Positions 1 to 64,000 of a stretch of 64,000 nucleotides of DNA are shown in pieces. Position 1 is the stretch's first letter; every line of letters begins with the position of its first letter. The position numbers and the translations under genes were made by a program. Under the pieces are notes generated by a model that worked only from the letters and a program-made list of their open reading frames with translations, was not told where the DNA came from and did not search any database. This DNA is from Sedimentisphaerales bacterium. GTDB taxonomy: Bacteria > Planctomycetota > Phycisphaerae > Sedimentisphaerales > Anaerobacaceae. The stretch covers positions 4,896,001 through 4,960,000 of the forward strand of contig OY970194.1 of the NCBI GenBank assembly GCA_963708075.1, read 5' to 3'.

Positions 1-1
1 C

Positions 2-1261
2 CGCGGCGGCGAGGGCTACCGTCACGGTGCGGCGGCGGACGAATTTGACGACCCGCTCGACCGTTCCGGCGCGTTTGGCGACGATCACCCGTCCTTCGAG
101 ATAGCGGCGCAAATCCTCGGCGAATTCGCCGGCACTGCTGTAGCGTCGGCTCGCGTCCTTTTCCATCGCCTTGCAGCAGATGGTTTCCAGATCGGCGGGA
201 ATTCGCGGGCTGATCTGCCGCGGGGGACGCGGGTCCCGGTTGAGAATCTGGCCGATCACCTGTTGCTGGGTGTCGCCGTCGAACGGCGGCTCGAGGGTCA
301 GAAGCTCGTAGAGCGTCACGCCGAGCGAGTACACGTCGCAGCGGTGATCCACCTTGTCGTGTCCGCCGGCGATTTGCTCGGGGCTCATGTACCGGGGCGT
401 GCCGAGGAACGAGCCGGTGAGGGTCACCCCACGCTCCTTGCAGATCCGGGCGATTCCGAAGTCCAGCAGGACGAGCCGGCCGTCGCTGGCCAGCATGAGA
501 TTCGACGGCTTGACGTCGCGATGGACGATCCCCTCGGCATGCGCGTAGTGCAACGCATCGGCGACCCCGCTGACCAGCCGCGCCACTGTGCTGAAATACT
601 CGCCCTCCGATTTGCAGTCCCGCAGCACGCACGGTACAGGGGATCTGCTGCCTGTCTCGTCGTCCGCCGGGGCTTTGGAATCACCTGCGGCCGGAGCGGC
701 GGGCGGAGCGGATTCAGCCGATCGGGCCTCACGCAGCTCTGCGATGACCTCGTCGAGGCTCTGCCCGTCAATCATCTCCATGGCGAAGTAGCAGACGTTG
801 CTCTCAGCGCCCTCGGCATAGATGGTGACGATGTGCGGATGGTGGAGCGTGGCAGCGGCCCGGGCCTCTCGATGGAATCGCTCGACCGCCGAAGCGCCTC
901 CGGCCAGACCGATGGGCAGCACCTTCAGCGCGACCCGGCGGTTGAGAGAGACCTGCACCGCCTGATAGACCACGCTCATCCCGCCGGAGCCCAGCCGCCT
1001 CTCCAGCCGGAAGTCGCCGATCTGCAGATTCGGCTCCAGGCCGACGACCGGGATATCCGCCCCGGCCATACTCTCCCGGGCGGGCGTCGCGGTCGGAGCT
1101 TCGGGGGCACAGTCCGGCTCCAGGCCCGCCCGCAACCGGCTTACGGCCGTCGCGCAGCGATCGCACACACGCAGATGGCGTTTCCAGCCCGCCAATTCCT
1201 CCGCCGAGGCCGTGGCCTCGACGAACGCCGCCATATCTCGCTGTGATAGACAACCCTTCAC
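2..1261 (-). CDS. Hanks-type Ser/Thr protein kinase with N-terminal zf-HC2-like zinc finger (3' end runs off the window)
   Basis: Manual minus-strand translation from GTG at 1261 (not in the ORF track): MKGCLS...HLRVCDRC...LGSGGMSVVY...VALK...HRDVKPSN...DFG...GTPRYMSPEQ...DVYSLG. Confidence 0.9.
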   Translation of the reverse strand, partial: MKGCLSQRDMAAFVEATASAEELAGWKRHLRVCDRCATAVSRLRAGLEPDCAPEAPTATPARESMAGADIPVVGLEPNLQIGDFRLERRLGSGGMSVVYQAVQVSLNRRVALKVLPIGLAGGASAVERFHREARAAATLHHPHIVTIYAEGAESNVCYFAMEMIDGQSLDEVIAELREARSAESAPPAAPAAGDSKAPADDETGSRSPVPCVLRDCKSEGEYFSTVARLVSGVADALHYAHAEGIVHRDVKPSNLMLASDGRLVLLDFGIARICKERGVTLTGSFLGTPRYMSPEQIAGGHDKVDHRCDVYSLGVTLYELLTLEPPFDGDTQQQVIGQILNRDPRPPRQISPRIPADLETICCKAMEKDASRRYSSAGEFAEDLRRYLEGRVIVAKRAGTVERVVKFVRRRTVTVALAAA

Positions 1262-1412
1262 GGCGTCACGGCTCCCATCAATATGTCCAGGATTTCCACC
1301 GTTATTGTACCCGATGGCACAATTCAGAGCAAGCCGCTGGTAGTCCTGGGGGGACGATTTTACAGTGCGTGTTCGCCAAACCCGCTGTGTTCGTCCAAAG
1401 TTCCTGAACTCC

Positions 1413-1492
1413 GGGTGGCAGCGTCAAGCGCAGCTTGGCGATGGTCCGTCCACTCGCCATCGCCAAGGCCTTCGGCCTTGACGCTGCCACCC
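1413..1492. repeat. Palindromic REP-like element, family A (GGGTGGCAGCG...CGCTGCCACCC)
   Basis: Long imperfect hairpin. Related copies at ~2709-2770 (partial), 35986-36074, 44607-44695, 45659-45747 and 63881-63974. Confidence 0.9.
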
Positions 1493-1671
1493 TCTGCGCA
1501 GTTCACACAGGCCTGAATCGCAAGAACGTGGGACAAAGCCAACCCATCGCGCGGTGATGGAATCGGGCGGGTCTGGACGCGTGGGGTCGGTGCGGGTATG
1601 ATGGGTAAAGTTGTGTAGAGTGGTTCCTTGATTCGCAGAGCAAGCTGGGTTCATCGGGTCCGAGGTGGAGC

Positions 1672-2676
1672 ATGTCGAAGCAACTGGATCGTCGCGAGTT
1701 TCTGAAAACATCGCTGGCCGGCTCGGCCGTCGGGGCACTGGGCCTGAGCTTCGAACAGCGGGCCCTGTTGGCGCAGACCGGGAAGCCGCCGGCCGCCGCA
1801 GCATCAGAGGGCTCGACGGGGGCCATGCCGGTGGGCCGGCTGGGCAAGCTCAAGGTGACAAGACTGATCGTCGGGGGCAACCTGACCAGCGGGTTCGCGC
1901 ATAGCCGCGACCTCATCTACGTGTCCGGCCTGTTGAGACAGTACTTCACCGATGAAAAAGTGTTCGAGACCTGGGAGCTCTGCGAGCAGTGCGGCATCAA
2001 TACGGCGATCCTGCGGCTCGATGACCACGTGATCGGACTGGTCACCAAGTACTGGCACGAGCGCGGCGGCAAGTTCCAGTGGATCGTCCAGGTCAAGCCA
2101 CCCAAATTGGACATCGGTAGTTTCAAGACCGACATTCAGAAGTGCGTGGATAACGGGGCCGTCGGGGCGTACATGCAGGGCGGCGTCGGCGATGGGCTCG
2201 TGAAGGACGGCCAGATGGACGTGCTCGGTGAGGCGCTGCAATGCATCAAGGACGCCGGACTCGTCGGCGGCATCGGCGCACACGACCTGCAGGTCCCCAT
2301 CGCCTGCGAAAAGGCCGGCCTCCAGCCGGACTTCTACATGAAGACCCTGCACAGTCCCAGCTACTGGTCCTTCAATCCGCGCAAGGAGAACTGGGATAAG
2401 TTCCACGTCGGAGGCAAAACCGACCGCGACAACGTCTGGTGCACCCAGCCGACGGAAACGGTCGAATTCATGAAGACCGTCAAGAAGCCCTGGATTGCTT
2501 TCAAGGTCCTGGCCGCCGGCGCCATCCACCCGAAGGACGGCTTCAAATACGCCTTCGAGAACGGCGCCGACTTCATCTGCGCCGGCATGTTCGACTTCCA
2601 GGTCCGCGAGGACGCCATCATCGCCAGGGACATCCTCAAAGGCACCATCCCCCGCCAACGCCCCTGGTGCGCATAA
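1672..2676 (+). CDS. Tat-exported aldo/keto-reductase-like TIM-barrel protein
   Basis: Twin-arginine LDRREFLK signal; MPVGRLGKLKVTRLIVGGN and IAFKVLAAG segments resemble AKR-like proteins; GGAG RBS. Confidence 0.65.
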   Translation: MSKQLDRREFLKTSLAGSAVGALGLSFEQRALLAQTGKPPAAAASEGSTGAMPVGRLGKLKVTRLIVGGNLTSGFAHSRDLIYVSGLLRQYFTDEKVFETWELCEQCGINTAILRLDDHVIGLVTKYWHERGGKFQWIVQVKPPKLDIGSFKTDIQKCVDNGAVGAYMQGGVGDGLVKDGQMDVLGEALQCIKDAGLVGGIGAHDLQVPIACEKAGLQPDFYMKTLHSPSYWSFNPRKENWDKFHVGGKTDRDNVWCTQPTETVEFMKTVKKPWIAFKVLAAGAIHPKDGFKYAFENGADFICAGMFDFQVREDAIIARDILKGTIPRQRPWCA

Positions 2677-2968
2677 GAAAACTCGAAGCACGAATATCGA
2701 AATCCGACGGGTGGCAGCGGCAAGCGGAGCCTGCGGAGTTTGCCGATGGTATTGCCGGTTATCGCCAAGTGCCATGCTTATGCTTGCATAGGCGTGTCTT
2801 GTCGACGGGGTTGGGCAGGTCGCGTATCCTGTTGTCTGCTTCTGGCACTGCGGTTGGTAGTTAAGATGTGACCGCGGTCTTCTTCGCACGGAGTATGGTC
2901 GCAGCATGGGGGAGCCCAGACGTGGACGGCTACCTGTGAAGGACCATCATGGCCGGTGACTGTCACCG

Positions 2969-3286
2969 TCAGCCTTGATGGGCGGCAATGTAGAGACGAA
3001 TGGCCTCGTATGCCAGTTCCTGGATCTTCTTGACGAGGAGATTCGCTTCCTTGTCCTGGCTCCTCGGGGCCTCGCTGGCTGCCATCGTGAGAAGGCCGGC
3101 GTGTACGCCGAAAACCGAGGCCAACTCGTTGAGACTCTCCAATCCGATGCCGCGCTTTCCGTTCTCCAGCAGGCTGAGGTAGTTCACCGTCAAGCCGGTC
3201 CTTTCGGCCACGTTCTGCTGAGTCATTCCCAAATCCAGTCGAATTTGGCGTATGGCCTCACCGAGTTTTGATTTCGATATATTCAT
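2969..3286 (-). CDS. XRE-family helix-turn-helix transcriptional regulator
   Basis: LGEAIRQIRLDLGMTQQNVAERTGLTVNYLSLLENGKR HTH_3 pattern. Confidence 0.9.
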   Translation of the reverse strand: MNISKSKLGEAIRQIRLDLGMTQQNVAERTGLTVNYLSLLENGKRGIGLESLNELASVFGVHAGLLTMAASEAPRSQDKEANLLVKKIQELAYEAIRLYIAAHQG

Positions 3287-3332
3287 GCAACCACAACCAT
3301 TCAGAAAAAGGCAGGGTGAACATACTCTCATC

Positions 3333-3602
3333 CTACCCACTGCGGATGTTTCGCCAAATGCTGTAAGCTTTTTTCAGAACACCAAATACCACTTTGAGAA
3401 AATCAGGGGAGTCCACGAGGTTGGATAATTCTCGCCTTATTCGTTCGAGTTCCTCGACAGCATCATTGATGTCGTTTCTTATCGTTTGCGGGATCCCAGG
3501 TCTGGCCTTCAGGTGTAGCAGCAGCGCTCGTATATCATCCAGTTGCTGCTGAAACCTCCTAACCTTGGATTGTCTGTTCTCGCCTCTCCGAGATGCGTCC
3601 AT
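3333..3602 (-). CDS. Hypothetical 89-aa helical protein
   Basis: Strong RBS GAAAGGAG before ATG 3602; co-oriented with the XRE gene; no family recognised. Confidence 0.65.
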   Translation of the reverse strand: MDASRRGENRQSKVRRFQQQLDDIRALLLHLKARPGIPQTIRNDINDAVEELERIRRELSNLVDSPDFLKVVFGVLKKAYSIWRNIRSG

Positions 3603-4196
3603 AACAGCACTCCTTTCGTACAACGCCTCAGCATTTGATCGAAGTGTCCGTAATGGAGATCAAGCCTGTCCACCCCTGCCTATGGGTTCAATGTGGACTT
3701 ATCCATATTCACCTATCCCATAGAGACTGCCCTCCTTTCTCATGATCGAAACCTTGGTAACCGAGGGAGATACGTGAACCAATGGCCATGGATCAGACTA
3801 CACTCATGGAAACTGCCCTCCTTTCTGCTGTCAGACTACCGTGGCATAGCACGAGTTCAGTGCTTCATCTTCACTTCCTTTCGTAACTAACCCTCGCCCC
3901 AAGATGGCCGACATGGCCAAAGGGGCTAAACCTGTTCTTTCGGCTCGGCAACACACCGATGCCGCATACACCTGCGGGCAACACACTCATACCCCGGTTG
4001 CGCCGGGTCGCCCGCTGTCGCCCGGCACAAGGCGGCACATAGGTGCCAACTCACGGCTACGTGACACTGCACCTCCTTTCGATCGAGTCGTGCCCTCGCG
4101 ATGGTAAGGCGGCACATCACGCAAGGCAGGCTCCGTTCCTGTGACATAGTGAGGCAGCATCTCGGTTCTTTTAAAACCCCTGATTCCGGTATTCGG

Positions 4197-4208
4197 TTTT
4201 CAAAGAAC
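4197..4208 (-). promoter_or_regulatory. boxA-like antitermination element GTTCTTTGAAAA
   Basis: Matches the rrn-type boxA consensus and lies ~10-20 nt downstream of the predicted transcription start. Confidence 0.55.
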
Positions 4209-4225
4209 ACCCTTCATGATGGAGG

Positions 4226-4254
4226 ATAGTACAGGCACATTGACTTAAAGTCAA
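4226..4254 (-). promoter_or_regulatory. Sigma70-type promoter overlapped by a palindromic operator
   Basis: TTGACT-17 nt-TACTAT on the minus strand; perfect palindrome TTGACTT-A-AAGTCAA at 4240-4254 covers the -35 box. Confidence 0.75.
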
Positions 4255-4561
4255 ACATAAAATCGAAAAAAAAAGAAAAATTTCTTTCGACCCTTCTTCC
4301 CCGCCGCCCGGTCAGTGGCTTTCCTTCTGCTCGCCAGCAGTATACCCGACGCATATGACCGCCGTCAAGGTTCCCGGCAGCCAACTGCGTGGACTGGATA
4401 GATGTGGTACGGCTGGAATGAGGGGGGTGGCTGGTGGGTTTGGTGAGCTGAGCGAGGGACGAGACAAATGCAGCGAAGACACGATGCGTTCCGGGTTCTG
4501 CAAAAGACAAGCCCTGCGAGCGATGCTTGCAAGCTTCGGGAATATCAGGATGTGTGTGCTA

Positions 4562-4650
4562 TTACAGGGTTGCGCGTTTTCGCAGCCAGGTGGCCGCGCC
4601 AGTACCGATGCCCGCCAGAAGCAGGGCACCCGGAGCAGAGACAACCGCAA
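4562..4650 (-). pseudogene. Orphan remnant of a VPAPG/PEP-CTERM-like sorting signal
   Basis: VVSAPGALLLAGIGTGAATWLRKRATL-stop with no plausible upstream domain; joined to a duplicated gene end. Confidence 0.6.
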
Positions 4651-4740
4651 CGCCATCATCGCCAGGGACATCCTCAAAGGCAACGTCCCTGGTACTCGTA
4701 GCTCCTGGCAAAAACTCGAAGCACGAACATCGAAATCCGA
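4650..4740 (+). repeat. Direct-repeat copy of the 3' end and downstream flank of the 1672-2676 gene
   Basis: 4650-4682 is identical to 2612-2644 (33 bp); 4711-4740 matches 2678-2707 with one mismatch. Confidence 0.9.
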
Positions 4741-4835
4741 AACAAATGCGAAATGACGGAAACGCTATCGCAGCACGATGCCTGCGTTTCAGATTTCGCT
4801 GCAGTGAGACCGATTGTGGATTTCGAGCTACCCTG

Positions 4836-7800
4836 CTATGGCGATTCGATCCGTTTGAGTTCGCCAAGATACAACAACTGGCCTGTTCGGGGATCAACCT
4901 CTCCGATGGCAATGATGTCCGTATGGAAGCCGCGAATCCTCATGTTCGTGATCGCGTGGCCCCCAGTATCGAATGCCGCAGGCAGCACGATGCCCAAATC
5001 GGCGTCTTTGCCGGAGAAATTCAGAGGAACATAAGGATAGCGCGTGTCGATGTTCCAGCAAATTGCCGCATCGGCATAATGCCCGTGAAGAATGTTCACG
5101 TCCTGAACCTCGTACAACAGAACTTTGAAGTCTATCCGTATCGGCGGCTGCATCCCGTCCATCCTGACCAAGTAGTATGGGCTCACATCAACTCGCATCC
5201 CATCGGTGAGCGGCCCGAAAGACCACTTGCCGGGGTAGATGGCCAAGTCCGGGTCCAAGGAAAGACGATAGTCACCGATAGCGACTAGGCCGGTAGTGAC
5301 ACCATCGTTGTACGCCATTTCATTCCAAAACCGTCCATTGGAGAAGGACGTATTTGTCATCTCCGTGACCATCAAGCTGGTGCCATCATCATAGTTCACT
5401 GTCATCGCCCCGGCGACCTCGCTGATCCATTGGCCCTCCGGCCCATGGGTCCACTGAAACGTCCTCTTTCCATAGTCCGCCAGAACCACATAGTCGGGAT
5501 AGAACACGGTCTTGACCGGCGGCTTTGAATCCTCGCACTCGATCTGCTCCCATCGCAATCGCGGATAGTCCCGGCCCTCGCAGATCGTCCAAATATCCTC
5601 CGTCCCGTTGGCGGTCTCATCCACGAAGTCCCAGCCGGCGTCGAGGAAGGTCCTGGCGGTTTGCACCTCGGCAGTCGTCTTGCCGTAGCTATCATCACAG
5701 CCTATGGCCTCAGGATCCGGCTCTCCGAACATCTCTGCCAGGCCGCTGACCTGGCGATCCCAGAAGTAAGATTCGAACACACTCCCGGGAGCTCCGACGA
5801 ACCCGCCCACTCTGCCTCCGCCCGAGACACGACCGGCAAAATAACAGCGGGAGACCGCGCCGGTGAAAAGCGTGGGGGCATCCGGGTTGTAGGCGTACTG
5901 GAGCACCCTGTAGTCGATTCCTATAAGTCCGCCCACGTAGTCGCCGCCGGTGATCGTGCTGGTCGAGTAGCTGTTCGTCATGTTGCCCGCCCAGTTCGCA
6001 CCGACCAGGCCGCCGACATTGTTCGCATCCCCCGAGATGCTGCTGCGCGAACAGCAGTTGCTGATGGTGGCGCCGATCCAGTGCCTCCCTACCAGGCCAC
6101 CGACGTTGTTTGCGTCGCCCGTGACTTTGCCGGCGGAACTGCACTCCGTGATCGCCCCTTCGTTGGCTCCCGCCAGGCCGCCGACATCTTCGCTGCCATT
6201 GACCGCTCCGTCACTATGGGACCGCGTCATCGCATCCGAATTCACTCCCACCATGCCGCCGACATACGTCTCCCCACTCACGGAGCCGGCATTATAGCAG
6301 TTGTCGATCACATCGGAGTTGCTCCCAATCAGCCCACCGACTTGAGACAGACCGTTGACCAGACCCGCATTGTAGCAGTCAACCACGGCACCGGGACTGG
6401 AAGGCCGATCCCACTCGTCGCGACTGTTTCCTGCCAGCCCACCCACCGACTGTCCGCCATCGACCGTGCCGTTGTTGCCGCAGTGCGTCACATGTCCGCA
6501 GAAGTTGTCCCCGATCAGCCCGCCAACATTCTCGGCGCCGTAAACCGTGGCAGCGTTACGGCAAGAGTCCAGCGAGCCGCCGTTGGAGCCAACCAAGCCG
6601 CCGACAGACCTCTGACCGCTGACCAGGTTGGCGCTGTCGCAGCGGGTCACACGAGCTGCGTTATACCCCAGCAGCCCTCCGACCTGCTCCGTCCCGGTCA
6701 CGACGCTCGTGCTCCGGCAATCCGCCACGTCGCCCGAACCGTGATGGCCGATCAGCCCCCCGACAGACCACGCGCCCTTGATCGTGCCGGTGCTGTAGCA
6801 CCGGGCCGCCTCCCCATCCGTGAACCCTGCCAATCCGCCGACATGTTCCTCTGTGCCGGTGATGTTCGCGTCCACGATGCGCAAGTCCCTGACCTTGGCG
6901 CCGAGCACCACCTGGCCGAACAGCCCCAGATGTCCTCCGCCGGTGACGGTCAGATGGGAGATCGTCAGACCCGCGCCATCGAATGTGCCGGCAAAAGAAG
7001 GGATCACCGGTACCGCCCAGCGGGTTCCCGAGAGATCAATGGGAGCATCCAGCCGATAGTGCGCGCAGGGGCCGTAGTGGACCACAGCCCCCAATTCACC
7101 GGCGTCGGATACGAGATAAGGATCTTCCGCCGTGCCCCGGCCCGACAATTGGGGCGGAGTGTATCCGCCGAACATCGACAGGACTGGATGGCCGCCTCCC
7201 TCCGGCATCTGCCAGACCTCGGACGTTCCGTTGGTGGTTTCACCGACCCAGTCCCACCCTGCGGCGAGATAGGTCTGCTTGTCATGCATTGGGTTCGCAG
7301 CCGCGGCTGCAGTCCCCAGGAACCTGCGTCTGGCTGGCCCGCCAACGTTCGATGACTCCCCGAAACAGCCAATCACAGTCCCCCAGCCGGAGGTTACCGA
7401 TCCCCCGGCAGGCTTGCCGGCGATGGTGACCGGGCCACTACTGTAGCAATGAGTCATAACCCCCCAGTTCTCCCCCAGCAGTGCCCCCGCACTGCTCTTG
7501 CCATCCACGGCGGCGGTACTGTAGCACTGGGTCACAGTGCCCCAGGAACCGTTGTTTCCCACCAGCCCGCCGACACTCTCGTTACCCTTGAGCGAGCCGG
7601 TCGTATAACAATGGATGATGGCGCCGCCATTGCCCGCCGTCAGCGCACCGACACGCCAATCCGTACCAGCGACGTTGACGTCTGTCACTGCCAAGTCCCT
7701 GACCTCAGCCCCATGAGCCACCCGGCCGAACAGTCCCAGGTATCCGTCACCTGCGATGGTCAGGTGCGAGATCGCCCGGCCATCGCCATCGAACACGCCG

Positions 7801-9026
7801 GCAAACGAAGGGATCACCGCCGTGCCCCAGCGGATGCCGGACAGGTCGATCGATGCCGCCAGCCGGTAATGGGCGTACGATCTGTAGTTATGCATCGCCC
7901 CTAACTCCGATGCGTTGCTGATCAAGTAGGGTTTGTCAGGTGAGCCTTCGCCCTGCAGCCGGGGTGGGGTGTAGCCCTGGAAGAACGCCAGCACCGGATA
8001 GCCCCCTGCCGCCGGCATCTGCCAGACTTCGCACGTCCCATCCTCCGCTCGACCGGCCCAATCCCAGCCGGCATCCAGATACGTCTGCATGTTCTGCATC
8101 TGGGCCGTGGTCAGGCCCCTGCCGGCGCTCTGTGCGCTCGGGGCTTGTCCTGAAGTCTCGACATCCCAGAAGCTCCCGTTCACGCCGGCATCAGCGCGGC
8201 TGAATCCCGCCAGCCCGCCGGCGTAACTTGTGCCACCCCGGACCACGCTGATGCTGTAGCAGTGAGTCACAGCCCCCAGGTTGTTACCTACCAGCCCGCC
8301 AGCGTACGATCCACGGCCGTGAACTGCGCCGCTGCTGTAGCAGAAGGCTACCATACCTTCGTCATTCCCCCCTACCAGCCCGCCGGTGCTCGCTCCAATG
8401 CCATCGCCATCGACGGTAGCGCCACTATAACAGCCGGTCACCTGGCCCAAATTGTACCCCACAAGCCCGCCAACAGAGTTGCCTTTGCCACTGACGACGC
8501 CGGTGCTGTAGCAGTGGATGATCGAGCCGCCGTTCGATCCGGCCAGTGCACCCACGGACCACGCGTCACCGACCTTCACTACGGCATGGATCAGGCCCAG
8601 ATTGCGAATCTCGCCCCGTGGCCCGCCGACATATCCGAAGAGCCCTGCATAGGGATACTGGTCGATGGCGGTGAGAGTGAAGTTGGCAATCGTATGTCCA
8701 TTCCCGTCGAAGACGCCTGTGAAAAGGTCCTGCGGAGGACCGGCTCTGTCCGAGTTGGTCTCCAGGGCAATGATCTGAAACGCCGGCCGGCCCTCGCTGC
8801 CGTCGTAGGCGGAGAGATCGACGTCGGCCATGAGCTTGAAGTGCTTGTCCCAGTCGTTGGGCTCGGCGCCGATGGCATTCATCTGCTCAGCCGTCCAGAT
8901 TTGATAGGGCTCGTCCGCCGTGCCGCTGCCCCCGCCATACTTCCCTTGGGCTGAAACGGTCATGCAACAGAGCACGATCAGTGCAAGGATTGTTCGCGGG
9001 CTTCGTCGTTCTCTTATGGAGAGCAT
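4836..9026 (-). CDS. Large secreted GLUG-motif repeat protein
   Basis: Signal peptide; three GxGT..DPYxI modules with many VGGLVGxN (GLUG) repeats and FLDAGWDF motifs; unrelated C-terminal domain; GGAGG RBS before ATG 9026. Confidence 0.9.
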   Translation of the reverse strand: MLSIRERRSPRTILALIVLCCMTVSAQGKYGGGSGTADEPYQIWTAEQMNAIGAEPNDWDKHFKLMADVDLSAYDGSEGRPAFQIIALETNSDRAGPPQDLFTGVFDGNGHTIANFTLTAIDQYPYAGLFGYVGGPRGEIRNLGLIHAVVKVGDAWSVGALAGSNGGSIIHCYSTGVVSGKGNSVGGLVGYNLGQVTGCYSGATVDGDGIGASTGGLVGGNDEGMVAFCYSSGAVHGRGSYAGGLVGNNLGAVTHCYSISVVRGGTSYAGGLAGFSRADAGVNGSFWDVETSGQAPSAQSAGRGLTTAQMQNMQTYLDAGWDWAGRAEDGTCEVWQMPAAGGYPVLAFFQGYTPPRLQGEGSPDKPYLISNASELGAMHNYRSYAHYRLAASIDLSGIRWGTAVIPSFAGVFDGDGRAISHLTIAGDGYLGLFGRVAHGAEVRDLAVTDVNVAGTDWRVGALTAGNGGAIIHCYTTGSLKGNESVGGLVGNNGSWGTVTQCYSTAAVDGKSSAGALLGENWGVMTHCYSSGPVTIAGKPAGGSVTSGWGTVIGCFGESSNVGGPARRRFLGTAAAAANPMHDKQTYLAAGWDWVGETTNGTSEVWQMPEGGGHPVLSMFGGYTPPQLSGRGTAEDPYLVSDAGELGAVVHYGPCAHYRLDAPIDLSGTRWAVPVIPSFAGTFDGAGLTISHLTVTGGGHLGLFGQVVLGAKVRDLRIVDANITGTEEHVGGLAGFTDGEAARCYSTGTIKGAWSVGGLIGHHGSGDVADCRSTSVVTGTEQVGGLLGYNAARVTRCDSANLVSGQRSVGGLVGSNGGSLDSCRNAATVYGAENVGGLIGDNFCGHVTHCGNNGTVDGGQSVGGLAGNSRDEWDRPSSPGAVVDCYNAGLVNGLSQVGGLIGSNSDVIDNCYNAGSVSGETYVGGMVGVNSDAMTRSHSDGAVNGSEDVGGLAGANEGAITECSSAGKVTGDANNVGGLVGRHWIGATISNCCSRSSISGDANNVGGLVGANWAGNMTNSYSTSTITGGDYVGGLIGIDYRVLQYAYNPDAPTLFTGAVSRCYFAGRVSGGGRVGGFVGAPGSVFESYFWDRQVSGLAEMFGEPDPEAIGCDDSYGKTTAEVQTARTFLDAGWDFVDETANGTEDIWTICEGRDYPRLRWEQIECEDSKPPVKTVFYPDYVVLADYGKRTFQWTHGPEGQWISEVAGAMTVNYDDGTSLMVTEMTNTSFSNGRFWNEMAYNDGVTTGLVAIGDYRLSLDPDLAIYPGKWSFGPLTDGMRVDVSPYYLVRMDGMQPPIRIDFKVLLYEVQDVNILHGHYADAAICWNIDTRYPYVPLNFSGKDADLGIVLPAAFDTGGHAITNMRIRGFHTDIIAIGEVDPRTGQLLYLGELKRIESP

Positions 9027-9139
9027 GTCTCTTCCTCCGCTCCGATTCCGGGCCATGCATTCACGGCCCATCTTCTCCTGTTTTCACGCACGCACCGCCT
9101 CCATCCGGCAGAATGTTACCTCCTGGTCTCCAAGCCTAC

Positions 9140-9250
9140 AGTATATCAGACACAGACCATGGCAGTCAATTTAAGACTCCCGCAGGTACAGCCACACAGT
9201 CTCGCCGGCATGGGTTGGCGTTTGTCAATTGCGAGTCCGTCCGCTATACT
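9140..9250. promoter_or_regulatory. Divergent sigma70-like promoters
   Basis: Minus: TTGACT-18-TATACT (9140-9169). Plus: TTGTCA-17-TATACT (9222-9250). Confidence 0.55.
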
Positions 9251-9306
9251 GGGTGGAACCGACCGGTGTGGCAGCAGAGAATACCGGATATTGAGAAGGG
9301 GGAACT

Positions 9307-9921
9307 ATGAGCGCACGGAGGATTTTGGCGGCGGCGCTTGTGGCCGTGGCGCTGTGCCCTTCGGCGTATGCCCAGAAGGTCGAGTTCACGCCTTTCTACG
9401 GCTATGCGTTCAGCGGAGAACTGACGGACGCCAATACCGGCCAGGAGTTCGAGATCGACGAGTCCGCCTGCTACGGCGGGATGCTCGACTTGCCTCTGAG
9501 TGACACAGAGCTATTGGGGTTCTTCTACAGCCGGCAGGAGACTGAGTTGAAATCAGACGACAGCCTGTTCGGCAAGCGGACCCTCTTCGATCTCGATGTG
9601 GACTACTACCACCTCGGCGGCACCCTCATCATTCCGAATCCGCCCTGGGAGCCGTTCGTGACCGGCACGCTCGGCGTCACTCATCTCAGTCCCGATGCCT
9701 CGGGCACGGACTCGGTCACGCGGTTCTCGCTCGGTCTCGGCGGCGGCGTGCGATACTTCCCCACCGAGCATCTGGGTCTGTACCTGGGTGTCCGGGGCTT
9801 CCTGACGTTCATGGAGGGCGATACGCTCTTTCGAAGCGAGTCCGGGGCCGCCACGGTCGTGGTTGATGCCGACGGCCTCTGGCAAGTCCAACTCCAGGCC
9901 GGCCTGGTCTTCGCCTTCTAA
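9307..9921 (+). CDS. Outer-membrane beta-barrel protein (OmpW/OmpA-like 8-strand)
   Basis: Signal peptide (AYA cleavage), alternating beta pattern, GLGGGVRYF, C-terminal Phe. Confidence 0.8.
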   Translation: MSARRILAAALVAVALCPSAYAQKVEFTPFYGYAFSGELTDANTGQEFEIDESACYGGMLDLPLSDTELLGFFYSRQETELKSDDSLFGKRTLFDLDVDYYHLGGTLIIPNPPWEPFVTGTLGVTHLSPDASGTDSVTRFSLGLGGGVRYFPTEHLGLYLGVRGFLTFMEGDTLFRSESGAATVVVDADGLWQVQLQAGLVFAF

Positions 9922-10008
9922 CCGAGCCAGGGGGCAGTCACACGTGATACACTCTCTGTGTCGAGCGTGGAGACTTGGCAAAGGACTACTTGGTTGGAGG
10001 ACAAGAAG

Positions 10009-10374
10009 ATGAGATCTTATCATGCCTTGATCACCATCGTGGTGTTGCTTCTTACCCCATTTGCGAGCGCCGACATTACTGGCTGGAACTGCGATGATGA
10101 CGGTGATGGCGCTATCGTGATGAATACGCCTACATGGACCGCAGTTCCTGGTGAGGAGGGCCAGTACCAGTACTTCCTGACTATGAGCGGAACTCAGTAC
10201 TCGTATCCGGCCCATGTGGAAGGAGATTTCGCCACGGGCGATCAGGACTTGAAAGTCCTGCCGGCCCACCCGGGACTGGGGACGAGACAGTACAGGGGTA
10301 AGATCGACGGGGGTTGGGGGATGAGGAATTGGGAGAGCCGCGAACGCCATCGACTGTCCTCAGGCGGCTCATAG
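10009..10374 (+). pseudogene. Secreted protein, probably 3'-truncated
   Basis: GGAGG RBS, signal peptide (ASA) and an acidic beta-rich N-terminal part; composition becomes non-coding-like after ~10250. Confidence 0.4.
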
Positions 10375-10436
10375 TCCACTTTGTTCCGTATGATTAGCTG
10401 GGCCGTTCGGCCACAAATGGGTCACATGCCAATAAG

Positions 10437-10463
10437 AAGGGCCGAGTTTCTGACTCGGCCCTT
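10437..10463 (-). terminator. Intrinsic terminator-like hairpin
   Basis: AAGGGCCGAG-7 nt-CTCGGCCCTT, followed on the minus strand by a T-rich stretch; downstream of the 10504-11109 gene. Confidence 0.6.
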
Positions 10464-10503
10464 GTGCATGCATGGTTTCATCGGCGGTTTTCGCCGGGAC
10501 GGA

Positions 10504-11109
10504 TTACGACTGCTTGCGTCTCAGCCGCAAGCCCGTGCAACCCAGGCCGATGGCAGCGAGAAGAGCCGCACCGGGAACGGGGACCACGTGCGCTGTGCCC
10601 TCGAAACTCACCTCGTGGAAGATGGCATACTGCCGGGCGATGATTTCAGAGTGATTGGTGGTTATCTCAAGGTCTACCGTCTGCACGTTCGAGGCTGCGA
10701 ACGCGAAAGTCTGCAGGCTTTCGACGTCCGTGGCGCTGCCGGTGAATGAGCCGACGACTGCGGCGAGCGGATCATAGAACGTCAGCGTGAAGTCTTTGAT
10801 GCCCTCGCCATCGTTGCCGATGCCGCCGCCATTGTTCCACAGATTGAAGCCCGTCAGGTCGTATGCAGCGCCCAGATCGAACGTCACGTTGTACGGCCCC
10901 GCCCATGTGCCTCCCCCGTCATATCCGAGGGCCAGCCACGGAACGGCGGCAGTCGATCCGTCGATCACGCTGGCGGCAGACGACCCGTATGCGATTGGAT
11001 CCGCGGTCGTGGCAGTGATGGGTGTCAGGGACGCCATCGCCGCACCCTGAGTCAAACCGATGACCAGCAGAACGCCTGCTGCCAACATGGTGATACCATT
11101 AGCTCTCAT
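10504..11109 (-). CDS. PEP-CTERM-like (VPVPG) sorted surface protein with discoidin-like domain
   Basis: AAGGAGGAGG RBS; signal peptide; TFDLGAAYDLTGFNLWN; C-terminal VPVPGAALLAAIGLG...RLRRK. Confidence 0.85.
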   Translation of the reverse strand: MRANGITMLAAGVLLVIGLTQGAAMASLTPITATTADPIAYGSSAASVIDGSTAAVPWLALGYDGGGTWAGPYNVTFDLGAAYDLTGFNLWNNGGGIGNDGEGIKDFTLTFYDPLAAVVGSFTGSATDVESLQTFAFAASNVQTVDLEITTNHSEIIARQYAIFHEVSFEGTAHVVPVPGAALLAAIGLGCTGLRLRRKQS

Positions 11110-11180
11110 AGCCTCCTCCTTCACCTCTAAGAACGCCACACAGGGCGCGATCCACCATCGCTCCTGCAAGCAATCAGGTC

Positions 11181-11210
11181 ATTATACGACGGTTGTCCCG
11201 AAACCGTCAA
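11181..11210 (-). promoter_or_regulatory. Sigma70-like promoter with overlapping inverted repeat
   Basis: TTGACG-18-TATAAT; GACGGTT-N7-AACCGTC at 11188-11208. Confidence 0.55.
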
Positions 11211-11355
11211 TGGCAAACTGGGCAAGATAGATAGAATTGGCAAAATTCTTGAATGAGACGGCGGGCAGTATCCACGCCCTTCTTATCGGGGGCTTGAATT
11301 GTCCCTGAGAATGGGGCGAAACTGCGTCTTTCAGCCAAGGAATGCGGGTAGTGCC

Positions 11356-11475
11356 TCAGCCATAGTCGGCCTGTGTTGCCCTTACTGACTGTCGGATTGC
11401 CATCCTGATTCCGTCCGGCCGGGATGGCCAGGCGTGGATCGGGGCCGCGAGGTCGGGATCAATTTCGCCTCTGGA
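11356..11475 (-). pseudogene. Remnant of the small DPDLA...AWPxLP ORF seen at planctomycete integrative-element ends
   Basis: IDPDLAAPIHAWPSRPDGIRMAIRQSVRA next to a tRNA fragment; family recognised from memory. Confidence 0.45.
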
Positions 11476-11565
11476 AGACAAGCAGGGGACAAGCTGAGAG
11501 CAGCAGGGGGTAGTATGCATCGGCCGTGTGTTCGTAAGTGCTTGATTTTGCAGGGCTTGCGGACT

Positions 11566-11617
11566 TGGCCCAGTGGGATTTGAACCTGTGACCAAGGGAT
11601 TATGAGTCCCCTGCTCT
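11566..11617 (-). pseudogene. Degenerate 3' part of a tRNA with CAT anticodon (Ile2/Met type), att-site-like
   Basis: AGAGCAGGGGACTCATAATCCCTTGGTCACAGGTTCAAATCCCACTGGGCCA: anticodon arm and TTC loop present, T stem mismatched, no 5' acceptor strand, no CCA tail. Confidence 0.7.
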
Positions 11618-11720
11618 CCCACCGATAGACTTCCGGTTTAGGAAACCGATGCTCTCAATGCCGGGGACGAACCCCACCTGTTTGGGCCGACCGCCACCGG
11701 TTGCGCAGAGCCGCGAATGG

Positions 11721-12542
11721 TCACTGCTTCTTTTGTCCGCCGAGGAGGTCTTGGAGGCCTTCGGTGACGGACTTGCCGAGGTCGCCGGTGCGGTTGGGGT
11801 CACCGGTTTGGGGCGAGCCGAAGATCATCCGGCTGATGTCGATGGCTTTGTCGAGGATGCCCGTGATCTCGCCGACGGTTTCCTTGGGCAGGATGCCGCC
11901 GCCCTGTTCGGCAATGCCGGCGGCGACGGCCAGGATGATCTTGCTGATCAGCACGGCGGTGTCCATCCTCTCGTCGCGGCCGAGGTCGGTCATCATGATG
12001 TTGCCCAGGGTGAACTGGGCGGTCTGCGGCTTGCCGGGGACGCCGGACAGGCTCGCGTGCACCGTGATGTTCGAGATCTCCAGGGTGTCGATCAGCAGCC
12101 GCTTGCCGGTGGGTGCCCGCGGCTCGCGCAGAGGCTTGATGACTTCGTACAGGTTGTTCTGAAGCCCTTGCTGCTCGACGAACACCTCCATGTTCGCCAA
12201 TTGCATGTCCGTGATGTGCACCTCATTGGTCAGGAGCGAGCCGGCGTCGGCCGTGACGTTCACTCGTTCGAGCGTCAGCAGCGCGGGGCCCTGAAAGCCC
12301 GCGGGGTTTGCCACGGTGATCTTCTGCAGGCCCACGGCCCCTCGCAGAATCGCGACGTCCGCCTTGCCGACCCCCACAGGGACGTTGAGCGTTTTCGTGC
12401 CGGCCTCTTCCACCGCCGTCTGCACGATCTTGTCGGCAAACAGCGCCACCGCCACGACGCCCACGATCGCCAGCACTACCAGAACAACGATGATGAACAG
12501 AACCGCCTTCAGCAGCTTCCGCAGCTTTCGTGTCTTCCTCAT
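11721..12542 (-). CDS. AsmA/DUF748-like N-anchored envelope protein
   Basis: N-terminal TM helix; LNVPVGVG...ITVANPAGFQ motif. Confidence 0.7.
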   Translation of the reverse strand: MRKTRKLRKLLKAVLFIIVVLVVLAIVGVVAVALFADKIVQTAVEEAGTKTLNVPVGVGKADVAILRGAVGLQKITVANPAGFQGPALLTLERVNVTADAGSLLTNEVHITDMQLANMEVFVEQQGLQNNLYEVIKPLREPRAPTGKRLLIDTLEISNITVHASLSGVPGKPQTAQFTLGNIMMTDLGRDERMDTAVLISKIILAVAAGIAEQGGGILPKETVGEITGILDKAIDISRMIFGSPQTGDPNRTGDLGKSVTEGLQDLLGGQKKQ

Positions 12543-12585
12543 TCTCAATCCCCTCTCACATACATCCCAGAGACAGTCACTGTGA

Positions 12586-12790
12586 TGTCATTCCCGCGAA
12601 GGCAGGAATCCGGAGCCCTGCGACGCATTTGTGACCCCCGCTCACGATCAGGTCGATGGCAGGCCTTGCGCGGGGCTGACATATCCAAGCCCGGCTTGCA
12701 TCCTTCCGGCTGGGTGCCATGTCTACGCTCGCGTAGACATGTCTGGTTCGACGGGCAAGGCATGCTTACGCAAGCGTAAGCATGGCACCC
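12586..12790. repeat. Cluster of palindromic repeats
   Basis: GTCATTCCCGCGAAGGCAGGAATCC (related copies ~15171, ~54173, ~55718) and a GGGTGCCATG...CATGGCACCC doublet (related copies ~37578, ~46655). Confidence 0.75.
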
Positions 12791-12821
12791 AGTGGTTGCC
12801 GCATTGGCTCGTCACGGCTCA

Positions 12822-14099
12822 TTACACCGTGCCGCCTTCTTCGCGGGTGATCTTGGCACCGGCGCGGTTGAGCCGCTCTTCGATGCGCTCGTACCCCCTG
12901 TCGATATGGTACACGCGGTTGATCGTGGTGATCCCCTCGGCAGCCAGTCCGGCCAGAACCAGGGCGGCCGAGGCACGCAGGTCCGACGCCATCACGGGAG
13001 CCGCGATCAGCTTCTTGACCCCGGTGACAATGACGGCCGGCCCTTCCTTGCGCAGGTTTGCCGCCATACGATTCAGTTCGGCAACGTGTAAAAACCGGTC
13101 AGGAAACACCTTTTCTACCACGACGCTGTTGCCGTCGGCCAGGGCCAGGACGGCCATGAACTGCGCCTGGAGGTCGGTGGGGAAGCCCGGGTACGGCTGC
13201 GTCGTGATGTCGGAGGGCTCGATTCGCTCCCGGCCGACGACGGTGCAGCCATCGCCGTTCGATTCCACGGTGATTCCCATGCTCTGCAGCTTGTCCACGA
13301 CCGCCATCATGTCCTCGAGCCGGCAGTTGCCGATGTGGAGTTCGCCGCCGGTGATCGCGGCCGCTGCCATAAAAGTACCCGCCTCGATCCTGTCCGGGAT
13401 GATTCGGTATTGGACGGGACGCAGGTACTTGACTCCCTCGATGACCAGCCGGGGCGACCCGATCCCGCTGATTCGGGCGCCCATGGTGTTCAGGCAGTTG
13501 GCCAGATCGACGATCTCCGGCTCGCAGGCGGCGGACTCGATCACAGTCTTGCCCTTGGCCAGCGTGGCGGCCATCATGACGTTGGCGGTGCCGAGGACCG
13601 TCGAGCCGAACGCGCCGCCGAGGAAGATGTTCGCCCCGGTCAGGCCGTTCGGCGCCTCGGCGATGACGTACCCGTTCTTGAGGTGAATCTCGGCGCCGAG
13701 CTGTCGTAGGCCGGTAAGGTGGAGGTTGATCGGCCGGTCGCCGATCGCGCAGCCGCCGGGCATCGAAACCTCCGCCCGGTTGCACCTCGCCAGAAGCGGG
13801 CCAAGGATGCAGATACTGGCCCTCATCTTTCTCACAATATCATAGTGTCCGACGGGATTGGTGATGGTCGTAGCGTCGATCGCAAACGAGCCATCCGCCT
13901 GCCTGTCCGCCTTGCAGCCCAGCGAGTCAAGCAACTCCTTGAGGACGGCAATATCGGCAAGCTGGGGCACGCCGGTAAGCAGTGAGCGGCCGGGGGCGAG
14001 GATCGAGGCCGCCATGATCGGGAGTGCTGCGTTCTTCGAACCGCTGACTTCGATGCGACCGGAAAGCCGAACCGGTCCTTCAATTTGGAACACGTCCAT
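12822..14099 (-). CDS. murA: UDP-N-acetylglucosamine 1-carboxyvinyltransferase
   Basis: SGSKNAALP, MRASI, PGGCAIGDRP (catalytic Cys), PDRIEAGT, YPGFPTDLQ, SDLRASAAL, HIDRGY. Confidence 0.98.
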   Translation of the reverse strand: MDVFQIEGPVRLSGRIEVSGSKNAALPIMAASILAPGRSLLTGVPQLADIAVLKELLDSLGCKADRQADGSFAIDATTITNPVGHYDIVRKMRASICILGPLLARCNRAEVSMPGGCAIGDRPINLHLTGLRQLGAEIHLKNGYVIAEAPNGLTGANIFLGGAFGSTVLGTANVMMAATLAKGKTVIESAACEPEIVDLANCLNTMGARISGIGSPRLVIEGVKYLRPVQYRIIPDRIEAGTFMAAAAITGGELHIGNCRLEDMMAVVDKLQSMGITVESNGDGCTVVGRERIEPSDITTQPYPGFPTDLQAQFMAVLALADGNSVVVEKVFPDRFLHVAELNRMAANLRKEGPAVIVTGVKKLIAAPVMASDLRASAALVLAGLAAEGITTINRVYHIDRGYERIEERLNRAGAKITREEGGTV

Positions 14100-14207
14100 G
14101 TGTTTTGACTACTTCCGAATGATGACTTACTATATTATTGACAACAAGGTGCGGGGGACTGCAACCTGAGCCTCCTGCATCCGATGTGCAATACTACCTG
14201 ACTTATA

Positions 14208-15083
14208 GTGAATTGTAAATCGGAATCTGTGTCAAACGGAGCGGAACAACTGAACAGCGTCACCTTTGCAGACAAGTTGCTCTTCACGGCCGGGGTTCTG
14301 CTCTTCGCCCGGTGGCTGCTCGCCACGTCCCTGGGACGGACCGCCCTGGCCGACTCGCCGCCCCGCCGCAACAGGCTGGCCCCCTATGCCCCATTTATCC
14401 CCTTCGGCATCTGGTTCCTGGGCACCCTCGTGCTTCAGTCGATGGCCCACCAGATCGTCGGCTCCCTCGCAGGCTGGCGGGGCACGTTCGTGGACAATCT
14501 CGTCTTTTGCCTCGGAGCGGTGATCACCATCGCCGTCATCCTGCTCATCGCCAGGCTCACCTTTGCCCGGGGCCTGCGGGGCTTCGGACTGAGGCCCCGG
14601 ACCATTCCCCGCGACCTGGGCTGGGCCGGGATCTACCTGCTGGCGATCCTGCCCATCGTCATGGGGATGGTCGCCGTCACGATATACATCGGAAAGGCTC
14701 TTCTGGGTCAGGATTTCGAGATGCCCAAGCATGTAGGACTGGAGCTGATCACAGAGTCGCCGGCGCTTCCCTTGCAGATCCTGATTATCTTCCTGGCCGT
14801 GGTGATCGCCCCATTGGTCGAGGAGATGCTCTTTCGCGGCATGATTCAAACGACGCTCCGCTCCTACATCCGCCGCCCCTGGCCGGCGATCATCATCACA
14901 TCCATCTTGTTCGCCAGCGTCCACGTAAACGCCACGCATTGGCCCGCCCTGTTTGCCCTGGCCATGGGCCTGGGCTACTCCTACGAAAGGAGCGGCTCGC
15001 TCTTTCGTCCGATCTTCATGCACGCCCTGTTCAACGGCCTGACCATCGCCGCCGCCCTCGCCGAGTCCCCCCCACCGGCATAA
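14208..15083 (+). CDS. CPBP (CAAX/Abi) family intramembrane glutamic endopeptidase
   Basis: Multiple TM helices; APLVEEMLFRG, FASVH, HALFN motifs; start uncertain. Confidence 0.9.
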   Translation: MNCKSESVSNGAEQLNSVTFADKLLFTAGVLLFARWLLATSLGRTALADSPPRRNRLAPYAPFIPFGIWFLGTLVLQSMAHQIVGSLAGWRGTFVDNLVFCLGAVITIAVILLIARLTFARGLRGFGLRPRTIPRDLGWAGIYLLAILPIVMGMVAVTIYIGKALLGQDFEMPKHVGLELITESPALPLQILIIFLAVVIAPLVEEMLFRGMIQTTLRSYIRRPWPAIIITSILFASVHVNATHWPALFALAMGLGYSYERSGSLFRPIFMHALFNGLTIAAALAESPPPA

Positions 15084-15089
15084 AACCTC

Positions 15090-15113
15090 GTAGGGGCGAA
15101 TCATCATTCGCCC
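15090..15113 (+). repeat. GTAG-type REP, family B (GTAGGGGCGAATCATCATTCGCCC)
   Basis: Identical copies at 15090-15113 (+), 19484-19507 (-), 20224-20247 (-), 46560-46583 (+) and 60475-60498 (+). Confidence 0.9.
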
Positions 15114-15305
15114 GCACACCTCCGACACGGATTCACGCCAATTTCGAATTTGACACGGATTTCCCCGCATGTCATTCCCGACCCCCGATCAGGTCGAGAG
15201 CTGGCTCTGATCGGGAATCCAGGATTCCTGCCACTTCAAACTTCAAACATCAGACTTCACACTTCCCTTCCCATCATAAATCGTAAATCGAAGATCCCAA
15301 CCCCC

Positions 15306-15334
15306 TTGCCTGTTTCTCCGCTCGTCCCCATAAT
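15306..15334 (+). promoter_or_regulatory. Sigma70-like promoter
   Basis: TTGCCT-17-CATAAT upstream of 15402. Confidence 0.45.
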
Positions 15335-15401
15335 ACTCCCCACAGAAACACCTTTGATGGGTCTGTAACGAACGAATCTGGAACAGGAACAGAGGAGTCT
15401 C

Positions 15402-16667
15402 ATGAAAACATCGACTAGTCGGTCCCGGTGCCTGCTCGTGCTTTCAATCGTAAGCTGCTGCTGTTTTGCCCCCGCGAACGCCCGGGCGGAGGACTGGCCC
15501 CAATGGCGCGGGCCCAATCGCGACGGCAAGTCCGCGGATACCGGCCTGCTCAAGGAATGGCCCGCCGACGGGCCGAAGCCGGCTTGGAAGGCGACCGGGC
15601 TGGGCAAAGGCTACGCCAACATGTCCGTGGCCGCGGGCCGGCTCTTTACCATGGGGGACAAGGAGGCCGTCGGGTACGTGATCGCTCTCAACGCCGCGGA
15701 CGGCAAAATCCTTTGGTCCACCAAGGTCGGCGCCGCTGGCGCGCCCGGCCCGGCAGACTGGAGCTATCCCGGGCCGCGTTGCACGCCCACAGTCAGCGGC
15801 GACCTCGTTTTCGCCCTCGACGCCTGGGGAGAGATGATTTGCGTGACCGCCGCCGACGGCAAGGAGCAGTGGCGCAAGAATTTCGATAAGGACTTCGGCG
15901 GCAAGCCTCCAACCTGGGGCTTCTCGGAATCCCCCCTCGTGGACGGCGACCAGGTCGTGGTCACCCCCGGCGGGAGCCAGGGAGCCATGGTGGCGCTCGA
16001 CAAGAAGACCGGCCGGCTGCTCTGGCAGTCCAGGGACTTCACCGACGAGGCCCACTACTCCTCCATCGTCCCGGCCGACATCGGCGGCATACGCCAGTAC
16101 GTCCAACTCACCGCCGCCAGCGTCGTCGGCATCTCCGCCAAGGATGGCAGCGTCCTGTGGAAAGCCCCGCGCAAGGGCAACGTAGCCGTCATTCCGACGC
16201 CGATTGTGGACAGAAATCTGATCTATGTCACCTCCGGCTACGGCGCCGGCTCCCACCTCTTCAAAGTGACCTCCGACGCCGGCAAGTTCTCCGTCGAGCA
16301 GGTCTACGCCGAGAGAGCCATGGCCGTCCATCACGGCGGCGTGGTTAAGGTAGGCGAGCACGTCTACGGCTATTCCGACAGCAAGGGTCTGACCTGCCAG
16401 AATTTCCAGACAGGCGAAATTGTTTGGTCGGAAAAAGAGAAGATCAAAAAGGGCTGCGTCTCCTACGCCGACGGCGCCCTATACTGCCGCGAAGAAGACA
16501 CCGGCACAATGGTCCTGGTGGAGGCATCCCCAACAGGCTACACAGAGAAAGGCCGCTTCCCCCAGCCCGACCGCGCCAAAGAAAAAGCCTGGCCCCACCC
16601 CACCATCGCCAACGGCAAACTCTACCTCCGCGACCAGGACCTGCTGCTATGCTACGACGTCAAGTGA
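15402..16667 (+). CDS. PQQ-like beta-propeller repeat protein (BamB-like)
   Basis: Signal peptide, EDWPQWRGPNRDG, repeated ALxAxxGKxxW motifs, HPTIANGKLYLR. Confidence 0.92.
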   Translation: MKTSTSRSRCLLVLSIVSCCCFAPANARAEDWPQWRGPNRDGKSADTGLLKEWPADGPKPAWKATGLGKGYANMSVAAGRLFTMGDKEAVGYVIALNAADGKILWSTKVGAAGAPGPADWSYPGPRCTPTVSGDLVFALDAWGEMICVTAADGKEQWRKNFDKDFGGKPPTWGFSESPLVDGDQVVVTPGGSQGAMVALDKKTGRLLWQSRDFTDEAHYSSIVPADIGGIRQYVQLTAASVVGISAKDGSVLWKAPRKGNVAVIPTPIVDRNLIYVTSGYGAGSHLFKVTSDAGKFSVEQVYAERAMAVHHGGVVKVGEHVYGYSDSKGLTCQNFQTGEIVWSEKEKIKKGCVSYADGALYCREEDTGTMVLVEASPTGYTEKGRFPQPDRAKEKAWPHPTIANGKLYLRDQDLLLCYDVK

Positions 16668-16813
16668 TGGGAAGACCCTTGGCTGCGCACAAATCGCGGG
16701 GAAATCGACACGGAATCTGGGCCTACGACACTCAGCTCGGGGCTGAAGAAGTGACGTGTTCCTGGAATCCGGAAATGCGAAACATGGCCTCGCCAAGCTC
16801 CAGTTGTCAACAG

Positions 16814-17821
16814 CTAACGGTCGAGATTCGAGGCCGCGGGCTCCCCTAGTCTTGGATCAAATAGGACCAATTGCTGTGAGCCCTGTTCGATCTTTTTCGG
16901 CGGCCCATGCTCAGCATTATCAAAGTGTCCGCCCAGAGAGTCAAAGCGAAATTTGCTTGCCTCCAAATACTCTTTCTGTGTCTCGAAGGCTAGCCATCTC
17001 CTGTGCGCCTGTTCGGCGACTGCTCCGGTGGTGTTACTTCCGGCGAATGGATCGAGTATCAAATCGCCTTCATTCGTAAGGAAGTCGATGAAGAACCGAG
17101 GCAGTTGCGGAGGGAATCGGGCTGGGTGCGGCTTGATCCCCGCTCGATTGCAGGCCTGTAGATAATAGCCATTGCTATCGTTGTTGCCGAATTCCAGCAG
17201 GTTCGGCGGGATAGAGCCACCCAGGTCCTTACCAAATTTGTCGGTGATGTTATGACCCGAAGGACGCCTCTTAGCTTTGTAGCCCCGTTCTATGAGGCGG
17301 AGCATGTCTTTGCTGTATTCACGCAGAACCCTCCGATTGTCCGCCTTTGGAAATGGGCTTTTTGACAACCACCACACGCACTCAACAGAGTCCTTGATTC
17401 TGATCTTTCGCACTGTGACCCACTCGGCAGGAGAAGGCAATTTGGCGGGATTGTACCAATAGAACTCCTGTGCAAGGTGGAATCCCAATTCATCACACAA
17501 CGCTATCAGAAGCTTGAAGTGGTAGAGAGAACGGGTCGGCTGGCCCTCGTTGTAGCTGCCCCCTATATCGATGACAAGACTCCCATCGGGTGCAAGTACC
17601 CGGTGGAAGTGGCGTGCGAATTCGAGGAACCACGGGACATACTCATGCTTCTCTACATTGCCATATTCCTTCTTGAAGTGAAGTGCGTATGGTGGGGATG
17701 TTACGATGAGGTTAACTGAATCATCGGGTAAATCCCTCACCAGGTCCCGCGCATCCCCTAAGTATGCAACGCCGAGATCTGTTGCATAAAAGGGTTTCCT
17801 TTTGATGAACTCTGCTATCAT
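16814..17821 (-). CDS. Beta-class N4-cytosine DNA methyltransferase, M.PvuII-like
   Basis: TSPPY catalytic motif precedes [42 protein letters not shown] and HPARFP segments closely resemble M.PvuII as recalled. Confidence 0.93.
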
Positions 17822-17880
17822 GCCATATCAGTCCTAACTTACAGGCACATCATAGCATGAGTTCATCCGGGAGACAAGAA

Positions 17881-18480
17881 TCATGGTTTTGCAGAATCCA
17901 CGATTTCGAATACTTCCAGCAAGTCGCTACGCCACGGCGGTGCGGCGGGCTGACAAATAGGATGCATTACCTCCAGCCGGTCTGGTTGTTTGCGGTGGCG
18001 CGCCAAGTCTCTTGCAGGGGCGTAGAGATATTCCCAAGCCCCTTTCTGGTTGAAGAGGCAAGCGGCGACCACGTCAAATTCGTCCGGGCGGTACAAGCGT
18101 GTCTTCTCCCCAGTTTTGGAGTCGACGCCGCCTCGTGTCTTTTGCAGTTCCACCCTGAACGACCCTGTTTCCGCACCCTTGCAGCGTTGCCGACCACTCC
18201 TCACGTTCTTGCACTGTATGGTCAGTTGCTGAGCTTTGTAGCAAAGGAAGAAATCCGGTTCCTTGTCTTTGTCGCTCCACCGCAACTCCGATATGACACC
18301 TTGCTTCTGCAGCCCCTGCAATGCCCGAAACAGGTAGAGCTCGGCAAGTTTCCCTCTGACATCAACCTGCGCACGGAAGCCACTGCTAATCGCGTCAAGG
18401 ATGTCCCTTGCCGATGCGTTGAGGCTCCTCTCCAGGGGATGCTCAATACTATTTCTTTGTCCTTGAATTTCCGAGGCCAC
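17881..18480 (-). CDS. Putative type II restriction endonuclease (PD-(D/E)xK fold)
   Basis: Lies between C and M genes; GKLAE...EPDF...IQCKN motif; GTG start with AAGGA RBS overlapping the C gene. Confidence 0.7.
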   Translation of the reverse strand: MASEIQGQRNSIEHPLERSLNASARDILDAISSGFRAQVDVRGKLAELYLFRALQGLQKQGVISELRWSDKDKEPDFFLCYKAQQLTIQCKNVRSGRQRCKGAETGSFRVELQKTRGGVDSKTGEKTRLYRPDEFDVVAACLFNQKGAWEYLYAPARDLARHRKQPDRLEVMHPICQPAAPPWRSDLLEVFEIVDSAKP

Positions 18481-18682
18481 GAAACAGTTCCTTGATGTCC
18501 ACATCCAATGCACGGGCCAAGTCCGCAACTACCTGTAACGTGATGTTCCTCTCACCCCGCTCAATGCCGCCAATGTACGTCCAGTGACGCCCGGCAGCTT
18601 CCGCAAGCTGCTCTTGAGTCCAGCCCCGTTTCTTGCGCAGGTCGCGCACGCGCGACCCGAATTGTTCCTGAATCGTTCCCAT
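18449..18682 (-). CDS. Restriction-modification controller (C) protein, XRE HTH
   Basis: FGSRVRDLRKKRGWTQEQLAEAAGRHWTYIGGIERGERN, typical of C proteins; overlaps the REase start. Confidence 0.9.
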   Translation of the reverse strand: MGTIQEQFGSRVRDLRKKRGWTQEQLAEAAGRHWTYIGGIERGERNITLQVVADLARALDVDIKELFRGLGNSRTKK

Positions 18683-18721
18683 TGAGCCGGAGTATCGCCG
18701 AACGCAAAGCGAAGGGACAGA

Positions 18722-18732
18722 GACTATGAGTA
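18722..18732 (-). promoter_or_regulatory. C-box-like operator TACT-CAT-AGTC
   Basis: One mismatch from the GACT-N3-AGTC C-box consensus; ~40 nt upstream of the C gene. Confidence 0.55.
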
Positions 18733-19661
18733 TTATTCGCATGAGAGAGAAACAGAACATGTAGGGGTGTTCTGCTTCTCTGGGAAAAAGTAGAGGTGTC
18801 AGAGATCAAGGGCGTCAGGTACTCTTTGAGGTGTCCCCTTTCTTCCTGTTCTTCGTGGTGAAGAGCCCTGGATTCCTGCGCCTCGATCTGAGCTTGCCCT
18901 CGACCTGATCGAGGGTCGAGGGCGAGCTTCGTGAGAATGGCATGCACAATGCAGTTTTCGCGTGGTTCGCGTCCCTCGATCAGGTCGAGGCCAGGCTTTC
19001 GCGGTTTCCATATCTGTGTTCATCGGCGTTCATCAGCGGTTGACAATCAGAAGAATCGGTGTGCGGTGCACACCCTACAAAATCTGCGTCAATCGGCGAA
19101 ATCTGCGGATGAACGAGATCGGTGGGCGGAGCCCACGCTGCCGCTGTCGGCCGGATTGTGGCCGCGTCACTTTTTCGAGTGTCTCTGTACTACTACTTGT
19201 TGGAATCTTGTTTTCCTGCGCAGATTTTTCGACGGGGTGACACGTAAGCTACTGAAACCACACGAATTATGTCTCGCGCAGAGACGCAGGGACGCAGAGT
19301 ACAGAACGTGTTGCGGCTCGGCCTTTCTCTGCGCCTCCGCGTCTCTGCGCGAGTCGATTTTTGGTTGCGGCCGGAGGCCGCGCTGGGTCCTCTGAGGCCT
19401 CTGTGGCGGCTTCTTTGTCTTGCGCTTTGCTTTGGACTTTTTGCGGGGTGACTGGCGGGCGGATGGTGGTTCGGGCGTGGTGCGGGCGAATGATGATTCG
19501 CCCCTACGGGCGGCGTGTTGGGCGAGGAATTGGGCACGGCGTTCGGGGGCCATTTTTCGGGGAAATTCTGGGGGGACGCCTTATTTGATTTGGGTCGCGA
19601 ATCGAGTATGCTTGGGAGCTTGAGAGTCCTGGCTCTGTGAAGCGATGAATGGAGCACTGTC

Positions 19662-20223
19662 GTGGATGAAGAGAATCTTTCGGTACCTGTCCGACGACAA
19701 CCCGAAAACACAGGCTTCGAAGAGTTGAAGTCCGTCAACCGGCATGGTGCGGAATACTGGAGCGCTCGCGATCTCCAGCCGCTGCTGGGCTACAGCCAGT
19801 GGCGCAGCTTCGAGAAAGCTGTCGCGAAGGCTATAACCTCTTGCCAACAATCGGGTAACGACCCGGACCATCATTTTGCGCGCGCGCAAAATGATCGTTC
19901 TTGGCAAAGGCGGGCAGAGGAATGTGGATGATTACTGGCTGTCCCGTTTCGCCTGCTACCTGATTGCTCAGAACGGTGACCCTCGTAAACCGCAGATTGC
20001 CCTTGCTCAGAAATACTTCGCGATTCAGACCCGGCGGCAGGAGATGAGCGATGCTTATCAGCAGGACATGGAGCGACTGGAACTGCGCAAGCAGACGACG
20101 GAGGAATTCAAGGCGTTGTCGGGCGCAGCGAGACAGGCCGGTGTGCAAAGCACGATGTTTGGCGTGTTCCACGATGCGGGCTACAAGGGCTTGTACGGCG
20201 GCCTGGGGAGCGACCAGATCATA
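19662..20223 (+). pseudogene. dinD: DNA-damage-inducible protein D, frameshifted and 3'-truncated
   Basis: [49 protein letters not shown]; frame break at (GC)5 19878-19887; homology stops at the REP at 20224. Confidence 0.85.
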
Positions 20224-20307
20224 GGGCGAATGATGATTCGCCCCTACGGGAATTGGCCGTAGATTTCCTGGCAGCATTCGGGTGGCCATTCTTCGGGGAC
20301 GTTGACA

Positions 20308-20403
20308 ATTTACGATTTGCGATTTACGATTTACGGGTACTTCGGCTGAGCCTGTCGCCAGGGCGAGGCCGAATGGTGGATCGTAAACTATAAATCGTAA
20401 ATC
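20308..20403. repeat. Heptamer-arm palindrome
   Basis: (ATTTACG)-like x4 left arm; (ATCGTAA)-like right arm; central hairpin. Confidence 0.8.
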
Positions 20404-20414
20404 CGCGGGGCCCT

Positions 20415-20750
20415 ATGGACCTGAATGAGCCTGCAATCACAGTCGGGTATGGAACGGACGTGACGATCGCGACGTTCAACGAGCTGACCATCATCGAGGA
20501 ACAGCAGATCCGCGATCTGGAGGCCGAGCTGGTGGCCATTGTCCAAAACAATGGGGCCAAGAAGCTCCTCCTGAACTTCGAGAATGTCCAGTTCATGTCC
20601 TCTGCCTTCCTCGGTCTGCTGGTGAAGGTCCACAAGCGCGTCATCGAGGCGGGCGGCACGCTCCAGCTCCATAACCTCAACCCGAAAATCCACAAGGTCT
20701 TCGAAATCACCAAGCTGACGAAGGTCCTCGACATCGTCCGGGCGAAGTAA
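20415..20750 (+). CDS. STAS-domain anti-sigma-factor antagonist
   Basis: LLLNFENVQFMSSAFLGLL...VFEITKL. Confidence 0.93.
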   Translation: MDLNEPAITVGYGTDVTIATFNELTIIEEQQIRDLEAELVAIVQNNGAKKLLLNFENVQFMSSAFLGLLVKVHKRVIEAGGTLQLHNLNPKIHKVFEITKLTKVLDIVRAK

Positions 20751-22253
20751 TCACCAGAGCTTTTGCTGATCGACGTTGTCCACCTGCTGCCTCTTGCCGC
20801 GGGCGGACTTCGTCGCTTCCACGATGTCAAAGGCGGCTTTCGGGCAGGCGCCCTTCGGACACTGTCCGGTCCAGCAGTACAGGCAGAGCTTCTCTCTGGG
20901 TAGCCCGATGGCCTTGATCATGTCGTCCACCGTCTGGTACCGCAACGTCGTGACGCCCAGGTCGCGGGCGATCCAGTCCACCATCTTCGCGTACTTCTCC
21001 GAGGTGTCGTCGATGTAGGGCGACACGTCCGCCACGTCGTGGTTTTCGAGGCTGCGAATGGCCCTGCGGGCGGCGAGCTCGGCGACGGAGCGCGTGGACA
21101 GGTTGAAGATGCAGGGGAACATCAGCGGCGGACAGGCGGGCCGCACGTGGATCTCTTTGGCGCCGCCGTCCCACAGCTTCTGAATCGCGAAGTTCTTCAA
21201 CTGCGTGCCCCGGACGATGGAGTCTTCGCAGATGACGATGCTGTTGCCCTCGATGACTTCGCGAACGGCGATGAGCTTCATTTTGGCGATCAGGTCGCGT
21301 GTGTGTTGGGATGGGGGCATGTAGCTTCGGCCGTAGCCGGGGGTGTACTTGACGAGCGGGCGGCGGAACGGCTTGCCCGACTCCATGGCATAGCCCAGGC
21401 CATGGGCGATCCCCGAATCCGGGACGCCCGCGACCAGGTCCACCTGAATGTCCTTGTCCCGCCTGGCCAGGCAACGACCGGACCTCTCGCGTGCCACCTC
21501 GACGTTGATCCCCTCGTAATCCGAGGCGGGAAAGCCCGTGTAAATCCACAGGAAGGTGCAGATCTGGTTCGCTTTGCCCCGCCCCGGCCTCTGCTGCACG
21601 AGCCCGTCCTCGTTGATCAGGACGATCTCGCCCGGGTCGAGGTACTTGACCGGCTCAAATCCGAGGTTCGGAAACGCACAACTTTCCGTGGTCACCGCCC
21701 ACCCGTCCTTGCCCCGGCCGATGACCAGCGGCGTATACCCGAAGCGGTCCCGGGCGGCGTAAATCCCCGTCCGGTTCAGCAGCAGCAGCGAGCAGGAGCC
21801 CTCGATCGCCTCGAACATCTTCTCGATCCCGTCCACCAGGTCCGTACCCTGCGAGATGAGCTTGGCGACCAGCTCGGTCATGTTCACGGCCCTTCGGCTG
21901 ACCTCGCTGAAGGAAATCCCGCGCTTGAGCAGCCTGGCGGCCAGCTCCTCGTCGTTCTCCACGACGCCGTTAGTGACCAGGCAGAATGGCCCGAATCGCG
22001 AGTTCTGATAGATGGGCTGCTCTTCAAGGGCGCTGATGACGCCGATGCCCTTGCCGCCCTCCATCTGCCTGTAGCCCTCGAAGAATTTCGATTTGAACTG
22101 GCTTTGGCGAAGATCGTGGATGTGGCGGGTGAATTCGCGTCCCAGGATGGCGATGCCGCCGTATTCGGTGCCAAGATGAGAATGATAATCCGTGCCGTAG
22201 AGGAGAATCTCCGCACAGTCTGCCTTCGATACCACGCCAAAGATGCCGCTCAT
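20751..22253 (-). CDS. purF: Amidophosphoribosyltransferase-like protein (N-terminal Ser instead of Cys)
   Basis: MSGIFG start with GGAGG RBS; ARDRFG, VPDSG, EDSIVRGT, CPP...PC and CLYC motifs. Confidence 0.88.
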   Translation of the reverse strand: MSGIFGVVSKADCAEILLYGTDYHSHLGTEYGGIAILGREFTRHIHDLRQSQFKSKFFEGYRQMEGGKGIGVISALEEQPIYQNSRFGPFCLVTNGVVENDEELAARLLKRGISFSEVSRRAVNMTELVAKLISQGTDLVDGIEKMFEAIEGSCSLLLLNRTGIYAARDRFGYTPLVIGRGKDGWAVTTESCAFPNLGFEPVKYLDPGEIVLINEDGLVQQRPGRGKANQICTFLWIYTGFPASDYEGINVEVARERSGRCLARRDKDIQVDLVAGVPDSGIAHGLGYAMESGKPFRRPLVKYTPGYGRSYMPPSQHTRDLIAKMKLIAVREVIEGNSIVICEDSIVRGTQLKNFAIQKLWDGGAKEIHVRPACPPLMFPCIFNLSTRSVAELAARRAIRSLENHDVADVSPYIDDTSEKYAKMVDWIARDLGVTTLRYQTVDDMIKAIGLPREKLCLYCWTGQCPKGACPKAAFDIVEATKSARGKRQQVDNVDQQKLW

Positions 22254-22588
22254 GCTCTGCCTCCTGTGGGTTGCCCGAACCCGTGGGGTTAGAGGACTCC
22301 TTACCTGATGCCTTCCAAGAGTACGCCACAGGATACCAGAATCCCCGCCACGACGCAAGTGTTTCCGCATCACCGCCCCGGCGAGGTGTGCGACTACATT
22401 TCGTGGGCCCCAATGGCTTCGCTGGGCGAGCGAGGACGCCCACCCTACGCCGAGAGCCGTCGGCGCTCTTCGTAGGTCGTGCGTCCTCGCACGACCCTTT
22501 TGCACCGCGTGAAAAAGGCTCAAAAGACGAGCTTTCCCAACCGGCCGACAGAATCTTCCCCACGAAATTTAGTCACACACCCGGCGAG

Positions 22589-25060
22589 TCACCCGATGAA
22601 CAGATTCACGTTCGCGGACCCCGCCCGATCGAGGTACATGGCCACGCCGCCCTCTTCCACGCCGTCGATCAGTTCCTCGCGTTTGATGCCCATCAGGTCC
22701 ATGGTCATGGTGCAGGCAACCAATCGCACGCCGCTGTTCCTGGCGGCCGCAATAAGCTCGGGCAGAGAAAGGACGTTTTTCTTTCTCATGATCCCTTTGA
22801 TCATGGCGGTTCCCAAGCCGGCCATGTTCATCTTGGACAGGGTGGTTTTGCCGGCCCCGCGAGGCATCATCCAGCCGAACATCCGCTCGATGAAAGTCTT
22901 GCGGACCGACACGGCTTGCGAGCGGCGAAGCAGGTTCAGACCCCAGAAGGTGAAGAACATCGTCACGTTGCTGCCCATGGCAGACGCCCCGTTGGCGATG
23001 ATAAAAGCGGCCATCGCCTTGTCAAAGGCATCGCTGAAGACCACGAGGGTCTTGTCGGTGGAAGTCCCTGCTTGCACAGGCGTTCCGGAGGCTTGGCCCT
23101 TCTCCACGACGGCGCGAAACACGCCTTTGACGAGCTGCTTCTCGCGCAGCCGGTTGCCGGTGGTGTGACACCAGCCGTCCAGGTCCGCGGCGAAGGCAGG
23201 GTCGGAGACAGAGATTCGCACGGCCTGGCCGGGCTGAATCTGGTCCATGGCCTGCTTGAGCTGCATGATCGGGCCGGGACATTGCAGGCCGCAGGCGTCA
23301 ATCTCCTTAACGATATGAACATGGCCGTCGGAAGCGGGCCGCACGTCCTGGCCGGCCTGGCCTGTGTCGTCTTTGATCTCACGCTGAATCTTAGGTTTGT
23401 CTGACATCAATCCTACCACCTGACCATAGGTCTTGTACCCGCCTGAGAGATTGCGGCAGGCCAGCCCGTTCTGGGAAAGGATGCGGCAAGCCAGGTAACC
23501 CCGCAGGCCGACCTGGCAAAAGACCAGGGCCTCTTTGTCCTTGGGCAGCTCGCCGAGCCGGCTGCGCAGCTCGTCGAGCGGAATGTGCACCGATCCGGGG
23601 ATGGTGCCCTGTTGAACCTCCGGCACGGTGCGCACGTCCAGGAGCAACTGTTTGGGGCCGGGATTCACCACGTCCGCCACGTGACAGATCCGAGCCTCTT
23701 TTCGCAGCACGTTGGCGGCCACAAAACCCGCATAGTTGACGGCGTCCTTGGCCGAGCCGAAAGGCGGGGCATAGGCCAGTTCGAGTTTCTCCAGGTCGTA
23801 CACGGTCATGCCTGCCCGGATGGCCACGGCCAGCACGTCAATCCGCTTGTCCACGCCCTCGGCCCCGACACACTGCGCTCCCAGTATCTTGCCGGTCTCC
23901 GGATCGAAGAGGAGTTTCAGGCTCAGTTGCGTTGCGCCCGGATAGTAGCCGGCGTGATTGGCCGGGTGCACGTAGACTTTCTCGTAGGCCAAGCCCGCCC
24001 GCTTCAGGGCCTTCTCGCTAAGTCCCGTCATGCCGACCGCCAAGTCGAAGACTTTGCAGATGGCAGTGCCCTGAGTCCGCTCATAGACGGCATCTCCGCC
24101 GAGCGCGTTGATGGCGGCGATCCGCCCCTGCCGATTGGCTGGTCCGGCCAGAGGGATCACGGTGGGGAAGCCGCCAACCAGGTCCTGAACCTCCACGGCG
24201 TCACCGACCGCATAAATGTCGGGGTCTGATGTTCGCATATGGTCGTCCACGACGATGCCCTTGCGTTGGCCGATGGTCAGGCCCGCTTCCGCCGCGAGCT
24301 TCACTTCCGGCCGGACGCCCACGGCGAGGATGACTAACCCGCATGGGATGACCCGGCCCGTACTGAGTTGCGCCTCCAACTGGCCGTCCCGGTCTTGAAT
24401 GGCCGTGACACTGTTGCCGAGGCACAGGTCCACACCCTGCAGACGCAGATGTTCGTGCAGGGGCGTGGCCATCTCCGGATCAATCGGGCCCATCACCTGG
24501 GACTCGAGCTCCACCAGCGACACCGCGAGCCCGCGATGCACCAGGACCTCCGTCATCTCCAGGCCGATGTATCCACCGCCAACCACAACCGCAGACTTGG
24601 GCCCGCCCGCATCCACCACGGCTTTGATTGCGTCCATGTCCGCCAGACTGCGGAGGGTGAAGACCCGCTTGTGGTCCGCGCCGGGGATCGGCGGCCGGAC
24701 CGGCTCAGCGCCGGGACTCAGGATCAAAGCATCATAAGGCTGCTCGTATTGTGTGTCTTTGGCTTTGTCATGCACCACCACGGTCTTGGCTTGGCGATTG
24801 ATGCGGATGACCTCACTGCGGGTGCGGACATCGATAGCGAATCGCTGCCGCATCGCCTGGGGGGTTTGTACTAGAAGCCGTACCCGATCCTTGATGATGC
24901 CGCCGACGTGGTAAGGAAGCCCACAGTTGGCGAACGAAATATCGCCGCCTCGTTCAAACAGAACGATCTCGGCCTCTTCACTGATCCGCCTGGCCTTGGC
25001 CGCCGCCGACGCACCCCCTGCCACCCCACCCACAATCACAATCCGCTTACGTTGCCCCAT
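22589..25060 (-). CDS. CoA-disulfide/persulfide reductase fused to rhodanese, TusA and DsrE/F-like domains
   Basis: GGVAGG, SFANCGLPY, YAPPF; FCQVGLRG (rhodanese); IDACGLQCPGP (TusA); FFTFWGL and ACTMTM (DsrE-like). Confidence 0.93.
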   Translation of the reverse strand: MGQRKRIVIVGGVAGGASAAAKARRISEEAEIVLFERGGDISFANCGLPYHVGGIIKDRVRLLVQTPQAMRQRFAIDVRTRSEVIRINRQAKTVVVHDKAKDTQYEQPYDALILSPGAEPVRPPIPGADHKRVFTLRSLADMDAIKAVVDAGGPKSAVVVGGGYIGLEMTEVLVHRGLAVSLVELESQVMGPIDPEMATPLHEHLRLQGVDLCLGNSVTAIQDRDGQLEAQLSTGRVIPCGLVILAVGVRPEVKLAAEAGLTIGQRKGIVVDDHMRTSDPDIYAVGDAVEVQDLVGGFPTVIPLAGPANRQGRIAAINALGGDAVYERTQGTAICKVFDLAVGMTGLSEKALKRAGLAYEKVYVHPANHAGYYPGATQLSLKLLFDPETGKILGAQCVGAEGVDKRIDVLAVAIRAGMTVYDLEKLELAYAPPFGSAKDAVNYAGFVAANVLRKEARICHVADVVNPGPKQLLLDVRTVPEVQQGTIPGSVHIPLDELRSRLGELPKDKEALVFCQVGLRGYLACRILSQNGLACRNLSGGYKTYGQVVGLMSDKPKIQREIKDDTGQAGQDVRPASDGHVHIVKEIDACGLQCPGPIMQLKQAMDQIQPGQAVRISVSDPAFAADLDGWCHTTGNRLREKQLVKGVFRAVVEKGQASGTPVQAGTSTDKTLVVFSDAFDKAMAAFIIANGASAMGSNVTMFFTFWGLNLLRRSQAVSVRKTFIERMFGWMMPRGAGKTTLSKMNMAGLGTAMIKGIMRKKNVLSLPELIAAARNSGVRLVACTMTMDLMGIKREELIDGVEEGGVAMYLDRAGSANVNLFIG

Positions 25061-25320
25061 ACCAATCCTATTCCCATTGAGACCTCACGACGCCACCATA
25101 CCCACGCACCAGTTATACCCCCTCCCCCCCACCCCGGTTCACGCACAATATACCCCCAAGAGCCCCTCGCATACAGCCGCCCCGGCAAGGTTCCATCAGG
25201 AACACAGGAGACGTCCGTCCCCGGTCAGTCGGACGGCCCTCCGCTCATTTTGCCACCCCCGCAATGTGGTTTCTCGACTCACGCGCGCCTTGAGAATCAG
25301 CGCCGTTTCGCATGCAAGCT

Positions 25321-27789
25321 CTACGACCAGATACGACACCACCTCGACAGGGCCCACCTGAATGACGCCCAGCCTACCCTCTCGCACTCCGCCAGTACCG
25401 TGCGCGCTTCTTCGAGGGTGGGCGAACGGAGCTTCGTCAAGATTTCCACCGCACGCCGTGCGTAGGGCAAGCCCTCCGCCTGCTTTCCCTGCCGGCCTAA
25501 GGCATGAGCAAGTCGAAAGCAGTTCTCCGCAATCACTTTCTCATGGCGGAGCCTCTCGGAAAGGCGCAAGGCGTCCCTTGCCAAAGCTTCGGCTTCAAGC
25601 CAATCCTTCCGGTCCAAGGCAAGAGCAGCCAACAGCCCCGTGTAGGTAGCCACCCCGTTTCGGTAGTGGACAGCACGTGCCACACTCAGCGCTTCATGAT
25701 AGTAGTCTTCCGCTACAGCAAAACGCCCGGATAGGCGTTCGACATCGGCAATGTCCTTCAGGGCAACCGCCTCGTGAGCAGTGCCCCTGGATGACTCGCG
25801 GCAAAGAGCGAGAGCCTCTTGATGACTCCCAATGGCTGTGACGTAATCCTGTTTTAACCGGGCGTAGAGGCCGCACAGACGCTTGGCCTTCGATTGCTCA
25901 AGAGCAGCGGTAGGAGCCGCTCCCCAATGAAGTGCTGCGCAATTCGCGCACCCCTTCACAGCTTCTGCCTCGCCTCGCACGTAGTGGACGTAGCCGGCCT
26001 GGTAGGTCCGCCATCCGGCATTATGGTGATCGCCAGCAGCCAAGGCCTTGGCTTCGGCCTTCTGATTGAGCGAGAGCCGTTCATCCCAGCGCCCGGTAAA
26101 GTTCAGAAAATCGGAGAGGTGCTCACACACGTGTTGAAGCCGGTCATTGGGCCCGGCAAGGAAGAGGGGCAGGGCCGAAGCCACGATGGGCCAGGCGGTA
26201 TCGAGCATTGGGAAATGCTCGTGCTTCTTCCCTCCGTTCTCAGTGACAAGCGTATAAGCGCGATTCTCCAGCCGGTTGCCGGTTTCTGCGACGACTCCGG
26301 GCCGTTTGCGCCGCAGGAACTCGGCGACCATCGGCACGAGGGTGAAGGCTTCTGCCCCCTGATCGGGGACAACGAGGGAGTGGTTGGCGAGGCTGCATAG
26401 CGCGATTTTGACCAGATCTTCTTGGAGATCCACGACATCGGCGACGTGCTCCACTCTTGCCGGAAGGGTGAAATGAGTGAGAGCGCAGAGCACGAGCGTC
26501 TCGTCTGCGGTGAACTCCTCCACGAGATCGTCGAAGATGAATCCCAGGGGGTTGTCTTTGGGTGGGCAAGTGCTTAGGAAGTGCAGGGCGTCGTCGAACG
26601 TGCGGCAACTGCCGCGGCCGAGTTGCCCCGCCAGCCAGCGCAGGAGCAGTGGCTTGCCGCCGGTCCGCTCATAGAGGGCGAGGCGCTGTGCCTCGCTGGT
26701 TCTGTGGAGCAGGTCGTTATGTTGGGCGAGATCAGCAAGGGTCGCCAGCGCGGCAACCTGGTCGAGCCGTTCGAGCATGAGTTCCTCGGAGCCGAAGCCG
26801 ATACGGCGGCGGCTAGTGAGAATGGCCTTGCAGCCCTGGGGCAGGCGTTTGACAAAGGTGAAAAGCTGGTCGCAGTCGGACTCGGGGAAGGATTCGAGAT
26901 TGTCAAGGATCAGCAGCGCCTTCGTGGAGCGCAGAGTATCAAGCAGAAGGCGGACACGCCGGTCCGCCGGGGCCTCTGTGATTCCCACCTGCCCCAACTC
27001 GCGAGCAAGCTCGTTGAGCATTTCGAGAAAGCCTGGCAGAACGAAGGGTCCGAGCACGTGCACGCCTTCGTCGTCCAACTCGCGTTGTTTCGCGGACAAG
27101 AAGATGATTCGCTGGAACTGGTCGGGCGTGCAGTCGTAAGCAGCCCGGACGGCGAGCGAGGTCTTGCCCATGCCGCCGGGCCCGTCGATCAATACACCCC
27201 AAGTGCGGTTCTCGGGATCAAGGGCTTCTCTGATCTGCTTCAATTCCTCCGTGCGCCCGAAGAACGGCTGGATGCGCGGAAGGTTGTTGGGAACGGCCGT
27301 GGAAAGGGGCTTATGATCGTCATCGGGAGGCTTGGTGTAGTAGTCCTTGGACTTGCCCTCATTCAGGGCGAGACGTTCGAGGATGAGATCGGCGGCCTGC
27401 TCGGGCGTCAAGTCATCGAGGTCAGTATAGCCGGCGAGGCCGTGAAGACCCTTGCCTTCGACACACCCGAAGCGAGTCAGCATGACTTCTTCGACCTTGC
27501 GTTTCTTCAGCAGGCCGAAGATGGCATTCCACTCCAAGCCGCACCACTCCTTCTTATCGTAGTCCGGGCAGAAGACCGCAACGACAAGGTCAGCCTCCTT
27601 TTCATAGAGGTCCGGCAGATAGAAGGCGAGGTCACTGCGCGAGAATTCCGCCTTGTGATACTTGTCATACAAGATTTTCGGCTCGCCGAAATGATTGGCG
27701 AGGATCGCCGCAACCCTGGAGATAAAGTCCCGTTTCTCCCCAGCAAAGGAGAAGGCGACGCGGAATCGTTTGGCGTTTGGGTCAGGCAT
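25321..27789 (-). CDS. TIR - STAND (NB-ARC-like) NTPase - TPR protein
   Basis: VAFSFAGE...YDKKEWCGLE (TIR); FFGR, GPGGMGKT, LLILDNLE, ILTSR, GKPL; C-terminal TPR-like helices; start placed at ATG 27789 downstream of the predicted promoter. Confidence 0.88.
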   Translation of the reverse strand: MPDPNAKRFRVAFSFAGEKRDFISRVAAILANHFGEPKILYDKYHKAEFSRSDLAFYLPDLYEKEADLVVAVFCPDYDKKEWCGLEWNAIFGLLKKRKVEEVMLTRFGCVEGKGLHGLAGYTDLDDLTPEQAADLILERLALNEGKSKDYYTKPPDDDHKPLSTAVPNNLPRIQPFFGRTEELKQIREALDPENRTWGVLIDGPGGMGKTSLAVRAAYDCTPDQFQRIIFLSAKQRELDDEGVHVLGPFVLPGFLEMLNELARELGQVGITEAPADRRVRLLLDTLRSTKALLILDNLESFPESDCDQLFTFVKRLPQGCKAILTSRRRIGFGSEELMLERLDQVAALATLADLAQHNDLLHRTSEAQRLALYERTGGKPLLLRWLAGQLGRGSCRTFDDALHFLSTCPPKDNPLGFIFDDLVEEFTADETLVLCALTHFTLPARVEHVADVVDLQEDLVKIALCSLANHSLVVPDQGAEAFTLVPMVAEFLRRKRPGVVAETGNRLENRAYTLVTENGGKKHEHFPMLDTAWPIVASALPLFLAGPNDRLQHVCEHLSDFLNFTGRWDERLSLNQKAEAKALAAGDHHNAGWRTYQAGYVHYVRGEAEAVKGCANCAALHWGAAPTAALEQSKAKRLCGLYARLKQDYVTAIGSHQEALALCRESSRGTAHEAVALKDIADVERLSGRFAVAEDYYHEALSVARAVHYRNGVATYTGLLAALALDRKDWLEAEALARDALRLSERLRHEKVIAENCFRLAHALGRQGKQAEGLPYARRAVEILTKLRSPTLEEARTVLAECERVGWASFRWALSRWCRIWS

Positions 27790-27895
27790 ACGTCGCACCT
27801 TGTCGCTTCCGGCAGCCGCATCGGGACAGGGCACCAGAACAAGATTGCGGCCGGCGGTTCTCATACGCACTTCATGTCCCATCGATACAAGTAAG

Positions 27896-27924
27896 AGGAT
27901 ACCGCCAAATTGGCCGCGTGTCAA
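27896..27924 (-). promoter_or_regulatory. Sigma70 promoter of the TIR-STAND gene
   Basis: TTGACA-17-TATCCT. Confidence 0.65.
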
Positions 27925-27930
27925 TGGCTA

Positions 27931-29076
27931 AGTAGGTAGCCAAAAGTTTTCACAGGAACGATTCTCTTCGCGTGTATGATGGGGTACATGCGAAGAACGA
28001 AGAGCGCCTCAGAACGTGGTTTCGATCGATATGATAAACATCGTCTTACGCGGGCCTTACAGGGGGTCGCTGACATTCGCACCTACCGGCGTATCGAAGC
28101 GATCCTGTTGGTGGCCCAGGGTCGGACGGTTCCGGAAGCAGCGCAGATCACCGGGACCCGGCCGTGGAGCGTCTATCGCTGGGTGCGGGCCTATCTGCAC
28201 ACCCATTGTCCAGACCGCCTGCAGGACGCACCGCGTTCCGGACGGCCTCCGGTCGCCACGCCGATCACGGACGCCCGTCTGGTACGCGAGTTCCGCCGGG
28301 ACCCGATGCGTTTGGGCTATCGCGCCACGGGTTGGACGGTGTCCTTGCTGGCAGATCACCTCCAGCAAAGGTACGGGTGTGCAATCTCGCCTCGTACCCT
28401 GCGGCGGCGGATGCGGGACTTGGATCTGCGGTGGAAACGTCCCCGGTATGTCTATGCGACCAAGGACCCGAACCGAGCCCAGAAAAAGGGGGCCTGGTTC
28501 GCCGCCTGAAACGGATGCCGGCGCTGGCGGTGCTGTTGTTTTCGGATGCGACCATCCTCCGCTGGTTTCCGCCCTTGCGCTATGTGTGGGCGTTTCGCGG
28601 CGAACAGGCGCAGGTCAAGATCACGGGCCAAAACGACAAACGGGTTCTGTTCGGCACGATCAATCCACGAACCGGACACCGGGTGGTCCTGCGTCGGCCC
28701 CGCCAGCGGCAAGAGGACTTTCAAGCCTTCCTGCGGGAGTTGCGGCGACGGTATCCCGGACGCCCGATTTGGCTGTTGCTGGACAAGGCCTCTTTTCATC
28801 AGGCGATCAAAAGCCAACGACTGGCCACCCACTTGGAGGTGACCCTCTTGTGGTTGCCGAAGCAGTGCCCGGAACTGAACTCTCAGGATCATCTCTGGAA
28901 GGAGTTGAAACGGTTGATTGCGGCCAATCGCCAGTTCCAAACGATTGATGATGAGGCGGCCTACGCGGAACAGTGGCTCTTGGGACTAACTGCGACCCAG
29001 GGCCTCCGCAAAGCCGGTGTCTTGTCGGCGGATTTCTGGCTCAAGGCTTTTGTGTGAAGACTTTTGGCTACCTACT
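27931..29076 (+). mobile_element. Complete IS630-family insertion sequence
   Basis: 24-bp TIRs AGTAGGTAGCCAAAAGT(T/C)TTCACA (27931-27954, 29053-29076); TA duplicated on both sides in a CTAG target. Confidence 0.95.
27976..29057 (+). CDS. IS630 transposase, two ORFs joined by a -1 shift at A5G5
   Basis: OrfA HTH (APRSGRP, WTVSLL, LRWKRPR); AAAAAGGGGG at 28483-28492; OrfB catalytic FSDAT, LLDKA, PELNSQDHLW. Confidence 0.9.
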
Positions 29077-29156
29077 TAGTGGGACGGGAAGGGACAAGGC
29101 AGCGGTGTGCACAGCACACCCTACCGGCTCTCGCCGGCGCACAAGCAGAGTCTGTC

Positions 29157-30392
29157 TTATTCGGGGTACTGGAGGTACCTGGCCCGCATCTGCTGGAAGG
29201 TTTCGCACTCGGCGTCCCAACGCTTCCGCAAGTCTTCGAGAGGTGAGCCGGCAAGGATGGCTTTGCGGATGGTGCCGGTGCCGCAGAGACGGTCGAAATG
29301 AGTCGTTCGCCATTCGAGCTGGTCTTTGTGCAGGGCATGGATCGCGGCAACGATCTCCACGCCGGTCCGGAAGGGTTCGAGCTTGTCGCGGTCGGTGACG
29401 GCGAGCTTGATGCCCCGGCATAGCCGGTCTTTGTGCTTGGAGGACGTGGGCGTGAATGTGGTTGTCGCGAAGGAGATGCCGGGCAGGCGCAGCTCGTTCA
29501 GGCGGGTGCAGAGCTTGTCCGCATTCAGCCACGGCGCCCCGAACTGGCGGAAGGGCATGGTCGTGCCGCGGCCTTCGGAGAGGTTCGTGCCCTCCAGCAG
29601 GCACAGGCCGGGATAGATCGTCGCCGTCTCCAGGTCCGGCATGTTCGGCGACGGCTTGATAAAGGGCAGGCCCGTCCCGTCGTACCACATGCGGCGATTC
29701 CAGCCCGTCATGGGTACGACGACAAGGTCCGCTTTCACGCTTTTCGCCAGCCAGCCCTCGCCGTTGATCATCTTCGCCAGCTCGCCGACGGTCACGCCGG
29801 TCCGCACGGGGATGGGGTACAGGCCCACGAAGGTGGCGAACGCCGGTTCGAGGATCGGACCCTCGATCTGCAGACCATTGATCGGGTCTGGCCGGTCCAG
29901 AACGACAAATCGCTTGCCGTTTTCCGCGGCCGCCTCCATCGCCAGTGACATCGTATAGAGATAGGTATAGAATCGCGCCCCCACGTCCTGAATGTCGAAG
30001 ACCAGGACATCGACGTCGGCCAGCATGGCAGGCGTGGGCTTATTGATCTTGCCATAGAGACTGTGGACAGGCAGGCCGGACACGGGATCAGTCTCATTGC
30101 CCACCTTCGCCCCGGCCTCCTCGGTGCCGCGCAGGCCATGCTCGGGGCTGAACAGGGCGACCACCCGCACGTCAGGCAACTCCCGAAACACATCGACAAT
30201 GTGTCTGCCTTGGCTATTATAGGACGTATGATTGGCAATAATACCGACGCGCTTGCCTCGGAACAGATCCTTATGCTCCCCAACATTATCCAGCCCGGTC
30301 CGCACCGCCGCCGGGCAGCAGCCCACCAGCCATCCAGCCGCCATGATACAGGCCGGAACCCACATAGAGACAGGTTGAGCGATCATGGGCAT
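29157..30392 (-). CDS. namZ: Exo-beta-N-acetylmuramidase NamZ (DUF1343/YbbC)
   Basis: LFSPEHG, SLYG, FDIQDVGARFYTY, LDRP, PSPNM, SEGRGT. Confidence 0.92.
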   Translation of the reverse strand: MPMIAQPVSMWVPACIMAAGWLVGCCPAAVRTGLDNVGEHKDLFRGKRVGIIANHTSYNSQGRHIVDVFRELPDVRVVALFSPEHGLRGTEEAGAKVGNETDPVSGLPVHSLYGKINKPTPAMLADVDVLVFDIQDVGARFYTYLYTMSLAMEAAAENGKRFVVLDRPDPINGLQIEGPILEPAFATFVGLYPIPVRTGVTVGELAKMINGEGWLAKSVKADLVVVPMTGWNRRMWYDGTGLPFIKPSPNMPDLETATIYPGLCLLEGTNLSEGRGTTMPFRQFGAPWLNADKLCTRLNELRLPGISFATTTFTPTSSKHKDRLCRGIKLAVTDRDKLEPFRTGVEIVAAIHALHKDQLEWRTTHFDRLCGTGTIRKAILAGSPLEDLRKRWDAECETFQQMRARYLQYPE

Positions 30393-30811
30393 GAATACCC
30401 CCTGTAGGCAAGCTGCCGGGCGCGCCACGCCATGAGGTCTTCGTATTCGGCGCAGGTTCGGACGTAAAACTCAGAGAAATCGTCTTCGCGGCCGGGGTGG
30501 ATAAACAGGACACGTCCTTTCAGCGCCTCGTGCCGAAGTACGGGCCCCGCCGTATCGAGCACCGTCAGATCGCAGGTGACGCCGCAGGCCTCCTCGACCT
30601 TGCCCGCGATTTCCAGAAGTCGATCTATGCTTTGGGCGTCCGCGCTCGTCAATGACACACCAATGTCTAGATCGGATCCTGCGTGCACGATGCCATCCCG
30701 GGCCGAGCCGAAAACTATTGCATACTCAATAGACTCGCTGCCGGCCAAAACGGAAGCAAGACGCTGCAAGTCAATCGCCTTGCCCTCCGTCGCCGCTGAT
30801 GGAATAGCCAT
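30383..30811 (-). CDS. Minimal nucleotidyltransferase (MNT/MntA-like)
   Basis: VFGSARDG...SDLDIGV (GS-x10-DxD) and DLTVL. Confidence 0.85.
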   Translation of the reverse strand: MAIPSAATEGKAIDLQRLASVLAGSESIEYAIVFGSARDGIVHAGSDLDIGVSLTSADAQSIDRLLEIAGKVEEACGVTCDLTVLDTAGPVLRHEALKGRVLFIHPGREDDFSEFYVRTCAEYEDLMAWRARQLAYRGYSCP

Positions 30812-30881
30812 CCGGTGTTTGCGTGATCCGGCTTTCACGTCGCTGTCTCCACATATCTCAATCAAGTACAGGACTCTCCCG

Positions 30882-30910
30882 ACTATAGGGGGCAGGCAGG
30901 AGGATGTCAA
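30882..30910 (-). promoter_or_regulatory. Sigma70 promoter of the MNT-namZ pair
   Basis: TTGACA-17-TATAGT. Confidence 0.65.
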
Positions 30911-31207
30911 GCAGGCGTGCGCGGTGATCGCCAAACGCGACGGGGCGCTGCTGGGAAGATGGTTCTATCTGCATCAGCACTATTCTCGGACTTCTCCGCC
31001 GGACCTGTGCCGGCAAAGGAGGGGGATATTGGGCGGATGCGCTTGCCGGTCCGTTCTCAAGGGGACGTCCCTGCAAATTGTGCAAGCCTCGTTCAAAATG
31101 CAAGGATCGTGGGGCCGACACGCCATTCAGCAGCGGGAATCAGCCGGAGAAGGGGCCGGCTGGCGAACCCAATGCGTCGGAGTCCGTAAAAATTAGGGAA
31201 TTTCCTC

Positions 31208-31236
31208 TTGCATTTGTGTCGATGCTGAGGTATCCT
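31208..31236 (+). promoter_or_regulatory. Sigma70-like promoter upstream of fusA
   Basis: TTGCAT-17-TATCCT. Confidence 0.45.
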
Positions 31237-31423
31237 ATTTGTTTTCCTCGCTTCTGGTGATGGAGGGGGGTATGGCTACCTACCAGTCACCTAGAATTCA
31301 CGGTGATCTTCGGAATTTGCGGGGACTCACCAACCGATAAGCGAGTACGTACTATCGCCGGGCTATCGGAATACCCGGCTGGTGGGAAGAAATATTGTCT
31401 TTGAACGACTGTTGTTGACGAAC

Positions 31424-33521
31424 ATGGAAAAGATCGGAAAGATTCGAAACATTGGAATATCGGCGCATATCGACTCGGGCAAGACGACCCTGAGCGAGCG
31501 CATTCTATACTATTGCGGCCGGATTCACCGGATGCAGGAGGTCCACGACGGCGACGGGGAGGGCGGCGCGACCATGGACTTCATGGACCTGGAGCGTGAG
31601 CGCGGCATCACGATCAAGTCGGCCGCCACGCAGGTCGCCTGGCGGGGCAACAGCATCAACCTGATCGACACCCCCGGCCACGTGGATTTCACGGTCGAGG
31701 TCGAACGGTCGCTGCGCGTGCTCGACGGAGCGATCATGATCCTGTGCGCCGTCGGCGGCGTGCAGAGCCAGTCGTTCACTGTCGATCAGCAGATGAAACG
31801 CTATCGCGTGCCGCGAATCGCCTTCATCAATAAGATGGACCGCGTCGGCGCCGACCCGGACCGGGTGCGCCGCGATATCCGCGAGAAGCTCGGCCTCAAC
31901 GCCGTGCCGATCCAACTGAATATGGGCATCGCCGAGGGCTTCCAGGGCGTGATCGACCTGATCACGATGGAAGCAGTTACGTTTGAGGGTGAGGATGGGG
32001 ACGATGTCGTACGCAAGACCATTCCGGCGGAGTATGCCGCGGCGGCTCAGAAGGCCCGGCACGAAATGCTGGACGCCCTCAGCATGTTTAGCGACGAGAT
32101 GACGGACCTGCTCCTTGAAGAGCGGCCTGTCGGCGAGGAGATGGTCCGCCGGACGATTCGCGAGGCCACGATCAATCGCGAAATCGTGCCGCTGATGATG
32201 GGCTCGGCCTTCAAGAACAAGGGCGTGCAGCCGCTGCTGGACGCCGTCTGCGATTACCTGCCCAGCCCGCTGGATCGCTCCTACTTCGCCCGCGACCACA
32301 ACAATGCGGGCACGGAGACGCCGCTGGCCGGCGATCCGGATGCGCCGCTGGTGGCGATGGTCTATAAGATCACCGACGAGCCGTTCGGGCAGTTGAGTTA
32401 CGTCCGCATCTACCAGGGCACGCTCGTCAAGGGCGGCCAGTACCGCAACGCACGCACAAATCGCATGCTTCGCGTCGGCAGGATCGTCCGCATGCACGCC
32501 AACGACCGCGCGGACATCCCCAGCGCCGGCCCCGGCGACATCGTCGCGCTGCTGGCCGTGGAATGTGCCAACGGCGACACGCTCTGCGGCGAAGAGCGTC
32601 AACTACTCGCTCGAAAGCATCTTTATCGCCGATCCCGTGATCAGTCTGTCCGTCATCCCCGCCAGCAACGCCGACCAGGAACGCATGGGCAAGGCGCTGA
32701 GCCGGTTCATGAAGGAGGACCCGACCTTCCGCGTCTCGACCGATCCGGAGACCGGCGAGACCGTCATCGCGGGCATGGGCGAGCTGCACCTCGACATCTA
32801 CATCGAGCGGATGCGCCGCGAGTACAGGGCGAACGTCACCGTCGGAGCGCCGAGCGTCAGCTACCGCGAGTCCCCGACCGTCGAGGCCAAGTTCGATTAC
32901 CGCCACAAGAAGCAGACCGGCGGCTCGGGCCAGTTCGCCCACGTGGTCGGCCGGCTGATCCCGCTGCCTCCGGGCAGCGAGTCCGCGTACGAGTTCGAGG
33001 ACAATGTCAGAAACGGCCGCATCCCCAATGAGTACATTCCCGCCGTGAACAGGGGGTTCCAGGCAGCGATGAAGAAAGGCCCCGTGGCCGGTTACCAGGT
33101 CGTCGGATGCAAGATGTCCCTGGATGACGGCTCGTACCACCCGGTCGATTCCAGCGAGATGGCCTTCCGCATCGCAGGCCGCGATGCCTTCGTCGAGGCC
33201 TTTCGCCGGGCCCGGCCGTGTCTCATGGAGCCGGTCATGAAGGTGGAAGTGGAAACGCCCAAGGAGTACCAGGGCGCGATCGTCGGCGACCTCAACAGCC
33301 GACGCGGGATCATTCACGATACCGAGATCCGCGGCACCTGCGTGGTCGTGCGGGCCGAAGTCCCGCTGGCCTGCATGTTCGGCTACGCCACGATCGTTCG
33401 CGGCATGAGCAAGGGCATGGCCACCTTCACCATGGAAATGTCCCACTACGCCCGGGTCCCCACGAAACTCGCCGAGGAAATCATCACCCGCCGTCGCGAA
33501 AAACAGACCGCGAAGAAGTAA
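31424..33521 (+). CDS. fusA: Elongation factor G (stand-alone paralog) with one apparent 1-nt insertion near 32592
   Basis: AHIDSGKTT, ERGITI, DTPGH, NKMD; reading continues in a shifted frame with EDPTF, GMGELHL, KKQTGGSGQF, HPVDSSE. Confidence 0.92.
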
Positions 33522-33535
33522 GAAGCCGCACGGAG

Positions 33536-34171
33536 CTACTCGGCCTTGCGAGGGAGGGTCATTGGGCCGATGAACAGCCGTTCGTCGTCGGCATACTTCA
33601 TGACGAACGCCTGCAGCTCTTTAGTCGAGCCCGTCAGGATGGGCCCGCGTTCCCTCATGGTGTGTGCCATTGCCTGTGGTTCGGCCTCCAGCAGCTTCTT
33701 GAATTCCCCATCAAGCGTGATACCGAGCTTCAGTTGATCGCCGATGGCATCCACCCGGAGGAACGTGTGCGAACGCAGGAGAAAAAGCCCGTTGTACGCC
33801 TTCTCCGCGTCAGACTGGCCCATAGGGAACTGGTCAGGAAAGACGTCGAGAAACCGTCGGTTCCCTAGCTTCACCATGCATGCAGCGAGGACCCATTTGG
33901 GACCCAGCTTGTTGGTCAAGGTCAGTCGGTAGATCCGCTTGAACTCGCCCTGCAATTCCTCGGGCAGCGTCTTCGTGGCGCTTTGCTCGAAGCGGGCGAA
34001 CTCCCACTCCCAGGCCGCACCCGGGTTGTTCGAGTCTTCAATCCAGGTGCCGAGAAGCTTCTCGTCAAAGACGATTGTCTCTTTCGTGAAGAGCGGATTC
34101 AGCGAGACAATGGGCACGCAGCCGGCCATTAGACCTGCAAGACAGTAGAACACGACGCTCTTAGCTTTCAT
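33536..34171 (-). CDS. Hypothetical lipoprotein (paralog 1)
   Basis: Lipobox LMAG-C; GAGGAG RBS; strongly similar to 35273-35911. Confidence 0.8.
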   Translation of the reverse strand: MKAKSVVFYCLAGLMAGCVPIVSLNPLFTKETIVFDEKLLGTWIEDSNNPGAAWEWEFARFEQSATKTLPEELQGEFKRIYRLTLTNKLGPKWVLAACMVKLGNRRFLDVFPDQFPMGQSDAEKAYNGLFLLRSHTFLRVDAIGDQLKLGITLDGEFKKLLEAEPQAMAHTMRERGPILTGSTKELQAFVMKYADDERLFIGPMTLPRKAE

Positions 34172-34625
34172 AATTCCTCTCCTCGACTTGGCCAAATCAC
34201 CGATGATTTGGCTAAGCATACATGGCAAAAGGACGGATGTCTCCTCCCAAATAAGTCCATTCCGCCGCTTTGCGGCGCGAGTTTATCGCTTTGTGGCCTC
34301 CAGCATATTCGAGGCTATTGTCCTTTCCGAAGCATCGCTGCAACTGGTGCATGGGATATATCATGCTGGTGGCTCCAAAGCGGTAAACTCACCTGCCCGC
34401 GACTGCCGGCAGACCTCCACAGATTCCCAAATACACTCCGTGGCTGAGAGCGAGCGGGCTCCCCTCAACTATGGTATTTGATGTCCAGGACAGATGCGGC
34501 TATTGCGTAGGTCGTATGAGGAATTGGCTGAGGGAAGGGGTTCCATCGACTTATTCAAAGGCATCGTAGGAATAGAAAAAGAAAGCTTGGTGTTTGACAC
34601 GTGAATGGCTGAAAGGAGCTTAGCG

Positions 34626-35198
34626 ATGAGTACCACCGAAACATATACGAAATCAAAGGGTGCATCGAGGACGGAAGAGCTTAAGGCTCGCGGCACGGCG
34701 GTGCAGGAGCCAATGATGAAGGCCGAGCCGCAGAAGGAACACCAGTGGCTGCAGAAGCTCGTCGGCGAGTGGACCTATGAAGGCGAAATGACGATGGAGC
34801 CGGGCAAGCCTCCCACGAAGTTCGAAGGCACCGAGAGCGTCCGATCGCTCGGCGGCCTCTGGATTCTGGCCGAAGGACAAGGCGAAATGCCCGATGGCAA
34901 CCCCGTGACGACGGTACTGACGCTTGGCTATGACCCGCAGAGGGAACGGTTTGTCGGCGCATTTGTTGCATCGATGGAGACCCACCTGTGGCTGTATGAT
35001 GGCGCTCTGGATGCGGCCGAGAAGATGCTGACGCTCAATACCGAGGGGCCCAATATGGCTGCCGAGGGGAAGATGACGAGGTTCAAGGACTCGATGGAGT
35101 TCAGGAGCGACGACCATCGCGTGCTTGTCTCGGACATCCTGGGCGACGACGAGAAATGGCACCGGGTCATGACGATCTACTATCGGCGGACGAAGTAG
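34626..35198 (+). CDS. DUF1579 domain protein
   Basis: PQKEHQWLQKLVGEW...LGGLW...LGYDP pattern; alternative start at 34713. Confidence 0.8.
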   Translation: MSTTETYTKSKGASRTEELKARGTAVQEPMMKAEPQKEHQWLQKLVGEWTYEGEMTMEPGKPPTKFEGTESVRSLGGLWILAEGQGEMPDGNPVTTVLTLGYDPQRERFVGAFVASMETHLWLYDGALDAAEKMLTLNTEGPNMAAEGKMTRFKDSMEFRSDDHRVLVSDILGDDEKWHRVMTIYYRRTK

Positions 35199-35272
35199 CT
35201 GTGCGCAGCGGTGCGAGCCGGACACCTTACGTGGAAGCAATGCATGCCGGCGCTTGTCGCCGCTACGCGGAC

Positions 35273-35911
35273 CTACTTATTCTTTCGGACGAGGGGCAAC
35301 TCGTGAGCGAACAGCCGCTTGTCGTCGGCATATTTCGTGACGAACGACTGCAGCTCTTTGGTCGAGGCCGTCAGGACAATGTGCTCTTCGGTTACCGCGT
35401 GCGCCACCGCCTTCGGCTCGGTTTCCACCAGCTTCTTGAATTCGTCGTCGTCTGTGAACTGGATCTTCAGTTGATCGCCGATCGCGTCCACCCGGACGAG
35501 CGTGTGGCAGGGCACGAAAAAGAACGCATTGAATCCGAGCTTCATCTTCTCCATATCGGACTCGCCCGAAGGGAACTGGTCGGGGAAGATGTCGAGGAAC
35601 CGCCGGTCGCCCAGTCTCACCAGGCATGCGGCGAGAGCGCCTTTATGGCCTTCCTTGTCGGTCAAGCTCACCCGATAGACGCGCTTGTACTCGCTCTGCA
35701 ATTCCTTGGGCAGATTCTCCGCGGCACTCTCCTCGAAACGCGCGAACTCCCAGGATATGCCCGGGTCGTTCGCGTCTCCGAGCCAGGCGCCGAGGAGCTT
35801 CTCATCGAACACAATATCGTCCTTCGTGAAGAGCGGGTGCAGCGAGACGATGGGCACGCAGCCGGCCATCAAACCCAGCAGACAGCAGAACATGATTTTC
35901 TTTGCTTTCAT
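35273..35911 (-). CDS. Hypothetical lipoprotein (paralog 2)
   Basis: Lipobox LMAG-C; shares VPIVSL.PLFTK..IVFDEKLLG.W and STKELQ.FV.KYADD with paralog 1. Confidence 0.82.
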   Translation of the reverse strand: MKAKKIMFCCLLGLMAGCVPIVSLHPLFTKDDIVFDEKLLGAWLGDANDPGISWEFARFEESAAENLPKELQSEYKRVYRVSLTDKEGHKGALAACLVRLGDRRFLDIFPDQFPSGESDMEKMKLGFNAFFFVPCHTLVRVDAIGDQLKIQFTDDDEFKKLVETEPKAVAHAVTEEHIVLTASTKELQSFVTKYADDKRLFAHELPLVRKNK

Positions 35912-35985
35912 AATTGTCTCTCCTCAGGTTTCGCGATCTGAACTGATTCTTCCCATCGATTATACGGGTTGACTATCACCTTTCC

Positions 35986-36074
35986 GGGTGGCAGCGTCAA
36001 GCGCAGCTTGGCGATGGTCGTGGTGGAATGCGATACAGCCATCGCCAAGGCCTTCGGCCTTGACGCTGCCACCC
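35986..36074. repeat. Family A palindromic element
   Basis: Same arms as 1413-1492 with a different central loop. Confidence 0.9.
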
Positions 36075-36100
36075 GAGCTTACAGGAAGCACATCCACATG

Positions 36101-36976
36101 TTACTGGAACAGAACCGCCAGGCGGTCTTTTTCCGTCGGGCTGATCCCATTCGGCGCCGTCCACACAGCCAACTCCAGGCTCCTGCGACAGGCGCAGCTC
36201 TCGTCCACCAGCGGCGCATCGCCGGCCAGCAGGGCCCGAATCAGGGTCAGGCAGTTGTCCGTCGCCTTGCGCAGGTTCGACAGGATCTCCTGCAGCAGGG
36301 TCTGCTTGCCCTTGGATTCGTCATGCCCGCGCCACGCGTCGTAGTCGCTGGCCAGGGCCACGAGCGCGTAGCACATTTGTGCCTCGCGGGCGAGCTTGGC
36401 CTCGGGCATCGCGGTCATGCCGATCAGGTCGCCGCCCCACTTTCGGTGCATGAGCGACTCGGCCCGCGTGGAGAACTGGGGTCCCTCCATGCAGACGTAG
36501 GTCCCGTTGAGATGGGCGGTGACATCGAGCGGGATTCCGGCGTGCACCATCCTCTCATGGAGCCGGCCGCAGACCGGTTGGTCCATTTCACAATGCACCG
36601 CGCCGAAGCCGCTGAAGAATGTGTTCGCGCGCTTGAAGGTCTTGTCGATGAACTGATCCACGATCACCAGATCGCCCGGGACGATCTTCGCCTGGAGCGA
36701 GCCGACGGCTCCGCTGGCGATGACGGCGTGCACCCCGAGCTTCTTGAGGGCGAAAATGTTCGCGGCGAACGGCACCTCGCTCGGGGACAGCCTGTGTCCC
36801 TCACCGTGGCGACCCAAGAAGGCGATCTGCCTCTTGCCCAGCGTTCCCAACATGATGGGCCCGCTCGGCTTGCCGAAGGGCGTGTCCACCTCCCGCATCT
36901 CGACGCCGGTCAACTGCGCCGCGAGCGCATCGCCCAATCCTGTGCCTCCGATGATGCCAACCAGCTCACTTGCCAT
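36101..36976 (-). CDS. mtnP: S-methyl-5'-thioadenosine phosphorylase
   Basis: IIGGTG, TPFGKPS, RHG, ANIFALK, EGPQFSTRAES, GMT, SDYD. Confidence 0.95.
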   Translation of the reverse strand: MASELVGIIGGTGLGDALAAQLTGVEMREVDTPFGKPSGPIMLGTLGKRQIAFLGRHGEGHRLSPSEVPFAANIFALKKLGVHAVIASGAVGSLQAKIVPGDLVIVDQFIDKTFKRANTFFSGFGAVHCEMDQPVCGRLHERMVHAGIPLDVTAHLNGTYVCMEGPQFSTRAESLMHRKWGGDLIGMTAMPEAKLAREAQMCYALVALASDYDAWRGHDESKGKQTLLQEILSNLRKATDNCLTLIRALLAGDAPLVDESCACRRSLELAVWTAPNGISPTEKDRLAVLFQ

Positions 36977-37044
36977 TACCAGGTCTCCTTTCTGTGCCGG
37001 AGCTATGATAATCCCGGCAGCCGGGCGCGTCGAGGGGCAAGGGT

Positions 37045-37148
37045 GGACGGGAGTGGACTTGACGGACGTAGTGGGCCAATAGGACCAATGCTCGGCAGTG
37101 CCGATCATAGGTCCTATTCGTCCTATGCGTCCACTGCGTCCACACTCC
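37045..37148. repeat. Nonamer-arm palindrome (GGAC.....)n/(.....GTCC)n
   Basis: 9-nt periodic arms; related copy at 40343-40425. Confidence 0.75.
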
Positions 37149-37221
37149 CTTCGCGCTGAACCGGCCCGCCCAACCGCCGTACTACCAGGAAACTCGAATC
37201 ATTCTAAAGGAGCCGGCAACT

Positions 37222-37536
37222 ATGGACCTGGTCATTACGGTCAAGGAAATCAAAGGGCACTGCCCGACGTTCCGAACGGGCGATTCATTCGCTCTCAAAG
37301 CCTGCTATCAGCTTGTCAGCGATGTCCCCGTCTGCATGCACGCCCTGGCGGCGCTGATGCCCTGGTACAACGCCCTGCGGGTTTCCGAGCCCGCCGACTG
37401 GGGCCTCGACGGCAAGCAGGACAAGACCAAAGCCTACATCCAGTGTCCCGACCCCTGCCAGTACACCAACGGCGGCACGGTCATCATGGAGATCAGCAAA
37501 GTCGCCCAGGCCCCCGTTGCCGGCGAGACTCAGTGA
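37222..37536 (+). CDS. TIGR04076-family small Cys-containing protein
   Basis: ITVKEIKGHCP...GDSF, CMHAL, QCPDP...GGTVIMEI; AAGGAG RBS. Confidence 0.8.
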   Translation: MDLVITVKEIKGHCPTFRTGDSFALKACYQLVSDVPVCMHALAALMPWYNALRVSEPADWGLDGKQDKTKAYIQCPDPCQYTNGGTVIMEISKVAQAPVAGETQ

Positions 37537-37577
37537 CACCCAACGCGGCACCCACTTCGGAGTCGAACTTGCAGCCG

Positions 37578-37740
37578 GTGCCATGCTTACGCTTGCGTAA
37601 GCATGCTTTGCGTATCGAATGGAGCATGTCTACCCACGCGCAAACATGCCGCCCGGCCGCACTTGTAGGATGGGCTTCAGCCCATGCAGTTCTTGTCTTG
37701 GGTACTCTGAACCCTCCGCATGGGCTAAAGCCCATCCTAC
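37578..37740. repeat. REP cluster including a GTAG doublet (REPIN-like)
   Basis: GTAGGATGGGCTTCAGCCCATGC ... GCATGGGCTAAAGCCCATCCTAC inverted pair, plus a GCCATGCTTACGCTTGCGTAAGCATG palindrome. Confidence 0.8.
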
Positions 37741-37854
37741 ATTCTCTCATGGGGTTCCCGCGAACGCGGAAAACCTGCTGGAGCAACCCCAAGGGGTCGC
37801 CCCAGCAGGTCTAGGGTGCGTTTGCCGAGGTCTTATCTGCGCGGCTGCGATGAC

Positions 37855-40101
37855 CTACGGTGCGGCGGGCAGGCTCGGCACGATCTTGAGCATCACGCCC
37901 GTCTCGCCCTGAGGTCCCAGCGCGGTCGATCCAAAGACGTACAGCTCGCCGTCGGCGTCCTCGCCGAACCCTCTGAGCCAGAATCCCGTCGGGCCGTCAG
38001 CCACGCCGATGCGCAGCTCCTTGATGACAGCGTTCGAGTCGAGGTAGAAGAGCCTGGCGCTCGGCGCCGCGAACGAGCCCCAGTCGCCGAACACGTAGAG
38101 ACCCTGCAGAGCGGGGATCTGAATGCCTCGATAGACGAAGCCGCCGATGACGACGGCGCCCTCGCCGTGGTCATACTCGGCGATGGGATCGATCAGGTCG
38201 GGCGGCACCGGGCGCACGGGACCGGTCACGACCTTGCCGATGTTCTCGCTGACGGAATCGAACCAGAAGCTGCCTTCCTTGACGTTCCAGCCGTAGTTGC
38301 CGCCTTTGACGATGAGGTCCACTTCCTCGATGTTGTTCTGTCCGGCGTCCCCCACGTACAGATCCCCGGTGAGCTTGTCGAAGCTGAACGTGAACGGATT
38401 GCGCAGGCCGTACGCGTAGATTTCCGGGATGGCGTCCCGATTCACAAACGGGTTGATGCTCGGGACGCCGTACTGACCATTCGCCGAGTCGTTGCCATCG
38501 ACGTCGATGCGAAGGAGCTTTCCATAGATTCTCTGGAGGCTTTGGGCGTTGCCGCCGGGCACGTGGCCGTTCGCCACGTCATTCGCCCGGCCGCCGTCGC
38601 CGAGCGAGAAGTAGAGGAGCCCGTCCGGCCCGAAGCGCAGGGTGCCGCCGTTATGGTTGGATTGCGGCTTGTCGATGCGCAGGATCTTCGCGCCGGCTGT
38701 TCGGATCGATCCGGTTGGCATCGTTGGGGTCCATCCGCCACTCGGCGATGACCGACTGGTGGTTGTTCACCACCCCTTCCGGCATCACATTGACGAAATC
38801 CGCCACTGTGTTGATGTCGATGGGCTCGGACGTATAGGTGTACACCAGCGGATGATTCGCGAAGTCCGGGTGAGTCGCAAGGCCGAGCAGGCCCCGCTCG
38901 TCGTAGTTGCCAAATGTCACCAACCGGCTGCGCACGTCCAACAGAGGCGTCGGCAGCTTGCCGGCCGCGCCGGTCACGACCCACGCCAGACCCGCCTGAT
39001 CGTAGACGAACATGCGTTTGCTTCCATCGTCCGGGACAGCCAGACCCAGCGGCGCGCTCAGGCCCTCGACGACCGGCTGCAGCTCGATTGTGATGTCGCC
39101 TTTGACGATGAGCTGCGGAATGGGATCGACAATGGGCTCCGTCTTCACAGTCACCGTCACGGCCGCGGAGGTCGTCGCATCGGCATCGTTATCCGTGGCC
39201 ACTGCCGTCAGAGCATGCGCGCCAGGATATAGGGTGACAGTCGTGCTGTAGGGCGGCGGCAGGACAGACCCGAGCGAGCTTGTGCCGTCGAAGAACTCCA
39301 CACTCGTCACCGTCCCATCCTTGTCGCTGACTGCGGCCTCAATCGTTACCTCGGCGGGCGAAACAAACGTCGCGCCGTCGGCGGGACCGGTGATCGAGAC
39401 GGAAGGCGGCGAGTTGGGCGCCGGCGTGTAAACGACCACGAGTGTGCCGGCGCCGCGCCGCCCTGGCGAGACACGAATCCGCGCACCGAGCGAGCCGAGG
39501 CTTCCGCCCGGCTGGTCAGCAGCCAGCCAAAATTCTGCGCCGGCTCGTTCACCCAGAGCTGCACGTCCGCCACCAGGCCCGCGCCTGTCCAGGAGTATTT
39601 TGCGTTATCTGCGGACCCCACGGCCGTCGAGGCGCTGGCGGTCGCTGCCGCGTTGCTTTTGGCCCCGGGCGCCGTCCAGGCGGCCGTGCCCATAATACGG
39701 GCGTTCCAGGTTGTCTCTCCGGCTGTTGCCGGCGCCCCGCCGCTGCCGGCCTTGGTCCCTTCCTTCCAGCCCGCCAGCAGGCGTAAGAGATCGAATGTGG
39801 AATTGACCGGGCCGTTGGCCGGGACCTTGACGACCATCAGTTGCAGCGTCGCGGAAGTGACGGTCGATCCGGGCGGGATGCTGCCCAGATCGAAACGCAG
39901 CAGGCCCCGGCGAATGCCGCCGATGCCGTCCCTGCCGGCGTCGAACCAGCCGGTGGCACCCGCATTGTTGCCCGGGGCGCCGGAATTGATGAAGGTGTCC
40001 TCGATGACAGCCAGGTTCGCAACCTCCGCAAGGCTGCACAGCGGCCAGGACAATACGACAAGACAAAGGATTCCCAATACCATACGCGTGCGCGATTTCA
40101 T
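37855..40101 (-). CDS. Secreted DNRLRE-like + Ig-like + glucose/sorbosone dehydrogenase beta-propeller protein (apparent indels near 39455 and 38690)
   Basis: Three ORFs in register: signal/EDTFI...LLRFDL; PPSVSITGP...LTAVATDN; ERGLLGLA...HNGG...GDGG...AYGLRNP...GGNYGW. Confidence 0.85.
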
Positions 40102-40427
40102 TCTCGTGCCTCCTGTTTATCCGGTCGGATGGTACGACCTTGGTTCTTCTTTTCTCACCTCGGCCCGGGCCACGCTCGGGCGGCGGTGCCTAACCTCTTA
40201 TCCACTGCCGCCATATGGTACGCAGGGCGCCGCCGCTCATCCATGCGGCGAACGCTGCTTTCCGGATCAGGGGACACCCCTTTTTCGCATAGGGCGAAGT
40301 ACCTAGCCCGTCTCTGCGCACGAGAGAGCCGCCCCTTGCGATGGGAGTGGACTTGATGGACGTAGTGGACCCATAGGACCCGGTCATAGGTCCTATTTGT
40401 CCTATTGGTCCTATAGGTCCTGTCCCT

Positions 40428-43158
40428 TTAGAACCGCACCTGGATCTCGCACGGCTGGGTCAGCGTGATCGCGAGCATGTGCTGGCCGGGGTTGAAATGG
40501 GCCTGCGCCTCGCGCGGGACAGGGCGTATTGCCGCGATCGCGGGCGTGATCTGCGTCGTCATCACGGCCGCGGGCTTCTGGTCCACGCCGGCGAGCAGGA
40601 CGTAGTACGGGTTTTTGCCCCAGCCGTCGACGGTGAAGGTGACGGAATCGCGTGCTTCGCGGAGGTTGCGAATGGCACAGGGGGCATGGATGAACCAGCT
40701 CTTCGTCGCCAGCTTGCGCACGTCGTACAGCCGGCCCTTGTCGAAGAGCTCGGGGACATGGGCCTGGACAGTGCCCGGGTTGATGGCGGGGCCGCCTCGG
40801 AGCTGGGGCTGTAACTCGAAGACATCCGGCAGCAGGCCCTGGCGCTTGGCGTCACTGACGGGCCAGGTCATCTGAAGACCTGTGGCTGTGATGCCTTTGG
40901 CAATCGTCTCCCAGGGACCATCCTTGTCATATTGGCTGAGCAGGTGCAGGGCGGAGGCATAGACCAGGCCGCACCACTGGACGGGCCGGCCGAACCAGGA
41001 TCGGGGCCTGCCAGTTCGTCGCGCCGAGCACGGCGATCGTCGCGTATGGGCCGATCTCGCCGGCCGTCGGATTGATCAGGTACACGAATGGCACGCCGGT
41101 CCACGCCCAGTAGCGGGCCTGCTCCAGGTGCTCCGACTTGCCCGAGAGGAGGTAGCCGAGCGTGTACGCCCGGACCATGTACGCCGAGGCGAGGATGTCC
41201 GGCGTGTGCAGCGGAACTTCCCACGTCTGTGCCCCGCGCGGCACCGTGTTCGCATAGAGCGCCGTCTGCTTGTCCAGCAGCGCCAGACCCTGCCCGATCA
41301 ACTGCGGGTCCGCCGACATCGTCGCCGCCTCCAGGATTTGTGCGACGTCCACGCCCGCCAGGCCGTTGGCGTGCTTGGCGAAATGGGTCTTGCCGTAATC
41401 GACGTCGCCCGGCTGGTAGAGCTTGACGCCCTTGTCGTCGAAGTGCCGGAGCAATCCCTTCGCCTCCTCCTGTCGCTGCTGGATGTATGGGTAAACGCCT
41501 CCAAAGACGAACGGGGCCGTCGGCGTGCGCGTGTGCGAGACGGTGCTGATGTAGGGTTGGCCCTTCGGCATCTTCGTGACGGCCAGGTCCCGCGCCTGCA
41601 CAAGCCTGCGGACGAGGTCCCGGTCCTGCGCCTGATTCGCCAGCCAGTCGATGTACATGATGGCGTCGCCGGCGGGCGCCGCCTTGAAGCTCTCGCCCCA
41701 CACCGCGTGACGGAAGATCCCGCCCTCATTGATCGTCGAATCCAGCCAGCCATGAGCCAGCAGCGTCACCGCCGCATCGAGCCCGCCCGTGAATGTGGGC
41801 ATCGCCGGCAAGCCGCGGAGCGCCACGTACTCCTGCACGGCCGGGATGATCGTCGCACCCTTACCGCCGATGATGATCGCCCGCATGCGAATCGGCTCGT
41901 TCGCCCGCAATCGCAGCGGCGTGTGCGCAACCTGCTCGTTTTCAAACCGCCTGTCGCCCACGGCCGGACCGGTCAACGCCATCACATGCGCGCCCGACCC
42001 GTAGATCTTGTCAGGCGAGTCGAACACAGGCGCGACCATCCCCGACGGCTCCCACACAAGCCCGACGTACCGGCCGTCATGCGCAATCGCCATCAGCGGA
42101 AACGTCACCTTCACCGGATCGGGCACCCGGCGGATGTGCTCGGCCGTCGTGATGTCCGCGTCACTGCTGCTCGGCTCATCCTCCAAGTACTCCAGCCCCG
42201 CGAACAATCCCTGCGTCTTTCGCTCGCCGAACGTCCCCACCCCGGGAAAGAGCGTCAGCCAGGGCAGGTGAATGATGTCCCTGTTCTGGTCAACGACAAA
42301 CTCGGTTTCCACAAGGATCGACCCGTCGACCGGCCCCGGCTCGAATCGCCGCGTCACCGTCCACTTGGCCCCGCCGTTGTCTCTCAGGTCTGTGACATGA
42401 GAGAAGGCTCGGCCTTCTATGTGTATGGACGAGGATTTATTGCTGTTCAGACGGAGCCATTGCGGCTGATCGTTGATGATCATGCCGATCTGCTCCCCCT
42501 TGTAGCCGGCGGCCATCTCCTGCCCATCCACTCGGACGACGAAGTCGCCCACGCCGTCTCGATAGTCCGTGACCATCAAATCCCCCGAGATGACGAACTC
42601 CGGCCCGATGTCGCCTGCGCGAGGCCGCACGGGCTTTTCCCACTGCGGCGGCGGCACCGGCGCGAGGACCTCGACCTCGATGGAGGCGACGACGATCTGC
42701 CCTTCGCTCGTGGCTGGGTCCAGGCGAAATCGCGTGCCCGCTCCGAGCCGCTCCGGGATGACAAGGAAGTAGTCGTGCCACTGGCCATCGCTGTTCACGG
42801 TGAATCGGACGGAATGCCCCGCCTGGAACGTGCGGCCGTAGAACAGTTCGCCGCCCGTGTCGGCGTCCGACTTCATCCGCACTCGCACGCGCACCGTTCC
42901 CTCGCCCGGCAGATCGACCGCCGGCCCTTCGATCCACGGATCGATCCCCGTGGACCGAAACGCCAACCCTTCCGCGGTTGCCGTCAGGCCTTCCGTGTAG
43001 TTGTTCCCCTGCCAGCCCTGCAGCCCCATGGCAAACGCCCAGGCCACGAGCGTCTTGCCGTACACGGTCGCGGGAGCCGACACGACGAAAAGCAGAGCGA
43101 TCAGGCGGAAGCTGCCCTTCAAGATCGGCTTGCAGGTCGTATTTGCCTCGATTGTCAT
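40428..43158 (-). CDS. Large secreted hypothetical protein, possibly carbohydrate-active (apparent indel near 40990)
   Basis: 743-aa ORF continues in a shifted frame as WFGRPVQWCGLVYA...GLQMTWP into the 40428-40871 ORF; signal peptide; N-terminal CBM-like segment. Confidence 0.75.
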
Positions 43159-43253
43159 AGCGAAAGACCTCCGATTGGCATCAGGTATTTTCTCCTGTCA
43201 TATTCGCAGCAGGTCCATGTGAACCCGACGTGCGAAGTAGTATAATGATCTCC

Positions 43254-44336
43254 ATGACTCTCGAACAGGAGATTAAAGACAAGGGGCGGGAGCTGGGTTT
43301 CGAGGCGGTCGGCATCACCGACGCCTCGCCGATCGGCCGGGAACACGTCGAGCATCTCCAGGAGTGGCTGCGACGAGGCTGCGCCGGACGCATGGACTAC
43401 ATGCATCGCAACCTGGACAAACGCATCGACCCGTCCCAGCTTCGCAAAGGCGCCAAATCCGTGATCGTCGTCGCGCTCAACTACAAGATTGCGGATTGCG
43501 GACTGCGGAGGGCGGATTATGCATCGCAGCGTGATTCTGCCGGCGGTGCGGCAGCCGCGGCCCCGGCCTCCGGCCGCCAATCTGAAATCTCAAATCTGAA
43601 ATTCGAAATCGCCCCGGCCTGCGGCCCTCAATCTCAAATCCAGAATCTGAAATCTGAAATCCCTCCTCGCGGCAAGGTCGCGGCCTACGCCCAATACGAG
43701 GACTACCACACGTTCATCAAGTCGCTGCTGCGCGAGCTGGCGAGCTTCCTGAGCGTGCGTGCAGGCCGCGCCGACCGCTACAAAATCTGTGTGGACTCGG
43801 CCCCGCTGGCGGAGAAGGCACTGGCCGTCCGCGCGGGACTCGGCTTCATCGGGCGAAACCACCTGCTCATCCATCCGCAGCTCGGCCCGCCGCTCCTGCT
43901 CGGCGAGCTGCTGACGACGCTGCCCCTGCAGCCGGACGAGCCGCATGAGGGCGCATGCCAAGACTGCGACCGCTGCATCCAGGCCTGTCCCGCCGGCGCC
44001 CTGCAGCCGGACGGATTCCTCGACGCGAGCAAATGCATCAGTGGCCTGACGCAGTACCCCTCGCCGTCCGAGCCCGCGCCGGACACCCACGGCCGGCTCT
44101 TCGGCTGCGACGAATGCCTCCTGGCCTGTCCCTTCCACCAGCAGGCCCCCGCCCGCACCAATCGCCAATTCAAGTTTCACCCCGACCGAGCCGCCCTCGA
44201 CCTCCGCGAAGTCCTGGCCCTCGATCGCCGGACCTTCGAAGCCCGATTCGCCGACTCCCCAATCAAGCGCCTCGGCCTCGAACCCCTCCAGCAAACCGCC
44301 CGCGCCTGCCTCCAGACCGCTGAGGACCGAACGTAG
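43254..44336 (+). CDS. queG: Epoxyqueuosine reductase with an in-frame repeat-derived insertion
   Basis: MDYM, DYH, CVDSAP, AGLGFIGRN, CxxCxxCxxxCP, GCDECLLACP. Confidence 0.92.
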   Translation: MTLEQEIKDKGRELGFEAVGITDASPIGREHVEHLQEWLRRGCAGRMDYMHRNLDKRIDPSQLRKGAKSVIVVALNYKIADCGLRRADYASQRDSAGGAAAAAPASGRQSEISNLKFEIAPACGPQSQIQNLKSEIPPRGKVAAYAQYEDYHTFIKSLLRELASFLSVRAGRADRYKICVDSAPLAEKALAVRAGLGFIGRNHLLIHPQLGPPLLLGELLTTLPLQPDEPHEGACQDCDRCIQACPAGALQPDGFLDASKCISGLTQYPSPSEPAPDTHGRLFGCDECLLACPFHQQAPARTNRQFKFHPDRAALDLREVLALDRRTFEARFADSPIKRLGLEPLQQTARACLQTAEDRT

Positions 44337-44385
44337 GAAGGTGAGAACCGCTCCGCATTCCGAACTCCGCACTCGGGAACCGCCT

Positions 44386-45800
44386 GGGTGTGGTCGGAAT
44401 TCGGTGGCAATCGGCGAGCCTCTTCGTAGGTCATGCGTCCCCGCACGACCAGTCCGGGCCCTTGCAACGGACTGGATACTGTACAAGACCACAGCCGAAA
44501 GAGGACGAGCGAGGACGCTCGTCCTACGCGGAGCCCCGAATCCGCCACCGAATGGCGGCCGCATCGCTCCCCGACGGGCGTAAGACAAAAAAGTGGCAGT
44601 CGGGCCGGGTGGCAGCGTCAAGCGCAGCTTGGCGATGGTTTGCTTGGGATGCGGTGCAACCATCGCCAAGGCCTACGGCCTTGACGCTGCCACCCAGAAC
44701 TTGGTGCTTGCTCTCCCACAATCTTGTCGTGCACTCTCCCCCAGGGTGTGGTCGGAATTCGGTGGCGGCGTGTAGCCGCCGTGTGCGGACTGCGCCTCTT
44801 TCGTCCCTTACGGGACTGGCTTTTGTCCTCGGCCCCGGTTCCCCAGCGATAAATCGCTGGGCTATTCTCTATCGCCCTGCGGGCTTGGACAGCACCCGAC
44901 GGGTCGATTACCATCCCGCAGGCGTTGCGGCTATTGGCTATCGCCCTGCGGGCTTGGACTTCGCTCCAGTCCTCTCGCGTCGGCCCGTCCGCCCCACGGG
45001 GGCGATCGACACTAGCCCACCGTTTCGTACGTGTTTAGCCTGGACGCGCCCAGTCCTGGGTGGCACGGGCAAACTTGTTTGCCCGTGGGGTCTCGATTGA
45101 CCAGACTCGGTCGAATGAGCACCGTCAAACGAGTTTGGCGGTGCCACCCGGCGAACGGCGGGCTTCACGCTAAACACGTACAGCGATCAGTCGCTGGGCT
45201 ATTCTCTATCGCCCTCCGGGCTTGGACTTCGCTCCAGTCCTCTTGCGTCGGCCCGTCCGCCCCACGGGGGCGATCGACACTAGCCCACCGTTTCAACGGT
45301 GGGTACGATAGTCAATCCTATCTCAAAGCCCCGTAGGGGCGAAAGAAGACTGGGCTGCGCTCTTGCGTCGGGTGCAATCCGAATCCGCCACCGAAGGCCG
45401 ACCGCACCCCCAAGGCCCCAAGGCCCGGGTGCGGTCGGAATATGGTGGCAGTCCACGCCGCTCTTCGTAGGGCGAACGTCCCCGTTCGCCCCTGAGGAGC
45501 ACGGGCAATCGCTCAAACCGTCGTGCGAAGACGCACGACAAGGGGGGACGAGCGAGGACGCTCATCCTACGCCGAGGCTCAAATCCGCCACCGTATGGCG
45601 ACCGCACCCAACCGCCCCGCCGATCCGGGGTGCACGACAAAAAAGTGGCACTCGATCCGGGTGGCAGCGTCAAGGCCGAAGGCCTTGGCGATGGTTATGC
45701 TGCGTCCGAGGCAGGCCATCGCCAAGCTGCGCTTGACGCTGCCACCCAAGAGTCTCATCCTCGCTCTGCCACAATCTTGTCGTACACCCCCGATCCGGAA
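44386..45800. repeat. ~1.4-kb mosaic of nested palindromic repeats and MITEs
   Basis: Two family A copies, MITE copies, a duplicated TCGCTGGGCTATTCTCTATCGCCCT..GGGCTTGGAC block and a duplicated CGTCGGCCCGTCCGCCCCACGGGGGCGATCGACACTAGCCCACCGTTTC block; no credible ORF. Confidence 0.85.
45427..45609 (+). mobile_element. 183-bp MITE-like element with GGGTGCGGTCG terminal inverted repeats
   Basis: Near-identical inverted copy at 55209-55391; degenerate relatives at ~44386-44570 and ~22420-22500. Confidence 0.8.
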
Positions 45801-45815
45801 TTCCGTACTCTGTTG

Positions 45816-45845
45816 TTGACAACTCGCACCGGGCCCGAGTAGAAT
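45816..45845 (+). promoter_or_regulatory. Sigma70 promoter
   Basis: TTGACA-18-TAGAAT. Confidence 0.55.
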
Positions 45846-45975
45846 CAAGACTGATTGGCACGTCTGAGGCGGTGACGCACGGAGGTCTTCGTCGCCCTGT
45901 CACGGCAGGAGGCCGCACGGTGGGTGTTTCAGTCCCGATGCAACGAGGCGCATCCTGGGACAGGAGGAGTGAGAA

Positions 45976-46533
45976 ATGTGCAGCGTGCGTGGCAATTCCG
46001 GACTCGTTCTCGTGTGCGCCATGATTCTTTGCACGACGGCCGCGGTCCGCGCTCAGGACCTCCAGGTCTCGCCGATGAGCTGGGACTTCGGCAATGTGGC
46101 CGTGGGCAGCTCCGAGATGGTGACCTTCGACCTCCTGGCCGGCTGGCCGACGGCCGTATGGGTGTACGTCGTTTCCCTCCACGAGACTCCCACTCCCAAT
46201 CCGCCCTACGCCAGTCCGGACGATCCACTCTCCCCCTCCTGGTCGCTGGGGGCATTCTCCTTCAATCCCGCGACATGGCCGATCTTGCCCGTGGAACACC
46301 CGGTCGGCAACCACATCTATGTCGACGTGATCTTCACGCCGCCCGCCCCGGGCGACTACCAGGCCTACCTGTTCATCCAGAGTAACGATTCGATCCTTCC
46401 GCCGGGCCCGCACGCGTTCTTCCCGGTGCAAGGCACGGGCGTTCCGGCCGTCGTCCCCGCCCCCGGCGCCGGTGTCCTCGCCCTCCTCGGCCTCAGCGCC
46501 GTCGGCTGGCTGCGCCGCCGCAGAACCCTGTAA
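45976..46533 (+). CDS. PEP-CTERM-like (VPAPG) sorted protein with ASH/choice-of-anchor-D-like Ig domain
   Basis: AGGAGG RBS; signal; VSPMSWDFGNVAVG...FTP...IQSND; VPAPGAGVLALLG...WLRRRR. Confidence 0.85.
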   Translation: MCSVRGNSGLVLVCAMILCTTAAVRAQDLQVSPMSWDFGNVAVGSSEMVTFDLLAGWPTAVWVYVVSLHETPTPNPPYASPDDPLSPSWSLGAFSFNPATWPILPVEHPVGNHIYVDVIFTPPAPGDYQAYLFIQSNDSILPPGPHAFFPVQGTGVPAVVPAPGAGVLALLGLSAVGWLRRRRTL

Positions 46534-46888
46534 CGCCGTACTACAACCGCGCCCGGCCCGTAGGGGCGAATCATCATTCGCCCGCGCATCCTTCATGTCA
46601 TTGCGAGTCCCTGCGCCGCTGCGCGGCTGGTGTCGGGAAGAAACGAGATGGTTTGGGTGCCATGCTTACGCTCGCGTAAGCATGCCTTACCCATCGATCG
46701 GATTGCGGATTGAAGAAGGGAGGGCGCGGCAGGGGCCCGACTGCGGATTGGGACGGGAAGTGTGAAGTCTGAGGTTTGAAGTAAGAAGGAGGGGGCACGG
46801 ATGGGGTCCTGATAGGCCGGATCGGACCGATGCTTGGAGGGGGTGCGGAAAGGGTGGAAAATGCCGTTAAACCTTATGAAAACCGGGT

Positions 46889-46917
46889 TTGCAATCCTCG
46901 CACCGGGGTCTTATAAT
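46889..46917 (+). promoter_or_regulatory. Sigma70 promoter of the ECF operon
   Basis: TTGCAA-17-TATAAT. Confidence 0.65.
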
Positions 46918-46936
46918 GGCGTACGGAATGGAAAGA

Positions 46937-47554
46937 ATGTTTATGAAGCGTACATTTGAAAAATTGAGCGATGCGGAGCTTCTGGAACGCTATAAGGAGG
47001 GCGACGAGGGGGCGTTTCGGGAGATTGTAAACCGTTATAGGAACAGTCTTTATGCGTTCCTCAAGCAGTTTTTGAACCAGCCGGACCTCGTGGAGGATGT
47101 GTTCCAGGAGACGTTTTTGCAGCTTTTCACCAGCCGGGAGAGCTTCGATCCGAGCCGGCCGCTGCGGCCGTGGCTGTTTACCATCGCGGCGAATAAGGCG
47201 AAAGATGCCCTGCGCAAGAGCCAAAGGACGAGTGCCGTGCCGATCGGGACTATGACCGAGGGCGAGGATATGTCCTTCGACGAGGTGCTTAACGCCCTTG
47301 CGTCCGATACGGCGGTGCCCTACGACGAGGTCGAACGCAACGAAACCGCCGAGCAGGTCAGCGACATCATCGCCAACATGCCGGAAAACCTTCGCGAAAT
47401 TCTCGTCTTGGCCTATTTCAATCGATTTTCCTACAAACAAATGGCCGACATTCTCGCTATACCTATTGGCACCGTCAAGAGCAGGCTCCATACAGCCGTG
47501 GCGAGGTTTGCCAAGGACTGGAAAGCATCAGTTGGGAGTAAAGAGGTCAAATGA
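46937..47554 (+). CDS. ECF RNA polymerase sigma factor
   Basis: SDAELL, EDVFQETFL, PWLFTIAAN, GTVKSRLH. Confidence 0.95.
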   Translation: MFMKRTFEKLSDAELLERYKEGDEGAFREIVNRYRNSLYAFLKQFLNQPDLVEDVFQETFLQLFTSRESFDPSRPLRPWLFTIAANKAKDALRKSQRTSAVPIGTMTEGEDMSFDEVLNALASDTAVPYDEVERNETAEQVSDIIANMPENLREILVLAYFNRFSYKQMADILAIPIGTVKSRLHTAVARFAKDWKASVGSKEVK

Positions 47555-48597
47555 CGCCGTTAAGTGACGCCCAAAAGCAGTTGCTGTTTGATTACTCTTT
47601 TGGCCTGACGTCCGACCGTGACACCTCGGAAGCGGAAGACCTGCTATCCACAAGTCCCGAGGCCGCACAACTCTGCGACCTGCTCCAATCAGCCCTGTCG
47701 CCCCTCGAAAGCGTGGACCCGGAGCCCTGTCCCGACGACCTCGCCGAGCGGACCATCCAGCGACTCAAGGACCAAGCCCGACTCGCCGTCGGCCCCGCCC
47801 GCCTCGAAGAATTACTCTCCGCCGAGCCCGCCCCGGCCGTCCCGCTCCGTGTCCCCTTCTGGCACAACTGGAGCGAGATCGCCGCAATCGCCGCCGTCCT
47901 GCTTCTATTCATCAGCATCCTGATGCCCGCCCTCGGCCTGGCCCGCCAGCGTCACTGGCAGTCCCAGTGCCAGTCCCAGCACGGCGACATCTACGCCGGC
48001 CTGGCCAACTACGTCACCGACCACGACGGCCAATTCCCGACCGTCCCCATGGCCCAGGGCGGACCCTGGTGGAAGGTCGGCACCCAGGGCCCCGAGAACC
48101 AGTCCAACACCCGCCGGGCATGGCTCCTCGTCAAGCAGGGCTATGTCCCCCTGCCCGCCTTCACCTGCCCCGCCCGCCGCGACACCGGCCGCCCCGACCC
48201 CAAGTCCGTCCAGGTCGCCCGCTACAACGATTTCCCCGCCCGCTCCTTCATGCACTACAGCGTCCGCATCGACGGCCCGCAGACCCCCGAGCCCACCCTC
48301 GGCCGAAAGAAAGTCTTCCTCGCAGACCTCAACCCGCTCTCCGAGGAATTCCCGCGCGACATCTCGACCATCCCGAGCATCGAGCTGCGTGACAGCCTCC
48401 TGAAGGCCAACAGCCGCAACCACAACGGCCGCGGCCAGAACGTCCTGCTCTGTGACGGCTCCGTCGAATTCTGCCGAACCCGCCGCACCAGCACCTCCGA
48501 CGACGACATCTTCACGCTCCGAACGATGTCCACCGGCCAAAAAGTCCACGGCGTAGAACGCCCCGCCTCCGAAGACGACACCTTCGTCGGACCGTAA
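47551..48597 (+). CDS. Putative anti-sigma factor with a DUF1559-like / H-X9-DG extracytoplasmic domain
   Basis: ATGA overlap with the sigma gene; N-terminal LFDY...PCPDDLAERT; TM ending in ILMPALGLAR...C; FTCPA; HNGRGQNVLLCDG. Confidence 0.75.
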   Translation: MTPLSDAQKQLLFDYSFGLTSDRDTSEAEDLLSTSPEAAQLCDLLQSALSPLESVDPEPCPDDLAERTIQRLKDQARLAVGPARLEELLSAEPAPAVPLRVPFWHNWSEIAAIAAVLLLFISILMPALGLARQRHWQSQCQSQHGDIYAGLANYVTDHDGQFPTVPMAQGGPWWKVGTQGPENQSNTRRAWLLVKQGYVPLPAFTCPARRDTGRPDPKSVQVARYNDFPARSFMHYSVRIDGPQTPEPTLGRKKVFLADLNPLSEEFPRDISTIPSIELRDSLLKANSRNHNGRGQNVLLCDGSVEFCRTRRTSTSDDDIFTLRTMSTGQKVHGVERPASEDDTFVGP

Positions 48598-48738
48598 CGC
48601 GACCGCCCACGCCCGAGCTCCCAATCCGCAATCCGAAATCAACATTCCGCAATCGGAACGTCCCCGCTCCGCCCTCCCACTTCAAACATCAAACCTCAAA
48701 CTTCACACTTCCTTTCCCATTCCGCACTCCAAACGGCC

Positions 48739-48810
48739 ATGTCCACTGGCCAAAAAGTCCGCGGCACAGAGCGCCCGTCCTCCGACACGGATACCTTTGT
48801 GGCCCCCTGA
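48739..48810 (+). repeat. Diverged second copy of the last 24 codons of the 47551-48597 gene
   Basis: MSTGQKVRGTERPSSDTDTFVAP-stop versus MSTGQKVHGVERPASEDDTFVGP-stop (48526-48597). Confidence 0.9.
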
Positions 48811-48988
48811 AGGGGTGGCGCATGGCCGAAGGTAAGAGGGTAAGAACGTAGGAAGCGGGACGCCCGGGAAACGGCTCAGGGCTTTGAATTAACGATTGAA
48901 AGGTCCACGCAGCTCGTTAGAATGAGATGCCAGACAAGGATCGCAAGGAGAAGGTCACCTCCGTGGCACGCTCCGCGATGACAGACTA

Positions 48989-50701
48989 ATGGTGCATCGA
49001 TGCGCATGTGGAAGCCTAAGCAGGAGGCTGGATAGTTTGAAGCACGTGGAGTTTTTACGGGAGAATGGATCGTGCGTGGCCGAGCACGGCAGGAAGAGCA
49101 TTCTGACGCGTACGCAGGGGTCATTCTACACGCATCCGACCATAGGACATCATCTAATATCTGCGATCTTGGATGTAGATCGACCCTTCGTTGAGAAAGG
49201 ATCGTTTTCAATAATCGACCCCTTCTGTGGGGACGGTCGCCTTGTATGCTGGCTCTTGGACGCAATTGCGAGAGGCGGTGCAAGGGTATCCAGTCAGGTA
49301 ACCGTCGAGCTTTGGGATTGCGATGCGAGCGCACTCGCGATTGCACGGAAACAAGTCAAGGCAACGGCATTATCACGCAATATACCTCTCGCATTGGTTG
49401 CTCGCCATTGTGATGCGTTTACCAGGGGACCCCGCTATCACGGCAGATATGACATAGTAGTAACCAATCCGCCGTGGGATGTTCTCAAGCCTGATCGCAG
49501 GGAACTCCTGGATTTAGACACGAGCGCAAATGCCGGGTACATTCGGAACTTGGGGGATCAGCAAGCCTATCTTGAGAGCCAGTACCCCGTCTCAAGACCC
49601 GCTCAACGATTCTCGCGTTGGGGCCTGAACCTCGCTAGGTGTGGAACAGAACTGGCGTTCCGACTCGCGTCACCAAACGGTATCGTAGGCATCGTTTCTC
49701 CAGCGTCACTTCTCGCAGACCAAGTTTCCGAGCAACTCAGAAGGTGGATCTTGTGTAATCACTTGATCACAGATGTCGGTTACTTCCCCGCTGAGTGTCG
49801 ACTATTCGAAGGTGTGGACCAACCTGCGATCACGCTCGTTGCTCTCTGCAAGCAACCCGAGATTCCCACGGTCTTCTCCGCAATAGTGACGAAGTACACA
49901 CGTGATGCGCAGGTTAGAGAGCGAGGCAGAGTGAAGGTTCCACTCTCAGCAGTGGCGAATATGGGTCATATTCTCCCGGTGCATTTCTCCGGTGCTGCAG
50001 TGGATTTCTTGTCATACTGGTCAAGATTTCCTTCTTTCTTCCAGATTGAAAGGGCCGCAGACGGGTTCTATGCGGGCCGAGAACTAGATGAAACGCGATC
50101 GGAAACGTACCTATCGGATCGTGGAAGGTATTCGTTCATAAAAGGTCGAATGGTAGATCGATTCAGGCTCCTGAACGGATCGGTCAGGTATGTCAGAACT
50201 GAGTTAGTACGAATTCCAAAGTCCGTCGAATTTACCAGGGTGGCTTGGAGAGATGTGTCCCGTCCCACGCAGAAGCGCAGGATGCAGGCCACGCTCATCC
50301 CTCCCGGGTGCGTGACTGGCAATTCGCTGAACATCTTATATTTTTCTCCGCCCGCAGATAACAGATTGTATGCACTTCTCGGCATCATGAACTCGCTGGT
50401 ATTTGAGTTCCAACTACGGACGTTCTCCGCAACAGCTCATGTATCCCTAGGGTCAGTCCGAAAGGTGCACCTTCCATGGCCACTCTCGTCAAACCGTTTC
50501 TCAAGAATAGCGGCGATCTGCGAGCGGTGCCTGCAAGGGGATCAACGAAGTGAAGTTGCCATGGAGATCTATGTTGCACGCCTGTATGGCCTCAGCCGGC
50601 GTAGATTTGAGAGCATCCTCGGCTCGTTCGACAAGCTCAGCGAAACGGAGCGTGGCGAGTTGCTCCAACGCGACACTTGGGATGCACTTGGAGATGAATA
50701 A
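48989..50701 (+). CDS. N6-adenine DNA methyltransferase, Alw26I/Eco31I/Esp3I-like
   Basis: GSFYT, DPFCGDGRL, TNPPW, LKPD, GRELDETR, NSLVFEFQ; start uncertain. Confidence 0.85.
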   Translation: MVHRCACGSLSRRLDSLKHVEFLRENGSCVAEHGRKSILTRTQGSFYTHPTIGHHLISAILDVDRPFVEKGSFSIIDPFCGDGRLVCWLLDAIARGGARVSSQVTVELWDCDASALAIARKQVKATALSRNIPLALVARHCDAFTRGPRYHGRYDIVVTNPPWDVLKPDRRELLDLDTSANAGYIRNLGDQQAYLESQYPVSRPAQRFSRWGLNLARCGTELAFRLASPNGIVGIVSPASLLADQVSEQLRRWILCNHLITDVGYFPAECRLFEGVDQPAITLVALCKQPEIPTVFSAIVTKYTRDAQVRERGRVKVPLSAVANMGHILPVHFSGAAVDFLSYWSRFPSFFQIERAADGFYAGRELDETRSETYLSDRGRYSFIKGRMVDRFRLLNGSVRYVRTELVRIPKSVEFTRVAWRDVSRPTQKRRMQATLIPPGCVTGNSLNILYFSPPADNRLYALLGIMNSLVFEFQLRTFSATAHVSLGSVRKVHLPWPLSSNRFSRIAAICERCLQGDQRSEVAMEIYVARLYGLSRRRFESILGSFDKLSETERGELLQRDTWDALGDE

Positions 50702-50712
50702 TAGGTGACCTG

Positions 50713-51921
50713 GTGATACCGAACCATTATAGCCATAAGCTGAGCGCCCTTGACATTGAGATGGTGAAGGCCGTGCCGCCTGGAGGAAACTGGAAGGATA
50801 TACCAGTCACGATTCCATCGCAGCGACTGCGCCAGATAAGAGAAAGCTATGCAAAAGGTGGCGGAAGTCGGTCAACGTACTATGGCCGTCTGCATCCAGA
50901 TCGCCCATCATATACTATCAACACGTGCTTCAATCGACCGGGGAATGGCTGCTTCATTCACTATAACATGCGCGATAGCCAGCACCGTCTGATTTCTCAA
51001 CGCGAGGCTGCCAGACTTCAGAGTTTCCCAGATTCTGTGGAGTTCTTCGGAAGTAAGGCATCGATAAACAAACAGATAGGCAACGCCGTTCCCCCTTTAC
51101 TTGCATTTCAAATAGCGAGTTCCTTTGGCGAGCCAGGTCGTTTTGTTGATCTGTTCTGTGGCGCTGGTGGTCTAAGCCTAGGTTTTGTGTGGGCCAACTG
51201 GAGGCCCGTCCTAGGCGCCGACCTCGAACCATCGTTCCTTCAGACGTACTCGGCTGCCATTGATTCCAATGTTGTCTGTGGGGACATAACGCGCACATCT
51301 GTATTCCAGGAGATCATTGACCGCTCGAGACGCCTTACATCGCATACTTCGGATCGCTTCTTCGTACTTGGAGGACCTCCATGTCAAGGCTTCTCGACGG
51401 CTGGCAATCGGCGATCGATGAGCGACGGACGAAATCTCCTCTATGTAGAGTACTGTCGATCGCTCAAATTGCTACAGCCGGATGGCTTCCTATTTGAGAA
51501 CGTACTTGGACTCACCAATATGGAAGGAGGGAGGGTTTTAGCGACCATCGTCCGAATGCTTGAAGACTTAGACTATAACGTGTCTGTATGGCGTCTCAAA
51601 GCCGAGGACTTCGGAATACCACAGCGACGCCAGAGAATATTTGTGGTTGGTGCTCGGGGCTCTGTGACAATGCGCGCAGGCCCCCCGCCTGTGACAACGT
51701 TCAGTGCTCAAGTGAACACGGACCCCCTTCTGCCTCGCGTAGCCACAGTCAGGGAGGCTCTCGATGACCTTCCACCAATAGGAGCCGGCGAAGATGGCAG
51801 TGTGCTCGCCTATCGGTCAAAACCGAGCACTCCTTACGTGCAGTTCGTCAGAGGCGTCATTTCACCCTGTGAGTACATAGAACAGGTTAGGAGGCATCCC
51901 GCAAATGATACGCGTCACTAA
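50713..51921 (+). CDS. Circularly permuted C5-cytosine DNA methyltransferase
   Basis: Motifs IX (REAARLQSFPD) and X (QIGNAVPP) precede I (DLFCGAGG), IV (GGPPCQGFS), VI (ENV) and VIII (QRRQR). Confidence 0.92.
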   Translation: MIPNHYSHKLSALDIEMVKAVPPGGNWKDIPVTIPSQRLRQIRESYAKGGGSRSTYYGRLHPDRPSYTINTCFNRPGNGCFIHYNMRDSQHRLISQREAARLQSFPDSVEFFGSKASINKQIGNAVPPLLAFQIASSFGEPGRFVDLFCGAGGLSLGFVWANWRPVLGADLEPSFLQTYSAAIDSNVVCGDITRTSVFQEIIDRSRRLTSHTSDRFFVLGGPPCQGFSTAGNRRSMSDGRNLLYVEYCRSLKLLQPDGFLFENVLGLTNMEGGRVLATIVRMLEDLDYNVSVWRLKAEDFGIPQRRQRIFVVGARGSVTMRAGPPPVTTFSAQVNTDPLLPRVATVREALDDLPPIGAGEDGSVLAYRSKPSTPYVQFVRGVISPCEYIEQVRRHPANDTRH

Positions 51922-53218
51922 TCCGGCGGCATACGCGACATCCTTGCGCCTCTTGGGTGCGCATAGGGCTAATCTCTCTCGGGACTTCAGGGGTAGATTT
52001 ATCCAATTATTTTTGGGTCTCAAGTACTACCAGAACGAGATTCCGAGCATGTTTGCCAACCAGTTCGTGTCGACTGAAACCCTCCAGACTCTTCTCGACG
52101 ATCTGTACGCAAAAGGATCTCGCCCACTTGATGATTGCGTTTTGATGCTCTTCAATAATGGATATAAACCACGAACTGGTCTGACCGGCCAGGGGAGAAG
52201 GGCACCGCAGAATACTTGGCGCAACAACTTCCACCTGCAGAAGGGCGTTGGATGTTATGCTCCTCCCCAAGACCTTTCGAGCGCGGTCTTCCTGAATCAA
52301 TCACGTGTCAGGTGCCGCTATTTGCAGCCTGCACAAAGCGGTGCTCTAGCAAACGCAACCTGCCGACTCTGTCCACGAGGCGCAAGGTACAGAAATGAAG
52401 ACCATAGAAAGTGGCTGCGGATAGACCCGGGTGGAGCTGGATTCGCTGTGGTTGATCTTCTGAACACGGACAATTTCATTCCCTACATCGCACCAAATGG
52501 AAACCGCATCCCCATTCTACCCCTCATCATTGCCTTGTACCATGATGCTCTTCCTGGCCTCGCTCTAGCATCGCGCCAAGAACTGGATGTTGATGACTTC
52601 GCAGATGATTTCAACTTTTCCCCGCAGGAGGTAGTGGCCTACTTTGACGGCGACCCAGCACATCCTGGAAACCAGAGCCTATTGCGCACCTTTGCCGACA
52701 TGTCGTATAGAGACCTTGGCTCAGGTATGGTCCTCCCTCGGGCGAGGCGCCGTGCGCTCGCTCTTACAGCGTGTCCAAGGGTCCGTGTCTTGGCTCCAAC
52801 TCTCTCGGGGACGCCAGCCCCGCCGCCGGGCGTGAACACAGGTTGGGAAGCAGAGCAGTTTGTGATGAGCGCTCTGATTCAGGCTCAATGCACAGTCTTT
52901 AATGTCTCCCGCCAGCGACTAGGGTATGATCTCCTGATCAAGAGAGGACAGCGGACATGGTATGTAGACGTGAAAAGTTCACTCGGCTACTGCAGTCCCT
53001 CGTTGACGCAGCGAGAGTGGGAACAAGCGAGAGCTCACGGTGATGCTTATGTCCTCGCAATTATCGAGAATTTCAATCCCGTGGCTTCAAATACCATCTA
53101 CTGGATTCCCGACCCTTTTGGAACTTGCACAGCAAGGGAATCATCTACTGTAAGCTACGGCATAGCTCGCACCTCTTGGGTGGTACACGCGGTTTCGCTC
53201 AACTCGATTTGGCGTTAG
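51905..53218 (+). CDS. Putative endonuclease with C-terminal DUF3883-like PD-(D/E)xK domain
   Basis: TGWEAE...LGYDLL...YVDVKSS...LTQREW; overlaps the MTase stop. Confidence 0.7.
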   Translation: MIRVTNPAAYATSLRLLGAHRANLSRDFRGRFIQLFLGLKYYQNEIPSMFANQFVSTETLQTLLDDLYAKGSRPLDDCVLMLFNNGYKPRTGLTGQGRRAPQNTWRNNFHLQKGVGCYAPPQDLSSAVFLNQSRVRCRYLQPAQSGALANATCRLCPRGARYRNEDHRKWLRIDPGGAGFAVVDLLNTDNFIPYIAPNGNRIPILPLIIALYHDALPGLALASRQELDVDDFADDFNFSPQEVVAYFDGDPAHPGNQSLLRTFADMSYRDLGSGMVLPRARRRALALTACPRVRVLAPTLSGTPAPPPGVNTGWEAEQFVMSALIQAQCTVFNVSRQRLGYDLLIKRGQRTWYVDVKSSLGYCSPSLTQREWEQARAHGDAYVLAIIENFNPVASNTIYWIPDPFGTCTARESSTVSYGIARTSWVVHAVSLNSIWR

Positions 53219-53220
53219 AG

Positions 53221-53700
53221 CTAACCAGGGCGCTCGCACCGGGCCTTGGCTCTGGATGCTACGACCTTCCCGATGGCCTTAGCAACTAGCTGTGGCGAAG
53301 AGAGGATATCAGTCTCCCACACCCGGACAACCTTCCAGCCCAGTCTCGTTAGGCGTTTGTCTGTTCGCCGATCACGTTCCATGTTCGAGCGGATCTTTTC
53401 ACACCAATACTGGGCGTTGGTTCCTTCCATCAGCTTGCTTCTAAGTGTCCGCCAATCTCTTCCATGCCAGAAGTCGCCGTCGCAGAACACGACTGTGCGC
53501 GCCGCTATGAACACGACATCCGGCGTGCCAGGCACATTCCTGGCATTCTTGCGAAATCGCAATCCCATCTTGTGAAGTGTGCTTCGCAGTAGCACCTCAG
53601 CCTTGGTGTTCACCGCACGGTTGGCACGCTTAGCGCGTGAGCTTGCGAGCGATGCCGGCTTGAGTCCAATGAAAGAAGGGACGCGGCTTTTTGCTCTCAT
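53221..53700 (-). CDS. vsr: Very-short-patch repair endonuclease
   Basis: NTKAEVLLR, PGTPDVVF, FCDGDFWHG, WCEKI..N.ERD, GWKVVRVWE. Confidence 0.93.
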   Translation of the reverse strand: MRAKSRVPSFIGLKPASLASSRAKRANRAVNTKAEVLLRSTLHKMGLRFRKNARNVPGTPDVVFIAARTVVFCDGDFWHGRDWRTLRSKLMEGTNAQYWCEKIRSNMERDRRTDKRLTRLGWKVVRVWETDILSSPQLVAKAIGKVVASRAKARCERPG

Positions 53701-54255
53701 TTCCTACCCATTCGCAAGACTCTCTTGCACATCTCTGCACGCTGTGGCAACTCACTTGGCCTCGACCTTGACCAGCCAGTCTATCGCTCGTGCGTGGGAT
53801 TCTTCAATCATGGTTTCAGCCTTCGTAGCCACTCAATATCCCGCTATCACTAGCATGCTATCGCTTAGCAGAGCCGGTGTCCAGAGGGGCAACGGCGAAT
53901 GCCGAACAGTCATTTTCGGCGAGGGGGCGTGGGCGGAGCCGGTGAGAGGGAAAGGGAAGTTTGATTTCTGATTTTTGATGTTTGATTTGAAAACGGGGGA
54001 CGGGGGGACGCCCGAATGCGGAGTGCGGATTTCGGAATGCGGAATGGGACAAGAAATGTGAAGTTTGATGTTTGAAGTGGGAAGGCGGAGGTTGGGGTGC
54101 TCTGCGTCTTGGCGTCTCTGCGTGAGAGGATCAGTTGGCAGTTGCCAGTAGTCGGTTGCCGGTTGGGGACCTGGATTCCCGCCTTCGCGGGAATGACATG
54201 CACAAGGCAGTTTTCGCGTGGTTCGCGTGCTTCGCGGTTGAGGAGCAGTTGTCGG

Positions 54256-55014
54256 TCAGCGGTTCTTTTTCCATCGGGTCTTGCGGCCGTCGGTCCATTG
54301 GGGGCCATTAGGGAACTCGGCGTAGAGCGCCTGGCGGCGCTCGGGGGGCCATTCGTCGGGGAAGTTGAGGCGGGCGAATTCCCGGAAATTCAGGACGGCG
54401 GCACGGTCGTAGGCGCGGGCGGCCTCCTCCTCGATGTCGTAATAGCCGAGCGAGTGCGAGCGGCCGTCACACCAGATTCTCGCGAACCATTTGCGGGTCG
54501 GCTTGTGGTACTGGACGCCTTTGAAACGGGAGGCGCCGCCGATCATCTTGGCCTTGTTGCGGTGGTTCTCCTGGTGGGTGCAGTTGCGCAGGTTGCCGCG
54601 GAGGTTGTCCAGGCCGTTGCCGTCCGTGTGGTCGCAGACCCTGCCGGGAGGCGTCTGCATGATCTCGCGGTGCATGCGGATCGTTTTGCCGTTTTCGTGG
54701 CGGGCGGCGTAGCGACCGTCGACCAGGTGCCACTTGTACTTACTGAGCCACTCGTAGTCGGCGGCGTCGACGTAGGCGTAGAGGCCGCCGGCGACGGGGA
54801 TTCGCTTGACGGAGGCGTCGGCAAGGTCGGGGTCGGCGGGCCTGGCGCGGTAGTTGCGGCAGACGGGGCCCAGGGGCGTCGGCCGGGTCCGGCCGGGCGA
54901 GTCGGGGTGGTTGGCGCAGACCGGCCGGCTCGGAACGCCCGACGACAGGCTCCACATCCACTGGCACCGGTCCCAAGAGGCGAACACGCAACTGTGACAG
55001 GTCGGCTGGGCCAT
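54256..55014 (-). CDS. HNH endonuclease-AP2 domain protein with Cys-rich N-terminus
   Basis: MHREIM...CDHTDGNGLDNLRGNLR (HNH_3); SRFKGV...WFARI...LGYY..EEEAARAYD (AP2); N-terminal CxxC...C...CANH...C. Confidence 0.9.
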   Translation of the reverse strand: MAQPTCHSCVFASWDRCQWMWSLSSGVPSRPVCANHPDSPGRTRPTPLGPVCRNYRARPADPDLADASVKRIPVAGGLYAYVDAADYEWLSKYKWHLVDGRYAARHENGKTIRMHREIMQTPPGRVCDHTDGNGLDNLRGNLRNCTHQENHRNKAKMIGGASRFKGVQYHKPTRKWFARIWCDGRSHSLGYYDIEEEAARAYDRAAVLNFREFARLNFPDEWPPERRQALYAEFPNGPQWTDGRKTRWKKNR

Positions 55015-55153
55015 GGTCTTCTCCCTTCCACTGAAGTATCAAGTTTGATGTTTGAATTTTGATTTTTGAAGTTTTCAGGGCGTCCCCGCTCGTCCAAAGG
55101 TACGTGCGAGGACGCACGACATGCAGAGACCCGTGACGTGCGACATTTCGTAC

Positions 55154-55182
55154 ATTCTACCCAAGCATGGTCAATTGGTCAA
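55154..55182 (-). promoter_or_regulatory. Sigma70-like promoter of the HNH-AP2 gene
   Basis: TTGACC-17-TAGAAT. Confidence 0.5.
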
Positions 55183-55208
55183 GCACAAAAGGAGGAAAAA
55201 GATGGACG

Positions 55209-55391
55209 GGGTGCGGTCGGCTTTCGGTGGCGGATTTGAGCCTCGGCGTAGGATGAGCGTCCTCGCTCGTCCCCCCTTGTCGTGCGTCTTCGCACGACGG
55301 TTTGAGCGATTGCCCGTGCTCCTCAGGGGCGAACGGGGACGTTCGCCCTACGAAGAGCGGCGTGGACTGCCACCATATTCCGACCGCACCC
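55209..55391 (-). mobile_element. 183-bp MITE-like element, inverted copy of 45427-45609
   Basis: Same TIRs and length; the ORF track gives identical translations across the body of both copies. Confidence 0.8.
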
Positions 55392-56043
55392 GATGGACGG
55401 GCGACGGGGCGACGGCGGGACGCCGCGATTTGAAAAAGATTTCCAGATGATTTCAGGCAGATGTCACAACTTCCAGCCACAGAAGGACTTAGAAACAACG
55501 AATCACACAAATGGTACGAATGAAAGACGGGCAAACAGAATTGGTGTAATTCGTGTGATTCGTGGTTCAAGAGTGGGTGGGTTCCGGCCCAAGGCCGGGC
55601 TGGGCAATCTGCGGATGAGAATCAGTTGGCAGTTCCCGGTTGAAAATCTGCGTTCATCGGCGTTCATCTGCGGTTGCATTTCTCCGTGTTCTCCGTGTCT
55701 CCGTGGTGAAGAAGCCTGGATTCCCGCCTCCGCGGGAATGACATTCAAGAGCAGTGTTCGCGTCGTTCGCGGTGAGAGAGGCAGGGGTCAGGGGTCGGGG
55801 ATCAGGGGGCAGCCTCAAATCGGTGTGAATCGGTGAAATCCGGGCCGGAAATGTGCGGGCGATTGGCCCCGAGCGCCTTTCGCGGGAATAGCATGAGGGA
55901 AATCTGCGTGAATCCGTAAAATTCCGGCCGGTGAGCCTGACGGACCCGCGGAGGCCGGGATTTCGTGTTTCCGCACCCTGGGAGGTAATCAGCTTCCCCC
56001 CTATGGCTTGTAGAGTTTTATGGGTTGTTCTACAACATATAGG

Positions 56044-56072
56044 TTGACAGCCTGGCCGGAGTTCACTATCCT
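56044..56072 (+). promoter_or_regulatory. Sigma70 promoter ~270 nt upstream of the KamA operon
   Basis: TTGACA-17-TATCCT. Confidence 0.6.
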
Positions 56073-56345
56073 GTAACGCCATGAAAGATAGGGGTTGCAC
56101 GGCAAAAGGTGCAAAACGGGTGCTTCGCCCGGGCTGTCGTGGGCTCCATATCGGAATTTTTTTTCTTTAAGATGATTGCTATGGAACATCAGGCCGTCAG
56201 AGAGCATAGTGTCGATGCAAATCGCTTTTCTCGGCGGTGTGATCAATTTCGTGAAGCCATCGTTGTTGGTGGTCGATTTCATGAGATTGTCGTAGTTGAA
56301 CGTGTAGTGAACAGTACCCAAGGAAAAAGAAAGGAAACGTGAATC

Positions 56346-57698
56346 ATGTCTATGTGCCCTGTGGGCGGAGGAGAAGACTCCTGTCATGTCGATACCTCCG
56401 TGTGCACGGGCGACGACGAGCCTCCGCTCATAGCCGTCGCACCCGCCGCGATTGAGACCATGACTTGCCGGCCCAACGGATGGGATGATTGGCGCTGGCA
56501 AATGGCCCATCGCATTCGAACCCCTCAACAACTGTCTGCGGCCTTTCCTCGCTGGGTGGGAGATCCAAACCTCGCTTCTGTGGCGGCCAAGTATCCCATG
56601 GCGATCACGCCCTACTACGTGTCGCTGATTCGCCGCGCGGATAGCTCCGACCCCATCTTCCAGATGTGCGTGCCGCAGATTCAGGAACTGACGGACCCGC
56701 CGTTCCTGAGCCCTGATCCCCTGGAGGAGTGTCATGACATGCCGGTCCCCGGGATGGTCCATCGGTACCCGGACCGCGCGCTGGTCATCGCGACGACCAT
56801 GTGCTCCGCGTATTGCCGGCATTGCACGCGCAAGCGAATCGCCGGAACGCGGGAGACCAGCATCACGAAACGGCGTCTCGAGCAGATTGCCGCCTACCTC
56901 AAGGAGCACCCGCAGATCAGCGACGTGATCGTCTCGGGCGGGGACCCGCTGACGATGAGCACGGAGAATCTTGAGATGGTGCTGTCGCGACTGCGCCAGG
57001 TCCCGTCGGTGCAGATCATCCGCATCGGCACGCGGGTGCCGGTGGTGCTGCCCCAGCGAATCACGGATGAGCTGTGCCAGATGCTGCGCAAGTACCACCC
57101 CCTGTGGATCAACACGCATTTCAACCATCCTCAGGAACTGACGCCGGAAGCGATACAGGCCTGCAATCGGCTCGCCGACGTCGGCATTCCGCTGGGGAAC
57201 CAGTCCGTGCTGCTGCGCGGCGTGAACGATCGCCCACAGATCATCGAGCAGCTCTGCCGCGGCCTGGTGCGCATGCGGGTCAGACCCTACTACATGTATC
57301 AGTGCGACCTCGTTCGCGGCGTGGAGCACTTCCGTACTCCGCTGTCGCGCGGCATGGAGATCATGGAGTATCTGCGCGGCCGGCTCAGCGGTCTGGCGAT
57401 TCCCACCTTCGTGGTGGACGCCCCGCACGGCGGCGGCAAGATCCCCGTCCTGCCGACCTACGTCGTCACGCAAAGTCCGACGCACACGGTGCTGAGGAAC
57501 TACGAGGGGATGCTGATCGCCTATCCCGAGCCGCAGGATCGTTGTCAAGGTCAGTGCCCGACGCCGCAGGAGGAATCCGCGCCGGGGGTCTGGGAACTGA
57601 CGGCGGGACGGTACAGCCGCATCCAGCCTGAGAAGACTCTCCGCCAGGCCAGACGCCAGACGTGCTGCGCATCGGACGAGTCTGTGGGGGATTTCTAA
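56346..57698 (+). CDS. kamA: KamA-family radical SAM/PLP 2,3-aminomutase (lysine 2,3-aminomutase-like)
   Basis: WDDWRWQ, ITPYY, HRYPDR, CSAYCRHCTRKR, SGGDPL, HFNHP, NQSVLLRGVND, PHGGGKIP. Confidence 0.9.
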   Translation: MSMCPVGGGEDSCHVDTSVCTGDDEPPLIAVAPAAIETMTCRPNGWDDWRWQMAHRIRTPQQLSAAFPRWVGDPNLASVAAKYPMAITPYYVSLIRRADSSDPIFQMCVPQIQELTDPPFLSPDPLEECHDMPVPGMVHRYPDRALVIATTMCSAYCRHCTRKRIAGTRETSITKRRLEQIAAYLKEHPQISDVIVSGGDPLTMSTENLEMVLSRLRQVPSVQIIRIGTRVPVVLPQRITDELCQMLRKYHPLWINTHFNHPQELTPEAIQACNRLADVGIPLGNQSVLLRGVNDRPQIIEQLCRGLVRMRVRPYYMYQCDLVRGVEHFRTPLSRGMEIMEYLRGRLSGLAIPTFVVDAPHGGGKIPVLPTYVVTQSPTHTVLRNYEGMLIAYPEPQDRCQGQCPTPQEESAPGVWELTAGRYSRIQPEKTLRQARRQTCCASDESVGDF

Positions 57699-57702
57699 GC
57701 AA

Positions 57703-58767
57703 ATGAGCAAGACATCACGCGGGACCAGCCCCGATCCTCGCCGGCGAGAGGACGCAGTGACGATCGGGCTGGTCTACGATTTGAGGGACGACTACCTCGC
57801 CGAAGGGTACACCGAAGAGCAAGTGGCCGAGTTCGACTCGGCGGCGACCATTGGCTGTCTGGAGCAGGCGCTGCGGTCTCTCGGCCACACGACCGAGCGC
57901 ATCGGCAACGGCCTGGCTCTTGCCAGGCAGCTCGCCTGCGGCAAGCGGTGGGACCTGGTCTTCAACATTGCCGAGGGCCTGACCGGACGCAGCCGAGAGG
58001 CCCAGGTGCCGGCCCTGTTGGAAATGTATGGGATTTCCTATACCTTCTCGGATCCTCTGGTCTCTGCGCTGACGTTGGACAAGGCGATGACCAAGCGGGT
58101 GATCCAGTCGGCGGGCCTGCATACGCCTCGTTTCGCGGTGGTGACATCGCCCGAGGAGGCAGAGTCCGTCGATCTCGGATTTCCGCTGTTCGCCAAGCCG
58201 CTGGCCGAGGGGACGGGCAAGGGAGTCGATGAGCATTCACGCATCGAATCAAGCGAGGCCTTGAAGAGGGTCTGCATTCGTTTGCTGGAGCGATTCTGCC
58301 AACCGGTTCTCGTGGAGGAGTACCTGCCCGGCCGGGAGTTCACTACAGCCGTCCTGGGGACGGGCCGTGATGCTGCGGTTCTGGGGACCATGGAGATCGC
58401 CATCCGCGAGAACGCTCCGGCCACCGATTATTCCTACGAGGTGAAGGAACTCTGCGAGCAGTGGGTCCACTACTTCCCGATGCCGCACGGGGCCCTGCGC
58501 GATCAGGTCGAAGACCTGGCCTTGAGGGCTTACCGGGTGCTGGAGTGTCGTGACACCGGACGCGTGGATATCCGTCTGGACGCCGGGGGCCGACCTGCAT
58601 TCATCGAGATCAATCCCCTGCCGGGATTGCATCCGACGCATTCGGATCTCCCGATGATCGCCACCCAGGAGGGCATGGCCTACGAGACGTTGATCGGCCG
58701 GATTGTTCAGAGTGCTCTTTCACACCGGGAGTCGGTAGCGTGCCACGCCAAAAAATCAGCGTCCTGA
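57703..58767 (+). CDS. D-Ala-D-Ala-ligase-like ATP-grasp amide ligase
   Basis: FNIAEG...REAQVP, LDKAMTK, KPLAEGTGKG, EEYLPGREF, RVDIR, EINPLPG. Confidence 0.9.
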   Translation: MSKTSRGTSPDPRRREDAVTIGLVYDLRDDYLAEGYTEEQVAEFDSAATIGCLEQALRSLGHTTERIGNGLALARQLACGKRWDLVFNIAEGLTGRSREAQVPALLEMYGISYTFSDPLVSALTLDKAMTKRVIQSAGLHTPRFAVVTSPEEAESVDLGFPLFAKPLAEGTGKGVDEHSRIESSEALKRVCIRLLERFCQPVLVEEYLPGREFTTAVLGTGRDAAVLGTMEIAIRENAPATDYSYEVKELCEQWVHYFPMPHGALRDQVEDLALRAYRVLECRDTGRVDIRLDAGGRPAFIEINPLPGLHPTHSDLPMIATQEGMAYETLIGRIVQSALSHRESVACHAKKSAS

Positions 58768-60380
58768 TCCTGTACAACAGTCCACAGCCGTCCGGTCATG
58801 GCCAAGTCTTTGCTGAGAGCGAGGCGGGTGTTCTGGCCGAAGCAGGGGCCGTTGGCTCGGCTCTGGACAAGCTGCGGATTCCGCACCGGGCGGTAGGCGT
58901 GCGATGGTTCAGCGAGTTGCCCGCCGTCCTGGCTGCCGCGGATGAGCCGGTGGTCTTCAATCTCGTCGAAGGCTTCTGGACGGACGCGGGACAGGCAACC
59001 CTGGTTCCGACCGTCATACACAGCTTCGGCAAGGCCTGCACGGGCAATGATACGAAGGGTCTGCTCTTGTCACTCGACAAATGGCAGAGCAAAGCCCTGC
59101 TTCGGGCCGCAGGGCTTCCTACGCCTCAAGGTCTGATCGTCCAGCCGGGGCAACGCATCCCGGCGAAGGACCTGTTCGACGGTCCTTATATCGTCAAACC
59201 TGTGCAGACCGATGCCAGTGAAGGAATCGATAAGGCCAGCATCGTCCACAAACGCGGCAAGGCCCTGCACGAGGTCGTCCGTCGCATCCACGACCAACTG
59301 GCCCAGCCGGCATTGATCGAGCAGTACATCGACGGACGGGAGTTGAATATCTCCGTAATTTGTCGCGACGGCGAGCCGCAGGTGTTGCCTCTGGCGGAGA
59401 TTGACTTCAGTGCCTTTGAAGCCGGTCGCCCTCGCATCGTGGGATACGAGGCCAAATGGCTTGCGGACAGCTTCGAGTACAACCACACTCCTCGAATCAT
59501 CCCCGCGCCGCTGCCCAAGCGGCTGACTGAGCAGATCCGGGAACTGGCCGTGGCTGCCTGCCGGACACTCGCCTGCCTCGACTATTGCCGCGTGGACTTT
59601 CGCCTCGACAAGGCCAGCCGGCCCTACATCCTGGAGGTCAACGCCAATCCGGATATCTCGCCGGATGCCGGGTTTGCCGCAGCGTTGCAGGCCGCCGGGA
59701 TCTCTTACGAAACCTTCGTGAGACTGAGTATCGACAACGCCCTGGCCCGCGTGCCTCATGAGACTTCACGGCCGACTCGTCCGCGACGGACTCGCACGGC
59801 GAAGGCCCCCGGCGCCCCGGCCATTGAGATCCGCTGGTGCCGGCCCGAGGATCGCCAGGTGGTGCTATCCTTCCTGGCGGAAACGGGTTTCTTCCAGCCC
59901 GGGGAAATCGACATTGCCCGCGAGGTGCTGGATGCGGCGTTGGCCGACGGACCCCAAGGGCATTACCAGTCATTTGTCGCCTGCGTAGAGAGTTCGCAGT
60001 TGTCAGTTCCCAGTTCACAGTCGAGCCACAGCGAGAGCCAACTGTCAACTGACAACCGACAACCGACAACTGCCCCTGAAACGGTCGGCTGGATCTGTTA
60101 TGGCCCGACGCCCTGCACGATCGGGACCTTCGACATCTACTGGATTGGCGTAGCTCCTGCTTGTCAGGGACGAGGCATCGGTCGTGCACTCACGGTCTTT
60201 GCCGAGCAGGCGATTGCTCAGCGAGGCGGCCGGTTGCTGGTCATCGAGACGTCGAGCCGTGAAACGTACCACCCGACCCGGCAATTCTATTTGTCGATGG
60301 GTTACCGTGAGGCAGCACGCATAGCCGACTTCTACGGACCGGCAGACCACAAAGTTGTTCTCGTCAAGGAAGTTGGGTAG
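58740..60380 (+). CDS. Second Ddl-like ATP-grasp ligase fused to a C-terminal GNAT acyltransferase
   Basis: FNLVEG, KPVQTDASEGI, EQYIDGRE, RVDFR, EVNANPD; GNAT YWIGVAPACQGRGIG...ETSS...FY..MGY. Confidence 0.9.
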   Translation: MPRQKISVLILYNSPQPSGHGQVFAESEAGVLAEAGAVGSALDKLRIPHRAVGVRWFSELPAVLAAADEPVVFNLVEGFWTDAGQATLVPTVIHSFGKACTGNDTKGLLLSLDKWQSKALLRAAGLPTPQGLIVQPGQRIPAKDLFDGPYIVKPVQTDASEGIDKASIVHKRGKALHEVVRRIHDQLAQPALIEQYIDGRELNISVICRDGEPQVLPLAEIDFSAFEAGRPRIVGYEAKWLADSFEYNHTPRIIPAPLPKRLTEQIRELAVAACRTLACLDYCRVDFRLDKASRPYILEVNANPDISPDAGFAAALQAAGISYETFVRLSIDNALARVPHETSRPTRPRRTRTAKAPGAPAIEIRWCRPEDRQVVLSFLAETGFFQPGEIDIAREVLDAALADGPQGHYQSFVACVESSQLSVPSSQSSHSESQLSTDNRQPTTAPETVGWICYGPTPCTIGTFDIYWIGVAPACQGRGIGRALTVFAEQAIAQRGGRLLVIETSSRETYHPTRQFYLSMGYREAARIADFYGPADHKVVLVKEVG

Positions 60381-60786
60381 GTGCGCGCAGTCATCTACAC
60401 CCTCCAGGCCATGTCCAGCGACCCCAAAGCCCGCGCGTCGAACGCCCCGCCCCTCTGTCATTTCCGCGAACCCCGTAGGGGCGAATCATCATTCGCCCGC
60501 ATATGTCCGACACGGATGCACACGGATTTCACGGATCCCCACTGATTTCAAACTGACCCCTGATCCCCGCCTCCGCACTCCGCACTCCGCGTCCCGCACC
60601 GGCTCCACTCACCCGCTGAAGATGAAAATAAGGGTTGATCCTCGAACACACTCTGTTTAATAGTATGGTGCCCGGAATTCCGTATACTGAGTGCTCGGAA
60701 GGCCGCGCGATGTAGTCGGGCACCGCTAAATGGGAGATGTCGGATTATTATATATCGGGGTGAAATCCGATTTGGGGGTATCCGCC

Positions 60787-61236
60787 ATGAAGATAGAGTA
60801 CTATCACGCTTCGAAGTACGGCAACGGGGTCATGGTCGCCGAGGAGTTCAAGAAACAGATGGCCGGCAAGGCCGTCACGGTCAATGTTCACCATATCCGT
60901 GATGCCACGCCAAAGGAGCTTCCTCCTGCCGACCTGTACCTGTTCAGCTCACCGGGGCGCTGCGGCAAGCCCATCTGGGGCATGCGCCGCTTCCTCAAGA
61001 AAATGGCGTTGCCGGCAGGGACAAAGTACGCCATCCTGACCACCGAGATGCCAACCCCGGAGGAGCGCACCAAGTGGCAACGCATCCGGCCTGTCATGAC
61101 CGAGCGTCTGCAGGGCAAAGGTCTGGTCAAGGTCGCCGAAGGCAAGGTCCTGGTGACCGGACTCAAGGGCCCGCTGGAGGAGGGCTGGCAGAAGAAGGTG
61201 GAAGCCTTCGCCGCCCAGATCCCGATCCTGCCCTGA
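60787..61236 (+). CDS. Flavodoxin-like protein
   Basis: YHASKYGNG FMN-loop-like motif; ADLYLFSSP; KGPLEEG. Confidence 0.8.
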   Translation: MKIEYYHASKYGNGVMVAEEFKKQMAGKAVTVNVHHIRDATPKELPPADLYLFSSPGRCGKPIWGMRRFLKKMALPAGTKYAILTTEMPTPEERTKWQRIRPVMTERLQGKGLVKVAEGKVLVTGLKGPLEEGWQKKVEAFAAQIPILP

Positions 61237-61290
61237 CGGATGCGCTGCGAACCGAAAGCAGAACCTGATCCTGTTCCCCTCCCCTAGGGT

Positions 61291-61482
61291 TTGTGGAATC
61301 AGGTGCTGATAGCCGAAGAAGGATACGAGGGCAAATACGTGGCGTTGCGCTCGATATCCGACCGAACGGTAGTTGCATCCGGAGACAATCCTGAAACCGT
61401 GATGCAGGAGGCCCGCGAACGAGGAGTAACCAATCCCGTGATCTTTTTCGTCCCAAGCCACGACATCACCCTGGTCTATTGA
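61291..61482 (+). CDS. DUF5678-like small protein
   Basis: YEGKYVAL...VVASG...A...G...PVIFFVP. Confidence 0.7.
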   Translation: MWNQVLIAEEGYEGKYVALRSISDRTVVASGDNPETVMQEARERGVTNPVIFFVPSHDITLVY

Positions 61483-61483
61483 A

Positions 61484-61580
61484 ATGCCGATCAGCGACTT
61501 CCCATTTCTCAAGGCTTCCGACGCGGACCCGACCCCCCCGGCCTTGGCCGGCTGTGCGAATCCAACACTCTGACACGGGC
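61484..61580 (+). pseudogene. 5' remnant of a probable retropepsin-like protease gene
   Basis: ATG just after the DUF5678-like stop gives MPISDFPF..., then PRPWPAVRIQHSDTG after a slip in a C-run; no continuation. Confidence 0.4.
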
Positions 61581-62075
61581 GCGGGAATTGCTCACGTCTC
61601 TCCTCAATGCTCTGTGAGATGGTCACCCGAAGCTGAAACGGGGACCATCATCTATTTCCGCTTTCTCCCGTCTCATTTATCCCTCGGCCTTCGCACCTTC
61701 ATGGCCATCTCCCACATTTCGGCCTCACCACATCTATCCGGCCCACGGCGGGCCGCAACTCTCATTTGTCGTAGCAGTACCAGGGGTGTGTCTCTGGGGA
61801 CTGCCATGCTCGAAACGGGCGGGAGAGACAAGGGCCTTTTTGGGAATGCGGAGTGAAGACGCGGGCGGCGGCGGGACACCGTTCGATTGCGCATTGCGGA
61901 TTGCGGAATGAGGAGGCGGGGATCAGGGATCAGGTTGGCTCCCATGTTCTTACGTTCCTACCTTCTTACCCTCTTACCTTCAGCCGTGCGGGGCGGGGGA
62001 GCGGCGGGACACCGGGCGATTGCGGATTTGGGATGTCGGATTGCGGATTGAGGGGGTGGCGTTTCCGCCGCGTGG

Positions 62076-63731
62076 TTACGTTGGGGGTTGTTTCTTCGGG
62101 ATGGTGGTGGTGTAGTGGTTGGTGATGGGGAGTCGGCGGTCTTTGCCGAAGGCTTTGGGGGTGATTCGGACGCCGGGGGCGGACTGGCGGCGTTTGTACT
62201 CGTTTCGATCGACCATGCGGATGACCCGCTCGACCTCGCGGGCGGGCAGGCCGCAGGCTATCAGCTCCCGCGCGGACTGGTCCTGCTCCACGTAGCCCGT
62301 GATGATCCGGTCGAGCAGGTCGTACTCGGGCAGCGAGTCCTGATCCTTCTGGTTAGGTCGAAGCTCGGCGCTGGGGACCCGCTTGATCACGGCTTCGGGG
62401 ATGACCTCGCGGCCGGCTCGCTGGTTGATGTACGCGGCCAGCTCGTAGATCATCGTCTTGGTGACGTCCTTGATCGGGCCGAAGCCGCCGGCGCTGTCGC
62501 CGTAGAGCGTGCTGTAGCCGACGGAGACCTCGCTCTTGTTGCCGGTGGTCAGGACGAGGGCGCCGAGTTGGTTGCTCAGGGACATGAGGATCATACCGCG
62601 GATGCGGGCCTGGAGGTTCTCGTAGGCGAGGCCCATGTCGTTCCATCGCGGCTCGGCCTTGAGGGACTCGTTGAACGGCGTGAGGATCGGCTCGATGGGG
62701 ATCGTCAGCAGCCGGCAGCCGAGGTTGTCCGAAACGCGTTTGGCGTCGGCGATCGTCTCGGGGCTGTTGAAGCGCGACGGCATCGTGACGCAGATGACAT
62801 TCTGCGGGCCCAGCGCTGCGGCGGCGACGGCGGCGGTGACGGCCGAGTCGATTCCGCCGCTGATGCCCAGCAGGACCTGCGTAAAGCCGTTCTTCTGCGT
62901 GTAGTCGCGCGTGCCCAGAACGAGTGCCTCGTACACTTCTTCGAGCGGGCCCTGCGGCTGGGGGACGGGCGGCTGGAAGGGCTTGACGTACACGCCGCCC
63001 TTACCGAGCTCGATGTCGGCCAGGAGCAGGTCCTCCTCGAAGGCTTTGGCCATGGTGACGATCTTGCCTGTGGAGTCGGCGAGGATGCTGCGGCCGTCGA
63101 AGACCAGCTCGTCCTGGCCGCCGACGAGGTTGCAGTAGGCGACGGCGCCGCCGAAGATGTCGGCACAATCGGCGACGACCTTGCAGCGGGTGAAGATTTT
63201 GTTCATGTGGAAGGGCGAGGCGGAGATGTTGACCATGAGGTCGATCCGGCCGATGCGGTTGAACAGGCGGGCGAGCCACTGCTCGTCCCAGATGTCCTGG
63301 CAGATGGTTACGGCGGTTCGCAGGCCGGCGACGTCGACGACCACCGGCTGATTGCCCGGCAGGAAGTACCGCTGCTCGTCGAAGACGCTGTAGTTGGGCA
63401 ATAGGCCCTTGTGGTAGATGGCGTCGATGCGGCCGTCGCGGATCACGGCGGCGGCGTTGAACAGCTCGCCGTTGGAGTTATCGACGAAGCCAACGACAAG
63501 CGTTTTCTGTGGGCAGGCGGCGACGAGATCATCGAGCGCGGCACGGTTGTCCTCGACGAACTGCTTCTTGTAGACGAGGTCCTCGGGTGGATAGCCGCAG
63601 ATGGCCAGCTCGGGGAACAGCACCAGGTCCGCCCCGGCCGCCACCGCCTGCGACCACATCCGCTTCATCTTCGCGACGTTGCCCGATAAGTCGCCCACCG
63701 TCGCATTGAACTGCCCTACCGCGATGCGCAC
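62076..63731 (-). CDS. nadE: Glutamine-dependent NAD+ synthetase
   Basis: Nitrilase domain (FPEL, KGLLPNY..FDE, TICQD) plus GISGGIDS, NLQARIR, TGNKSE, PSAEL, NEYKRRQ. Confidence 0.96.
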   Translation of the reverse strand: MRIAVGQFNATVGDLSGNVAKMKRMWSQAVAAGADLVLFPELAICGYPPEDLVYKKQFVEDNRAALDDLVAACPQKTLVVGFVDNSNGELFNAAAVIRDGRIDAIYHKGLLPNYSVFDEQRYFLPGNQPVVVDVAGLRTAVTICQDIWDEQWLARLFNRIGRIDLMVNISASPFHMNKIFTRCKVVADCADIFGGAVAYCNLVGGQDELVFDGRSILADSTGKIVTMAKAFEEDLLLADIELGKGGVYVKPFQPPVPQPQGPLEEVYEALVLGTRDYTQKNGFTQVLLGISGGIDSAVTAAVAAAALGPQNVICVTMPSRFNSPETIADAKRVSDNLGCRLLTIPIEPILTPFNESLKAEPRWNDMGLAYENLQARIRGMILMSLSNQLGALVLTTGNKSEVSVGYSTLYGDSAGGFGPIKDVTKTMIYELAAYINQRAGREVIPEAVIKRVPSAELRPNQKDQDSLPEYDLLDRIITGYVEQDQSARELIACGLPAREVERVIRMVDRNEYKRRQSAPGVRITPKAFGKDRRLPITNHYTTTIPKKQPPT

Positions 63732-63880
63732 TGCCAAACTCCAACAATTGAACAAACCCTGCACGAGTCATACGCTGGGGATGAGCGCCTCGTGCATGCG
63801 ACCATTCTACGCCCGCCCGCGGCCACGGCAATACCTTTTGCGCGAGAGCGGATGTCCAGCAGGCTTTTGGGCACTGTGCC

Positions 63881-63974
63881 GGGTGGCAGCGGCAAGCGGA
63901 GTCTTCGGAGCTTGCCGATGGCGTGCATGGATAGACACGAGCCATCGGCAAGCTGGCGCTTGCCGCTGCCACCC
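63881..63974. repeat. Family A palindromic element (variant)
   Basis: GGGTGGCAGCGGCAAGC...GCTTGCCGCTGCCACCC. Confidence 0.85.
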
Positions 63975-64000
63975 ATCACTGTCCATCTGAAAAGGCCAGA

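Follow-up and report, generated by a model that had tools for sequence, protein, structure and literature searches.

What is a leader of about 600 nt, carrying five Shine-Dalgarno (SD) words, doing ahead of two small genes of a Sedimentisphaerales bacterium? A first-pass annotation of the window (the whole stretch of 64,000 nt that was analysed) had described an operator-controlled, boxA-containing leader with an array of minigenes, located upstream of an orphan gene and an XRE regulator. The cassette comprises the following elements:

4240..4254, no strand: operator palindrome TTGACT-N3-AGTCAA, with 6-bp arms and a 3-nt centre, overlapping the -35 element
4226..4254, minus strand: sigma70-type promoter TTGACT-17-TACTAT (TTGACT 4254-4249, TACTAT 4231-4226), 9/12 consensus positions
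4197..4208, minus strand: boxA-like GTTCTTTGAAAA, judged by homologues and the rRNA leader, forming the 5' side of a 14-bp hairpin with 4165-4178
3333..3602, minus strand: 89-aa three-helix protein with an amphipathic C-terminal helix, candidate toxin, with its own SD (SD5) at 3617
2969..3286, minus strand: 105-aa XRE (HTH_3) protein, candidate repressor and antitoxin (Pfam HTH_3, E 1.6e-13)

The promoter was found on the minus strand at the place given earlier, and the palindrome over its -35 element is perfect; it reads TTGACTTTAAGTCAA on the minus strand, the string first reported being that of the plus strand. The boxA-like word at 4208-4197 pairs with 4178-4165 in a hairpin, also as claimed. 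The promoter pattern alone is at chance level (2 found versus 1.6 expected), the palindrome occurs once in the 7.5-Mb genome, and a boxA-like word stands behind 1/468 promoter-like sites genome-wide, in a search whose pattern was fitted with the window site in view. The genome's own rRNA leader carries boxA-like GATCTTTGACAA. Compared with the gamma-proteobacterial consensus GYTCTTTAANA, as it appears in the accessible text of PMC5725501, the window boxA has one mismatch, and the rRNA leader also has a G there. NusB and Rho are both encoded in the genome. A second promoter-like site, TTGACG-18-TATACT (window 4339-4368, minus strand), lies ca. 115 nt upstream of the first. A search of viral sequences with the operator-plus-boxA pattern returned 31 stretches; neither gene lay within 2 kb of any of them, and they were taken as chance matches.

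Three intact loci are available: the window, L065 (another genus) and L084 (another family); the cassette of L075 is the same sequence as that of L065 and was counted once. L065 and L084 have the order promoter, palindrome, boxA, leader, small gene, XRE gene, and in 3/3 intact loci an operator over the -35 element, boxA and a long leader travel with the two genes, which upholds that part of the first-pass annotation. Promoters TTGAAC-18-TATAAT (L065) and TTGACT-17-TATTAT (L084) stand at the same place ahead of boxA-like words (L065:1276-1287 and L084:1091-1101), which lie 16-25 nt behind the -10 element. The palindrome arms are identical in L084 (1040-1054) and degenerate in L065, and the hairpin partner of boxA was not seen in either leader. 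The leaders are 232 or 420 nt long, and each contains one strong SD, before an ORF of 8 or 14 codons, the peptides being unrelated. Comparison with L065 and L084 thus makes operator, boxA and long leader the conserved features; the five-SD array is not. L084 has a terminator-like hairpin directly 3' of the XRE gene. At L013 both genes are intact and a repeat element takes the place of the leader, so the leader is dispensable there for tolerating the small gene; L014 is truncated and, of the two genes, L083 has only that for XRE. Altogether, both genes occur together in four loci (window, L013, L065, L084) and the operator in three, with different neighbour genes at every locus.

Within the window leader, the units that make up the array are:

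4072..4081, minus strand: SD1, GAAAGGAGG, heading a 26-codon GTG ORF (4067-3987)
3866..4044, minus strand: apparent stray copy of a pseudoknotted leader module (by similarity and covariation), including SD2 (3882)
3857..3868, minus strand: MKH-stop, at the position of a pilin start codon in the module alignment
3793..3826, minus strand: SD3 with MSVV-stop, apparent duplicate of the SD4 unit
3713..3740, minus strand: SD4 with MG-stop

All of the sequence features on which the array had been based are present: GAAAGGA words on the minus strand at 4080, 3882, 3825, 3739 and 3617, the last being the SD of the 89-aa gene; the minigenes MKH-stop (3868-3857), MSVV-stop (3807-3793) and MG-stop (3721-3713); the 15-mer shared by 3826-3812 and 3740-3726; and three short internal repeats of two copies each. 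A 94-codon ORF is also present across 4210-3926. These words had suggested a decoy, that is, a structured RNA titrating CsrA or ribosomes through its many SD/GGA words. In keeping with this, five GAAAGGA in 470 nt are the genome's sole run of at least four among 920 such words (7.5 Mb), AGAAAGGAGG is an exact 10-nt complement of the 3' end of the organism's own 16S rRNA, CsrA is encoded in the genome, and boxA is typical of untranslated RNAs. The window RNA also resembles CsrB/RsmY-type decoys in having several GGA words, but unlike them it has only five, each followed by a start codon, mostly paired in prediction (unpaired 0.04-0.61) rather than in loops, not conserved, and without an Rfam match. 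The array is missing from both homologous leaders, its peptides are not conserved, and SD2 appears to be a pilin ribosome-binding site (RBS) by descent, normally heading a pilin-like gene. The decoy thus lacks support, and we rate it as very unlikely. The folding energy of the whole leader is not above shuffles (z -1.1), and SD3 is predicted to pair with its own spacer in a small hairpin.

The origin of SD2 was revealed by similarity within the genome. Window positions 3984-3866 match the leader of a secreted-protein gene of the same genome (81% over 120 nt, E 2.7e-22), whose last SD starts a 152-aa pilin-like protein. A covariance model of the module, built with the window copy, so that the window's own score is circular, matched 24/24 genus genomes and 18/151 order genomes. 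A pilin-like gene lay within 650 nt in 51/56 module matches, according to a secreted-protein profile built from 19 of the 56 examined loci, a few near-duplicates among them; of the remaining five, one is the window, two are at contig ends, one belongs to a different secreted protein and one is weak. The profile found no match in window 2400-4900 (best E 1.2). The first-pass annotation had named SD motifs that head full-length genes elsewhere as evidence against its reading, and this is what was found for SD2. The window copy has kept a 10-bp first stem in its own register, 7/8 pseudoknot pairs, and 7/10 and 9/9 pairs of the two hairpins. Judging from the module matches, and from an upstream SD at -212 in L044, SD2 is by its sequence part of a captured pilin leader whose gene is gone, and SD1 probably belongs to it as well: SD1 lies at -214 from the module end, compared with -212 in L044 and about -325 usually. 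SD1 can be aligned in two ways, to the only SD-minigene of L065 and to the SD that pilin leaders carry upstream; an anti-SD-like 12-mer stands on either side of it (4117-4106 and 4040-4029). Since window 4044-3866 reads as a stray pilin leader, MKH-stop occupies the usual pilin start site and would be the dead start of the missing gene.

The SD3/MSVV unit has no counterpart in L065 or L084, and its likeness to SD4 indicates that the two are one duplicated unit. Other alignments bearing on the origin of MKH, SD3 and SD4 were compared with 300 shuffles each. For alignment with pilin starts, 37 and 158 shuffles were as good; with the true small-gene start, 84; with the pilin trailer, 31; and with the duplicated gene start of L013, none, a result driven by shared SD words. 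The L013 duplication itself (L013:507-566) is an in-frame 60-nt repeat of the start of the small gene with its SD, and demonstrates that SD-plus-start units can duplicate at that locus. On this sequence comparison, the five SDs were put together locally from different pieces, one of them a leader RNA borrowed from a pilin gene.

The pilin leader is a well-supported structured RNA in an understudied phylum, a matter separate from that of the toxin. In 32 sequences, 86% of cells were paired and 23/41 pairs showed two-sided change, which was reached in 0/500 shuffles, with slid controls at 31-44%; the structure was read from the same 32 sequences, and kin among them are not independent. It consists of a long stem, a loop pairing downstream (pseudoknot) and then two hairpins, and its folding energy is not above shuffles (z -1.25). 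Modelling covers the 3' 185 nt of ca. 430 nt. The full leader (L002:1230-1620, G000 C1 about 6046785-6047175, with ca. 50 loci among L004-L074) has the order conserved 5' block, hairpin, perfect anti-16S SD with an ORF of 2-4 codons, middle block, pseudoknot module; the conserved middle block may pair with the 5' block. Leaving out the window, a contig end, a duplicate and a weak match, 46/52 leaders have their own strong SD far upstream, ca. 325 nt from the start (short variant at -212 in L044), and in 32/52 it is followed by an ORF of 1-6 codons, versus 5/77 such SDs genome-wide; the ORF is mostly M-T-stop or M-T-x-stop. Rfam gave no relevant match at E up to 1 for window 1-12000 and 10 loci. 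Among the openly accessible papers searched, no match was found for a Phycisphaerae RNA motif or riboswitch or a Planctomycetes pilin cis-regulatory RNA. The leader is apparently an undescribed cis-element and, by its sequence features, a candidate riboswitch. In fold searches, the pilin-like protein came closest to pilins of the chaperone-usher type, namely CfaB and the PapG pilin domain (E 1.3e-3 to 3e-3, short of threshold). At L002, two secreted subunit-like genes and a chaperone-like gene (677-1157, 1618-2076 and from 2715), for which no Pfam or NCBIfam match was found, probably form a chaperone-usher-like pilus operon. Two more pilin paralogues are present in the same genome, L018 and L019 (G000 C1 7386512-7386694 and 5882908-5883088, respectively), and L019 retains only the 3' half of the module.

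The 89-aa gene proved not to be an orphan: two close and 20 distant full-length relatives were found (the latter from 25 matches, leaving out the query, one partial and three long coiled-coil matches). The family alignment has 23 rows, with ca. 22 intact relatives at 28-75% identity. The gene is rare (2/276 family genomes and 2/401 class genomes, its own genome counted each time), and its profile matched only itself in 251 order and 24 genus genomes. Locus scans with P0001 in metagenomes, plasmids and phages, with P0007 in genomes and with P0013 in viral contigs were empty, as was an XRE scan of plasmids; L015 and L076-L080 were dropped as unrelated matches. The predicted model has three helices (mean pLDDT 80), and the last helix is amphipathic in 23/23 members (hydrophobic moment 0.50-0.78), although small bundles often have such a helix. 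No family of Pfam, NCBIfam or PADLOC scored over cut-off, none of the 23 members matched the retron SP models at E up to 10, and Foldseek gave no match at E 0.001; a VIA fold search (best Z 10.9, generic bundles) and the Atlas (best 0.86) were uninformative. By analogy with the small toxins discussed below, the protein is a candidate toxin.

N-termini in the family are basic and variable and, in the window, boxA is followed by a hairpin. The two could be the antiterminator and nut site of a circuit like that of phage lambda N, a reading we find hardly credible. Lambda N is largely disordered, whereas the small-protein family is a conserved folded bundle; moreover, no boxB-like hairpin is common to the three loci, and nothing long lies downstream for read-through.

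In addition to the conserved features upstream, the small gene of the window is enclosed by an inverted repeat:

3668..3681, minus strand: 5' arm, pairing with 3321-3309
3309..3321, minus strand: 3' arm, between the two genes

Each pair of the window arms has a predicted pairing probability of 0.5-1.0. In 3/3 intact loci, a stretch of 12-15 nt located 50-70 nt before the small gene pairs just after its stop, with energies of -29.2 (window), -34.7 and -26.5 kcal/mol that were matched by 2, 0 and 9 of 500 shuffles, respectively, the regions compared having been picked after the repeat had been seen. When the whole leader and whole spacer were used, the corresponding figures were 14, 0 and 85 of 300 shuffles. 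The arm sequences are locus-specific: pairs from the same locus reach -26.5 to -34.7 kcal/mol, versus -14.9 to -22.8 kcal/mol for cross-locus pairs. The 3' arm motif is seen in L065 and L083 as well, L013 is without both arms together with the leader, and one of the L065 folds has the 3' arm in a local hairpin. The RBS of the small gene is buried in the leader-only fold (0.04), but full-length folds of all three loci leave it half or fully open.

The best PADLOC model for the window XRE protein is HTH_VI (E 2.2e-17), which we take to be the HTH protein of type VI retrons, followed by Control_protein (E 6.2e-9). HTH_VI is the top model for 3/3 XRE proteins (E 1e-17 to 1e-18), ca. eight orders of magnitude ahead; the model has no cut-off, and may simply be the nearest XRE model. 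Six of 16 XRE relatives are on contigs exactly as long as those bearing small-gene relatives, which indirectly supports pairing of the two genes there. According to the accessible part of one report, type VI retrons have the order ncRNA-SP-HTH and a hybrid RNA whose 3' end anneals back, the small protein (SP) is a toxin, deletion of the non-coding region or mutation of the HTH is toxic, and RT catalysis is dispensable for neutralising the toxin (10.1101/2025.10.22.683967). A second report, likewise from its accessible part, describes SP-HTH alone as a working toxin-immunity pair and SP toxins as proteins of 2-3 helices, the last of them amphipathic, that are hardly conserved in sequence, down to 1.9% identity between known SPs (10.64898/2026.04.27.721009).

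The window module resembles type VI retrons (Retron-Vpa2, Retron-Sen3) in the order of long RNA, small helical protein and HTH (shared with L065 and L084), in an RNA whose predicted fold encloses the small gene in 3/3 intact loci, in the best PADLOC match of its XRE protein (HTH_VI) and in the amphipathic last helix of its small protein. It differs in having no RT, no SP-model match and no msr-msd shown, and in having boxA and a C-box-like operator; the available Sen3 text mentions neither boxA, Nus nor a palindrome. No RT was found near the locus with Pfam RVT_1 (G000, G372, G268 and G599; G372 is 86% complete and its contig extends more than 60 kb beyond), in ORF lists (L118, L119) or by eye (L013). 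The module is therefore not a member of the type VI retrons, but may work like their core. Among the openly accessible main texts searched, no match was found for a retron with boxA and antitermination; the supplements of the two retron preprints may list RT-less SP-HTH pairs. We tentatively favour, at a confidence just short of probable, a toxin-antitoxin module that is autorepressed, Nus-protected and without RT, and that functions in the manner of the ncRNA-SP-HTH core of a type VI retron. The earlier guess of a toxin module with an RNA part is thus retained as the best reading, minus the orphan status of the gene.

The same resemblance could mark the remnant of a type VI retron that has lost its RT and is decaying, its patchwork leader being debris. 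Such decay would fit the HTH_VI match, the chimeric window leader, the partial L013, L014 and L083 loci and a flanking repeat that is 20% diverged; yet three independent RT-less loci keep operator, boxA, repeat arms and open frames, the small protein has its many intact relatives, and the genome is without a retron-type RT, its sole RT lying 3.7 Mb away. We regard a decaying remnant as improbable. That sole RT (L122:1096-2670, G000 C1 near 1191250-1192820; 524 aa) adjoins an rRNA operon. It lacks both NAxxH and VTG, presumably the motifs of retron RTs, and is possibly a defence-associated RT.

A non-toxic regulatory operon has also to be taken seriously, though we think it unlikely. Here, a C-protein-like XRE and a small helical co-repressor or anti-repressor would control themselves and island cargo, with boxA and leader tuning the timing. 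The operator holds one GACT-N3-AGTC C-box-like unit over the -35 element (pattern from the accessible text of PMC2175313), as with the controller (C) proteins of restriction-modification (R-M) systems, which are also small XRE proteins; Control_protein is the second PADLOC model, C.BclI is among the relatives of solved structure, the L118 promoter is back to back with a PDC-S06/AAA_13 gene, and L013 tolerates both genes without the leader. Unlike R-M controller systems, the window has a single C-box unit rather than two, and XRE is the last gene; no methylase or nuclease lies beside any locus, and the neighbours vary from locus to locus. Because the palindrome is single in the genome, XRE has no regulon.

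Under the favoured toxin-antitoxin reading, the module would be small and horizontally moved. Its two small co-occurring genes, with an operator in the promoter, recall type II toxin-antitoxin systems of toxin-first, HigBA-like order. XRE, whose binding to 4240-4254 we infer from sequence, would repress its own operon; NusB/E would load at boxA and let the long untranslated leader escape Rho; and the transcript would form a single hybrid RNA folded back across the small gene. XRE and the leader would restrain the 89-aa toxin, which would be freed when XRE supply or the fold fails, upon phage infection or loss of the element. One SD-short ORF would be ancestral, the pilin-leader module captured without its gene, and SD3/SD4 duplicated; the extra SDs, if they do anything, would probably act in cis by keeping the RNA covered with ribosomes and so stabilising it. 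If the small protein is toxic, the module would be a free-standing type VI retron core, showing the origin or fate of retron VI effectors, and a minimal system for restraint by hybrid RNA and HTH without msDNA. If true, the reading adds a boxA-dependent, non-rRNA, non-CRISPR leader outside Proteobacteria. A bolder version, rather improbable in our judgement, is an RT-free retron-like ribo-toxin class in Phycisphaerae, in which Nus and fold-back RNA replace msDNA control, and whose window copy has been rewired by a captured, possibly ligand-sensing pilin leader, toxin output then being set by a surface-attachment signal together with serial minigenes that load ribosomes.

Parts of this scheme have precedents. 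STAB-SD is an SD-only mRNA stabiliser. In the available texts, minigenes can stabilise a toxin mRNA in cis (axe-txe; PMC8708949), and an SD-bound ribosome blocks RNase J1 in Bacillus (hbs; PMC5737220). As in these cases, an SD and an ORF of 2-4 codons lie upstream of a gene and plausibly stabilise its mRNA in cis; unlike them, the SD units here form part of a pseudoknotted leader. A search of the genome (93% complete) gave no RNase J, so the Bacillus-type 5' exonuclease block is inapplicable, and the classic STAB-SD mechanism was rejected. The ParE-like CKO_00699 of C. koseri is a boxA/Nus-regulated toxin-antitoxin gene, according to the accessible text of PMC5725501. The window shares with it a candidate toxin gene whose leader carries boxA. 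In that text, boxA is repressive and at most 50 nt from the start, whereas here the two are 210-600 nt apart, as would suit antitermination; the fold of the small protein also differs from that toxin.

The cassette lies in a 2-kb insert of lower GC content (46-59% versus ca. 60% for the genome), with a direct repeat on either side:

2612..2707, plus strand: left copy, ca. 95 nt, at the 3' end of gene 1672-2676 (80% over 96 nt)
4650..4740, plus strand: right copy, ca. 95 nt

Near-identical pieces are present in three DNA sequencing runs of one study. No tRNA gene was found in the window; an apparent fragment of a tRNA 3' end and, after it, a short ORF such as occurs where integrated elements end are located at 11356-11622 (minus strand), and a similar tRNA-like fragment and ORF lie 1.1 kb before the L065 cassette. 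An integrase neighbours the cassette in L119. The gene back to back with the cassette promoter in L118 (2854-5238, minus strand; AAA_13/PDC-S06) is an RloC-like defence candidate. Short intergenic repeats at window 2708-2790 and 4700-4750 recur many times, both elsewhere in the genome and on related contigs from metagenomes. Elsewhere in the window, minus-strand genes encode a 1411-aa GLUG-repeat secreted protein (4836-9071) and a probable DNA methylase and its neighbour (16817-18528).
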